A stretch of DNA of 63,293 bases, filler included, from Pelomyxa schiedti (GCA_020536535.1; 3 parts of 3 records of this genome joined end to end with filler, not necessarily neighbours in it); one strand, 5' to 3'; counted from the first letter of the whole stretch, positions 1-63,293 are shown. The notes: a model not told the origin generated them from the letters alone. A program made the numbers and translations.

Positions 1-15
1 AAAAAAAAACCACGT

Positions 16-17
<2 letters not shown>

Positions 18-101
<84 letters not shown>

Positions 102-151
102 AAACACACACACACACACCCAAACACACACACACACACACACCCAAACAC
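18..151. repeat. (CA)n microsatellite with CCAAA interruptions
   Basis: Direct dinucleotide run at the window start. Confidence 0.95.
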
Positions 152-579
152 AGTCCCCTGAGCACAGTGATGCATTCTTTCCTGTTGTTCCTGGTTTGCT
201 TGCTCTTGATGATCCAATCGACGCACCTCGCGCTCCCCGCCTCCCCGGCGCACAACAACGCGAAGTACCGCGACGTCCCGCAGTAGCACAGATCCACGGC
301 GTCGACCTCCACGCCGCCCATGAGGAACCCGCAGGCCCTGGGCACCAGGGGGAACAGCGCGTCGGCGAGGCGAGCGACGGCGAGGCACCGGTCGGGAGCG
401 AGCGGGTAGCCGCGGTTATGGGACGGGTGCACGACTGTGGGCTCGACGACGTACTCCCACACGACCCGCGACACCGCCATCGTCCACGAGACGATGGTGG
501 CCCGACGACGTAGTTGTAGCTCGTTATCGGTTGTGGTGGTGTCTGCTGTTGTTGTTGTTTTCAGACGCGCCGGTTGCAT
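150..579 (-). CDS. Partial hypothetical protein (3' end runs into the TG repeat and off the window); not in the ORF track
   Basis: ATG at 579; open frame MQPARLK...MAVSRVVWEYVV...ALFPLVPRAC...CVDWII...RKECITVLRGLC; GC-rich, coding-like. Confidence 0.65.
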
Positions 580-634
580 TTTGTGTGGATGTGTGATGGG
601 GCTTCCCGGAAGGATTTTCATCAATCGGAAGAGA

Positions 635-2176
635 ATGACCGGAATAACTCTGGACTCACGATGCAACCAACAACATTTCCGCTTCCACGTCGCACTCGAC
701 GCACATGATCAGCTCGTGGCGTTCGCGACGTCGTGGCACCCCCGGTGCGGTGCGTCGTCGCCCGCGCGCCTCCTGTGGCACACCACCAACAACAACAACC
801 ACGGTGGCTGTGGTGGCGGTGGCGGTTGCGGTTGTGGTGGTGGGGGGCCGTGGCTGGCCCGCACAATCGCCGCCGACCACTGCCTCGCCCTGCCCTCCTG
901 CGCAGAAGCAAGGCGGTTCGGGCTCCTGCTGGTGCCGTCGGACCTGAACAAGACAGGCAGCGGTGATGAGGAGGAGGAGGGGGAGGAGGGGGAGGGGGAG
1001 GACAGCCGAGCGCCGTTCGTGGCGCTTGGGGTGTCCCCTGGGACGCTGGGGGTCACGCAGGGGCCCGTGGTGGCTGGGTACGTGCGGCCGGCCGCCGCGC
1101 CTGGACCGGGGGATGTGGTGGTTGACGTCGACACGTGCGTTGTGTGGGATTCTGATACCGAGCGTTACTTCCTCCGCCGTTTCGATCAGACAAGTGGAGG
1201 TACTGAGTTGGCTAATTGGATAAATCCCTGTCGCCGACCACAGTGTTATCTGTCTATTATAATGTAATAGTAATAACAATAAAAACTTTCCTATCGGAAA
1301 ATGAAAAACCTTACATCCATAATCCCAGAAGGGAAGCTGTTGATGAGGATCCGTGACATGACAAGTGACCAGGTTCCAGTTCTCGGTTTGCATGCCAAGG
1401 GCAAGTGGCTGGTGTGGTTTGGTTCCAAGGAAATGATTGTGCTGGACCTGCACGCGCCTTACCCCTGGTCAACAAGGACATGTGTTGATATCTCGCGCTT
1501 CCCATGGGTTATCACCTACCACTCGTACCTGTTTTCGAGTGTCCACTGGCCCAACGAACTGGGCCTGGCTGTTCAAATGAAGGCCGACTCTTACTCCGGA
1601 ATGTTCATCGTCATCGACGTCGAGAGGACATTCGCGACCAAGAACCTCGAGATCTTGACACAAGTCAGTGTGGCCAGGCGTACAGCAACCCGAAATTGTT
1701 ATTGGGTGTTTGACCTGGTTGCTAAAAGTGGCCCGGCACTGCTGCTGAAGAAGAAGGCCGACAACACCCGCGTGATCGTGGTCGAGTCCCAGCTCGGCTA
1801 CGTGTTCCACATCGACAGCGCCACTGGCGACGTGGTGCAGCTGTGTGAGGGAGGCAAGAGGGAAGTGTCACAGCTGAGCACATCCACGTTCTGCATCCAC
1901 TCTCGTGGGGACCGGGAGCGCTGGTGCACTCAATTGTGGGAATGTGGGAACACAGCAGCGGGGCCGGTGAGGACCATCGAGCACGAGAGTGGTGGTGGTG
2001 GGGTCAACGATGGCACTCTTCAAGTTGTTGGGGGGTCAGGCTTCTTGTTTGTTGTTGGTCGTGACACAATCGTGGTGTCTGACGCCGAATCTGGTGTTGT
2101 GGTGGTCACACTCTCATTGTCATTCCACCGCGACGATCAGACTGCGTTCATCTTCAAGGCTGAATCTTTGTTGTGA
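635..2176 (+). CDS. HPRCG-motif family protein, subfamily A copy 1 (2 exons; intron 1200-1331)
   Basis: LVAFATSWHPRCGASSPARLLW N-terminal motif; C-terminal SQL..FCI..QLWECGN..GGSGFLF; GT..AG join gives GGKL as in the paralogues. Confidence 0.8.
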
Positions 2177-2478
2177 GAATCAACGTAAACTCGTAAACTG
2201 CCAATTCGATTGTAATTACCTTTCAAGTTTTCCTTATTGTTGAAGGCTGTGCAAGAAATAGAAACGAGATGCCAGTTTTCTCGTGCGGTGGTGCGGTGAA
2301 CGACGTTCGGTGAGGGCCTCGTGGATTTCGCAGCTGCAATCATTGTCTAACGTTCTATTTCTATCCGTATCCATAGAGCAGTTCGATATTTTTTTTTCCT
2401 GCACCCACCCTTTGGCCTCCAGGTATGAGCCGTTCAACAGTACTCCGATCAACAACAACGACAAACCCATCGATCGCG

Positions 2479-4606
2479 ATGACAACAGTACTGCCTACGG
2501 ATCCGCAGCGCCAGGCCATGTGCGATGCCTGCACGCGCGGCGACATGCCCCGGTTACCGTCGCCCACTTGGGACATCAACACCCCCATCGACGGCAGAGG
2601 TGGCTGGACCATGCTTCACCTCGCCTGCTGGTACGGCCACGAGTCGCTTGCTCGGCAGCTCCTTTGTGTGGGTGCATCGCGCAGCCCCCCAATTGACCCA
2701 AACGCCACCGACAACAGCCACTGCCGAACGCCACTGTACTACGCCGCCCGCGAGGGCAAGGAGCCGGTGGTGAGGGTGTTGGTGGCAAGGCCCGATGTGG
2801 ATGTGAACAAGGGGTGCCCGCTGGCCGTGGCATGCAGGGAGCGCGAGGCGGGCGTTGTGGTGGCGTTGCTTGAGTGCCCACGTGTGGACGTCAACTTGGC
2901 GATGGCAACAGAATACCAGGGCATCATCGGTCAAACGGCACTGCACGTGGCTTGCGAACAGGGATTCGTGGAGGGGGTGAAGGTTCTGCTCCAAGTCAAT
3001 GGAATTGACACAAACCGCAAAAACAACAAAGGTGAAACACCACTTGACGTGGCAACAAGAAGGAACTGCACTGATATCTGCAACCTCTTCAAGAATCACA
3101 ACACCAGAGTGCAATCATCTGAACTTGAGATGAGAGAGAAAGAGAGAGAAATTGCAAGAATCACAGTAGAGAACAAGACCCTTGGAGATTCATTGAGGGA
3201 AATGAACGAGAGAGTGTTGATTCTCGAAAGGAAACTGCAAAAAGGAGAAGAGGATCCAGACACTTGAGGAGGAGAACTCTGTTCTCAAAGCATGTTACAA
3301 GGTTCTCTTTCCCCCCAGTCCTTCAAGTCACTAAAATCTTTTCACAACAACAACAAAAACCCAGGAGAGAGCAGAGACAATGACGTCGTTGGTTGGTGCA
3401 AACATTGACTCATTTGCAATGATGAAATTCCTTGGTTCAGGCTCAAACGCAGCAACATTTCAGGTGAAATTTTTCCCCAGGGGAGGATGCAGCAGTGTGC
3501 CACAGTTGCAGCTTCAACCTTCTTCTACATCCACCACAAAACCTCTGGACAACAACACACCCACCATGGCCATGAAAGTTCTGTTCAACTGGGAAAGCAC
3601 ACCACATCAGACACTGATCAAGCAGAAGTACATGAAAGAGTGCGTTGTTCTTGCATCAGTGCCACTTCATCCAAATGTTATCCACCCTCTTGGAACTCTT
3701 GTCATTCCTCGGTGTGTTAATAATGTAAAATAAATAAATCATAAATTTAGGCAATAATATAAAGAGGAAGAGAGTCTTTTGTTGTCAATGAATACATACA
3801 ACAGAATCCCCCTCAACCAAAAAAGATTTCCAACCGAGTTCATTGCTGCAATACCTTCAGCTCAGCCAGTTTACAGAGAATTTGCACTGAACAAGTCACT
3901 TGCTTTCCTGCTTCCTTTCTGTGGTGTTCCATTGGTTAAATTTATGCCAGATGTGGTTAATGCCACAGCCACATCTGCAGCAACCACCAGAACAGTGAGG
4001 AACTTGCTTCTCCAATCACTGAGTGCTGTTGCTCACCTTGAAAGGGCGCATGTCGTCCACAGGTTGGTTTTTTCATTTCTGTTCTCTGTGCGATTCCTAT
4101 TTCAATTTTGCAGGGACATCAAAGGAGACAACATCCTTGTTGACCCAGCCACTCACAAGCTCACGTTGATTGACTTTGGAGAAGCAGTGGAGTGTTCCAC
4201 AGATGATGACAACCTGCAAGCCACAGTGACGAGGGCAGATGGGCAGGTGTGGGGGAACACAGGTACGATGCCACCCGAGGTGAGTGCACTCTCCAGAGAC
4301 CTGATGAGGATTCGTGGGCCATCCTCTGTGTTCTCCTTTGCCAAGTGTGACTCCTTCTCCCTCTCCCTCACGTTTTATGATGCAATGCTGCCACCCACCA
4401 ACAAGTTCATTGGCCAGTTCACACAAGACATGTGCACCTTCTCCACCGAGTTGCTCCCTCCTCTCCCACTTCCTCACAACATCAACAGTGGCAACACTTT
4501 GACAGAGATGAGCACCATGGCACAGGTTCTTGTTGGGATGATGTCACGTGATCGTGCCACCAGGCTCTCTGCTTCTGATGCTCTCAACAGATTGCACTCA
4601 ATTTAG
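2479..4606 (+). CDS. Ankyrin repeat + coiled-coil + Ser/Thr protein kinase (multi-exon; apparent frameshift near 3240)
   Basis: Ankyrin motifs MLHLAC, TPLYYAA, TALHVAC, GETPLDVA; kinase motifs LGSGSNA, AMK, HR|DIKGDNIL, DFG, GTMPPE. Confidence 0.8.
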
Positions 4607-4729
4607 TTTATTGAACTTGAGAATAAATAGTTGACGAGACGACGTAAATGGACTGCACACAAGCACCCTGTACCCAATCATACACCGGGGGCAAGTTGAT
4701 TTTCCTTTTTCCGAGAAACGAATCGTTTG

Positions 4730-6182
4730 ATGATTACAGCGTTGACCTTGCCGGACCACGAGGCACGATGGAGCCAGCGCTTCTGTCCACCCACGCTGGC
4801 AAGTTCCCACGTCACATTCTACGCCCGCCAGCAGCTTGTGGCGTTCGCGACGTCGTGGCACCCCCGGTGCGGTGCGTCGTCGCCCGCGCGCCTCCTGTGG
4901 CACACCACCAACAACAACAACCACGGTGGCTGTGGTGGTGGAGGGGGGCCGTGGCTGGCCCGCACAATCGCCGCCGACCACTGCCTCGCCCTGCCCTCCT
5001 GCGCAAAGCGGTTCGGGCTCCTGCTGGTGACCCCGAACATGGGCGAGAGCGAGGATGAAGAGGAGAGGATGGCGGACTCGGGCAGCTGGGCGCCCCTCGT
5101 GACGCTTGGGGTGTCCCCCGCGACGCTGGGGGTCACGCAGGCACCCGCGGTGGCTGCCCGCGTGTGGCCCCTCTCCGTCTCGTCGTCGTGCGGGGCGTTG
5201 GTCGACATTGCCACGAGCGTCGCGTGGGACCCCGAGGCTGGGGGCTACTGCCTCCGCGGTATCAACCAGACAAGAGGAGGTACCCTCATACGTCCAACAC
5301 TAATTACTAGTTATTACCGTTGGAATACAGCTTCTAACCTTGCCCCATTCCTCAGGGAAGCTGCTGATGAAGATCCCTGACCTGACCATTGAGAAATTTC
5401 ATAGTTTTATATATAGGCGCCGTTTGCATGCCAAGGACAAGTGGCTGGTGTGGTTTGGTGACACTGAAATGATCGTTGTGGACCTGCACGCACCTGACCC
5501 CTGTTCGACCATGAAGTGCATTGACACCTCACATTTCCCGTGGGAGGTCTCGTACCTGTTCTCGAGCGTTCACTGGCCAAACGAACTGGGCCTGGCTGTT
5601 CAAATGAAGGCCGACTCTTCCTCCAGAATGTTCATCGTCATCGACATCGAGAAGACATTCACCACCAAGAACCTCGAGATCTTGACACAATTAAAAGTTG
5701 GAGCCGCCCCCGAAGCAGCAGACGAATTCGGTACCACGGCACTGCTGCTGAAGAAGAAGGCCGACAACACCCGCGTGATCGTGGTGGACTGCCGAGGTGG
5801 CCGCGTGCTCCACTTTGACAGCGTCACTGGTGACGTGGTGCAGGTGTATGGGGGTTATGACATCTGCGTGTCACAGCTGAACACATCCACGTTCTGCATC
5901 CACTCTCGTGGGGATGGGGAGTGCATGTTCACGCAATTGTGGGAATGTGGGAACACAGCAGCGGGGCCGGTGAGGACCATCGAGCACGAGGGGAGTGGTG
6001 GTGGTGGCGGGGTCAACGATGACACTCTTCAAGTTGTTGGGGGGTCAGGCTTCTTGTTCGTTGTTGGTCGTGACACCATCGTGGTGTCAGATGCTGAATC
6101 TGGCGTCGTCGTGGTCACACTCTCATTGTCATTCCACAACGACGATGAGACTGCGTTCATCCTCCCAGAATCACTTTTGTAG
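4730..6182 (+). CDS. HPRCG-motif family protein, subfamily A copy 2 (intron 5280-5355)
   Basis: High similarity to 635-2176, same intron position. Confidence 0.8.
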
Positions 6183-6338
6183 GGATCTAAATGACAGTGG
6201 GTGTGGTGGGGTTGCTCAACCCTCAAAGCCAGAGCACCAAGTGGAGAGGACTCCCTTCCAGAGAATTCAACATACTGCGAATTGATGACCCTTTATTTTA
6301 TTCGGATAAGGTACCCTTTTCTCCGAAGGGAAGCAACA

Positions 6339-9300
6339 ATGCAACAGCCGCACGTTCAACGGCACCGAGATGAGGATAGCGACAAGTACAAAAGTAGTTC
6401 CACACATAGTGGTGATGGTGTTCAACCCAATCCCAAACCCATAACTATAATCCTGTGTTACGTCGTCGGGAGCAACCGCAACGTCGACGCTATGTTCAGG
6501 TCTCTCACCCGACTGGGCAGCTGCACGGTCACCACGGAAAAAGACAAGGATCATCCCACAATAACGGTCAACAGGCCGAACCCCCTCACCACGAGAACCG
6601 GTGCCGCCGCGGAGCCACCACTGCCCACGCCACCCGAATTGGGGAGCGTCGACGTGCGCAAGTGCAACCAGCTGGAATTATGGGACAAACCAACGGGTGG
6701 TTCAAACCGACGGTCGCAGCGAGGAACCACGAAAACAGGTTTTATTTTTTACCGATGCAACAGGGATGACGAACTCACAACAGTTGCACGGGACATTCAC
6801 CCTGAGTGTGTATATGCTCTCACTCCCTTTTGTTTGCTCTGTGATATTCTGTTGTCCATTACTTTATTTTATTCTATTCATTGTGGAATATAATTTCCTG
6901 TATTTTAAATTCCATTATTGCTTTTTCTATTTACGCAAAGTGTTTTAATTTCTGTTCTTATAGTTAATAGGTGGTAACTTTCTTCGTTTTAAAGAACGCT
7001 GATTTACTTTTAAAGAGCCTGGAGTATCCAGTCTACCACCAAACAAGTGGTAGTTATGTTGCACAGTGGTGTCGAAGATTGGGACTCCTTGCCTGGTGTG
7101 ATGTCCAAACTGTTGGATCCATCGATTGTTGGACCATTCTCCAATGGTGACCTGCCGGTCCCACCCTCCCCTCTTGTGATGATTGATTGCAGCGAACCCT
7201 GTGATACAACATCGGAGATACCAGACACAAGCACAGTGGTTAAAGCAATCAAGGCCATTGAGATGGCTATTGCTGTGTGTCCACACTATTCCTTTTTTTT
7301 TTTTTTTTTTTCTTGTCCCCAACTCTGACCGCATTGCAGTTTTGTGCCTTCAAACTGGTCAAGTGGACAACAAGTTCAAGCGGTTCTCCCGACTCACTAT
7401 TGTGGTTGATAACGGAAACTGCACAGCAAACAGTTTCCGTGTGCAACTACTACAATAAGGCTCCTCCAAAGGGGCATCCCAGACCGCCAACCACAACAAC
7501 AGCAGCAACAACCACAGAATCACAACTTCCACCATTTACCGCACCATTGGTGATGGAAGTCCACTCTGCCAGTGTCGCGGAAGCACACATGATCATGAAG
7601 GTTGTTCATGATTATGGTGGCAACCATCACCACTTCCCCAACCTCACAGTGACAATGGTGCTGAGAATGTGGGTGAGGGCAAATAACGGGGCTGCCATTG
7701 GTGTTGTGTGCCGTGCTCGGTTCCTCACACAGTTTGAAGAAATCGACCTTTCTCACATGTCACTGGAATCAGTTCCAGATGAGTTGAGAGGATTGTCATG
7801 CAGGACACTCAACCTGTCTGGAAACAAGCTGCGCATTGTTCCCAAATGGTTTTCAGAAATGCCCAACGTTATGATGGGAGAAGGCTACGATCTGATTGAT
7901 GAGGATAAAACCGGAAAACAGCTTGTTGGCATCAAACTTGTGCTTGTTGGTGACACTGGAGTGGGGAAGACAACATTGTTGACATGTCTGAAGAAGAAAA
8001 AGACAAAGATGACCATGAAGCACGTTCCCACAGGCTTTGGTGTGCAGCTCCTGGACCACCCAATCGTAAGAGGAAAGACCCCCAGTTGGACTGTGTGGGA
8101 ACTTGGTGGGTAACTTCACCACAATTATTCATCGTCACTCACTACACATTCACAGGGGGGGAGTCACTGGCACCGTTTCACCAATGGTTCCTGCTCAGCA
8201 GGTCAATATTCATCCTTGTCTTCGATGTTCGTGAGGCATTGTCTGCATTAACAACGAAGCAAAGACCGCGTCTGTATTACTGGTTGAATGAAATCTCGAT
8301 TGCCAGGAGCAGAGGTGACAAGAAACCGAGGATCATCATTCCTGTTGGAACCCACATGGAGGGGATCACTGATTCTGATGCGAGTTTCAAATCACTCTGT
8401 TCTGTGCTGGAGCCTATCTTCAAGCACGAGAATGTACCGATGGCGTTCTTGTTTCAACTGAGTGATGGGAAGGGATGGAAGTGCACTGGTTTGCCAATTG
8501 CAGAACACTATGCTCCCACACGTGTGGAACACTTCGTTCTCGACCTGAGTAAATGCCGTGGAGCGATTATGAATCTGGCTCCCCCAAGTTGGATGGTTCT
8601 CAATGAGGAACTCGAAAAATTGAGAGACAAAAGGAGAGCCCCAGCAGTGCCTTGGACACATTTTGTTAAACTGGCAGTGAAGTGTGGTGTTGGTGGGAAG
8701 GTCAGAACAACATCACCGAAAAAAATAGAGGAGTGTGCACACTTTTTGGCTGAAACGGGGACCATCATTCACTTCAGGTATCCTTTTTGGCTCTTGTCAG
8801 CCAGCGGCCACCCTGGTGCTGCTCCGGTTTCAGGCTTTTCTGAGTTCGTCATTCTGGAACGTCGTTCCTTTTTGAAGCGTGTCCTTTGGGACCTCCGTTA
8901 CGAAGAAGGGGCAACCACCACCCTACGTGCTGCTGCAGCGGCCGTGGACTCAATCCTGTTGGAATTCCACAAGTTTGTTGAAGCTCTGCGGGGGAATAGC
9001 GTTGTCTTCTCCGACATGTCATCTTCCTCTCTTTCCCTCTTCAAATATCCGCACTCTGGTGAGGACTTTCACGAGCATTTCAACTCGTTCTGGATGGTAC
9101 CATCACCAAGTACTGCTTCTTCTTCTGCCACAGGTCTCAGTGTGAGAGTGATTCAGTTCCCACTGTTTTCACAGGAGCTGCTCTTCAAGCTCATTTCAAT
9201 AACCTTCCATGATTGGCACATCAAGTTCTGGTGGAGGGATGTGGTGCTCTTTGCTGACTCCGGCATCAATCCCCACACACATTTGTTAATGACAAGCAGA

Positions 9301-10863
9301 AATAACACAGTCACGATTTGCATGCGATCGGACCCCCTCGGGAGACCCCAAAGGAGGGGCTACTGGATTGCCATCAGAGGCGCTGTTCACCGTTTCAGCC
9401 ATCAGATGTATATCCGATTTGAAGAATGTGAGTCACCGTTGTTTCCATCGTCGTCATCATCCTTGGCAGGAATCGAGACTGAAGAACAGTTCCCTTGTCC
9501 ACATTGCTTGCTCCAAGCCACCCCTGCACTGGAAAACTGGCTCGACCCTTCCAAGTCAATTGTGTTTCCGGCGGAACTGTTTTATTTCCCGAAGTGTGAC
9601 ATCCTGGATGCTGTCAAAAAAGGTGAGAAAGAAATGACTTGTAGAAATGGACGTTGCAAGGTTGCCCTCGATTCAATTGCACCGGATCTCGCTCCGTTTC
9701 GCTCAGGTGGTTTGGAGGCAGAGCTAAAGCCTACATCGGAGCCAAAGCCATCAGAGACAGCCCCACTCATACTCCCTCACAAACTCAGGGAAATACTCGG
9801 TGAAGAGGAAGTTCAACCCACCAACGAGATGACTTTGGGGCATCTGGTTGCAACACTCATTGAAAAAGGGAACGGGACCACATCTGTGCTTGATGAAGTG
9901 ATTCCAAACATCCTGAGGGTGAAGATTCTGCTGGATGTTGCCCTGGAACTCCAGTCCCTTCACCAGCAAAGCCCCCCTGTTGCCCACGGCAAAATTTGCC
10001 CAGGTTTGTCCTGTTCCCTTCTCACTGAAACCCGGAATAACACACAACAACAACAACAGATAACATCCTTGTGTTGTCTCTGGACATCAACCGTGGCCCA
10101 TGGGCAAAGGTTCCCACCACACCCACCCAAACACCTTCCTTGTCTCAACTTGAAACCAGATAAAGAAAAATTCCGACGTATCATGGGAGAGGCTCTTTGA
10201 CAGCGTCATCAGGATGCCGGAATCGGCAGCAGTTTCACTGGCTGACATGAACTTCCTTGCGCCGGAGGTTCTTTCGCACTTGTTCTTTGACACACCGGCC
10301 GATATTTGGAGCTTCGGTATGATGCTGTTCCTTCTTTTGGCATCTCCCCCACTCCCACGCATTTATTTGTTTCTCACTGACCCGGCATCTCAGCAATGAC
10401 TTTTTCGATTGTTATGGACCCCCTGGAACAACCATACACACACCTCGCATCATCGCACCGCCACGAAAGGCTGTTGTCCACCGACTACGACGCCAGCAGC
10501 ACCACAATCGCAACAAAAACCAAAACAAAATCAAAAGCAAGAAAAACAACAGCAACAACAACCTGCACCGGCGCGGCATCCCACGACAACAACAACCACG
10601 ACACCAACAACACGAGCGGGGATTACCGGCTCGTTTTCAACCCCCTTTTGGGTGGCTGTCGCCTCCTCAAGGGCGACATCACACCGTTCCCTCCACATCC
10701 ATCGAAATCGACCCACAATGGAGACGTGATTCACCGGCTGGGGCAACAGATAGCATCCCTCTGCTTGAAAAGCAACCCATGTGACAGGGCCAAAATCACT
10801 GACCTCATCAAAATCTGGGATTATTTCCTGTGGCCACCCTCAGCAACACATTCGAAAGGGTGA
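6339..10863 (+). CDS. Roco-family protein: LRR + Roc GTPase + COR + degenerate kinase (multi-exon)
   Basis: LRR (IDLSHMSLESVP, LNLSGNKL); P-loop GDTGVGKTT; WELGG; VGTH; COR-like PPSWMVL..FLAETGTIIHF; kinase C-lobe LAPEV, ADIWSFGM; start codon is inferred. Confidence 0.8.
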
Positions 10864-11168
10864 GAATAAAAGGAGTGCCTGTTTTAAATTTAGTCAATAC
10901 AGAGAAAACACAACCAGTTCAAGACTGGAGCTTTGTTTCTGCACTAACAAACACACCACAGAAAGTTTTTCTTTTTTTAGGAAAGATCAGAGTGTCAGAA
11001 GCAAAACCTCTCGGGTAATCCGTGGGTGCTGAGACGAACTTTTGTCCTCATATCAGGGAGAGGAGAACCATCATGGTTTTCTTTTTTTTCTTTTGGTTAC
11101 CTGCACTTCGTTTTCCCCCACCTCACGATCCGTTGTGTGTTCACGCCACATACAAAGCATTGGCGCCA

Positions 11169-14100
11169 ATGTCCCTCCGCTCACTTCCGGTACCAGATGC
11201 CGCCGCCGGTCCCTGCCCCACCACCGCCACGGCCACCACGCCTGCTGCACCCTCTCTACCTACATCACCTCCTCCACCACCACCACGGCCGCCACCTTTC
11301 ATGGAGGAGCCCATCGGGCCGCCGCCACCATCACCATCGAATCCCCCGTCACCGTCAGGTTGTGTTGCTGGAGGAGGAGGTGGTCGCCGTGGTGGCGGTG
11401 GTGGTGGTCGCGGTGACCGCGTGGTGAAGTTAACGGGTTGGGGGGGTGTGGAGATTCCACCGCCGCCACACGGGGCGGTCGATTCCTTTTTCATTCCTCC
11501 ACCACCACCACCTCCTGGAACTCCTGCTCAATTAGACCCGGGGTGTAATATCATTCCGCCACCATCACCACCACCTGCACCTCCAGCTTCAACAACTCCT
11601 CCAATGACGACGGGGCTTGATAATCTTTTTGCTGGCGATAACACGCAGTTTCTCGTGCACAACCGTAGATATATTCCTCCTCCGCCGCCTCTCGATTCCA
11701 TTATAATTCCACCACCACCTCCTGGAATTCCAACTCAATTAGACCCAGGGTCTAATATCATTCCACCACCTCCACCACCTTCAACTTCTCCCAGGACTAC
11801 AAGGCGAAGCCATTTTTTGGTTGGTGATAACACGCAGTTTCTCATGCCTCAAGAACCCAGAGCAATCAGTGGCATTAGCCCCGCCACTTCTATTGCTCCA
11901 ACAACATCTGCAAAGCACCACGATTTTGTCCCTCACACGTACCAATGGATTTCAAAATGTCACGTATGCAACACTGAAATGTGGGGTCTCACAAAGCAAG
12001 GCCTTTGTTGCACAAGTATGGACTCTCCTTTGTTTTATCCTTTTTATAACAAGTCAGATTGTAAGCTGGATGTGCATCAAGGGTGTCAGTCCCACGGCTC
12101 CCGAGTTGCATGTGAAGAACTTGTTGACATTGCCTCCATGTCCTCCTCACCTGCTTACGTTACTAACGAAGTTGAAAACCGTACTTCAAGAATTCCCGAA
12201 TCCTTTGGATGTTAACAATCCAGCAGAAAAGAGGTCAAGCAGAAAGTTTTTTGGACCAGTCCGGAAAAGGAAAACCTCCTCAGGTCCCAAGGTATCTTTT
12301 GAGCATAACCAACTCGCTTGCTGTTTGTCAAATGTGACAGTTTCCAGGTTACGGAGGAGAACCAGTCACGTGGAATCTGGTACAACTATGAGAAGATTTA
12401 TATCCACGAAAAGCGTTCCATGGATCTGCATTTTGTTTTTCCTGAAGATGACATCAGTGTAAAAAGATTCCCAAGGACCACAAGACTGAGAGTATGCATT
12501 CATTCCAACTATCTTTATGCTTTAGTTGATACGTACAGTGCGATCCCACTGACCCAATTGTGGCGGCTTTCATTGATGAATATTCAAGTGATCGGGTTTT
12601 TGTCGATCACAGATACAGTAACTTTGGAGTGCGTCACCCCTAATTTTCAATTCAAAATACCAAAGACAGGAACACAGGCTTTTCAAAATAGTTTTCAGAC
12701 TTTGAAAGCGGACCCACACTTATTTTTTGCAGCTGCCGAGATGCAGGACCTCATTCCACGAGTTCCTCCCCTACCCTCTCCTCCTCCCCAACCTCCCAGT
12801 TCTGTGCCCGAATTGACATTGTCATCCAAACGGTAAAGATGATTCCTTTTTCTTTTTTATTTATCTCTCACCTCCACCTGAGAGTCACTCTCTTCATCCA
12901 TGTTGGTGATCTCCATGTTGGAGGGGAGATTGTGGAACCACTATGCGGAACAATGTCAATTGTTGATTTATCTCAAGAGAAAACGCAATTGAGGAAGGTG
13001 TCAGAGGACTTCCACTTCCATCTTACCCCCACCGTCCCTCCAGCACCACCTCCGGCATCTGCCGCGAAAATTGCACATAGTTCCTCTGCTTCCACTGAGC
13101 CTCCTTCATCTCCTTTTTCAACTTATAGTGCTGCATTTGATGACTTCAAAAGCCCTTCGATACGAGAGGTTTGCCAAGTGCTATTTCGTTGTGAATTGAC
13201 AAAACACCACAAGGCACTTGTAACTTTGGAACAACCCTCCCAGAGCTTATATGTTGTAATTAAAATATTCCGAGTGTTCCATGGTGACATTGAAAAGGAC
13301 CTCCAAGCATACAGCAAGGGCAAACTGGTTATCCTTTACTTTGTGAATTATTGTTGAACTGTGTTGTAGAAGGCACAATATGCGAGACAAGCTCAGCAAG
13401 AGTTAAACGAATACTCTGTGCTCGATCCAGCTGACTATACTTCCCCACTTCCTCTGCAGCCCCTTATGTGGGGCTTCTTTGCTGCATACCCTGCTGAGAT
13501 AAATCGTACTGCAGTATCAGAAAACCTCAAAAAGCAGGAAGCAAACAGGAAGTTATTGTAACGTACCCCAGCCCCTGAAGAAGTTGTTAATCGTGGACCA
13601 GCATAAATGAGTTTTATCCCCTGCATGGGAGCAACTCTCTCGAATCCATCTGCCGCTGGTTGGAGAAACCGAAATCACTGAAGAAGGTTCCATTCCTCAC
13701 ATTGATAGTTGTGTTTAATCAATTTTTTTCCTTGTTGTTTTCTGACTCTGTGTCAGTCTTAGTCTTGAATTGACGTGATACACAGGTGCGTCCTATTTCT
13801 GCTGAAATGGAGATATCAGTGAATGTCACACCACCCACAGAAACTATTGCGGTTGTCATCCCGTACTCCTCACTTCCTGCACCAAGTGCACCTTCACCAC
13901 GCAAAGTAGTGCCTTTTCACTTTCGAATCTCACATTGACCATAGACCCACATGAAAAAACTGCAACATTTTACACATAAAGATAAAGAGGGATGGCACAG
14001 TGAACCTCCACACTTTGATTATGTTAATGACCTGTATGTGTATCCAGAGACCGTGCTCCTAAATGCTTTTGCGTATCACAACACTCAGGTAAATAATCAT

Positions 14101-17100
14101 ATGCTTTCATTTAAAACATACCTTCTTCTAGATTGGAGTCCAGTTGATTGATGGACGAGAACTTGAGAAAACCTGCTCCATTGTTCCTTTCAAGGTTGCA
14201 CCGGTAGGTTGCATCTGAGTCTAAACTTAAAATCAGGTCATGCATGGAACTTGTTACGACTTTCCCAAGCCCTCCCAGGTTGACCTGCGACAAACAGCTT
14301 TTTCATCAGTGAGCACAAATGAAAAAGTTCCTGAATTCAGTGATGAAATTAAGGTTCACCCACACTTCACTCAGTTCATACCATGACACCACTCAGATAA
14401 GTTTGCCTGCCGATCTATCTCATCACACACTCCTCTTCACATTTTATAATGTCACTCCAAAACCCAAGATAAAGGTATTTATTAACTTGATTTGATTTGC
14501 AGATATTAATGCATGCAAACAAGACAATTTTTGGATATTCCCGACTTCGACTGTTCAATGAAGAGAAGTAACCGTGCTATTTTACAGTAAACAAAAAATC
14601 AACACCTTCAAGGAACACAATTCTGAAAAACGGAAGACACAAACTTCCTGTCGCCAAATCGTTGGTGGAACTTGTTAATATGGTGTGATGTGCCAGGTTT
14701 TCAACTTTCAAACTGACCACGTTCGCTCAGACAGAAGACACCTTAGACATAGCTGCAGATACGAAGGTGAAAAATTTCTTTTCTGTGCATACAGAAGTTG
14801 TCAGCAGTATTTATACAACTAATGAAAACCTTGCACGTCTCATAAGAGGAGTGTGGCGTAATTCTGCCCTGTTAAAAGATAATATTCGCGCTTCATCGGA
14901 ATTGGTATGTGTGTATTCTCATAAACTGACACCTTACCTTCTTCATCACAGGAATATGCGAACATCATTGCCGACGTACCTATCTACAGGTGATTCTTTT
15001 TCGTGACTTGATAGATAGGTTCCGCCAGAAGCCTGTATCATGCTTTTCCCTTTCTTAATGTCGACTATTCTCAACATAATGAGTACCGGGAGTGATGTTG
15101 GTAGACATGCAGCCTTCAGAGCACTGATGGTTTTACTCCCCAAGTGCGAAGTTCTCTTTTCATATCCTGCCTGATTATCAACAATCCAAACAATACAGAA
15201 TCACCAAGCAACTTCACCCCAAGTCCGAAACTGAGCTCCTCGATCATTATGTTAAATTTGTCTTCGACCCAATGAGACCACCAATCATCCACCCCTATCA
15301 CGAGACTCTTGCCCGCCACTGGCGTGAAGTTTTAGATTGTTCAACTCACAATCTCCAAGAGAAGAGTGGGAGTTCTGCCGATGCTGTGGAATGTGGTGCA
15401 AGCAATCTGACGTGGTTTCTTTTTGAGATGATCGCAAAAAGTGCGGCGGTCTGGGCATATGCAAATAACAAACTTTGTATGTTAAACTTCGCTAATTAAA
15501 AGGATTACTAAATCAATTCAGGCACCGATAATCGAGCTGAACGATTCCCAAGTGATTTCAGTGACAATGTCTGTAAAGTGATTGTCCAAGTCGTGCAGAA
15601 CTTTCTTCTTCAGTTCACCACAGGCTCTATTGATGCTGGTACCAATGTACTCCAGAACATCCGTAGTATTCCTGTTTTCATCAACAATATGTTCCCTCTC
15701 ATTGACAGAGGCCTGTTGATCAATGCTGTACGTACGCCCACTTTTCGCATGCCATGGCATCCTTACCATTCCCATTCACATAGCTCGTACGGTGTGTGAG
15801 AGGAATCGATCCGTTAAATAATGACGCCCCTGTTATCGAATTATTCAAGATGACAATTTTGAGGGGTGTTGCTGACTACGAGCACTATTTGCCCCTGAAT
15901 CTGCCAGTTTTGTATGACTCTGATTTTGTCAATTCGCCTGAGGGTCTGGAGACTGTATTTTGGTTCTTCCTCAATTTTTCTCGGGCTGCTCACACATTTC
16001 CTTAGGAACAGGCACCCCATTGCAGGTTTGATTTTGAATGAAGTTCAGTCCTGCATTTCCAAGTCATATTCGATAAGAGATCAGGTATTTTTTTATTTTT
16101 TGTCTTTCTTTGTGCTATGGCTTTTTTTAATTAAATGCGTCTGTAGGCTCTGAAAACTTTGAAAGCACTCTTTCTCAAGCATCAGACTGATCGTCGGTAT
16201 TGCCAAAGTGAGCAACAGAAGTTGATTGCAACGATATACTTCCCCCTGATCCTTTCTGTAATACCTTTCTTTCCTCTCTTCATCTGATAGTTCTCATTTG
16301 ATGCAGGCACTTTCAAATGACGAAATTATTTCCAAATTTGAACCTGTTCACAAGCACGAGTATCTCATTTGCGCTTTCTATGTGCTCAAGAACGTACAAC
16401 GCTCTTTGTTGAAATCCTGGTGGTCCAGAGACACGGAGAAACGCAACACACAATTTCTTGAGTTGATATGGAGCTGCATAAAATATTTGGTACTGATTTT
16501 TAATTAAGACGGGTGTCACAGAAATTAAACAACAAAAAGGAACAACCCACTTTGAATGACGTATTGGCTGTGGCAGTGAAAATATGCCAAGAGTACACGA
16601 CTGACAGACACGACTTTCTCAAGAGCTGTCGAACTCCTGTTTTCGGACTGCTGAGTGTGCTTACAAGTGTTTTAGAGCGGACCCCTGCTGACCAAGTTCT
16701 ACGTCAGTTATTTATTCGATTAGCTAACGATGTGTTAAGATGTCGGTAGTGCAACAAGCTTGTCAAGTGCTACGTCAGTTCTTGATTCGCTTAGCTAATG
16801 ATGCGTTCAGATGTCAGTAGTGCAACAAACGTTTGGAGTCCTGGATCTCATTGTTGAAAGCTATGGCCATCAAATTTTTGTTCCGGAAGGAAACTCGTAC
16901 AACACTTCATGTAAACAACCAAAAGATTTCACCTTCTGCAAAGATACTGTGAACTACTTTGCAATAAATTGCTCAATTTTATGAATGGTGCTCACAACTC
17001 CGAATTCCTTATCCCAGCAAGCGAACTCTTTCGGAAGATGCTAATTGTATCATTGTTGCTTCAAGTCCAACTTCTCTCACAAAAATACAGCAAAACTTCC

Positions 17101-19094
17101 AACAAACTGGTGACATGCACATAATGAAAATACAAACAATTGTGGCCGCTGCTCGCCTCCTTGCATTGCAGCAGGACTCCCAACAGCTGTTGGTGCTGCA
17201 AGTGTTGGAACATATTGAAAATGTGATTGATCGCCGTGCTCCCGACTATGTTGACAATCCCTCGGAATTCAAAGATAATGCAAAAGAAGTCACCATCAGA
17301 CTCAAAGCCCTATTTAGGTACCCTAAACTGTAACGTCTCTTCTTCTGACCAGGCTAATTTTAGGTACTGGGGCCAAGTCCGCAGTAGAAAGCACCCAGAG
17401 TCGCAGGTGAAATTATTTTTGCAAGCTGTGATGAGCTACAACGACAAGCCAGACTTACTGATCGCCTACTTAGAGGGCTGTAGCTCAAAGAAGCATCTCA
17501 GAGTGGTACGGTGTTTACCATGGAACGTGTCCTCCCAAAAACAATTACATTTAGCTCCATCATTGGGAGGAAGCGGCACAATGCCAAATAATGATAGCGT
17601 ATCTCATTTCCCAGTACCTCATCTTGGAGAACCGGTAAGTGCACTTATTTGGCAGTTGACGATGAGTCAATTCCCCATAGTTTGGTCACCCCAAATCTTT
17701 CTGCAATGGACGGACTGGTGAAAGGGATAATGGGATGCCAGGTTCTTCTGTATACCTCCACATTTTCTTCATAACAGAAAATGCCACAGAAAAACGCGAA
17801 GTTGTGGTGCGAGAAGTCAATGATTGATTCCCTCAAGAAAGCAGTAAGATACTTGGAAAAGGTGAGCACATTCTCTTTGTGAGCCCTTTATCCTTTGTTA
17901 TAACTTTAAAAAGGTGAACATATATGAGCTATTCATTGAAACAAATCCCCTTTTGAGCACCCGGCACAAGAGGGAGAAAAAATGTCCCCTGAGAGAACTG
18001 ACTTGTGAAAGGGGAGATGAATGGTATTGTGTGCACTCAGGTGTATTGGAGCCAAAGTCAGCTGTGACAGCCCCGCTCATCCTCCTTCCCAAACTCAGGG
18101 AAATACTCGGTGAAGAGGAAGTTCACCCCACCAACGCGATTATGACTTTGGGACATCTGTTTGCAACACTCATCGAAAAAGGGAACGGGACCACATCTGT
18201 GCTTGATGAGGTGATTCCAAACATCTTGAGGGTGAAGATTCTGCTGGATGTTGCCCTGGAACTCCAGTCTCTTCACCAGCAAAGCCCCCCTGTTGCCCAC
18301 GGCAAAATTTGCCCAGGTTTGTTGAAACCACACAGTCAAAAACAAAAAAAAAAAAAATCCAGTGGGGACTCAAAATAACGCACCAATAACAGATAACATC
18401 CTTGTGTTATCTCTGGACATCAACCGTGGCCCATGGGCAAAGGTTCCTCCCACACCCACCCAAACACCTTCCTTGTCTCAACTTGAAACCAGATAAAGAA
18501 GGATTCCGACAGCTCATGGACAATACTATTTGACAGTATCAGAATGCCGGAATCGGCAGCAGTTTCACTGGCTGACATGAACTTCCTTGCGCCGGAGGTT
18601 CTTCCGCACTTGCCCTTTGACACACCGGCCGATATTTGGAGCTTCGGTAACAGATGTTATTTCTTTTTCCTGCTCCTTCCTCATCATTTTTTTCAGGAAT
18701 GACTTTTTCGATGGTAATGGACCCCCTGAAGCGACCATACACGCACCTCACATCATCACACCACCACGAATATCTGTGGTCCACCAACTACAACGCCAAC
18801 AGCACCACCAGCACAACAACAAGCACCGCTGCCGCATCCCATAATAACAATGACAACAACAACACGAGCGGGGATTACCGGCTCGTTCCCAACCCCCTTG
18901 TGGCTGGCTGTCGCCTCCTCATGGGTGAAATCGCGCCGTCACCATTCGCATCAACCCACAATGGAGATGTGTGTCGCCGGCTGGGGCAACAGATAGCATC
19001 CCTCTGTTTGAAAAGCAACCCATGTGACAGGGCCAAAATCACTGACCTCACCACAATCTGGGGCTATTTCCTGTGGCCACCCTCGTCACCATAG
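11169..19094 (+). CDS. DOCK-C/D (zizimin-like) GEF with Pro-rich N-terminus and C1 domain, DHR-2 truncated and fused to a Roco-type pseudokinase
   Basis: C1 HDFVPHTY..CHVC..WGLTKQGLCC..CKLDVHQGC; KVSEDFHFH; DHR-1 YVNDLYVYPE and PEFSDEIK..LPA..HTLLFTFY; start of DHR-2 (YNDKPDL..WEEAAQC..YELFIE); then kinase-like exons similar to 9750-10850. Confidence 0.65.
16693..16830 (+). repeat. Imperfect ~71-bp tandem duplication inside the DOCK gene
   Basis: caagttctacgtcagtt...gtagtgcaacaa at 16693 recurs as caagtgctacgtcagtt...gtagtgcaacaa at 16764. Confidence 0.85.
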
Positions 19095-19240
19095 ACTCAG
19101 CAACTAGCAGTCAACCAAATTGAGAACCAGGAAAAGCTTGAAAAGATTACTTTTTTGTCTATGTACTCCATTGCCGAGTGTTTTTTCTCCATTGTACCAA
19201 GGTTAGGCGAAGGTGAACGTCACATCATCGAAGCACAATT

Positions 19241-21629
19241 ATGATGACGGATTGTTACGTCGACGTTGGTGTGGCGGTCGACCCCAGGTGGCCATCGCAA
19301 CGCTCGTCGTTCTCTGCTGACCACCAACCACCCGGCTTCGAACAAAACGATGATCTCAAGAGGAAGTTATGGGACGCGAGGAAGCCCGTCATAGCTTCGA
19401 TCCTCGACACTTCCGACGACGACGAAACCACCCGACGGTTGATGCCCAATCCGCACAGCATGAGGGAATATCTAAGGGACACTACGAGCCAGAACTGCGC
19501 CACCTGGAGCGCACTCATGGGAAAGTACTACACGTGGTACCAACCCGTCAACAGGTCGGCCAAGTGGCCGAACATTCCGGAGGAGGTGCTTATGGGAATC
19601 CCCGCCGATTGTGACGTGCCCCCGGAACAAAGGGAGATGCTCGAGGGAGTGATGAAGGGGTTTTCAATGAAGAGGCCCGCCGCTTCGGCAACAACGGGGT
19701 ACAGTTATTTGTCTGAACCTGAGTTTCACAGGCCTGGCACTTCTGGGCTTCCTCCTCTCAATGTCTGTTTTGTTCTTTTTTTTTGTTTTGTATAATTATG
19801 ACTCAATTCAGTTGAATTTAATGCGCATTAAAATATACATTTTACGCATTTAATGCATAAAATAAACCGCAATCACACAACACATAGGAAGATCAAATTC
19901 AATTGGTGGAAAACAGAATCAAATGGTTCAGGCAGAAAAGGTGTGTGACTTGGGCGAGGAGCCTCATCGCTGCTGGTGTCACTCACACACTGGTTTCCAC
20001 AGCATGCAACCATGCCTGGTCAGAGTGGTATTCAGAAAAAGTCTGTGCCATCATGAAATCAACTCCAACGTGGAGGTTGATCCAAAGTGTGCAATTCTCC
20101 TCCCTCACCACAAAAAAAAAACATTGACCGTTCACACAACAGGAGTAAGCAATTTGGTTTCCCAGAGGTGCATATCGTTCCTGTGTGGAGCTCACTCTCG
20201 TGCGGGAAAGACAAGCCCTCTTTCCGTTCTGGGAGTTGATGTTCTGAGGCACATCTTGATGCTCTTTGGAAGATTCAGGTGTGGGTTCGAGGTGGATGGG
20301 ATGGAAAGGGAGCCAAGGCAAACAAATTTCGAGAAATCATTTGACCTGTCAATTGGCATGTCATACGGCAAATGGCCTCCGTTGAACCAATACGCGGTGT
20401 GCGCCTTTGGTAACTTTGACACTCAGCAGAGCCAATCTTTCATGGCACTCACCTCTCGTATGTTGCTGATTCCTCCAAACAACCCAAGCACTAATATCTC
20501 CGCATCAGTAACGTTTGCCTATTCTCTTGTTTATGAACGCGGACCGTGGAGACCTCTGGAAGAGTTCGTCTCTGCCGTTGGTTTCTCACACTTCTTTCAT
20601 CCTTTTGTTCTCTTTCTTTCGTGTAACCAGAGGCCGGAAGCGTTGGAGATCTTCAGTGTTTTGCGTTCTTGCAGAGCGTGGCCTATGCGCACACTCCACA
20701 GGAGAGGTTCATGGCCATCAGGCTGCATGAGACTCTGTTTGGCGTTTTGTCCGCCCAAGAAGAGTCAAAGGTTTGAATTTCAGTAAATGTGATAACTTTG
20801 TGCTAATCTCATCTGTGGCAGTTCAAACAGTGCTTCACCGGTGATGGCTCTGTGTTGATGGCTGATGGTTCTCACAAGTGTGTGCGATCTTTATTGCTTT
20901 ACTTCCTCCACTAACCACACACCACCATGCAGGCTTGCGGGTGAGATCCGCGTTGGAGATCGTGTGAAAACAGAATCCGGGATAAAACGGGTATCCCACG
21001 TGGAAAGGAAGGCCGTCAATGCGGAAATACCGATGTGCCGAGTCTCTGGTGTTTGTTTGACTCCAGGTCACCCCGTTTTCATTGTGTGTTTGCCCAAATT
21101 CCAAATTCCAAGTTCGCACTTAAGCACCAGAAACAACACACACAAGCAAAATCCAAAAACACCCCGGCAACACTGCCGAACTTGCACAAACAAAAACTGG
21201 CCCTTTCACACTGCACCCGGCATCTTCCGGACTTTCCCTTTCCACAAGTTCAACAACTAACTCACAAATAAAAAAAAAAGGAAGGAACGTGGAAGCACCC
21301 GTTTGAAATTGCGCCGGTCACAGCGGAGTTTGTGAGTGACCTGTTCAACTTTGAGCTGTCTGGTGGACCACTCTCTCGTGATCACTCTGTGTGGATAAAC
21401 GGCCTCCTCGTGCGTAACCTCTTGATTAGTCTTGCTCTTCCAATCCTTCTCACATTTTACTTATTTCACTCTTCATCTCATTCAGGTGTGCACACTCGGG
21501 AAAGACTGTGGAACACGGATTGTGGGAGGGTGGGCACGTGCGGATGACATGGCAGGGACTGGTTATTGGAGAAACGGTCATTCCCATTGGTCTCGTTCCT
21601 TGTCATCCCTCTTCGTTCGAAGTAATTAA
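19241..21629 (+). CDS. Uncharacterised multi-exon protein with a C-terminal Hint (Vint-type) autoprocessing domain
   Basis: Spliced C-terminus: KQ/CFTGDGSVLMADGSHK-LAGEIRVGDRV...LTPGHPVFI-EGTWKHP...DLFNFEL...VWINGLL-VCTLG; Cys1 codon at 20831. Confidence 0.8.
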
Positions 21630-21716
21630 CTTCTTCAAAGTTGGAGAGTTGCACCCAGCACGCGGAGTCACCAGTACAAGTCGAAACATTTCTCTTTTGA
21701 TTGTTTCACATAAACC

Positions 21717-22892
21717 ATGAACAGCAACGAGGCCCCGTGTACATTGAAGCGCAGCATCGCGACTCTGGATGCGTGTCAGCAGCTCCTCGCGTTTGCATGT
21801 GCGAGCCACCCACGGTGCGGAGCCACCAGCCCCGCGCGGGCCCTGTGGCTCCACGGCCCGTCCCTGGCGATCGCGGTGCGCGACGCGTGCTGCGTGAGGG
21901 GGAGGACGAGCCCGCGTGGTGCCCCCGGTCGTGGAGCTCCACAGAGGCTGTGCCTTGTCGTGATGAGGAGCGGGCTGGTCACGTTTGGGATCTCCCCTGT
22001 TTTGCTTGGTGTCACCCACGATCCTGCTGTGACGCAGTTCAATTTTTTTGAGGCACTCGTTGGTTGCGACCGTGTACTGAAAATAGACGAGAGTGGGGAC
22101 TTCGCGCTGTTTGACAGGGATTGTGGGACCCTGGCCAGGGTTGTACTGAGGAGGGCAGATTGGGGTTCACGGGGCTATTTTCCTCATGGTGTCAGCAACA
22201 ACGAGAGGTGGCTGATGTGGTGCACAGAGGGAAAGATTGTGGTTTTTGACCTGTGCTGTGATGAGCCAAGGGAATCGAGGGTGACTGTGAGTGATACTTT
22301 CTCAAAAAGAGAGCTGCACTTCATTTGGTCAAAGTACATCCTCGACGAGGTTGTTCTCATTGTTAAAGATCGTGCTGAGGGCTCAACAAAGTTTGTCAGT
22401 GTCAGTGTTGAGAGGACCTTCACTGAGAAACGCCTGTGTGTCTTGAGTGTGACTTCAGTTCCAATTGAGGATGTCTCAGGTGTGCATGATTTTTATCATG
22501 GAACCCTGCACATGAAGGGCTCAGATGTTGAGTGTGTGGTGGTTAACAATGGCTATGGTGTTGTTCACGTCGCTCTGCCCAGTGGAAAACTGCAGTACCT
22601 CACAAGGGAGTCCTGTTCACTGTCACAGTTGAACAAGCACCAGTTCTGCATTCAGTCATTCCCACGAGGGCGACCACCATTGTTTGAGGTGTGGGACTGC
22701 CGCAACGTGACAGCACCACTGAGTTCCATTGAGAGCCCTGACCACACTGGTGTTGTTGGGGGGTCAGGGTTCCTGTTTTCCACAACAGATGACACACTGA
22801 CTGTGACAGAGGCATCCTCTGGGTTCCTCATTCTCACCCTCTCCCTCAGTGTGCAACACGTCATGATCTTCCAGGCCCGTTCTTACTTGTGA
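21717..22892 (+). CDS. HPRCG-motif family protein, subfamily B copy 1 (intronless)
   Basis: 391-aa ORF; QQLLAFACASHPRCGATSPAR; C-terminal LSQLN..FCI..EVWDC..GGSGFLF. Confidence 0.85.
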   Translation: MNSNEAPCTLKRSIATLDACQQLLAFACASHPRCGATSPARALWLHGPSLAIAVRDACCVRGRTSPRGAPGRGAPQRLCLVVMRSGLVTFGISPVLLGVTHDPAVTQFNFFEALVGCDRVLKIDESGDFALFDRDCGTLARVVLRRADWGSRGYFPHGVSNNERWLMWCTEGKIVVFDLCCDEPRESRVTVSDTFSKRELHFIWSKYILDEVVLIVKDRAEGSTKFVSVSVERTFTEKRLCVLSVTSVPIEDVSGVHDFYHGTLHMKGSDVECVVVNNGYGVVHVALPSGKLQYLTRESCSLSQLNKHQFCIQSFPRGRPPLFEVWDCRNVTAPLSSIESPDHTGVVGGSGFLFSTTDDTLTVTEASSGFLILTLSLSVQHVMIFQARSYL

Positions 22893-22989
22893 GTGAACTT
22901 GGTTGGAGTACACATAAAAAGAAGTTTGGTGAACATTCCTGTTTTCACACAACAAAAAAGTTCCCCGCACGGTCATCTTCCCGGATCAC

Positions 22990-23170
22990 CACCACAATCG
23001 GCGACTCTGCGTGGGTACGACCAGATGACTGCGTTTGCTGCCGCGAGCCCCCTGTGGCTCCACGGCCAGTTCGTCGTCAAGTCTCTCCACCGCGCCTGCT
23101 GCTGCGCTTGCGCCACCGCCCCTGTGCGTGCTGGTGTTGGTGTTGGTGTTGGTGTTGTGTGTGGGTGATG
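22990..23170 (+). pseudogene. Degenerate 5' relic of the HPRCG family
   Basis: YDQMTAFAAASPLWLHGQFVVKSLHRACC resembles the family N-terminus with the HPRCG core deleted. Confidence 0.5.
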
Positions 23171-23252
23171 GTTGTGGTGGAACTAGCGTGGTCCGTGGGC
23201 GCCGTGTGATGCTAAAGCGTGAACATTTCTCTTTCATTGTTTCACATAAACC

Positions 23253-24428
23253 ATGAACAGCAACGAGGCCCCGTGTACGTTGGAGCGCAGCATCGCGACT
23301 CTGGGTGCGTGTCAGCAGCTCCTCGCGTTTGCATGTGCGAGCCACCCACGGTGCGGAGCCACCAGCCCCGCGCGGGCCCTGTGGCTCCACGGCCCGTCCC
23401 TGGCGATCGCGGTGCGCGACGCGTGCTGCGTGAGGGGGAGGACGAGCCCGCGTGGTGCCCTCGGTCGTGGAGCTCCACAGAGGCCGTGCCTCGTGGTGCT
23501 GAGGTGCGGGCTGGTCACGTTTGGGATCTCCCCGGTTTTGCTTGGCGTCACCCACGATCCCGCCGTCGTGCCGCAGGTCAATTTCTTTGAGGCACTCGTT
23601 GGTTGCGACCGCGTACTGAAAATAAGCGAGAGAGGGGACCTCGTGCTGTTTGACAGGGATTGTGGGACGACCAGGGTTGTACTGAGGGGGGCAGACTGGG
23701 GTTCACGGGGCTATCTTCCTCATGGTGTCAGCAACAACGAGAGGTGGCTGATGTGGCGCACAGAGGGAAAGATTGTGGTGTTTGACCTGTGCTGTGATGA
23801 GCCAAGGGAATCGAGGGTGACTGTGAGTGATACTTTCCCAAAAAGAGAGCCGCACTTCATTTGGTCAAAGTACATCCTCGACGAGGTTGTGCTCATTGTT
23901 ACAGATCATGCTGAGGGCTCAACAAAGTTTGTCAGTGTCGATGTTGAGAGGACCTTCACTGAGAAACGCCTGTGTGTCTTGAGTGTGACTTCAGTTCCAA
24001 TTGAGGATGTCTCAGGCCTGTATGATTTCTATCATGGAACCCTGCACATGAAGGGCTCAGGTGTTGAGTGTGTGGTGGTTAACAATGGCTATGGCGTTGT
24101 TCACGTCGCTCTGCCAGGTGGAAAACCGCAGTACCTCAGAATGGAGCCCCCTTCACTGTCACAGTTGAACAGGCACCAGTTTTGCATTCAGTCATTCCCA
24201 CGAGGGCGACCACCATTGTTTGAGGTGTGGGACTGCCGCAACGTGACAGCACCACTGAGTTCCATTGAGACCCCCGAAGACTTTTCTGTTTTTGGGGGGT
24301 CAGGGTTCCTGTTTTCCACAACGAAGGGCACACTGACTGTGACAGAGGCATCCTCTGGGTTCCTCGTTCTCACCCTCTCCTTCAGTGTACAACACGTCAT
24401 GATAAACCAGGCCCGTTCTTACTTGTGA
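23253..24428 (+). CDS. HPRCG-motif family protein, subfamily B copy 2 (tandem duplicate)
   Basis: 391 aa, near-identical to 21717-22892 including the upstream sequence. Confidence 0.85.
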   Translation: MNSNEAPCTLERSIATLGACQQLLAFACASHPRCGATSPARALWLHGPSLAIAVRDACCVRGRTSPRGALGRGAPQRPCLVVLRCGLVTFGISPVLLGVTHDPAVVPQVNFFEALVGCDRVLKISERGDLVLFDRDCGTTRVVLRGADWGSRGYLPHGVSNNERWLMWRTEGKIVVFDLCCDEPRESRVTVSDTFPKREPHFIWSKYILDEVVLIVTDHAEGSTKFVSVDVERTFTEKRLCVLSVTSVPIEDVSGLYDFYHGTLHMKGSGVECVVVNNGYGVVHVALPGGKPQYLRMEPPSLSQLNRHQFCIQSFPRGRPPLFEVWDCRNVTAPLSSIETPEDFSVFGGSGFLFSTTKGTLTVTEASSGFLVLTLSFSVQHVMINQARSYL

Positions 24429-24914
24429 GCGCACTCGCAAGTAAGGCGACACCTAGTGCCTTTATAAGGCGGGGACAACGCCGTTGTAGGCACACGCTAA
24501 AGTAATAAACATGCCCATGTCGGCAGCTCTTCCCGGATCACCACCGAGACTTATGCATGTGCCGCAGTGCTGCTGGTGTTGGTATCGGTGGGGGTGGTGG
24601 CTGTGGAACTGGAGTGCTCCGTGGAAGGTGTGTGAAATTCTTTCCATGGAAACGGGCATCTTGTCACAACTGAGCAGGTCATTGCGTGCACGCTCCAAGT
24701 GTTTATACCCTGGAAATCATTGTCAATCGGCCTCTCTTTTCTTTGAAACATCACACAACGGGTGACAATGGTGCCCCATTGTCGTGAAAATCTGGTGACA
24801 GGCCTAAATGGCTCTGAAAACCGCGGCATATTTTCTTTTTGAAGTCTTATAAAGTTAAAACACTTCCACTTTAAGAAATGCACAAGAGAACTCTCAGCAG
24901 AGTAGCACTGGTGG

Positions 24915-26120
24915 TCACAAATAAGAGTGGTCCTTGTGTATTGTGATGTGTGAACTGAGGGAGAGGGTGAGAATAAGTAACCCAGAGGATGCCTCTGTCA
25001 CAGTCAGTGTGTCTTGTGCTGTGGAAAACAGGAACCCTGACCCCCCCAAAACAGAAAAGTCTTCGGGGGTCTCAATGGAACTCAGTGGAGCTGTCACGTT
25101 GCGGCAGTCCCACACCTCAAACAATGGTGACAGCTGCCTTGGAAATGACTGAATGCAGAACTGGTGCCTGTTCAACTGCGACAGGGAACAGAACCCCCTT
25201 TTCAGGTACTGCAGTTTTCCACCTGGCAGGGCGATATGAACAATGCCAAATACATTGTCGCCCACAACACACTCCACACCTTCTGCCTCTTCTCCCTTCA
25301 TGTGCAATGCGTCTCCGACGGATTCATATGTATGACCTGCAGGGAGCTTGTCACTTCGAACTGAAGTCGTGATGCACAGGCGTTTCTCCGTGAAGGTCCT
25401 CGAAACGTTGACAGTGATAATATTTGCTGAGCACGCACCTTCCGGAACAAGGAGAACAACCTCGTCGAGGATGTACTTCGACCAAATGCAGTGTGCCGCT
25501 CTCCCAGAGACAGTATCACTCACAGTCACCCTCGATTCCCTTGGCTCATCGCACCACAGGTCAAACACCACAATCTTTCCCTCTGTGCATAAAATCATCC
25601 ACCTCTCGTTGTTGGTGATGCGCCAAAGCGCATCTGGTTTAGCCCAGTCTTCCCTCTTCATGACAACCTTGGCCGCCGTCCCACAGTCGAGTTTTGGCGG
25701 CACCCGCCTGTCGCACAGCACCAGATCCCTGCCCGCGTACTCGCGGCACCTCAAAACGCGGTCGCAGCCAACCAACCAGTCCGTCACCCCGCGACACCAC
25801 TCGGTCACAGCCGCGCCGCGAGTGACACCGAGCAAAACAGGCGAGATCCCAAACGTGATGAGGCCGTACCTCGTGGTGAGGCAGAACCCCTGCACGCCGG
25901 CGCCGCCGCCACAACCGGGATCACGGCGCACGCTCGCCTCTCTCACGCAACAGGCGTCGCGGACCGCGATCGCCAGGGACGGGCCGTGGAGCCACAGCGA
26001 CCGCGCTGCGCTGGTGGCTCCGCACCGCGGGTGGCTCGCACACGCGAACGCGAGGAGCTGTTGCCGCGCATCCAGATTCGCCACGCTGCCCGTCAACGCG
26101 AATGCCCTGTTGCGACGCAT
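24915..26120 (-). CDS. HPRCG-motif family protein, subfamily B copy 3
   Basis: 401-aa intronless ORF with the same motifs. Confidence 0.85.
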   Translation of the reverse strand: MRRNRAFALTGSVANLDARQQLLAFACASHPRCGATSAARSLWLHGPSLAIAVRDACCVREASVRRDPGCGGGAGVQGFCLTTRYGLITFGISPVLLGVTRGAAVTEWCRGVTDWLVGCDRVLRCREYAGRDLVLCDRRVPPKLDCGTAAKVVMKREDWAKPDALWRITNNERWMILCTEGKIVVFDLWCDEPRESRVTVSDTVSGRAAHCIWSKYILDEVVLLVPEGACSANIITVNVSRTFTEKRLCITTSVRSDKLPAGHTYESVGDALHMKGEEAEGVECVVGDNVFGIVHIALPGGKLQYLKRGFCSLSQLNRHQFCIQSFPRQLSPLFEVWDCRNVTAPLSSIETPEDFSVLGGSGFLFSTAQDTLTVTEASSGLLILTLSLSSHITIHKDHSYL

Positions 26121-26268
26121 AATAAAAAAACTTTAATAAAGAAACTTTTTTTCTTGCGAATGTGATGATGGAGGGATCACAACAAAGCACGTGCGAGAGC
26201 AATTCTCCTCACATCTCTTTGAAGGACAGAAAAATTGTTTGTGGGTTACACACAGGGGGATGTTGACA

Positions 26269-27724
26269 TCACAACAAAGATGGGTCTGGATCGATGAACA
26301 AAAGTTGGTTCTGGTGCTGTAACGACAAGGAGAGTGTGACCACCACAACACCAGAATCAGCGTCAGACACCGCAATGGTGTCACGACAAACAACAAACAA
26401 GAACCCCGACCCCCCAACAACCTGACGGGCGGGGGGTTCATGCTCAATTGTCCTCACTGGCCCAGCTGCCGTGTTCCCACATTCCCACAATTGCGTGAAC
26501 GCGCAATCCCCATCCTCCTGTGAGAGATCCCGTTCGTGAGGATGTACGCAGAACGTGCAGGTGTCAAGCTGTGACACGGCCGCCCTGTTGTTCTCCCCAA
26601 TCGGAACCACATCACCAGTGGCGCTGTCGATGTGGAGCACCCGATTATTCAGGGTATTCAGCACGATCACGCGGGTGTTGTCAGCCTTCTTCTTCAGAAG
26701 AAGTGCCATGCAACACTCGTCCCATTCGTCCGTTGCCTCAGGATTGGCCACTCTGAATTGCGTCAAGATCTCGAGGTTCTTGGTGGCGAATGTCCTCTCG
26801 ATGTCGATGATGATGAACATTACGGAAGAGGGGTCGGCCTTCATTTGAACGGCCAGAGCCAGTTCGTTGGGCCAGTGAACGCTCGAGAACAGGTACGAGA
26901 GGGCCCATGGGAAATGCGAGATAACAATGTGTGTGCTGGTTGAATAGGGGTCAGGCACGTGCAGGTCCATCAGGATCATTTTGCTGTCGCCGGACCACAC
27001 CATCCACTTCTCCTTGGCATGCAAAGAGTATGTATACATTTCACTTGGGGTAACATCAGGGATCTTAATTAGCTTCCCTGAGTGACGTAAGGTAATATTA
27101 CAATAATACATGGAAGTATTGTATTATTGTGGTTATACATGCATAAATTATTGCATATTAATATACATATACTCATGACATTCATGGATGCCTGTGCGCC
27201 CTGGAGCACGTACCTCCTCCTGTATGATCGATACGGCGGTAGCAATAACCCCCAGCCTGATGGTCCCACGTGACGTACGTGTCGGCATCAACAACCGCCC
27301 CAGATGCGAACTGGACCGAGGATTGCCACAGGCGTCCAGCCACCGTGGGCACCTCCGTGACTCCCAGCGTGGTGGGCGAAACCCCCAGCGTAACGTACAT
27401 CGCCCAGCAGTCCGCGCCCTCCCACATCCTCCCCTCTTTGTCCCCCATTTCTTCGACCTCGAGCATGAGCCCGAACCGTCTTGGTGGATGGGAGGGCAGG
27501 GCGAGGCAGTGGTCGGCGGCGATTGTGCGGGCCAGCCACGGCCCCCCACCACAACCACAGCCACTGTGGTTGTTGTTGTTGCTGGTGTGCCACAGGAGGC
27601 GCGCGGGCGACGACGCACCGCACCGGGGGTGCCACGACGTCGCGAACGCCACAAGTTGCTCGCGGGCGTATAATGCGACGTGGGAGCGCTGGAGTGTGAA
27701 GGGGCCCCGGCAGTTTGTAGTCAT
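26269..27724 (-). CDS. HPRCG-motif family protein, subfamily A copy 3 (intron 27078-27213)
   Basis: LVAFATSWHPRCGASSPAR; same phase-1 intron after GG; C-terminus like copies 1 and 2. Confidence 0.8.
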
Positions 27725-27777
27725 CTTGGAACGTTCTGATTGGCTGATCAGATTCAGTCAAATCGCAGAAAAACAAA

Positions 27778-29007
27778 ATGAGGGCCTACTACGACAACAA
27801 CGCCCCGCTGGTGTCGTTGACGCGCAGTGTTGCGACTCTGGATGCGCGGCAGCAGCTCCTCGCGTTCGCAAGCGCGAGCCACCCGCGGTGCGGAGCCACC
27901 AGCGCGGCGCGGTCGCTGTGGCTCCACGGCCAGTCGGCCGCGGCGGCGGTCCGCGACGCCTGTTGCGTGAGGGGGGGGGGGGCGAGCGCGCGCTGCGACT
28001 GTGGTTGCGGCGGCTGGGCACAGAGGTTCTGTCTCGTCGAGAAGACGAAGAGCGCCGTTCTCGTCACGTTTGGGATCTCCCCTGTTTTGCTTGGTGTCAC
28101 CCACGAGCCTGCTGTGGTGAAGTGGGGGAACACGCTTACGCACCGGTTGGTTGGCTGCGACCGCGCTTTGACGTGCTGCGAGGAAGCGGGCAGGGCGTTG
28201 GTGCTGTGCGACAGGGGTGCCCACGGCTGGGACTATGGGACGGCCAAGGTTGTCATGACCAGGGCAGAGTGGGAGAGCCCAGGGGAGCGCTGGCGCATCA
28301 CCAACAACGAGAGGTGGATGATGGCGTGGATCGAGGGCAAGATTGTGGTGTTTGACCTGTGGTGCGATGAGCCAAGGAAATCGAGGGTGACCGTGAGTTA
28401 CACTTGCTCGAAAAGAGAGCCGCACTTCATTTGGTCAAAGTACATCCTCGACGAGGTTGTGCTCATTGTTCCGGATGCAGAGGCCGAGGGCTCAAAAAAG
28501 TTTGTGGCTGTTGATGTTTTGAGGACATCCGCGGAGAAACGCCTGTGTGTCATGAGTGTGACCTCGGTTCCAATTGGTAATGTGTGGAGTGATATGTATG
28601 GTGAGAGCTTGCACATGAAGGGAGAAGAAGGTGTGGAGTGTGTTGTGGTTGACAATGCCTTTTACCATGCTGACCCTGGCATTGTTCACGTCGCTCTGCC
28701 AGGTGGAAAACTGATGTACCTCACAAGGGGCACCTGTGGCCTGTCACAGTTGAACAGGCATCAGTTCTGCATTCAGTCATACCCACAAGGGCAACCACCA
28801 TTGTTTGAGGTGTGGGACTGCCGCAACGTGACATCGCCGCTGAGTTCCATTGAGACCCCCGAAGTCACTGTTATGCTTGGGGGGTCAGGGTTCCTGTTTT
28901 CCACAACGAATCACACACTGACTGTGACAGAGGCATCCTCTGGGTTCCTCGTTCTCACTCTCTCCCTCAGTGTTTCACAAATGATTTCCAGCTCATCCTA
29001 CTTGTGA
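27778..29007 (+). CDS. HPRCG-motif family protein, subfamily B copy 4
   Basis: 409-aa intronless ORF with the same motifs. Confidence 0.85.
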   Translation: MRAYYDNNAPLVSLTRSVATLDARQQLLAFASASHPRCGATSAARSLWLHGQSAAAAVRDACCVRGGGASARCDCGCGGWAQRFCLVEKTKSAVLVTFGISPVLLGVTHEPAVVKWGNTLTHRLVGCDRALTCCEEAGRALVLCDRGAHGWDYGTAKVVMTRAEWESPGERWRITNNERWMMAWIEGKIVVFDLWCDEPRKSRVTVSYTCSKREPHFIWSKYILDEVVLIVPDAEAEGSKKFVAVDVLRTSAEKRLCVMSVTSVPIGNVWSDMYGESLHMKGEEGVECVVVDNAFYHADPGIVHVALPGGKLMYLTRGTCGLSQLNRHQFCIQSYPQGQPPLFEVWDCRNVTSPLSSIETPEVTVMLGGSGFLFSTTNHTLTVTEASSGFLVLTLSLSVSQMISSSSYL

Positions 29008-29069
29008 AAGTGATTCCCAGAGTAGAAGTTTCGCATTTGTTCAAAAAAAATGGTGGGAGTGGACGAGCG

Positions 29070-29310
29070 TTAGTCTGCGTCGCGCCGGAGCTCCACAGAG
29101 GTTCTGTCTCGTAGTGATGAAGAGCGGCCTCGTCACGTTTGGGATCTCCCCTGTTTTGCTTGGTGTCACCCACGAGCCTGCCGTGAGGGAGTCGTTTTTC
29201 GAGTTGCTCGTTGGTTGCGACCGCGCCTGAAGATCAACAGGGGCGGGGACCTAGCGCTGTTATTTGAGGTTCCCACTGTCAAAAAATGCATCGTCACAGA
29301 GGCATCCTCT
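29070..29310 (+). pseudogene. Internally deleted relic of subfamily B
   Basis: QRFCLVVMKSGLVTFGISPVLLGVTHEPAV...LVGCDR segment, followed by C-terminal scraps (tttgaggt; gtcacagaggcatcctctg). Confidence 0.65.
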
Positions 29311-29650
29311 GTGTTGGTGATTTAAGGCAATGCCACCACAAGCAGGCTTTTGCCTGCTAGTCAGGCTTTTCAACATAAAAAGAATCAGTTTTTTTCCTTT
29401 TTTGGGGGGCTTTTCCTTTGCTTTGGGGGGCAGGACTGGGACTGGTACTTGGGTGACCCCCTATTGGGCAGTGGTTGTTTTCCTTTTCCACCATGCTTTT
29501 CTTGTGGAGCTTTAGATTGCTTATGGGCCGCCACTTGGGTGGGAGAGTCTGATTCACTGTCACTTGCTTCTTGCCCACAAGACGAGTCAGAAGCATGCTT
29601 AGGGGCACTGGGGGAGCTATCTTGGTCTGACTCTGAAGAGGACTGATGAT

Positions 29651-29750
29651 NNNNNNNNNNNNNNNNNNNNNNNNNNNNNNNNNNNNNNNNNNNNNNNNNN
29701 NNNNNNNNNNNNNNNNNNNNNNNNNNNNNNNNNNNNNNNNNNNNNNNNNN
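29651..29750. other. Assembly gap (100 N)
   Basis: N run. Confidence 0.99.
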
Positions 29751-30063
29751 AGGTGGAAAACCGCAGTACCTCAGAATGGAGCCCCCTTCACTGTCACAGT
29801 TGAACAGGCACCAGTTTTGCATTCAGTCATTCCCACGAGGGCGACCACCATTGTTTGAGGTGTGGGACTGCAACAACGTGACAGCACCACTGAGTTCCAT
29901 TGAGACCCCCGAAGACTTTTCTGTTTTTGGGGGGTCAGGGTTCCTGTTTTCCACAACGAAGGGCACACTGACTGTGACTGACGCATCCTCTGGGTTCCTC
30001 GTTCTCACCCTCTCCTTCAGTGTACAACACGTCATGATAAACCAGGCCCGTTCTTACTTGTGA
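29751..30063 (+). CDS. 3' fragment of a subfamily B gene, almost identical to copy 2
   Basis: Matches ~24116-24428 with a few substitutions (DCNN vs DCRN, VTDA vs VTEA). Confidence 0.65.
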
Positions 30064-30374
30064 GCGCACTCGCAAGTAAGGCGACACCTAGGAGCGATCC
30101 TGGTGCCTTTATAAGGCGGGGACAACGCCGTTGTAGGCACACGCTAAAGTAATAAACATGCCCAAGTCGGCAGCTCTTATGCATATTTTCTTTTAGAAGT
30201 CTTTTAAAGTTAAAACACTTCCACTTTAAGAAATGCACAAGAGAACTCTCAGTAGAGTAGCACTGGTGGTCACAAATAAGAGTGGTCCTTGTGTATTGTG
30301 ATGTGTGAACTGAGGGAGAGGGTGAGAATAAGTAACCCAGAGGATGCCTCTGTCACAGTCAGTGTGTCTTGTGC

Positions 30375-30474
30375 NNNNNNNNNNNNNNNNNNNNNNNNNN
30401 NNNNNNNNNNNNNNNNNNTTAATTAATTAANNNNNNNNNNNNNNNNNNNNNNNNNNNNNNNNNNNNNNNNNNNN
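30375..30474. other. Gap with artificial TTAATTAATTAA stop-codon spacer
   Basis: 44 N + TTAATTAATTAA + 44 N. Confidence 0.95.
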
Positions 30475-30606
30475 CCAATCTACTGTACACAAATAAAGGG
30501 CAGCTTAAACTTGCAGGTCTGTTTCCTGTCTTTGCCATATCTTGCTCACTGCAAAAGATTTTGGACTTGCAAGAAGTTATGGTTCTCCTCTTCGGTGCTA
30601 TGGTTT

Positions 30607-32655
30607 TCAGACTTCTTCAATCAGAGTGGGCTCTTCTTCCATTTCAGAGGCAACCATCCTTCTCCTGAGGTCCTCCTTTGGCGCTCGTGCTCCGCGTAGT
30701 TCGTTCTCCTCAAACTCTATCACTGCGGCTTGGTTTATCCCCAGGCTTCCTCCAAACACTCCGCCGGCACTGCTGCGTTGGGGTGGTACTCGGCCGCCAA
30801 CTTCTTTCCCTGTGTTGGGCATAACAGGTGCGTTCATTGCTGCGGAAGCGTTTCTCTGCATTTCTGTCCTGCTTTTGAAGGTTGGCATCATATCTGGTGA
30901 TTTAGGGAGGGGCTTCTCGGAAAGATAGCGATGTCTCAAGGCCTCTCGTGCGGTTATTCGTTTTAAGGGATCGTAGCTGCAATTGTTCTATCAATGGAAA
31001 GGCATTGGAGCTTGGATGAGTACGTGAGAAGACAGTCAAGTAGATCAATGCAGGAGTCACTCATGTTGCGAAATTTCGTTTTGAGATTACTGTAGGGATA
31101 AGAAAGGCCGCCTAGCATTGTTTTGGCATGTGGGAGTGACGTGACACCTTTGCACATAAGTAAAGTAAAGTTTGTTTGGGAGGCTGACCAGGCCAAATCT
31201 TCTCAGTTGGTGTCCCGAGTAATTTACAGATCCTTTGCATCTCTTCTACTTCAGTTCTACCTGGAAGGATGGGTGTATGCAATAGCAGTTCCCCAAAGAT
31301 GCACCTGTGAACACTTAGACAAGGGAAAAAAGCAGGGTGGGAGTACCCTGCACTCCAAAGATCAATTGGTGTTCCATATGTTTGCTGTTCAATCCACAAA
31401 GAACAGATTTTTATTGAAGATAAACAATAAATAACAAAAAAAGAAAAGTTAAACAAACCTGACCCAACAGCAATTCAGGACAACGATACCAAAGGGTCTG
31501 AAAGTAATTAATAACATTTCTTTGAGTGTTTATGCACTAACCACCACTTTTGGAGTGATAGCCCGAAGAGGAGAACCATAACTTCTTGCAAGTCCAAAAT
31601 CTTTTGCAGTGAGCAAGATATGGCAAAGACAGGAAACAGACCTGCAAGTTTAAGCTGCCCTTTATTTGTGTACAGTAGATTGGAACTTTTTACATCTCTA
31701 TGTATAACCCAGTGGTCATGTAGGTATGCCAAACCCTGATACTACCTTAGACCTTACAGGAAGGGAAGAAAACCATACAGTGAGCAACTGAATCATCAAG
31801 CATTTTATCTCAGACTCCGAAAATGGGTGAGTCACACTATCGAGTAGGAGGGCCAGGTCGTGATCCGCATAGTCAAATACAAGGAACAGAGACTCTTGTA
31901 ACTCGCCGACCACAACCTCCCTCAGATTGACAATATTTTGATGGGAAAGTTCTTGGGGGGATGGGAGGAAAGAAAATTCCTGATTACTGTAGAACACATT
32001 CAAAAAAATAACATAATTGTAAAAATACAAAGAAATGATGGCAATAAAATCACCTAGTCATACATCCATGACAAGACAGTGATACACCACTACGAAAATG
32101 TTACCTTTGAGGATTTTTATTTCTCTCAATGCGGTCATTGGAAAGCCTTCTTTCTCTCTCTCCATTCTGAGTTTTTTGAGAGCCACAATTTCATCAGTCA
32201 TCATGTCTCTAGCTTTGTAAACAACGCCATAGGTTCCTGACTTCCTAGTAAAAACGTATACAGTGTTGCAGAGGGTGGAGCACACCTTCGCCAATACAAT
32301 TTAGTTTCTGAAAGCAATCTACTGTTCTGCACGCACCAAGAATTCCAGAGTAGTAGTGGGAGCTGTCCCCATCCCTAAGTTGCACAGTTTTGCCAGTGCA
32401 CCAACTTTTGATGGTCACAGGTCCAGAGACTTGAGAGTGTGTTGGTGATTGCGAGGACAAACGTGATGGAACCGAGCGAGCTGTGGTAGGAAAAATGGGC
32501 GACGTGTGTTGCAACGTTCGCGACAAGGAATGCTGCGAAAAAGATGTAGTAGTCGAGGTGGTGGCAGTCGTTGTAGCCGAAGAACTGGCCACAGTCTTAG
32601 ATGAAGCAGAGCCAGGGTTGGGTATTCTAGGCTGCGGCGTACCGCGTGTCAGCAT
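30607..32655 (-). CDS. Cyclin-dependent kinase, CDK10/CDK11 family (multi-exon)
   Basis: [45 protein letters not shown]; [10 protein letters not shown]; DFGLAR. Confidence 0.9.
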
Positions 32656-32914
32656 GTCTTGTAGATCTAGGTTAATTACGAGGAAATGCACTGCTTCCTC
32701 CTGGCAGGCACATTAATGTGCCAATGGAATGACACGGGCATTCTTCCAAAAAAACCCCTGAGGACCAGGAACTTGGAGAGTAATGGTCCTGAGGAAAGGG
32801 TGAGATCAGTAATTTGATCTGGTGCCAATTCTCTCGTTTTCTAAAACCAATTGCAAGCAATCAACACGTCAAAGCCGACACCCGAGCGACACCCACAGCA
32901 CTAGAGACAAACAA

Positions 32915-34967
32915 ATGGTAGATCTGCTTAAAGAGGGTTCAAAGCATTTCTCGGGGCTCGAGGAGGCCATTTTGCGTAACTGCGATGCCGTAAAGAAGCT
33001 GTCCCAGATCGTGAGAACGTCTCTAGGTCCCAATGGTAAACCCCACTTTTCCCCCCCTTTTTTTTTGCTGGAGGCAAGATCCAAACGTGTGGGCAGGGCT
33101 TAACAAAATGGTCATCAATCACTTGGAGAAGTTATTTGTGACCAGCGATGCAGCCACCATTATCAAAGAGCTGGAAGTTGTTCACCCTGCTGCCAAGATG
33201 GTAGTAATCGCTGCCCAGCAACAAGAAACGGAGGTTTCCCCTGCTTTACCTTCCGTTTGTGTTTGGTTTACATTTGACTTTTTGTTTTCTAAGGTGGGAG
33301 ACTGCACTAATCTTGTTGTATCGTTTGCTGGTGAGCTTATGACCCAGGCTGAGAATCTCCTACGAATGGGGCTTCATCCTAGCCAAATTGTGGAAGGATA
33401 TTCCCGTGCAGGAAGAAAGGCACTCGAACTCATGGAAGAACTCACCGCACATAAAGTCGTAAATCTGGCTGATCCTGTGGAGGTGACCTTACCCTCCTTT
33501 TTTGCATATCCGAGTTCATGCTTACGGACAGGTTGCTCGATGTTTAAGAGCTACCATCCAGGCCAAACAATATGGGTACCACGATGTCATTTGCCCACTA
33601 ATTGCACGGGCATGTGTTAACATCCTCCCACGGGATCCCACACAATTCAACGTAGACAATGTCCGTGTTGCAAAAATTCTTGGTGGTGGTGTTTCAGATT
33701 CTATGATTGTAAGAGGATTTGTTATCACTCGCGAAGTTGAAGGTTTTCCGTCTTGTTATGTGATAAGGGTAACAGCCTTACAGGAACAATCAAGCACGTT
33801 AACGCAGCCAAGATAGCTGTTTTCTCTGGAGGATTTGATATTCCCAAACCTGAAACGAAAGGCACTGTACTCATTGAGAACGCTGAGCAACTTTTGAACT
33901 ACAGTCGATCAGAGGAAGAAATTCTTGAGCAGGTTGACAAACTGCTGTCCCTATTCCTCTTTTCACTCTTGAAAGGCTGTGAAAGATTTAGTGGCTGCCG
34001 GAGTTAATGTTGTTGTCTCCGGTTCGAGTGTTGGAGAACTGTCACTTCATTACCTGGAGAGATATAGAATAATGTTGGTAAAAGTACTGTCTAGGTTTGA
34101 CCTTCGCAGACTTTGCCTTGCAGTTCACGCAACCCCACTTATTTCTTTGGTATTTCTCCAGATTAAACAACTAAAATAACGTAACAAAAAAGCCACTAAC
34201 GCAGTGAAACGAAGGGAGTTCCAACACCAGATAAACTCGGAACATGCGATGTTGTCACACAAGAAGAGATTGGCAGCACAATGTGCACTATATTTAGACA
34301 GGAAGCAGACACATCCAAATTAGCCACTCTTATTGTTCGTGCTTCAACCCAGAATGTTCTCGATGACATAGAGCGCGCTGTTGGTTGTTCTTTTTTTTTT
34401 TTTCTCAAAATTGCTTGTGATTTATGAGCTTCTCCTCAAACAGATGATGGTGTAAGTGTATTCAAGCAGATGACGAAGGATGGCAGATTTGTGGCTGGTG
34501 CAGGAGCATGTGAGACTGAGCTTGCCATAAGAATCAGCTCTTGGGGTGAAACCCAGCCAGGACTTGATCAGTATGCCATCAAGAAATTTGCCGAGGTACC
34601 AGCTCCTTTTTTCTTCCTTTAAATGTGCATTAATTGACAAGGGCAGGCATTTGAGGTTGTCCCTCGAACCCTCTCTGAAAACTCTGGGCTGAACCAAACC
34701 GAGACAGTATCCAAGCTTTACGCCGCACACCAATCCGGCAAACCGCACGCAGGAGTGGACATCGAAGGGAACAACGGCGGCATCCTCCCCAACTCCGTGG
34801 AGGAAGGAGTCCTAGACCACCTAGGCAGCAAGCGACAAGCCATAGAGCTAGCCACCAACGCTGCCGTCACCATCCTACGGGTGGACCAAATCATCATGCA
34901 AAAGCAAGCCGGTGGGCCCAAGCCACCCAAACAAGGCGGTGCCATGGACGCCGGTGACGACTATTGA
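32915..34967 (+). CDS. CCT8: T-complex protein 1 subunit theta
   Basis: KHFSGLEEAILRN, RTSLGPNG.NKMVINHLEKLFVTSDAATI, FNVDNVRVAKILGG, ETKGTVLI, LRVDQIIM.KQAGGPK. Confidence 0.95.
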
Positions 34968-35230
34968 CCCCCCATCACGTGATCCTCTCATCAATGTCAG
35001 CCCCAGCAGCATTCACCATCGCACTCAGAATAAAAAAAAAGAACTTCAGTAGAATTCCATCTATTTTTTGCTGTAGTTCCACAACAACAGGAAACGCACT
35101 CCACCAAATCTCCAGCGGCTAGTAGGCGCACAAAGGCGTAAAAGCATCATGAGTGGTTGTGCCATAATGATGCGGGCTTCATTCCGTATTCTGCAAAAAA
35201 AATCATCACTCTGGATTTTTCCTGCAACGG

Positions 35231-38200
35231 ATGATACGGAAGAAACCCCAACGTAAACAACAGGTGAAGCAGCAACAGCAGAATAAAGATGGTGATGATA
35301 CAGGAACACCAATAGTAGAGAGCCACCCGTCTTCCAACACCACAACAACAATTGCAGCAGCAACAGCCAAAACGATGACAGTGGCAAGTAAACCCATAAT
35401 TGGCGAGGCGGGGGAGGCGTTGGGGTCTGTTGGGATCCGGGAGCCGGGGTTTGTTGAGGGAAGGAAGGGAATGCTGAAGGGAGTTATGGGACCAGGGGAC
35501 GTCGTGAATTTGGGGGCATCGGGAAGACCTCAGGGGTCCAAAGTGATTGGTTGCAATTCATCAATGTGAGTGAGCTCAAGTTTTCTTGTGAGAATCATTT
35601 TGTTGAGTATTTGGCATTTAACAGTGACAATGTGTTTCGTGGTATTTGATTTGGATAGTAGTACTTTTGTAAATGTTTGTTGTTATATTGTCATTCAAAG
35701 AAAACCTGAAGTGAGGGGGACACTGGGGTGAAATACATTGAACCTGCTGATGACTTTGTTCTCTTGTATGGACTTTCTCCTGGGTCTCTGAAATTGAGTT
35801 GGTGTAGCACCTGGTCAAATTTCCTTGGTTTTGAGGAACAACAAGTACTACTGGCAGTTTCTTTATGTGGCACTTATCTATTTTAAGGGAGTCCTTCGCT
35901 TTGTCTACAATACCAAATTCCTCTCCAAAAACTCTGATATCATTCCTGTTGTGCATGGGAGTCCATCACAAGAGTTGAATGTCTCATTTGAAAGTGCAGC
36001 ATTTCCAGGGACTTTTGTTTCCAATGTGACTTTGAGCAATGGCACCAATGAAGTAACCCGCGATTTGACCAGTGCTGCCAGCTTTAGTATGAACTGGAAT
36101 CAATTTACAATATCTTCTAAATCACTCCTCGGTTCACTTCTCAAGGACTGTCCCTGAGCCCCTCCCACTTCAAAGATGTTCAAGAAACCAAGTCTTTGTA
36201 TGAAGACCTAGTGAAAAGGCTTTCACAGGGTCGTGCAACTTCTGACCTACCAGAAAGTAAACTTCTTCATATCCTTGGATACCTACCTCTATCACGTTTA
36301 TTCCGTCCTGTGCATGATTTTTTGGGAGAGAACATTCCCTTCTATCTTCATGTCGACCAGAGAGAGTAGTTCCTCTCCTCTTCTGAACTCACTGAGCAAT
36401 TACGTAGACAGGAGCAGCTATTTACACAAGCACTCGATTACTTAGATATTCACGAAGGATTATCGTTTCTTCATATCGGGCTTTCACAGTGCAGAATACC
36501 TGTCATAATATCAGCTCTTTTTGGAGTATTTATTTTCTAAACTTTTACAACTGGCCAACACTCAAAAGGGCCAGCTTGATTATACTATATGGAACATTGA
36601 CAGTGCATTGGAAGACCTCACACGGTTCAGGCCAAATAAAAACTACCAAAATAATTTTTCATAGATACTTCATTGCACAAATATCTCCTGACTATGGCAT
36701 TCATAATGTGAAGCTTTATTTACAAAACTGCTTTCTGTTTGAGGCAACTCCTGTCAATCAGTTTGATCGTGTATTAATCTGTGGGCGAGCTCCACAGGCA
36801 AGGTTTCGTCAATTATGCAATCTCATAAAACCTGGTGGCCTCCTAGTGGTACATTTTTGGTTTCTAGTCATATGAAAACTGACACGAAAAAATAGGGGTG
36901 TTTTGACACGGCGGCCCAATCAAAGGTAGTATTAGTCAAGAAGGACTTCGATGGAGTCATCAGGCGGCTTGCTCTTCCTTTCGCACAAGATATAGATCCC
37001 ACTACTGCAGTTGTGCCCCTTTTAACTCCTCCAATGGTCTCTGAAGTGCAAGCAAGGGTAACTCCCCATATTTCTCATGAGTTTATAACACTGGCCAGTT
37101 TGCAAGAGTGAACGGAGATTTTTCAGATGAAGAAGGTGCATGTCTGATAAGTTCCGTTAATTTACTCCTTCACAGAGTTGAGACAATGGCTTCTATATAT
37201 TAGTGAGGCTTATGGGGTCGAGCTTCCAGATTACTCTACAAAAATTTTGAGTTCAGGATTTTCTATTTCCATCCTTAAAGAAGGTACCCTTCAAACACGT
37301 ATCTACAGCTTATGTACCACATAATTGTAGTTGGGCTCACAAACAAAGACGTAGCTAGCCTTGGTATTTTACAGTCACATTGCTCTGCCCTTAAATTTGC
37401 TATGGACAAATACCTTGAGTTCCAGAAAGCACTAAACGATGAAACAAAAAGTAAAGTGCAATCTCCGTTTTTCTCTGTTGATTTCATCTCTTAGTTACTT
37501 CCCAAGAACTTGTTGTGAAGCCGACACAAGTAAAGATTATTTTTACTCGGGTCGGGGTAGTTGAATCAGAATTTGATGCCGATGTGGACCTCGTTTTAAC
37601 TTGGAAAGATGAAACTGCCTGGAGAGAGTTTGCAGTTATACATAAAAAGGTTGAAGGAATGAATCTAAATACACTTAGGCAGAAAAGAATCTTAATACCG
37701 ATAACGATCAGCAGTCAAAACTTGTGCATATTCCCCTGGCACAGTTGCAACAACTACCAATACTGGCCTTTCCCAATTCCAAAGGCGATGTTACACTGAC
37801 AGGAGAATCTGCTTACATTATATGTCAAACTGGCATGATAGAGTACCACGTCTCATTCACTGGTACATTTTCTGAAATTATGGAGCTTCAACGGTGTCTG
37901 GTTTCCTTTTTTCCACTTCAGCTCATCTATTAAAAAGATTCCCATTTGATAGACAGGTTACCATTCAACGTCTCTACCTTTTATCTTAACCCTCAAATAG
38001 CTACTGCACTTGAACATACAACATGATAGTCGGAAGCAACCGGGTTTAACTGTCATCTGGGATCTAAAGGATTTGTTTCAAGAAAGTGTGAGAACACGGC
38101 CCGAAAAGTAAAGATAATACAGAAACTGCTGGAATAAGTGTCCTTATAGGGAAAAAAACAAGATATTGGAACTGGTTTCTGCCGATAGGGAATGGGCCAG

Positions 38201-38959
38201 GGCAGAAGCTAAAATAGACAAAGAACCTTCCAGTGCTCAAGAACCAAGAGAAATAGAACAATTTATTTTGGTTGCCCAGGCAGAGAGTGTGTGTTTAATC
38301 TGAGTTTCTGAGTTAATTTAATTTACAGGATATTCGTCATACTTTATGTGGAACATTGTCTTCATGATGTTCCTGATTGTGGTTCTCTCGTTTCTAACTT
38401 TTACTATACCTGCTGAAGATGGAGCTGGTCGCCTAGGCCTAAATCTCACACTTATGTTAACTGCAGTTGCGTACAAGGTAACTTCTGAATGTCTTTCCTA
38501 AGGCAGTTCTGACCCCCCTAGTATGTCATAGCAGGCTATCTCCCAAAAACTACTTATCTCACTTTACTGGACAAATATGTAATCATTGGCTTCATTATTC
38601 TCGCTTCAGTTATTTGTGAGAATTCAACCGCCTCTGTTGCGGAAGATGATTCTGCACCCTTCTTTGACAACATGGCAAAGTTGACTCTAATTCCGGTAGC
38701 ATCCTCATAATTATTTAGCACTGCCCATTCATGTTTTTTTCGTGTTAACACCGCTTTGAACCAGATATGGCTACTTCTTCATGTTGGAATTGTTCTAGGT
38801 TGTTCATTGGACCTCTTTAGACAAAGCTGGGATGAAGTGGAAGCCTCACAAGAAACTACGGAGCCATCAACCACACCTGGAAAACCTACAGACCCAGCCA
38901 TTCCACCCATGGCCGTTTCTGTAATAGCTGCTTTGGCAGCAAAAAAGGGCTCAAGGTAA
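35231..38959 (+). CDS. Multidomain Cys-less (Pro-loop) pentameric ligand-gated ion channel subunit: AbfB-like trefoil + PIMT/PCMTD-like fold + SAM (sterile alpha motif) + ligand-binding domain + 4 TM
   Basis: LBD EFDADVDLVLTWKD and FTGTFSEIMELQRFPFDRQ; M1 YFMWNIVFMMFLIVVLSFLTF; M2 GRLGLNLTLMLTAVAYK; M2-M3 LPKTTYLTLLDKY; upstream exons splice in frame; 5' end uncertain. Confidence 0.75.
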
Positions 38960-39062
38960 TAATATCATTACCTCCAACTGGCCCCAAAATTGTAGTGCGG
39001 TACTAGTAACAAGTTTGAAATTATCCCTTTTTGTTTTTGTGAATTTCTTTTTTGGAGGAAGC

Positions 39063-40162
39063 TCATGGCTTGAGCCCATATTCCGTGTGTATATCGTCAA
39101 TTATGCCTTAGGTGATAAGTGGACAAAAGTTGAAGTGAGGAAGGTACTTTGCATGGGAGCAAGTTGCTTCTTTTCAATAAGGTTCCACCTGCGAACAAAG
39201 AGGTAGAAGTGCTGAAAAGTTTTGATCAATTGGCCAAAACAAAAGGGGAAGAGATTATTTACCTTAAATCCTGTATTGAAGTGGGCATGAAGCTCCAGTT
39301 GCCTCAATTTCTCCAGGTGAGAATAGTACATATGGGCGTACCTAAAACCGTTACCGATATAAAATTGCAGAGGATGGCAACACTCTGAAAAGTCGGGTAA
39401 ATATTTTCTTTACAGTAGTTGGAAAGTTCTTTGGTGGAGGATCACGAATTTCTAGTGGGAAAATGGTTTGGTCATCAAGCATACCTGTAGGGATTTAGAT
39501 AGAACTTGTCAAAGAACTCTACTTGCCTTGAATCCAGTTCATAAGATTAGTTACATACTGAGAAGCAGACACTTGCTCAGGGGTTTTGCTGGAGCTGCCT
39601 TCTCCCCAAAGGTACTGTGGTACAGGCAATGAGCGGAAAGGAAAATGTTTCTGGTAGAAAAAAGTTACCTCAAAAGGACCAGCACTCATTGTGGGGCATG
39701 CAGTGGCCGTGCAAAAGTCGGAAATTGCACCAAAGAGAAGGTTCACTTGATTAAAGAAATCAATTGTATTCACTGCAAGCCAGGCGGACATAGCTGTGCT
39801 CTTCATGCCAAATGTTAGCCCAAGTATGCCCGTATGAGTGGAGGTTGTGTTGAAATAAAAGGCAATAGAGTAAATATCCATGTGTTAGGTATTCGCTCTA
39901 TCTGCAGTTAAGAAAACACACCGGGGGTACTTCAACAGCAGCCATATAATCCCCAGCATGAAGTGTGCCTAAAAACGATATTTATTTCCTATGGGGAAAA
40001 AAAAAAAAAAAAAAACGAAAAAACGAACAAAGCGAGAGGAGTAAAAGAAAAAAAAAAAAAGGGCAGCGTACTTTTTGCCCTCTTGTGAAGGGCGTGCAAC
40101 GTGGTTTCCTTCACGTACTGCTTCTTGGGTCTAAATGTGTTCCTTTGTCCTGGCCAGAACAT
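39063..40162 (-). CDS. MOB1/phocein-family kinase activator (multi-exon)
   Basis: NTFRPKK; WLAVNTIDFFNQVNLLFGAISDFCT..CPTMSAG; YVTNLMNWIQ; YAHMYYSH..HFNTGFK. Confidence 0.9.
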
Positions 40163-40339
40163 TTTTCTTCTTTACTACCCGCAGACAGACTTTTTCAAAG
40201 TAAAAAGAAAAACAAAAAACGACCACCGGACGCTCGGCCCCTCGCTTTTCTCCTTTCTTGATAAAAATCAAAAGAATCGAATTCAATTTTTGTTGTGTTT
40301 TCGCCTTTTCTGAGGTTCAATCAACAAGGGACATTGAAC

Positions 40340-41820
40340 TCAAGAGGTGCTACCCGTTGCCTTTGTTACAGGCGTGTGGGACTTGACATCAACAGTGAGC
40401 GAGAACACTTCGGGCTTTGAGTAGTGGCCAACGGGGTCAAATTCATATCTAGCTCTGGTTATCTCTGACATGTTGAATTGTGTGACTAATATTCCTTCTT
40501 TGTCAAATAGTGGCCCGGCCAGAATTTCCCCGTGTGGGGATAGCACTACGCTTCCGCCACGGCATAGAACCGTGTCCCTGTCTGGTTCTTGTGGTGTGAC
40601 AATTATGCTGGAATTGACTGGAGTATTCGTGGTAGTGCTTGTGGGTGTGGTAGTCGAGGGTGCTGAAACCACTTTGGAAGGAAGAACTATCTGTGATTGC
40701 AAGTGTTCTGGATAGTCAGACAGTTTTACAAATTGGTTGCAGCCAATAACATAGCAGCGTCCCTCTAGTGAAATGTGCTGCATGGTTGATTGCCAAGCAT
40801 CCCGGGAATCTGCTGTGGGTGCTATATAGATATCAATTCCCTAGGTTTTTAGGTCAGGTAGTCTTTGTGAAGAACTTTCAACTGACCTGAGAATAAAGGG
40901 CCATCCTTGCAAGGGGCATATAGTTCTCCCAACAAATCAGGGAACCAATTACACCAAACGGAGTGGTGACCACATTCAATGAACTGCCATCACCATCAGC
41001 CCATATAAGCCTTTCACTACCAGTTGGCTTACCATGTTACAATTTTTATTTTCACTGTTAGAAGGTACCTTTAACTTACGGTGAACTGCTTTTAGTATAC
41101 CATCTGGCCCAAAGGTTAGTACACTGCAGTACAGTGTGCCTTTTGAGAACCTTTCTTTTTTTTTTTTGTTTTTTTAAAAAAAGAGATGTAAATTAGGAAG
41201 AAGCCAGAATATACCTGTGACCCCAATTACAAGCCAAACAGAGGATTCCAAAGCAGCTCTGCCAAGAGCTTCAGTTTCTGGTCCGGGTACAGTTATAGAG
41301 TTTCGCCAGTACTCCTGCAGCAACATAACACTCTTAGAAAGTGCTTTTTTTTTACCCTTTGATACAAATGTATTATGATGTAATTTAATAAAAGGAAAAC
41401 CTCAAAGGTAGTTTTCCCCTCAGCAGTCCTGCTCCCTTCCACATAACATTAGTCTCAACCCATTTTTTCTTTTTTTTTCAAAAAAAAAAAAAAAAAAAAG
41501 AAGAAGAAGAAGGAAGAAATAAAGGGCACACCCACAACCGCACCAAAAGATAGGCCCCTTGGGTACGCTGGTATGTACGATTCCGGAAACACCACCAATC
41601 TGTTCTTCACTGAGCTCGATCCAGATTCCGATGAACGCGCCGGCGACGACCCACCAGTGGCCTCGTCCATTTTTGCCACCGCTTCGGCCACCAACCGGCA
41701 CGCCTTGCACGTGCTCTCTGGCCCGTCGAAAACCACAGGGCACGACTGCACCACCGCGACTTGCACCCACTGGCTCTCGCCCTCGCAACTAATGGCCGGC
41801 ATTGACGGGGCCGACACCAT
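40340..41820 (-). CDS. Nitrilase (carbon-nitrogen hydrolase)
   Basis: Catalytic E-K-C context: [32 protein letters not shown]; C-terminal [10 protein letters not shown]. Confidence 0.9.
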
Positions 41821-41914
41821 CCTTGATCCCCACAGATTGGCAGAATAAATGCAATAGATTTGGATCTAGCCATATGGATCACAAATGGGCAAAAATGTGT
41901 GAATCCCAAAATTG

Positions 41915-43577
41915 TTAAAACTTGCTTGGGTGCCTCTTTCCTGGGGTGAAATGGCTTATGCGTTTCTTCTGGAGTCCCAGAAGAAGGGATGGTGGTGGGT
42001 GCAAATCCAAAATGGGAGTGACAACTGGTAGTTTATAGATTGGTGCAAGCGCAGAGGAATTGGCACAGGCCGGCTTCCACAACATCCGTGTTGATGTCAT
42101 TTCTGTGAGTGCATGAAATGCAACTGCAGGGCTGTGGAGATGGAGCCGCTCCAATTCCGGGGTTTGGAAAACTCGTAATGAAGCAGGGTGGTGAGAATGG
42201 AGAGTGTGACTGGGGTGATGATGCTAATGGTGAGAGGGATGCGTATGCAGGTGGTAATGGGAGTTGTGGTTGTGGTTGCGATTGTGATTGCGATGCGGAG
42301 CAGTGCTGAAGGCTGAGGAAGCTCTTGATTTGCGGATTGGAATTTCGGAGATAGCAGAATGAGACCTTGGCACCATGGCCGGCACTGTCCGCATTTAAGA
42401 ATGCTGTTATTCCAATGGTGACTCCTTGGAAATTATATTGGTATTCTTCCTTGTTTGTTTGAAAGTGGTTTGGTACCGTTGTTGGCAAAATGGGCTCTGG
42501 AGACAAGAAACCCCGGTACAGAGGAGGTGAGGGTTTTTACTAGCCCCCCCCACAGTACTTTGACTCTGTCAAGAGGAAGTTCCCAGTGAGTGACTCGCAC
42601 GGTAATACAAAGTTCTGTGGGACCGAGTGTTAGAGATAAATAGAGATCAAAAAATGAATTGTACCATTCGGAATGCGCTTGTACAGAGTTATTGGCGATT
42701 TACTAAGTAGTGATTTCCGAGAAGAAGCTACCTCTGCTGCGATTTGCTTTCTGCACGATTCTTCCTGTGATTGGCAGTATTCTTGCATTTCAGCGAGTGT
42801 ACGTAGGCGCTTTATGCAATTAAGAGTGTCGTCATGAGCGAGACTGTGTGATTGCTGCTGCTGAGAGCTGTCTTGAATGGGATTGGCGCGATGAACTTTG
42901 TACTTTGGTGGGGAGTAGAGTTGTGGTTCCGATGATGCGGGGCTATGAGAACAATCAACTGTTGGGGGGGTGGACCCTAGTGAACGACTGTGTTTGGGAA
43001 TGTTTGAATGAGAAGTAAAGACGAAGAAAGGAGTGGGGGGTGACAGGTTCTTTGCTGAAGATGGCCCGGAAGATTTTGTTGGACGGTGGTGCCTATCGAA
43101 TATTTTGAAAGGCATCGAGGTCAAAACACCACAAGGAAGGTTATCCACCACCAACTGTAAGTCAGAGTGAATGTGTCTGTAGGATTGAAATAAATATTCC
43201 ATCTAAAGGCACCAAAAGACGTACTCCACTGAAGAAGTGCATCTACTCCGGCACTTGAGGAATTCAAAGTATTCCTTGCCATCAGTGGAGACCGTGGGAC
43301 CCTTTGGTGTAGAAATGTGTACCATACTCTTCCCCAAACAGCAGGTATTGCAGGTGGCCACTAAAGTACACAAATTAGATACGTTCCTACAACACTCCAC
43401 AATTTTCTTTTTTTTGAAATTAGCTGGTGGAAGAAAAGTGCATACCCGTTGTAGTGCCTGCAATGCAGCACTTGGCATTGAGGCCTGCGTTCCAAACCTG
43501 CTCAGCAGTTGGGTGACGAGGGGTAATCCTCCATCCAGGAGGTGCAACAATGAGAACCTGGAAGATGGCATTAGCAT
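41915..43577 (-). CDS. Hypothetical protein with Cys-rich central domain and low-complexity linkers (multi-exon; ends uncertain)
   Basis: Consecutive minus-strand ORFs: CNTCCLGKSMVHI..FEFLKCRSRCTSS..HIHSDLQLVV. Confidence 0.5.
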
Positions 43578-44298
43578 AGTGAATACCAAGCAGAAAAATA
43601 AAAAACTAATGGAAAACGAAAGGCTTGGGAGAGTGGAGGAGTGCCAGAGTTTAAAAAAGAGGTTGGGTGAATGCAAACTGAAAATCGATAGCGTTTCACA
43701 ATGGCCCTGCACGAAATGACGAGTTCCCACATGTGCAGATTTGTTTTTTTGTTTGTTTGTTTGAAGGGGGCTTTTTTTCCTGGGTGTTGTCTGTTGAACC
43801 TCACCAAGCTTGTTTAGCTGAATGCGATTCGGCAGTTAGTGGTCGAGATCTTCCATCAACCAGAAGATTCGGGATTTTTGGACACCATTCCGCCAAAAGA
43901 GGCACGGGCCACTCCTACCTGAGGCAGTTGAACTGACTTATTTTTCCGGGATTGTGTGTTCAACCAGCGTCAGCGATTCTCAAATCCTGGAAAAAAGACC
44001 GGGGACCCCTGGTGTGAAATGACATAAAATCAACATGCACGCCAGCTGATCACTCTGGAAATGGCACGCGAATTGGGCCAGCCACTCCTCCAATTCACCA
44101 CTCCACCAGCCAATTAGCATTTCGAATCATTGTTGCAGCCCCTGCCAGCGGAGTTGCCCGATTTGCCAGTCACAGGGCGTTACGGGAATTGGTCCATCAC
44201 CTTAATCAAGAGTGTCCGGCGAAACACCACAAAAAAAAAAAAACCCACAAAGACATAACCCTCGTATCAAGCAAATTCTACTCGGAAGTAGTACGTAG

Positions 44299-46127
44299 AT
44301 GGCTAGCACAAGACCGGTGAGATGCAACAAGGGCCACGATCTTGTCAAGTTCACCAGAGAACAGTTGTTGGTGGAGAAACAGGAGTACCAGAACGGCTTC
44401 AATTGCGACGTGTGCAGGCGTCACTACCCCATCAAACTCGATGCGTCTTCAGTCATGCACTGCTCTGCGGTATTTTCCTTGTTTTTATATCTATTTTTTC
44501 TTGTTTTTGTTTGAAGCTATGATGCTGGCGAGGTAATTGGATAATTGTTGACAGTTTCTTAGTGCGAGTTTGATATGTGCAGCTCCTGTGTGAACACTGC
44601 ACTTGGTGTACCTCCCACTGCCACGGGCACTGGGGGTGCTGTAAATCTTGTCGGTAGTGTGAACATGTTTGGCCTGAACGTTCTACGTGCAGTGTGTTGT
44701 GGTACCGCAACAAATAATGTCTTCTTGTCCCCCTACTCCATTGCCCAGGTAATACTTTTCCAATGTATGGCTGAAAACCTCACCTCATTTCACCAAGATT
44801 CTTTCTCTCATGTGCGTTGGCGCAAATGGCTCGACAAAGTCCGAGATGCTTCATGCCCTGTGCATTCCTGAGGGTGCCGCCAACAGTCTGGCTGCCTTCT
44901 ACCAGGAAACAAACAGAACAATCAAGGTGGAACCACTTGATTGATTTTGATTGATTATGTGCCTGATTTTTTCAACAGGCATCTAGAGCAGAAACAATAA
45001 TTGCCAACTCTACATGGGCCAAACCTAGTTACACCTTCACACCTGCGTTTCGTACATCAGCTGCCATGTTTGACACCGAGGTTTTATTATTATCTCAAGA
45101 GGGCAGTGGTTGTTAACACATCACAGGCGTATCCAATGCCCGGCACACCAGAACCAATAAACCGGTGGTGCTCTGATAATACCAAGGGCCGTATCAAGTA
45201 CACCGCATTCGATTGTAAGTTTTCTGACTTTTCACAGCCACGTTGTTGACCAGATTGATCCTTCACTGGTTTTGGCTTTGATTAATGCCCTTTACTTCAA
45301 GGGCATGTTCACAAAGGCTTTTGATGAAAGCTTGACCCAGCAAAGGCCCTTCCACAATGCCGACGGAACCACATCACATGTGAGTATGATGAAGCGAACA
45401 GAGAAAATGCTTTACAAGTAACAAACCCGTTGGTCTTTTTGTACTTATTCATATTCATATTATAGGGAAACTGACGAGTACCAAGCTGCCCTTCTGACAT
45501 ATGGACCAGACCACGTTTCACCTGCGATGTGTTGGTTAGTGATCTAACTGCTACGTATAAACTCACATGCAACAGTGTAGTTGTGCTTCCACGACCAAGC
45601 GTCACTGTTGAAGCCCTGCTAAGCAAACATGACTTTTGGCAGGTGACAAAGCCAAACACTTTCGACTCCGAGAAAGGAACTCTACAGCTTCCAAGATTCA
45701 AACTGGAATTTTCAACGGAACTGAGCCAAACTTTACAGCATTTGGGAATGACAAGTGCTTTCAGGTCGGGAGATTTCTCAGGTTTCTGTGTTTTCTCCCA
45801 TCACTATGTGCTAACTTTTTAAAAGCCATGTGCACCCCCAGCCAATTAGCTATCTCAGCTGTTATTCACAAAACTTTTGTGGAAGTAAATGAAAAGGTAT
45901 CCCTGTCCCAGCTCTTCCTTCGCGACGTGTACACTTACCTGTCTCTTTCACAGGGAACTGAAGCGGCCGCCGTCACTGCTGTTCTCCTACGCGGCTGTTG
46001 CATGCCCGCGGACCCACCAAAGCCACCTTTCTCGATGATTTGCGATAAGCCCTTCCTCTTCTACATCCTGGAAAAATCCACAGGTGTTGTTCTATTTTCT
46101 GGCAAAATGGGCAGTCTCAGCAGCTAA
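44299..46127 (+). CDS. Serpin with N-terminal Cys/His zinc-finger-like domain
   Basis: NVFLSPYSI, INRWCSDNTKGRI, LINALYFKG, LPRFKLE, HKTFVEVNEKGTEAAAVT, CDKPFLFYI. Confidence 0.9.
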
Positions 46128-46313
46128 ACCTCATTATCCACCTTTCCCAAGAACGCAAAAAAACAATGGTCATTTTCCATTTTTTCAATTGTTTCAATTC
46201 CATTTTCAACCATTTTATTCGTCAAGGTCTTTTCCTTGGCCTACGTTGTGTGGGTCTGCCTGTGGCCCTCTGTGGGCCAGGGGTGCTAAGTACACGAATT
46301 GTAGAACTGGGCA

Positions 46314-47972
46314 CTATGGCACCAAGGAGAGTGGGGTGGATGTGCTGTGCGTCTCCAACCCATGCACCAAAGAATGAGCGGGGGTAGTTGAGACCAGCAC
46401 ACGTGGTCCACTTGCGTGCAGCCGGGTCATACCTTGAGGTGTTTCAGTTGAGGCTGAGGGAATCATGGTTCACTTACTTTTCCACTGTAGATGAATTTTC
46501 GCCGCCTATTACGTAAATGCAATCCATACACGTAACAGAACAGTGGGAATGGCGAGGATGAAGCATAGGGGGCAGTTCCTCCCATTCGCGAGTATTTATG
46601 TTACAGCAGTAGAAATTACACACAGATTGTCTTTAATATATGATTTCTGTATTTGGTAATCAAAATGGAATACCTTGGGTTTTCAGGCTGTTCTCCACCA
46701 CTAATGTAAATGAAATCCCCAAGGAGGGTGCATGAAGAATTCATAAATTCCGCTGGGGCTGGAAATGAACCTGCGCTAACCACCCGGTTACCTTCCACTT
46801 GAAGTACTTCACACTGGAGAAGCTTTCCTTTCTGGAATAAACAAAATCCAATCGTAACTGAGAGTTTGGTGGTACTGAAGTACAGCATACAAGGGAATGT
46901 CCTCCAAATATAAATATGCCAGCCGGGGTGGCAACCGCACAGTGATGCGTCCTTGGAGTTGCCAAAGCTCCTAAGAAAGGTTATTGCAGTAGAGAAAAAA
47001 ATTGGAGAACCAGATTGACTCCACACTTTAGAGCGGCATACATGAGCCTCAACAACGCCTGAGATCCCAGATAAGTAACTTTTACCAGTTGTAGATCCCC
47101 CACAAATAAAAATTGTATCTAAGGTCATCTCAGCAAAGCAGTACATTTTGGATTCTACCGTTCAATGTGCAGGCAGAGCAGTAGGCACGCTCTGCAGTTA
47201 ACTTTCCAGTTGGAAACCATCCAGCTGTCCCAGGGTGATGAACGAGTGTATCGCATGATGGTTGATCTGCTGTGGAACCTTTTGCCCGGCCCTTTCGAGT
47301 GACCCCTGGAGTTTCCCCACCTGCAATATAAATATCCCCATTTTCAGTTGCCGTGAGGCCAAAACTCATGCGATTCAAGTTGAGGTAAAGTCTTGGACAA
47401 AGTTAGCATGCGTTACAATTAAACCTATACTAACTCCCGTGAGTGTGTCCACAAATTGGCGACAGGGCTGTATACATCAGCAGTGTGCAACACGGTTTCG
47501 GAGTAACCCCCCACAATGCAAATAACACGCCGCCAAGAGTATGGTGGGTGAGTGTACCTGAGAATAGTTTAAAAAGAAATGAGCAATCTTGCTAATAACC
47601 CACACAAAAATGCGCCAATTGCGGCACACAGAAGAGACACTAGTGACATCCGAGGGCCGCAGATAGTCGAATATGATGGTCATCAAGCCAGGTGGTAGCA
47701 CGCTCCATTGCTCCAGTTTCGAATACCTCTCTGTTGCGAGTTACTACATGCCACAATGGTCGTTTGGCACAATGCAATGAAGTACCAGTGGCAGTGCAAG
47801 ATCTAGATACAGACGGTGTCTCCGCCTCGCCAACATCTCTGACACCGACACCAACACCAACATTAACATCCGGTGGCACGGCAGCCCCACCACGCTTTTT
47901 ATTCTTTTTGTTCCTAGATCTAGTTTTTACAGCTGCCTCGTACTCGTCGACATCACTCCCCTGCCCGTCCAT
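46314..47972 (-). CDS. F-box/Kelch-repeat protein
   Basis: F-box LPPGLMTIIFDYL..VSSVCRNWR; Kelch IYIAGG, IFICGG, IFIFGG, IYISGG, IYVIGG. Confidence 0.88.
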
Positions 47973-48077
47973 CCACCAGTTCTCATCCAAGTCCAGAATT
48001 CCGCTTTTTCGAAATCTCTACCAAACAATACAAAAGCATGTAGCTTGTATTGTATTGTTTTGTCCAAGCCCCTTATT

Positions 48078-49983
48078 TCAATGGGTTTTGAATTTCTTGG
48101 CTGGCAGTCCTAGGAACCGATTGTGTCTAGCTCCGAAGCAACAAGCAACTGTAACTCGCACAGCATTCGCTTTTCGGTGGCACTTATCCATGATGCAGCA
48201 CGATACACAGGTGGAGTGGTTGGTGACATGGCCATGGCCTGTTGCTTCTTGATGGAATTGGTGTTGGGTGGGAAGTATCTGCTGAGTCTGAACTGCGTGA
48301 GCCGCAGTATGGCCCGGAGTACGCCCTTGGCTGCCGATTCTGTGCGGGGTTGGTGCCGGAGTTGGGTGTAGGACAGGAGCTGCGTGGTGGGGCTGCTGCC
48401 TAGGAGCCGGCGGAATGATTTGGAATTTTTGCTGGTTAAAACAAGTGCACATGTGACAAGTGCTGGTGGCAGAAGATCACTTTTGGTTAATACGATCGCC
48501 CCCCTTGGCTGGTATTAGTTGGATTTTTAGATGTGGGAAGTACTGTTGCAAGGCACCAATGTTGTGCAGAAAGCGAATTCTGGAATTTACTTCCTCTGAA
48601 GTTATTCTTTGAGTGGAGAGTGATTGAATAATATCTGCCTCAGTAACTAGTACTGTGTCGTTGAGGTTGTTATCGAACACAACAAAGCCATACTTTTGAA
48701 GAAGCTACTACAATGTTAGTTTGATGCACTCAACAACACGAGGTGCTGAAGTCAGCATGTAGTGTTATAGATTGCCTGAACTTCGAACCTGCGTATTGGA
48801 CAACTCCTTCCCGTAGGTTACAAATAATTGCTCACCCTTATGTATTTCTTTGGTGGCCTGAAATGCAATTAATCGCAATAGTTACCAACACTACGTACTA
48901 TAAGTGCAAACCAGCACAGATTACTCGGTGGGTTTGCAGAGGACGTAGCCTGGGCATGCTTTGGAGGGAGAAGGCAGCTCACGTCACAATTAGGATGTAA
49001 GTTGTGGTTGACAAAATCTATTATCGGTAGCATATAAGGGCCATTTCCGTCTATGTGAAAGCAGCGCGATGAAATAAGCCCAGCACAATGATTGAAGCTA
49101 TTATAACCGCAGCTGAAAGAGTTTAACCGTTAACAATTACAGCACGCAAAGAAGGATACTTCTTACTTGTCCAAAGGAAATTGCTCAGGAAATAGCCTGA
49201 TGAAAGGCTCTACACATGTCTCAAAAACCTTGTGCAACAATTTTCCTTGCCAATCAGATGCTTGAAACTGATGATAGTTTTCTTTTATACTCCTAAGAAA
49301 AAATACATACTGGCTGCTACAGTAGTTCCCCTGAAGAGACAACGTTCCATTGAAGAAAAGTGGTCTGGGGTGCTAACTTCAGTAGGAAGGTATTCAATGT
49401 AAGAAGCAATGCCGGGGTCGTGTGTCTTCCACACCTGCACATAATGAACCGTTTCGGCTCATTGGGGTGTACAGCACACACCTGATTTCCATACAGGATA
49501 CGCATTAGACAAATAACAGAGCACACCCAAGGTGATAAATCAAGCCCATTGGGTTTTGACTGGATGACATGCATCAATTCTCCCAGAAGGGCTTGTGTGT
49601 AACTGACAGAATCCATTTCCAATGAAGTGCAGGCGGAAGGGTTGTTTGCACTTTCATCCAAAAAAAACTTCAAGAATGCACTTGGAGGTAACCTCATTAG
49701 CACTTCATCTTATGTTTTAAGGTAAGTAGAGCATTAGTAGTTTTCCAAAAGTCCCCTTCTCCCGTCATTGCACTCTCAGTACCAGTGGTTATATTCTCTG
49801 CTGCAATTGCACAGATTCCCATGCCATCGATCTGGTGCAGATTATTTTGTTACGTAACATCCAAACACAAGACATTTAAATGCACACATGAGACAACTGC
49901 AACTTATGGGACATCACACAGCCCGTAGCTGCACGTCCCAGTGCCTCCACAACACCCTTGGCCGCTTCTTCATCATGCTCCAT
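48078..49983 (-). CDS. Hypothetical protein (multi-exon)
   Basis: Minus-strand exons from MEHDEEAAKGVVEALG to a Pro-rich, Cys-containing C-terminus; no family recognised. Confidence 0.5.
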
Positions 49984-50168
49984 CGGAATTTGATTCGGCA
50001 ATTCGCAAAGTGATCAGAGGCCAAACTCTGAAGGACTCGATGGAGATTCTTGCTTCAGCATGCAAAGGGAGGGTGTGGCCCATTGGTGTTATCTCCCAGA
50101 CAGAGGTTCTTCTCATAATGGCTTTTCGAAAAGATGAAAAATAAAACAAAAAAAACCGCATTGGTCAA

Positions 50169-51798
50169 ATGGACGTGATCAAGCAGTGGGTGCAGTCAGT
50201 GTCCAATGCCACATACAATTATTCCTCCTCTAGCTACGATTCGCAGAATCTCATTGGACCCCCGCGCATTTATCCCAGCGTATTTTTTCCGAATTAAAAA
50301 AAAAAAAAAAAACAAACAAACCAAAACCACTCACGTGAACGTATGTGTCACTGACAGTGTCGTTGTCAACTAACTTTTTTTTTTTCCTCCCATTAAGTAT
50401 GGAGCAAATACGGGGGGTTGGCTTGTCACAACCGGAAACCACTCAGTGGAAGTGAAATATGCCAAGTCTGTCAGTGTAACAGAGGTATGCTCTATCTTCT
50501 TCTAAGAAATTAGTTGATTATGGTGTAGATAAATGTTTACGAGGTGCATTTGTGTGGAGCTATTCTTTCCATAAAAGGAAAAGATCCGGTAATTTCATTG
50601 TTAGTTGTCCATTAAATTCATTCTTGAGTGAAGGACCTTGGATGGGTATCTCTCGTCAGTCGCACCGAGACTGAAACAGGCCTTCCTTCATCAAGTAGGA
50701 TATGGTCACCTAAAATTACGGCAGTACGGGATCCAGTTCCCCATTTTACTACTAAAACTACAAATAAGGAATGTTTTACGGACACCCTGAAGATAGAACT
50801 TGTTGGAAACTCCTCAGTATGTTATCTCTTTTATACTGTGAGTAATGTTTGCTCCACTAGTGGGTACAAATTGATGCTATTGAACTTGTTGGTGTGATAC
50901 ATCAAAAGTTTTTGGTGAAAACTCACAATTAATATTTAAAGGTGAACCCTTTGAAGCTCTCAAGCCCCCCATGATAAATGCCATGACTGTACTTTTTAAC
51001 AAGGTAGTTACCACTTGTTTCCCAGATGTTCACTGATAATTTATTGAGCTCACTTCTGATCCCCATCTAAAACTTGCTGAAGATGATTTGGTTTCCTTCA
51101 ACGATTTACTTGGCTCTAAAAGTGACACTGATCCCCTCCTTTTTATCCTTCTGTATAAACTCAAGTCTCCAAAAGGCAAATTTACTCTTTCAGCATCTCC
51201 CATGTAAAAACCCAAATTTTAAGCATAAGAATCCTCAGAAAGAAGCAGCAGGGACCTAATTTTTGTTTTTTTAGGATCTTTTGAAATTGACAAGGCAAGC
51301 TTCGTTACAACTTTCGGTAAATACAAGGCCACTTCAATACCAAAAATGAAAGAAGTAGCCGAAAATTGGCGCAAAAGAGTATGCAACAGTATACAGTGAA
51401 AGTACTAACTCAGCATCCACAGGCGATGGGTGAAGAGTTCAGACGATTTTGTGAGTTTTTATTTGACTATCAATGTGGTGAAAGGAGAAAATCCCTCCCT
51501 GCATCAGAAGCAAGTATGGCCTGGATTGTTGTTGGTAAGAAAACTACATTACGAAAACTAAAAACATAATTAACCACCAAAAGGTCTCCAAGAAAAGTGG
51601 CCGCTTTGGGGTAAATGGGGTGAGTTCCTGAGCCAACCCAAGTTCGAAAAGCTGTTCATAACAAGGGACACGTGGCTTGAGGTTATACCTTGCAGCCAAG
51701 CCTTCAACCCCAAAAATCCCTATGATGAGGCTGGGAACTGGCCCGTTCTCTTTGATGAATTTGTTGAGTGGCTAAATGAAAACCCTTCTTCCTCTTAA
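50169..51798 (+). CDS. DCN1-like (cullin neddylation, PONY) protein with N-terminal FBXL4/pappalysin-like beta-sandwich
   Basis: N-terminal KQWVQSVS..SYDSQNLIGPPRIYPSYG..INVYEV; C-terminal FRRFCEFLFDY..KSL..ITRDTW..YDEAGNWPVLFDEFVEW. Confidence 0.8.
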
Positions 51799-51919
51799 TG
51801 GGTATTCACCCAAAAGGAAAAAGAAAAGAAAAACCCAAGCACTGTGGAAGCTGGGAAGTATTTTTTTTGGGATGTTTTGTCCTCAAGGTTGTTTAGAGTG
51901 AAGTGTTGGGGGGAGACTT

Positions 51920-54637
51920 TTAGTATGCACAAACTGTTTTCAAGTGAGCAGCTAAACCGTTGGATCCTTTCACAACACACCCAGTTTCAAGAATAACCAA
52001 GCCTTGGCTCCAGCCGGGATGACAGCGTAGGTCGTCTATTACACTTTGGGTGCCCCAGTAGGGGTGTTCTATGACCGGTCCTCGAAGTCCATGTCCAAGT
52101 GTGGCACATAGACTATCCCCAACAATAACACCAAAGCTAGAAGTATCACTCTCAATAACGAAGCTGTACACGGCATCACAGGGTAGCATCTGCGGCGCGG
52201 CAAGCTTGGCCGGGAACACCCAGAGCCCAGAGTGTACAACGGGGTGCCACGGTGTGATGTAAAGCTTTCCTTGAGAAAGCGAAACGAGGTGAGCTTCACG
52301 GTTGGCACACATAGTCTTCACAACGCAAGTCACGTGCTTAGGTTCGCCTGAGGTTGCCACAAGATCACCACACTTCACTGCCGAGACATGTTTACTTGTA
52401 CCATCAGCCATCCGCACTAGGCACCACCCTGCAAAGCAAGGATTGCTTGAGCAATTGTATGTTGTCATATCCCAGGTTGAATAGTACGATGCAGGGGCAG
52501 TAGTTGAGGCAGTAGAAGATGCTCTTGCTGCATGAGACGATGTAGAAGCAGATGTACTTGCTGGTGTAGCATTTTTTTTGGGTCGTGGAACAGGTGGTGG
52601 AAGTCGACAAAAAATTCCATCCGCTATATCTCTCATCTCTGTAAAGAGTGGGCCACCATAAACTTGTATACCCACATCCTTAAAATTGCTACACTGCTGC
52701 AGTAAGTGTGCACGTGCAAGAGCAGGGAGGTAATGGGCACCCCATCTGTCGTAATAGTCTTTCCGTGATATTGCTTCCATTCCCTGACCTTCAATATCCT
52801 CCAGCAATAGTGCTAGCTTTTCATCATTGCTGTCAGCCAATGTTGCACGAGCAGCATCAGCAACACGTCGTAGGAGGGTGACTGCTTTGGCCAGAAGTGA
52901 TGTTTCACTTCCCCGTTGCATTGATTGCACAATTTCCCTGGCCGCATCCACAAAAGATAGCCTATGATAAGTAAAACTGATGTCTCCTCCGTTTTCAGTT
53001 ACTGCTCCTTCTCCAATAAGGTCAACAGCAGGGCTGTTGGGTGGTGTATCAATAGGGGAATAGGAGAGCTTTGCAGCAATACAAGGACCCTCATATGGTG
53101 CGTTTTCCAATTTAACCATGATGTCTTTGGTTTGATCAAACTGAAGGGTTCCAAGTTTTACCGAAATTCCAGATCCAGGAATTGTCTGGACTGTGTGACC
53201 ACCCAGAACTGCGCTTTTTGTGGCAAATCGTGCGCCATTGAGAGGTGTAAGTAATAAAGATACATTTGAAGCATATGTGGCCATTAGATTTGCTATGCTG
53301 TTCACAAAAGCTGTGCCTACAAAACTACAGTCCGGAATGAACGAATAGATGCCTACCCATAAATCAAAAAATGTATTGCATGCGGAAAGGCAAACCATTT
53401 CCTTCCACAGAAAGATCATAGAGCAGTTTGCTGTCTATTGCATAACCAAACCCAAATGTGTTAATTAAACCAATGGATCCATTCTGCTGCTTGTAACGCT
53501 GCAGCATGGGAAGATGTCCTCTTGGAGGCACAATATTAGGGAGGCCATCGGTCAGGAGTAAAACTGACTGAAGCCTTGGGAAGGTCACAACCGAAAAGCA
53601 AACAAGAGGTAGGAAGACCTTGACCCAAGTTTATTACTTCTCAATATATCGAGTCCCTTTTATTTTGAGTGAAAGCTAAGAGAAATAGTGCTGATACAGT
53701 TGAAAGGCCGTCCCATAGATTTGTAGCACCATCAGCAACCAAACCTTCAAGGGCGGCAGTCACCTTTGTAACTCCTGCAGTACCCATTGCCACAAGTGGT
53801 AACTCGATTTTTGCAGTATATGAGTATGATACAATGGCAAGCCTATCTTCAACAGACAGGGTGTTGGCAATAGTACGAACAGCGTGCATCACTATATCTA
53901 AAATGGAGAGGCCATGGCTTTCTATGTCCCCGGATTGATTATGCACAGTAGCCTCTTCATTCATAGAACCTAAGTGGAGTGAATATAGGCTACAAGAAGA
54001 GACAAAACAACCTGAAACGTCAATAACACAACAAATGTCGAGAGAGGGCCTAGTGTTGCCGGAGGGAGGTTTAATCGCTATATAAGCATTACCAATCTTG
54101 TCTCTGGACACCTTCATGCTTGTACCTAGGGCTCATTACAAGAAATGATACGGAAAAAGGATTATTACCATCTCTGGAAGTTACTAAAACTTTTTTGATA
54201 TCAGTAAAGGACAAGGGAGGGCATGGAAACAAAACCATACCAGGTTGCGCTTCTGCAGAACTCGAGGTTGCAGTACATGTTGGGGTAGGTATTGAAGTGG
54301 TAGGTGTGGAGGCAGTTGGAGTCGGCAAGGAAGGTTCGGCAGTCTTGGTTGGATTAGGCATTATTGCATCCAGACGTGCCATAGCTGCTTTATGAGAGTG
54401 AATCGCGTCATCTCAAGCCCTGTTCGGCACTAGATCTTTGAGTGCCAAAGGTGCCCTCGTTACAGGAGAAGTGGGTCCGCCTTTTGTCAACCACTCAACG
54501 ATGGCACTCTTTTCATAAGTGTTGCCCTCGGGGTCAATAACAGGTTCGCGCATAACGTCCCCAGTAAGGGGACACAAAAAGCTCTCAGGAATGGGGTCTC
54601 CATGAGTAGGAGATGATTCAGATCTATCCACCATCAC
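51920..54637 (-). CDS. U-box + vWA + Vwaint + Hint/Vint protein
   Basis: U-box IPESFLCPLTGDVMREPV..TYEKSAI..SPVTR; vWA MIDAS DVSGSM, LLLTDG, INTFGFG; Vwaint WGAHYLPALARAHLLQQCSNFKD; Hint CFAG..MADG, ITPWHP, CATLGHG, HPYWG. Confidence 0.92.
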
Positions 54638-54998
54638 GACAATACACTGCGGGACGCCGAAAAACCACCGCGGTGTACTAACGGTTTCTTTTTTTAAAAT
54701 AACTCGAAAAAATCGAGTCCAAAGATCTCGTGATTTCTGTCAAACGCGGCAGGGAAATGCCATCCTGCCAACGAATAATTCGAGTGTCAAAATAAGCGCA
54801 TTGCCTGCGTGTCTGGGATCTTTTCCAGAGGCATCGCTAGATCCTGTCAATGCATTATTTGTTAAAAAAAAACGACGTCAAGTGGACATTCGCATTCTCG
54901 AAAACGCCCGGGCGTTTATCTTCTCAAATCTTCGAAAGTTCCGCCTTGTGCAAAGCTGCATACAAAGAAAAAAACCAGGAGCACATCAGAAAGGGCAC

Positions 54999-56632
54999 AT
55001 GGGTTTTCGTGGTGGTTTCTCCCGCTGCACTGTTGTGGCTCTGGTTTCTTTACTCGCATATGCCAATGCTCTTGTTGGCAGTTTCTGGGTGATTACTGAC
55101 ATACATCTCGCCGACGACTACGTTTCCGGCACTGACCCTACTTCATTTTGCACAAATGGCACTGGGGCTGCTGGAAAGTATGCCAGCACAACAATTATCG
55201 CTTTACCTCTTGCTCATTTTTTTGGTGTCAAGGTATGGGTACTTTAATTGTGACTCTCCTGAATACACCCTTTTACCGAGTGCATTGTCTTTCATGAAGC
55301 AAGTGCCATCTGATTTTCTGTTGTGGCTGGGAGACAGCCCAACCACCTACCATGGTTACATTGCTTTCCAGCAGCTGTTATTTTCTGATTTTGATTGTAG
55401 AACATCCAGCCGGGGTGGAAAACTCTGATATGATTTGGAATAACATCCGCGAAGTAGTGAGTGATCTCTCTACGGGGCTCCCCGATATGGACGTCTACCC
55501 AACGCTGGGAAACCACGATGCCTATCCCAAGGACCGTGTCAAACCACCACCAAACGATGAGGTAATTCCTGAAAACCCATCAATTTGACTCCTCATTCTG
55601 TATAGTACTACTCTCAGTTTGTCTCTTTGTGGAAACACTGGTTACCAGCGGCCGCAATTGACACTGTGGGTTATTCTGGGTATTATACCGCAGTTCTTAC
55701 CCCTGGTTTCCGTGTCATATCCTTGAATACTCTCTACTGCGACCCTGCTAATGTCTACGCCATGTTGAATCAGAGTGATCATGTTGGCCTTCTTTTAGTC
55801 CTTTATATCAACACCTGACTTCTGGCAGGGAGGGCAGTGGCAATGGGTGGGAGATACCTTGAAAAGTGCTAGAGCCAATAACGAAAAGGTTTCTACACGT
55901 TAATATTGTCAAAACACTGATTAAATCTCAGGTGTTGCTCATTGGGCACATACCACTTGGCATTCTGGATATAGAGCCGGTGCCTATGTGGGCTGATGTT
56001 TGCATGGAACACTATAACAACCTTACGCAAGAGTATCACGATATCATAGCTGGCCAATTTTTCGGTCATCTGTGCGTACTTTTTTTGCACTCTGCATCCA
56101 GTTGATTTCCCGAAGGCATTATGACACCTGGAGGATCATAAGAGAGGAGAGCGGCAAACCAATCAACACAGCATATTTGGTACCAGGTTTTACCCCCCGT
56201 GCCGCTAGTTCCAGTGTTTTAGCCCCCAATACACCCGGGAAAAATCCAGCTATTCGGCTTTACCACTATGACACAACTGTATATAATCAAATGTTCAGTA
56301 AGTCCTTCTAACACCTTTAGACCTTCGAGCTGCTGGACTATGATCAATATTACACGGACTTGCTTGCCGGCAACGCTGCAGGTGAGCTCACATGGGAAAT
56401 TGAGTACTCTGCAGTGAAGTATTATGGCCTCAGAGACTTATCCCCGGCCTCCATGGATGAGCTTTCAGCTCGTCTCCTGACAGAGGATGCCACCTGGGAG
56501 CAATTCTTCAATGTCTGGTTCGTTGGCAGAATCTTTGAAGGATGCAACACGAACTGCAGACTTCGTGAGGCCTGTGCAACTGCCCATGTGGAACTTAGGC
56601 AATTCCTGGATTGCACTGGTGCTCTCTCGTAA
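54999..56632 (+). CDS. Acid sphingomyelinase-like phosphodiesterase (SMPDL3-like), secreted
   Basis: Hydrophobic signal; TDIH, YGYFNCDSP, WLGDS, LGNHDAYP, IGHIP, FFGH.HYD, NPAIRLY. Confidence 0.9.
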
Positions 56633-56846
56633 TCCAACACAGGGAGTGACGCGGGAAGTTGTGGTGGGATGTTTAATTATTTTTAAATTTTGTAACAACA
56701 AACAAAACTTATTTTTTTCCAGAAATCTTCTTTTTTGGTGCTTTCTCAACACAGCAAATGTGTGGAAGGGGGTAATCCTACTGGATTTTGTGTGAGAAAG
56801 AAGAAGCATCATTACACTGGGCATACATGACACACGTCGCTTGAAG

Positions 56847-57617
56847 TTATAGAATTTTATAAGCACGAAGATGCAAAAGGCCTATGGAAATATTGGCGAG
56901 AAGTAAGAAGAGTAAGTGGTAAACCTGAACGAGAATACAAACTGCACAAGTGAGAGATCCAGGGATTCCCCATAAGGAGTAGTAATTTACAAGTGCAATG
57001 ATTTGACACGAGAGATCTACAGTAAGCCAAATAGCCAACTAAGAGGTCAGTGAATGAAAGATCAAAGGGGTGCGGAAAATTGGGATAGCATGGATACAAC
57101 CACCAGAATTGCCCAAACTTTTGCTTTTATCTCAGCTATCCACACAAATGCCCCAACCACGGGTGCAATAGTAATGAGGAATGCAAGGGTCCTAAATATT
57201 ACGGAATAGATCCAGTACAACTGGAGAGATCTCTCAGACAACATAGCAAATAAAGCAAGTTGGGAGGAAAAAAGTGAGGTACCGTTGCATCGATAATAAT
57301 AAGCCTAAATAAAAACCTATACTTTATCATCCACACAGCATCGTCCGAAACTGGCAAAGTTCTTGCCGGTTCAACAGGCACCCCAGTTGCTCTGGTGGTC
57401 TCTTGAGTGTCATACAAATCCAAATCAAATCCAATAGGAAACCCAGGGTTCTGTATGAAAAAAAAAAACAAAAAAAAGGAGTGTAAGAGGAGAAAAAGAA
57501 CCTCCACCTCGGCAGTGGATAGAATAGAAACAACAATTTTGGGCACACCATAGGAGGTTGGTTGGAGATTCCAGCGTCGGACGCCGCTTCTTCGGCTGCC
57601 GCCGCAATGCTCGTCAT
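56847..57617 (-). CDS. Small multi-pass membrane protein (multi-exon)
   Basis: Several hydrophobic segments (FRTLAFLITIAPVVGAFVWI; IPGSLTCAVCIL). Confidence 0.5.
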
Positions 57618-57897
57618 TTTATTTCCGAGATTGATTGTGTGATTTCTTCTCCGAAGAGTCACACTCTAAGTGGAATCAAACTTCCGAACGCACGTTCCGT
57701 ACAAGATTCTTAGGAACACTTAGCATCCTTCTCCCACACCAACCAAACACCACAACGAACCCCTGTTATAGTATCGCACACCGGCCAGAGGGAGAACGAA
57801 GATAAGTTTAGAGAGATTGTTTTATTACATAGTTCCCACACTGGTGAGAACAATAAAATACATCAGAGGGCAATGGTACTGTGCATGATGGTTCAGG

Positions 57898-58648
<751 letters not shown>

Positions 58649-59124
58649 TCATTTTTTTCTTCTTCAACAAGACCTTCTCAGAAGCAGATACCCACCAGAA
58701 TCACCAAGCACCCAGCCGTTGCACCACTGCTCGCCCACAAAGCAAGGCGGCCATGGCGAAGAATTTGTTGAAGGATCCTTATAGCCACAGATTTCACAGG
58801 AAGGCATCATCGAAAAAATGACTCACAAATGGACAGCTTGACCAGATTTCTTCATGTTTCTTCACTCCACAGACTTCGAAGACTGAATCTGAACTGAAGT
58901 CACTATCAGGAGAATTATTACAAACGAGTGCTGAAGAAAACAAACAAGAACTTTTAAACAAAAGAACATGATTTATTATTTTTTCTGTGCCAACAACCAA
59001 GAGACAGCCAAAGCCCCAAAGGACACGGAAAGGAGTGTGTCTCGGCAGGTAAAAAGGGTTTCCTTTTCCCCCCAACTCGATCTGGTCCCACGTTGGCCAA
59101 ACCAGTGGCACAACACGAAACGAG

Positions 59125-59223
59125 NNNNNNNNNNNNNNNNNNNNNNNNNNNNNNNNNNNNNNNNNNNNTTAATTAATTAANNNNNNNNNNNNNNNNNNNN
59201 NNNNNNNNNNNNNNNNNNNNNNN
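59125..59223. other. Gap with artificial TTAATTAATTAA spacer
   Basis: N run with central spacer. Confidence 0.95.
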
Positions 59224-59226
59224 NGT

Positions 59227-59261
<35 letters not shown>

Positions 59262-62200
59262 GACAGGAGGGGGACGCGGCGGAGGCGGGGGCGGAGGCAG
59301 CGAGTGGAGGTGGGAGCCGACGAGGGCGCAGGTTGGGGATGTCTCCCTGGACCAGCGGGACGTGCACGAGCTGATGTTCGGGAAGGAGCTGTGCGACGAG
59401 CGAGGCGCCCCCCTTGTCGACGTTGTCACACGCCCCTGTGGTTGCTGCTGCTGCCCGGGCCCCTGTGACTTCGACTCTCTTGGGCCTGGCCTCCAGTCTC
59501 AGTCTCCGTACCAGACCCAGACTCAGCCTCGGCCTCGGTGCTTGGGGAGGATGTATGTCCTGTCCGCTACTGCTGCCGTTGTGGACTCCAGAGGCCTGAG
59601 GAAAAGAAATCAATATGGACCTGATGACTTGACTTATGATAAGGTTGGTTGTTGCGAGATTACGCGGAGGCGACAAGGAAATTACATTTCTACTTTTTTT
59701 TGTTTAATTTATTTGCAGTATCCCGAGCTAAGAGAGCTGGTTCCGCGAAGCCATTCCATTGTTTGTGCTGTGGAGAAAGGCAGTGTTAGAGTGGTGGGCA
59801 CCCTCAAAGGAATGCAAAAGTTCACTGGTAAGAAAGATGTTGCTTGTGCCATACCCCTTTGAATGTTACTTACCCACTTTAGGTCTCAATGTAAGTGAGG
59901 AAGATGACAGTACCGGGCCCAACCAACAGACATCCAATCAGATGTGTGACCGCAACAAAATCAAGGCAGCCACTCATTTTCTCGTAACCAACAAGGCAAA
60001 TGGTAAAGCAGCAGTCATATCTGCATTCTATTCTGAGCCATGCCCCAGTGAGGAGCAGCTTTCTGACTCTGTTTCCACGTTACCTCAAGCTAAGAGAGGT
60101 GGTTCTCTGTTCTTCATTTTGGGTTCCAAGAATGTCCATGTTGTGGTGAAAGCTGATAAACTGCATACTTTGGAGACAGAAGTACACAACCAATTCCACT
60201 ATTTTTTTTAGAACCAAAACCTAAAACAATGCTCATCACCATGCACCCAAGATTCCAGAGAAACTTAGTCTTGTACGGGGAATTGCATCTGTAATCAAGA
60301 GTCACCTACTTCAAGTGAATAAAGACCCTGAAAAGTGGCAAGTACGTCGTGTTATATGCCTTGTTTTCTCCCTTTTCCCAGCAACTTCCAGAATTTGATT
60401 GATCTATTGATTGAAAATACACTATGTGGAGAGTACGAGGATGGTGAACATATTGTACCGCGAGAGGGGCCACCAGGTTGTTTCCTCAGAACTGAGGAGG
60501 GATTGACAGACATTTCATTTCAGATATCAGTTGGTTTGCTGTTGTTCCGAAGCAAGGATCTTGTTCTCTTGACAGGTATTCTGTGTTCAGCCACTTGCGG
60601 AACTTGGGCCTTCCAACTGTGCAGTTCTCTCTGTACCCGATGCCTGAGCTTCAACAACAGTTGGTGAAACTCCGGACCACCCCTCACATTGAAGGTGCTG
60701 TAATTGATTTCTTGTGTTCATCTCCGGCCACTTGTGGGACTACTCCTATAAGTAATTCATACAAACTTCTGGAAATAGTGAAATTCAAAAGTGTTTGGTA
60801 TCGAGTCTACCAAACACCTCAATTCACTCACCACCCTTGAGATAGGTATGTGTTGACCCGATCAGTCAGAGAGTTACTGAAAAATCTTTTCTCTCCACAC
60901 CGAATGGTCTGTCCCTATAATAAAAATCTATTGATTCCTGTTTTTAACTCAAAATTAAGGCCTTCTCAACATATTCAAAAGAACAAATTGTTGAAGAGGT
61001 TATGAGCAGGATTTCCCAAACACTGGCAGTTAGATCAACCGATTTCCTTCATTTATCAAATGAAACTCTTGATTCATATAATGCACTTTATCATAAATTC
61101 GTTACCTGGTTTGTTGACAAGGGTCTTACTGGATATGATTTAACAAATGGCATGGCCCGACATTGGTCCAATTTTTTGAAGGTTTCCTTATCCTTCATTT
61201 TTCTCTGTTATGTATAATTTTTTTTTTTTTGAACAAAAAAGGAAACTGGCACCAACGACGTAATAGCAGAAGCGCAGGTTTTCCACTCTTAGTACCAAAC
61301 TACTGACCTGACTCCTGCCTGCCCGTAGATTGACGAAACTAAGATACTGGGAGATCTCAATTCGACATCCAATTCAGCCGCACCAGCTCCTTGTAGGTTA
61401 CTTGTTTTGACACATGGAATACCTGGTATTTCTTTTCTTGGTCCACATTTAAGAATGTGGCAGTGATTCTAAGTACCTCTAAGCTGATGGAAAATCGGTG
61501 CGTTCCAAGTACATATGCCACGAACTGAACAAGCGAGGCTATTCAGCTGTCGTTATTGAACAAGATCACTACAGTGGTGATAGGACACAAACTGTGAGAG
61601 CTTTTTCTGAATTGTGCAGTGATTATTCAAACAGAGTAAGATTCCTTTGATTCCATTTCTCTCAATTTTACCAGGTTGTAATATTATCCCGCTGTAACAG
61701 TTGTCCACAACAGTATAATACCTATAAGGGTTTGTGCATCTGCGGTTTCCTCCACCTGAAGTTTTCAATAAGATATTGCCAAATCAGAAGGAATGAATAT
61801 ACTTGGGCTGGCCCCTTCTGATGTAACATCAATCCAACAAGTCCTCGTAAGCATTGGGAGCATCATTACAAGGCAGAATCATCCTACCATGACAGAAAAA
61901 GATCCTGAATCACTAGCAACGTATGTGGTATTTCTTCTCTTCGGCACACCAACACTGTGCAGGTACATAATGGCAATGCTTTCATTTCACGCTACTTTCC
62001 AAATACCAACTATTGGGGCGGATGTGGATTTCTTGCATTCATTTCGATTGCTGACTGAGTATGAAGCAGAACCTAGTATTATTCAATTCCTGGAAAGTTA
62101 TTCCCAAAGAGTGAAAGAAAATCCTTTCAATTGCGAGCCAGTATCTTTGGAGGAGATACTTTCTGTTTTAAGTGTGTTTACCAACTTGATACAATTCAAT

Positions 62201-63022
62201 TCAATTCTCACCTGTGGAGTGCTGTTTTAGAGTCCACTGATTTCAACCATCTTCGGCTTCCCCTAGAAGAAGTTTGCCCGCCTCTTGTCAATGTCATTAC
62301 GAAAATTCTAGATACCACCCCACCTAATCTGCCCCAACCCCTTTGTATGTACTATTTCTCTTAAGAGACATATGTAACGTAAATAATACCACAGTCCTGG
62401 CTGTCTTTGTACCATCAGATATCCGACTCCAACTGAAGCAGTTGTGCCTACAGCATTCTACCAATATCGTTGATACCTCGGTACTATCTAATTTCCCCAT
62501 CACCAAAATTCGTACTACATTCCTGTAATTGTCTATCTCCTCTGACGATAAAACAATCACGCCCCCCAAACCCAGGCCATGACTTGGTACGGTGAGCACC
62601 TTACCTTGATACACCGCCGGCAGTCAAATAGCCAGCCCGAAGTGTGGCACCAAGCCATGCACCACATGGCCAACAGAACCCCAGCCACAGTGACAATCAC
62701 GGGACTTGTTGTTGACCCCTCAGCCGGTGCTGTGGCAGCCACCGTGGAAGTTTCTATAGACGGCAGGGATGCATCCTACCTTGTTGCCAGTGGAATTCCG
62801 CACATCACAGGGTGTGTACTAGCTAGTTGCATAGAACTTTCCTCGTTTTTCTATCCGTCTACACAACTCACTTGGGTGTTTTTGAATGGCAGGTTTCTTT
62901 GTAACACCAAGAAGCCTATGGAAATGGTAGAAATTGTGAGGAAAGCAGCACCAAATACGCGAATCAATTTGGACACCAAATGCCTCCAGTGGACGACCCA
63001 CATCGCAGCTTCCCAATGTTGA
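59224..63022 (+). CDS. Trl1-like trifunctional RNA ligase (adenylyltransferase + polynucleotide kinase + 2H cyclic phosphodiesterase); 5' end lost in gap
   Basis: Ligase motifs KANG, GSKN, TLCGEY, EGAVI, VKFKSVWYR; spliced P-loop GIPADGKS; 2H motifs HLT and HIT. Confidence 0.8.
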
Positions 63023-63079
63023 AAAGGCAAGTGTTTTCATCACACAAAAAAAATGAAACATTTACATATCTGGAGCCCA

Positions 63080-63182
63080 GGGGCGGTCATTTTACATAGA
63101 GGAAAAACCACATGCTGTCATTTAGGGCGGTCACCTATCATTTCCTGTGTAAAATGACCGCCCCGGGGCGGTCATTTTACAC
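63080..63182. repeat. Cluster of GGGGCGGTCATTTTACA motifs forming inverted repeats and a 36-bp perfect palindrome
   Basis: Copies at 63080 (+), 63148-63164 (-), 63165 (+), partial at 63125; palindrome 63147-63182. Confidence 0.85.
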
Positions 63183-63293
63183 TTTGCATCCTGCAGTCAA
63201 AAACTCCAACCAGAGGTCCCACAGAGTGTTAAACAGGTTAAAAAAGTGTTTCCCCGCATTTTCCAGGCGTCGGTGCGCATGACAAGGCCCTCA

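What the first reader, a model, noticed from the sequence alone, without database searches (positions are those of the whole stretch)
35231..38959. Pentameric ligand-gated ion channel fused to a beta-trefoil, a pseudo-methyltransferase and a SAM domain
Seen: GT-AG joining gives a stop-free frame from the PIMT-like region into the channel, with the trefoil-like exons directly upstream (their junctions are less certain). Segments: (i) ~35590-36120, DDFVLLYGLSPG..LSW / HGSPSQELNVSFESAAFPG / DLTSAASF, resembling AbfB/CBM42 repeats; (ii) ~36175-37057, YEDLVKRLSQG..QALDYLDIHEGLSFLHIG..NCF..QFDRVLICG..LIKPGGLLV, following the PCMTD/PIMT pattern; (iii) ~37100-37450, FSDEEELRQWL..GVELPDY..GF....L..VGLTNKDVASLGI.QSH..ALKFAM, a sterile-alpha-motif pattern; (iv) a complete pLGIC LBD plus M1-M4. 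Established: protist Pro-loop receptors exist, some with extra N-terminal domains. I do not know of this combination. Inference: a sensor channel in which the trefoil or methyltransferase fold binds a ligand and SAM mediates clustering.
Basis: partly seen in the sequence, partly recalled or inferred. Interest (0 to 1): 0.88.

Follow-up and report, generated by a model that had tools for sequence, protein, structure and literature searches.

The report
Amoeba channel with three extra domains
This gene of the anaerobic amoeba Pelomyxa schiedti really encodes a neurotransmitter-receptor-type (pentameric) ion-channel subunit preceded by a beta-trefoil, a degenerate protein-repair-methyltransferase-like domain and a SAM domain. 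I found no description of this architecture, and because there is no signal peptide the normally extracellular ligand-binding domain may face the cytosol.

Summary
Window 35231-38959 (+) is one 19-exon gene with 18 GT-AG introns, mostly 40-47 nt. Its 935-aa product is identical to GenBank KAH3743088.1, 'hypothetical protein Pelo_15506' of Pelomyxa schiedti. RNA contigs confirm eight introns.

All four domain calls survive testing:
- Channel: family profile vs ELIC, E 5.7e-24, with 303 pLGIC chains matched. It has the FPFDRQ Pro-loop without cysteines, M1-M4 and a 9' Leu.
- PIMT/PCMTD-like domain: profile vs PCMTD1, E 3e-5. The top 15 Foldseek hits are all PIMT or PCMTD1. Motif I is degenerate.
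- SAM domain: Caskin-1 SAM, E 3.5e-5; EphA SAM, TM 0.70.
- Beta-trefoil: all 50 best structural matches are trefoils, Z up to 10.

Five further P. schiedti paralogues (1050-1154 aa) have the same domain order, and the two loci I mapped share intron positions. Trinity ORFs of another Pelomyxa join SAM and channel. So the fusion is not an annotation artefact.

None of the six has a signal peptide or any hydrophobic segment before M1, and the upstream gene ends 263 nt before the ATG. All three accessory folds also occur in cytosolic proteins (SAM and PIMT almost always). The whole N-terminal part, ligand-binding domain included, therefore probably faces the cytosol. That is an inference, not shown.

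I found no paper describing this architecture. Verdict: new variant of a known kind.

The parts
35231..35565 (+). Exon 1: start codon, low-complexity N-terminus (aa 1-~88), first strands of the beta-trefoil (aa ~89-111)
   Evidence: Exact map of P0001. RNA contigs lie at 35285-35471. A template-switch-oligo tag marks an mRNA 5' end at 35343. There is no hydrophobic segment.
35712..35844 (+). Exon 2: beta-trefoil
   Evidence: AF2 model plus Foldseek and VIA: all top hits are beta-trefoils.
35888..36086 (+). Exon 3: beta-trefoil (includes the FESAAFPGTF motif, like the IL-1/IL-18 signature region)
   Evidence: (IL-18, E 0.1).
36146..36365 (+). Exon 4: end of the trefoil, N-terminal helices of the PIMT/PCMTD-like domain
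   Evidence: hhalign to E. coli Pcm is colinear from this region. The following intron, 36366-36407, is retained in one RNA contig.
36408..36525 (+). Exon 5: PIMT-like motif I region (GLSFLHIGLSQC; GxGxG degenerate)
   Evidence: (PCMTD1 9oma). The 3' joint 36525|36569 is seen in RNA.
36569..36624 (+). Exon 6: PIMT-like strand 2 (post-I position is N, in WNID)
36665..36848 (+). Exon 7: PIMT-like motifs II and III (FDRVLICGRAPQ...KPGGLLV)
   Evidence: The joint 36848|36896 is seen in RNA.
36896..37057 (+). Exon 8: C-terminal strands of the PIMT-like fold (VVPLL)
37099..37135 (+). Exon 9: linker (GDFSDEE)
   Evidence: Conserved in all six paralogues.
37176..37283 (+). Exon 10: first half of the SAM (sterile alpha motif) domain
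   Evidence: Caskin-1 SAM, E 3.5e-5; EphA1/2 SAM, TM 0.70.
37331..37450 (+). Exon 11: second half of the SAM domain and linker
   Evidence: In Pelomyxa sp. JSP transcript-derived ORFs this part is continuous with the channel.
37495..37634 (+). Exon 12: start of the channel ligand-binding domain (beta1-beta2, LTWKDETAW)
   Evidence: There is no in-frame ATG ahead of it, so it cannot start a protein of its own.
37679..37893 (+). Exon 13: ligand-binding domain
   Evidence: RNA contigs run from 37679 and 37662.
37938..37956 (+). Exon 14: 19-nt micro-exon encoding the Pro-loop FPFDRQ
   Evidence: 18 unplaced letters stand between 37892 and 37999 in two RNA contigs.
38001..38107 (+). Exon 15: ligand-binding domain
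38150..38286 (+). Exon 16: ligand-binding domain up to the pre-M1 Arg
38329..38477 (+). Exon 17: M1 and M2 (R 0', T 6', L 9')
38522..38695 (+). Exon 18: M2-M3 loop (YLPKTTYLTLLD), M3, short acidic M3-M4 loop
   Evidence: (DeCLIC, sTeLIC and GABA-A hits).
38765..38959 (+). Exon 19: M4, 45-aa C-terminal tail, stop codon at 38957-38959

Best explanation
Window 35231-38959 is one expressed gene, Pelo_15506 of Pelomyxa schiedti. It encodes a 935-aa subunit of a Cys-less, ELIC-like pentameric ligand-gated ion channel.

The order along the protein is:
- a disordered N-terminus;
- a beta-trefoil (~aa 89-225);
- a protein-L-isoaspartyl-methyltransferase (PIMT/PCMTD)-like Rossmann domain (~226-470). Its AdoMet loop is degenerate (HIGLSQC instead of GxGxG), the acid after strand 2 is N, and no 'SAP' isoaspartate motif is seen;
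- a sterile-alpha-motif domain (~482-556);
- directly after that, with no membrane segment between, the channel's ligand-binding domain (559-765), M1-M4 (768-888) and a C-terminal tail.

It is one of six paralogues with this order, so the fusion predates the duplications.

Shown: the gene structure, the expression, the four folds and the conservation of the architecture. The confidence of 0.85 refers to this part.

Inferred, at about 55-60%: there is no signal peptide or earlier hydrophobic segment, no room for a hidden 5' exon, accessory domains of kinds that occur in the cytosol, and only one Cys in the ligand-binding domain. M1 therefore probably acts as a signal anchor, and the whole N-terminal 765 residues stay cytosolic. 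The channel would then be gated or modulated from the cytosolic face of a plasma or endomembrane.

Inferred, at about 40%: the accessory domains work like the N-terminal lobes of DeCLIC, as modulators and scaffolds sitting on top of the ligand-binding ring. SAM would give self-association or clustering. The PIMT-like domain would be a non-catalytic binding module. The trefoil would be a ligand or partner binder.
For: Gene model:
- The exon query returned the identical 935-aa public protein, and it maps exactly to 19 exons.
- RNA contigs confirm eight introns and expression of exon 1, the PIMT exons and the channel exons.

Fusion:
- Six P. schiedti paralogues have the same order.
- Intron positions are shared by this gene and the two paralogue loci mapped, P0005 and P0007.
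- Trinity-derived ORFs of Pelomyxa sp. JSP join SAM and channel.
- The ligand-binding domain's frame has no ATG of its own.

Channel:
- ELIC E 5.7e-24 over LBD plus M1-M3, with 303 PDB sequences at E<=0.01.
- Pfam Neur_chan_memb and Neur_chan_LBD hit all members, above the curated cut-off in several.
- Four hydrophobic peaks.

PIMT-like domain:
- PCMTD1 (9oma) E 3.2e-5 to 6.8e-5, and nearly all other hits are PIMTs.
- hhalign vs E. coli Pcm gives E 0.005, colinear over 152 columns.
- The top 15 Foldseek hits are all PIMT or PCMTD1.
- The ten best language-model clusters are all PF01135.

SAM.

Trefoil.

Topology:
- No N-terminal hydrophobic peak in any of the six.
- The upstream TCP-1 gene ends at 34967.
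- K+R is 6 on the LBD side of the membrane against 2 on the other side.
Against: - No RNA contig bridges 37047-37661, so one transcript from the PIMT part to the channel is not directly shown in this species.
- One RNA contig retains intron 36366-36407, which carries an in-frame TAG.
- The AF2 models are mediocre (mean pLDDT 59-60, alignments of 4-6 sequences), and the Foldseek E-values are only ~1e-3.
- No Pfam family reaches E 0.1 on the N-terminal 560 residues.
- I know of no pLGIC with a cytosolic ligand-binding domain. The charge bias is modest, and no topology predictor or experiment was available.
- The ligands and the roles of the accessory domains are pure inference.
Confidence: 0.85

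Rival explanations
1. The same fused protein has the canonical pLGIC topology. The trefoil, PIMT-like, SAM and ligand-binding domains would all be extracellular or lumenal, delivered by an unrecognised targeting signal or an unannotated signal-peptide exon. The trefoil could then act as a lectin towards prey or the amoeba's prokaryotic symbionts.
For: - To my knowledge every characterised pLGIC has its ligand-binding domain outside.
- Many beta-trefoils among the matches are secreted lectins or cytokines.
- The S/T-rich N-termini of the paralogues resemble mucin-like stalks.
Against: - None of the six paralogues has a signal peptide or an early hydrophobic segment.
- Only 263 nt separate the upstream TCP-1 gene from the ATG, and a 5'-end tag lies inside exon 1.
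- SAM and PIMT/PCMTD domains are cytosolic or nuclear in known proteins (general knowledge).
- Translocating ~765 folded residues ahead of the first membrane segment would be exceptional.
Confidence: 0.3
2. Annotation artefact: two adjacent genes, a trefoil-PIMT-SAM protein and a channel, were merged by the gene predictor and by the reader.
For: - No RNA contig spans 37047-37661.
- RNA depth is higher on exons 13-19 than upstream.
- Two congener ORFs start with Met inside the SAM domain.
Against: - The channel's frame has no start codon, and no signal sequence precedes 37495.
- The intron 37451-37494 has a GTAAAG donor and a pyrimidine-rich acceptor, and it keeps the frame.
- Six loci on different contigs show the same order, and intron positions are shared in the three loci mapped.
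- Trinity ORFs of another Pelomyxa carry SAM plus channel in one reading frame.
- The 3' bias in depth is what oligo-dT single-cell libraries normally give.
Confidence: 0.05
3. It is a decaying or non-channel relic. The pLGIC-like part would no longer conduct ions, and the protein would serve only as a membrane-anchored scaffold.
For: - The M1 proline, the most conserved transmembrane position in the superfamily (PMC4795631), is replaced by M or V (alignment).
- The M3-M4 loop is very short.
- Pfam scores for this particular member are below the curated cut-offs.
Against: - The frame is open, spliced and expressed.
- The pore and gating positions are invariant in all nine family members: Pro-loop FPFD.Q, pre-M1 Arg, R 0', T 6', L 9' and the M2-M3 LP..YLT.LD motif.
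- The channel part is the best-conserved part between paralogues, at 82% against 63-65%.
Confidence: 0.05

Closest known systems
ELIC and other prokaryote-type, Cys-less pLGICs ('Pro-loop receptors'; protist Cys-less clade of Jaiteh et al. 2016, PMC4795631)
   Same: - Ligand-binding beta-sandwich plus M1-M4.
- Pro-loop FPFDxQ without the two cysteines.
- Short M3-M4 loop.
- ELIC is the best solved match, E 5.7e-24.
   Different: - About 560 extra N-terminal residues with three folded domains.
- No signal peptide.
- M1 proline absent.
- Amoebozoa are not mentioned in the text of that inventory.
DeCLIC (Desulfofustis pLGIC with an N-terminal domain; PDB 6v4a; PMC9897478, PMC12664993)
   Same: It is a pLGIC whose ligand-binding domain is preceded by extra folded domains on the same polypeptide, and these modulate the channel. 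The M2-M3/M3 exon of this gene hits it.
   Different: DeCLIC's extra lobes are periplasmic calcium-binding domains of a bacterial protein. Here the additions are a trefoil, a PIMT-like domain and a SAM domain in a eukaryote, probably cytosolic.
PCMTD1/PCMTD2 (PIMT-domain substrate adaptors of cullin-RING ligase 5; PDB 9oma; PMC12590147)
   Same: Best sequence and structure match of residues ~300-420, including GLSFL before motif I and the ...KxGGxLV motif. Both are PIMT folds used outside the classical repair enzyme.
   Different: - PCMTD1 keeps GSGTG; here the loop is degenerate.
- No Pfam family, so no SOCS box, was found on the N-terminal part. A SAM domain follows instead.
- The domain is fused to a membrane channel.
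IP3 and ryanodine receptors
   Same: They are ion channels of internal membranes with cytosolic N-terminal beta-trefoil domains that bind ligand or regulate gating. Their trefoils are among the structural matches, Z 8-9.
   Different: They belong to an unrelated tetrameric channel superfamily. This is an analogy only.
SAM domains of Caskin-1/2 and Eph receptors
   Same: Five-helix SAM fold: Caskin-1 E 3.5e-5, EphA1/EphA2 SAM TM 0.70.
   Different: Here the SAM domain sits immediately before a pLGIC ligand-binding domain. Whether it polymerises is unknown.

Membership tests
Pentameric ligand-gated ion channels (Pro-loop superfamily) | Ligand-binding domain homologous to Neur_chan_LBD, with the conserved Pro-loop proline | tested here: met
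   The family profile aligns to ELIC residues 3-261 at E 5.7e-24. FPFDRQ is invariant. Pfam Neur_chan_LBD scores 14-25 bits in all members.
Pentameric ligand-gated ion channels (Pro-loop superfamily) | Four transmembrane helices M1-M4, with pore-lining M2 (0' Arg/Lys, 9' Leu) and an M2-M3 coupling loop | tested here: met
   Hydrophobic peaks at 773-890 only. Neur_chan_memb scores 23.5 bits here and 31-35 bits in paralogues, against a cut-off of 28.1. R798, T804, L807 and LPKT.YLT.LD are invariant.
Pentameric ligand-gated ion channels (Pro-loop superfamily) | Secretory signal, so that the ligand-binding domain is extracellular | tested here: not met
   There is no N-terminal hydrophobic segment in any of the six paralogues, and the intergenic space is too short for a hidden exon. 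No dedicated signal-peptide predictor was available.
Pentameric ligand-gated ion channels (Pro-loop superfamily) | Pentameric assembly and ligand-gated conductance | not testable with these tools
   This needs expression, electrophysiology or a multimer model.
Cys-loop receptors (metazoan-type subclass) | Two cysteines 13 residues apart flanking the loop | tested here: not met
   The loop reads ...EIMELQRFPFDRQLLH..., and the ligand-binding domain has a single Cys.
PIMT / PCMTD (PF01135-type fold) | Sequence and fold similarity specific to protein-L-isoaspartyl methyltransferases | tested here: met
   PCMTD1 E 3.2e-5, and the other profile hits are PIMTs. hhalign gives E 0.005. The top 15 Foldseek hits are PIMT or PCMTD1. 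Ten of ten language-model clusters are PF01135. Pfam itself gives no hit.
PIMT / PCMTD (PF01135-type fold) | AdoMet-binding motif I (GxGxG), and the acidic residue ending strand 2 | tested here: not met
   This gene has HIGLSQC and WNID. Paralogues P0005, P0007 and P0013 keep two of three glycines (P0012 only one), and all four keep WD. The alignment is remote, so register errors of a few residues are possible.
PIMT / PCMTD (PF01135-type fold) | Isoaspartate-binding 'SAP/SQP' segment before motif I | tested here: inconclusive
   hhalign puts TISQPYMVA of E. coli Pcm opposite RE-QEQLFTQA. The motif is absent, but confidence in this stretch is low, and the AF2 model is poor there.
PCMTD subfamily | C-terminal SOCS box (elongin BC / cullin-5 binding) | tested here: not met
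   No Pfam family was found after the PIMT-like domain. A SAM domain occupies that place.
SAM (sterile alpha motif) domain | About 65-residue five-helix bundle with SAM sequence profile | tested here: met
   Caskin-1 SAM E 3.5e-5 and 2e-4, plus Caskin-2, MAP3K15 and EphA2. The model has pLDDT 71-88 here, with EphA1/2 SAM at TM 0.70 and rmsd 2.3. The top IcmE/DotG hit is a repeat artefact with no significant single stretch.
SAM (sterile alpha motif) domain | Head-to-tail polymerisation surfaces | not tested
   This needs a confident model or an experiment.
Beta-trefoil fold | Twelve-strand, threefold pseudo-symmetric barrel of about 130-150 residues | tested here: met
   VIA-align: 46 chains with Z>=8, the best being IL-1Ra at Z 10.0, rmsd 2.9, 113 aligned, spanning model residues 18-161. 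All 50 rows are trefoils. The Foldseek top 50 are all trefoils. Language-model hits are AbfB, RicinB, CDtoxinA and Fascin. Only residues 57-156 of the model are confident.
   CBM42A and an AbfB cluster are among the matches, but no better than IL-1, FGF or ricin-type trefoils. There is no Pfam hit.

The most novel reading that the evidence does not exclude
This Pelomyxa family may be the first pLGIC whose 'extracellular' ligand-binding domain faces the cytosol. It would be an inside-out pentameric channel of the plasma membrane or an internal membrane, possibly vacuolar or symbiont-containing. It would be gated by a cytosolic ligand and regulated by cytosolic-type modules: a trefoil, a pseudo-PIMT domain and a SAM domain. 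A distant metagenomic relative (P0014) also lacks a signal peptide and has a strongly basic tail on the ligand-binding side.
Probability: 0.5. Interest if true: 0.9.

Novelty: new variant of a known kind. Interest (0 to 1): 0.72.

Why it matters
pLGICs are among the best-studied receptor channels. Extra N-terminal domains are known structurally only from bacterial DeCLIC.

Here a eukaryote carries a six-gene family in which three recognisable modules are welded to the ligand-binding domain. One of them is a pseudo-enzyme derived from the protein-repair methyltransferase. That gives a natural system for asking how accessory domains control pLGIC gating.

If the topology inference is right, the family shows that the fold can work with its ligand-binding ring in the cytosol. 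That would widen what counts as a possible pLGIC ligand and location.

It also adds Archamoebae to the taxa with pLGICs. The amoeba lives with methanogen and bacterial endosymbionts (PMC10579272), so channels of internal membranes are of particular interest in it.

Tried and rejected
- **Exon-by-exon Pfam**. Only sub-threshold hints appeared: Methyltransf_31 at 0.068 and Neur_chan_memb at 0.082. The exons are too short.
- **Exon-level PDB search of the main PIMT exon.** No hit at all.
- **Word-index search with that exon.** Nothing.
- **E. coli Pcm against my own joined model, by phmmer and blastp in the sandbox.** Not significant. Only profiles showed the relationship.
- **My first junction 37649|37679 (29-nt intron).** Rejected in favour of 37634|37679 (44 nt), from the public model and typical intron size.
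- **A coding-looking frame inside intron 1 (35533-35643).** Rejected. It has no start, and the annotated junction is conserved in paralogue P0010.
- **A separate channel gene starting at ATG 37439.** It is in a different frame, and no intron of workable size can join it to the ligand-binding domain.
- **IcmE/DotG as top 'SAM' hit.** This is a repeat artefact.
- **Scans of JGI metagenome contigs and of GTDB genomes with the channel alignment.** No relatives.
- The joined protein used in those tools is the public sequence P0001, which a search returned.
Full report
**What is there.** Three-frame translation of 35000-39200 shows short coding blocks in changing frames, separated by 40-70-nt GT-AG spacers. 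I built a 19-exon model by hand.

Searching 1.84 billion representative proteins with one exon (window:37679-37891) returned a 935-aa protein, P0001, identical over that exon. P0001 is GenBank KAH3743088.1, 'hypothetical protein Pelo_15506 [Pelomyxa schiedti]', assembly GCA_020536535.1. An exact-match mapping places all 935 residues on the window in 19 exons from 35231 to 38956, followed by a stop. It equals my model except at one donor: 37634, not 37649. That change turns an implausible 29-nt intron into a typical 44-nt one.

Its trefoil segment start (~35590) lies in intron 1, and its 36131/36176 junction is really 36086|36146.

**Expression.** Contigs of three single-cell RNA libraries from the same study lie on exon 1, exons 4-8 and exons 13-19. 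They carry six spliced joints that match the model. Two contigs have 18 extra letters between 37892 and 37999, which is what the 19-nt micro-exon encoding FPFDRQ predicts.
- One contig keeps intron 36366-36407, which has an in-frame TAG, while splicing the next intron. I read this as partial intron retention.
- A template-switch-oligo sequence precedes 35343, marking at least one mRNA 5' end inside the annotated exon 1. If that is the main cap site, translation would start at Met48 (35372).
- No contig covers 37047-37661, so the junctions PIMT-like|SAM|channel are not directly seen in RNA of this species.

**Is the fusion real?** Four lines of evidence say yes.
1. The frame that encodes the first ligand-binding-domain exon has no ATG. 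The only nearby ATG (37439) is in another frame, and no intron of workable size can join it.
2. Five further P. schiedti proteins have the same order of conserved blocks: P0010, P0005, P0007, P0012 and P0013, 1050-1154 aa, on different contigs.
3. In the two paralogue loci I mapped (L002, L003), intron positions coincide with those of this gene. Examples are ...DEE|ELxQWL...KE|GL...TK|......AYK|YVI. The fused gene therefore duplicated as a unit.
4. Trinity-assembled ORFs of another species, Pelomyxa sp. JSP (EukProt EP01106; P0003, P0011), run from inside the SAM-like domain through the whole channel.

I put the merged-genes artefact at about 5%.

**The channel.** A profile of the nine family members matches 303 distinct PDB sequences at E<=0.01. 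All 60 listed are pLGICs, led by ELIC (E 5.7e-24, profile 5-258 on chain 3-261), then GABA-A beta subunits, GLIC chimeras and sTeLIC. Even a single exon (M2-M3 loop and M3) picks out DeCLIC, sTeLIC and GABA-A gamma2 at the right place. Pfam Neur_chan_memb and Neur_chan_LBD hit every P. schiedti and Pelomyxa sp. JSP member; the metagenomic P0014 hits Neur_chan_memb only.
- Invariant positions include the Pro-loop FPFD.Q, the pre-M1 Arg, R 0', T 6', L 9' and LP..YLT.LD.
- The loop has no cysteines, and the ligand-binding domain has one Cys in all.
- Unusual points: the M1 proline, called the most conserved transmembrane position by Jaiteh et al. (PMC4795631), is M or V here (alignment). The M3-M4 loop is about 25 acidic residues. 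The -1' residue differs between paralogues: G here, D in four others, S in the JSP ORFs.

**The PIMT/PCMTD-like domain (~aa 226-470).** Single exons and pairwise comparison with E. coli Pcm show nothing significant. Profiles do.
- The 4- and 6-paralogue profiles hit human PCMTD1 (9oma) at E 6.8e-5 and 3.2e-5. Every other hit at E<=1 is a PIMT (1vbf, 1jg1, 2yxe), apart from one weak transporter hit in the 4-sequence search.
- hhalign against E. coli Pcm gives E 0.005, colinear over 152 columns.
- The AF2 model is poor in the N-terminal half (mean pLDDT 59.6). Even so, its 15 best Foldseek matches are all PIMTs or PCMTD1, with probability 0.98-1.00.
- The ten nearest language-model clusters all carry PF01135 (a lead only).
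- In the alignments the AdoMet loop GxGxG reads G-L-S-Q-C in this gene. The residue ending strand 2 is N (WNID).
- Three paralogues keep two of three glycines (VGTGK or LGCGQ); P0012 has VSIGK. All four keep Asp, as WDID or WDTS.
- The 'SAP/SQP' isoaspartate segment is not recognisable.

So 'pseudo-methyltransferase' is a fair description for this gene. The paralogues may differ.

**The SAM domain (~aa 482-556).** The six-sequence profile hits the Caskin-1 SAM domains (E 3.5e-5, 2e-4, 5e-3), then Caskin-2, MAP3K15 and EphA2 SAM. The higher-ranked IcmE/DotG hit comes from summed weak repeat matches. The model is confident here (pLDDT 71-88) and superposes on EphA1/EphA2 SAM at TM 0.70, rmsd 2.3 A.

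**The beta-trefoil (~aa 89-225).**
- Profile search gives only a hint: IL-18 at E 0.1, over the ...FES..FPG.F... stretch.
- The AF2 model is confident for residues 57-156 only.
- All 50 best Foldseek matches are trefoils: IL-1 family, FGFs, CBM42A, IP3R, Symfoil (E 1e-3 to 2e-2).
- An independent all-against-all alignment gives 46 chains with Z>=8. All 50 listed are trefoils, the best being IL-1Ra at Z 10.0, 113 residues, rmsd 2.9, spanning model residues 18-161.
- Language-model neighbours are AbfB, RicinB, CDtoxinA and Fascin clusters.

The fold is supported. The particular trefoil family is not resolved.

**Topology and mechanism (inference).**
- Hydropathy finds M1-M4 and nothing earlier in this protein and four paralogues; P0010 has one further weak peak (1.71, at ~431, inside its PIMT-like domain), not a terminal signal sequence. 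The N-termini are polar and low in complexity.
- The upstream TCP-1 chaperonin gene ends at 34967. That leaves 263 nt, with no room for a signal-peptide exon.
- SAM and PIMT/PCMTD domains are cytosolic in known proteins, and several trefoils are too (fascin, IP3R/RyR).
- The ligand-binding domain cannot form a disulfide.
- Near the membrane, K+R is 6 on the ligand-binding side (pre-M1, M2-M3, post-M4) against 2 on the other side. This is a modest positive-inside signal.

Taken together, I think it more likely than not (about 55-60%) that the whole N-terminal part, ligand-binding domain included, is cytosolic. I know of no precedent, so this needs an experiment.

By analogy with DeCLIC, whose N-terminal lobes modulate gating (PMC9897478, PMC12664993), the accessory domains are best guessed to be regulators or scaffolds. 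The five SAM domains per channel are an obvious means of self-association.

**Distribution and novelty.**
- Outside Pelomyxa I found only one distant relative. P0014 is 516 aa, from an ENA metagenome contig, 33% identical. It also lacks a signal peptide and has a different 170-aa N-terminal extension.
- Pattern scans of JGI metagenomes and GTDB genomes found nothing.
- The P. schiedti genome paper does not mention ion channels.
- The pLGIC inventory of 2016 does not mention Amoebozoa.
- Full-text searches for pLGIC with protist N-terminal domains, with Amoebozoa or with SAM domains found nothing relevant.

The proteins sit in GenBank as 'hypothetical' or with automatic 'GABA/acetylcholine receptor subunit' names. 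I rate this a new variant of a known kind.

**Method note.** I did not give my own joined model to any search or fold tool. It was used only inside scripts, for hydropathy and a local comparison with E. coli Pcm. All database, profile and structure work used exon references or the public proteins returned by searches.

Noticed in passing
window 37938-37956: The Pro-loop motif FPFDRQ sits on a 19-nt micro-exon flanked by two 44-nt introns. In paralogues P0005 and P0007 the same residues end a longer exon, so this gene seems to have gained (or they lost) the upstream intron.
   Followed up: partly
window 36366-36407: This 42-nt intron carries an in-frame TAG. It is retained in one RNA contig that splices the next intron correctly, which suggests partial intron retention.
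   Followed up: no
window 35343: A Smart-seq template-switch-oligo tail (...GCAGAGTACATGGG) precedes this base in an RNA contig, marking an mRNA 5' end inside the annotated CDS. Another contig reaches 35285. The true start codon may be Met48 (35372) rather than 35231.
   Followed up: partly
window 35533-35643: A stop-free stretch in another frame, overlapping the end of exon 1 and intron 1, reads like coding sequence (...WLQFINVSELKFSCENHFVEYLAFNSDNVFRG). It has no start, and the annotated splice skips it.
   Followed up: partly
P0001 aa 797 and equivalents (window ~38425): The pore -1' residue differs between paralogues: G or S in some, D in P0005, P0007, P0012 and P0013. Different ion selectivities within the family are possible.
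   Followed up: no
P0001 aa ~320-345 and paralogues: In the PIMT-like domain, loss of the glycine loop mostly goes with loss of the strand-2 acid. This gene and P0010 have G-L-S/A-Q-C/G with WNID. The other four keep WD, and three of them keep G-x-G. Some paralogues may still bind a nucleotide cofactor.
   Followed up: partly
window 38890-38956 (P0001 aa 914-935): The C-terminal tail ends in a short hydrophobic stretch followed by KKGSR. It is conserved in P0010 and partly in the Pelomyxa sp. JSP ORF. It is too short for a standard membrane helix, and its role is unknown.
   Followed up: no
L004:400-1950 (P0014): An ENA metagenome contig encodes a 516-aa Cys-less pLGIC (ELQRFPFDVQ) without introns and without a signal peptide. 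It has an unrelated 170-aa N-terminal extension and a very basic tail after M4. It may belong to a wider group of signal-less pLGICs.
   Followed up: partly
window 33753-34967 (+) and 40340-40783 (-): The neighbours are a TCP-1/CCT chaperonin gene ending at 34967 (Cpn60_TCP1, E 1e-10) and a carbon-nitrogen hydrolase exon on the minus strand (E 3e-8).
   Followed up: partly
window 39000-39050: Other RNA contigs begin right after this gene's 3' end (about 39008-39012), so the next transcription unit is very close.
   Followed up: no
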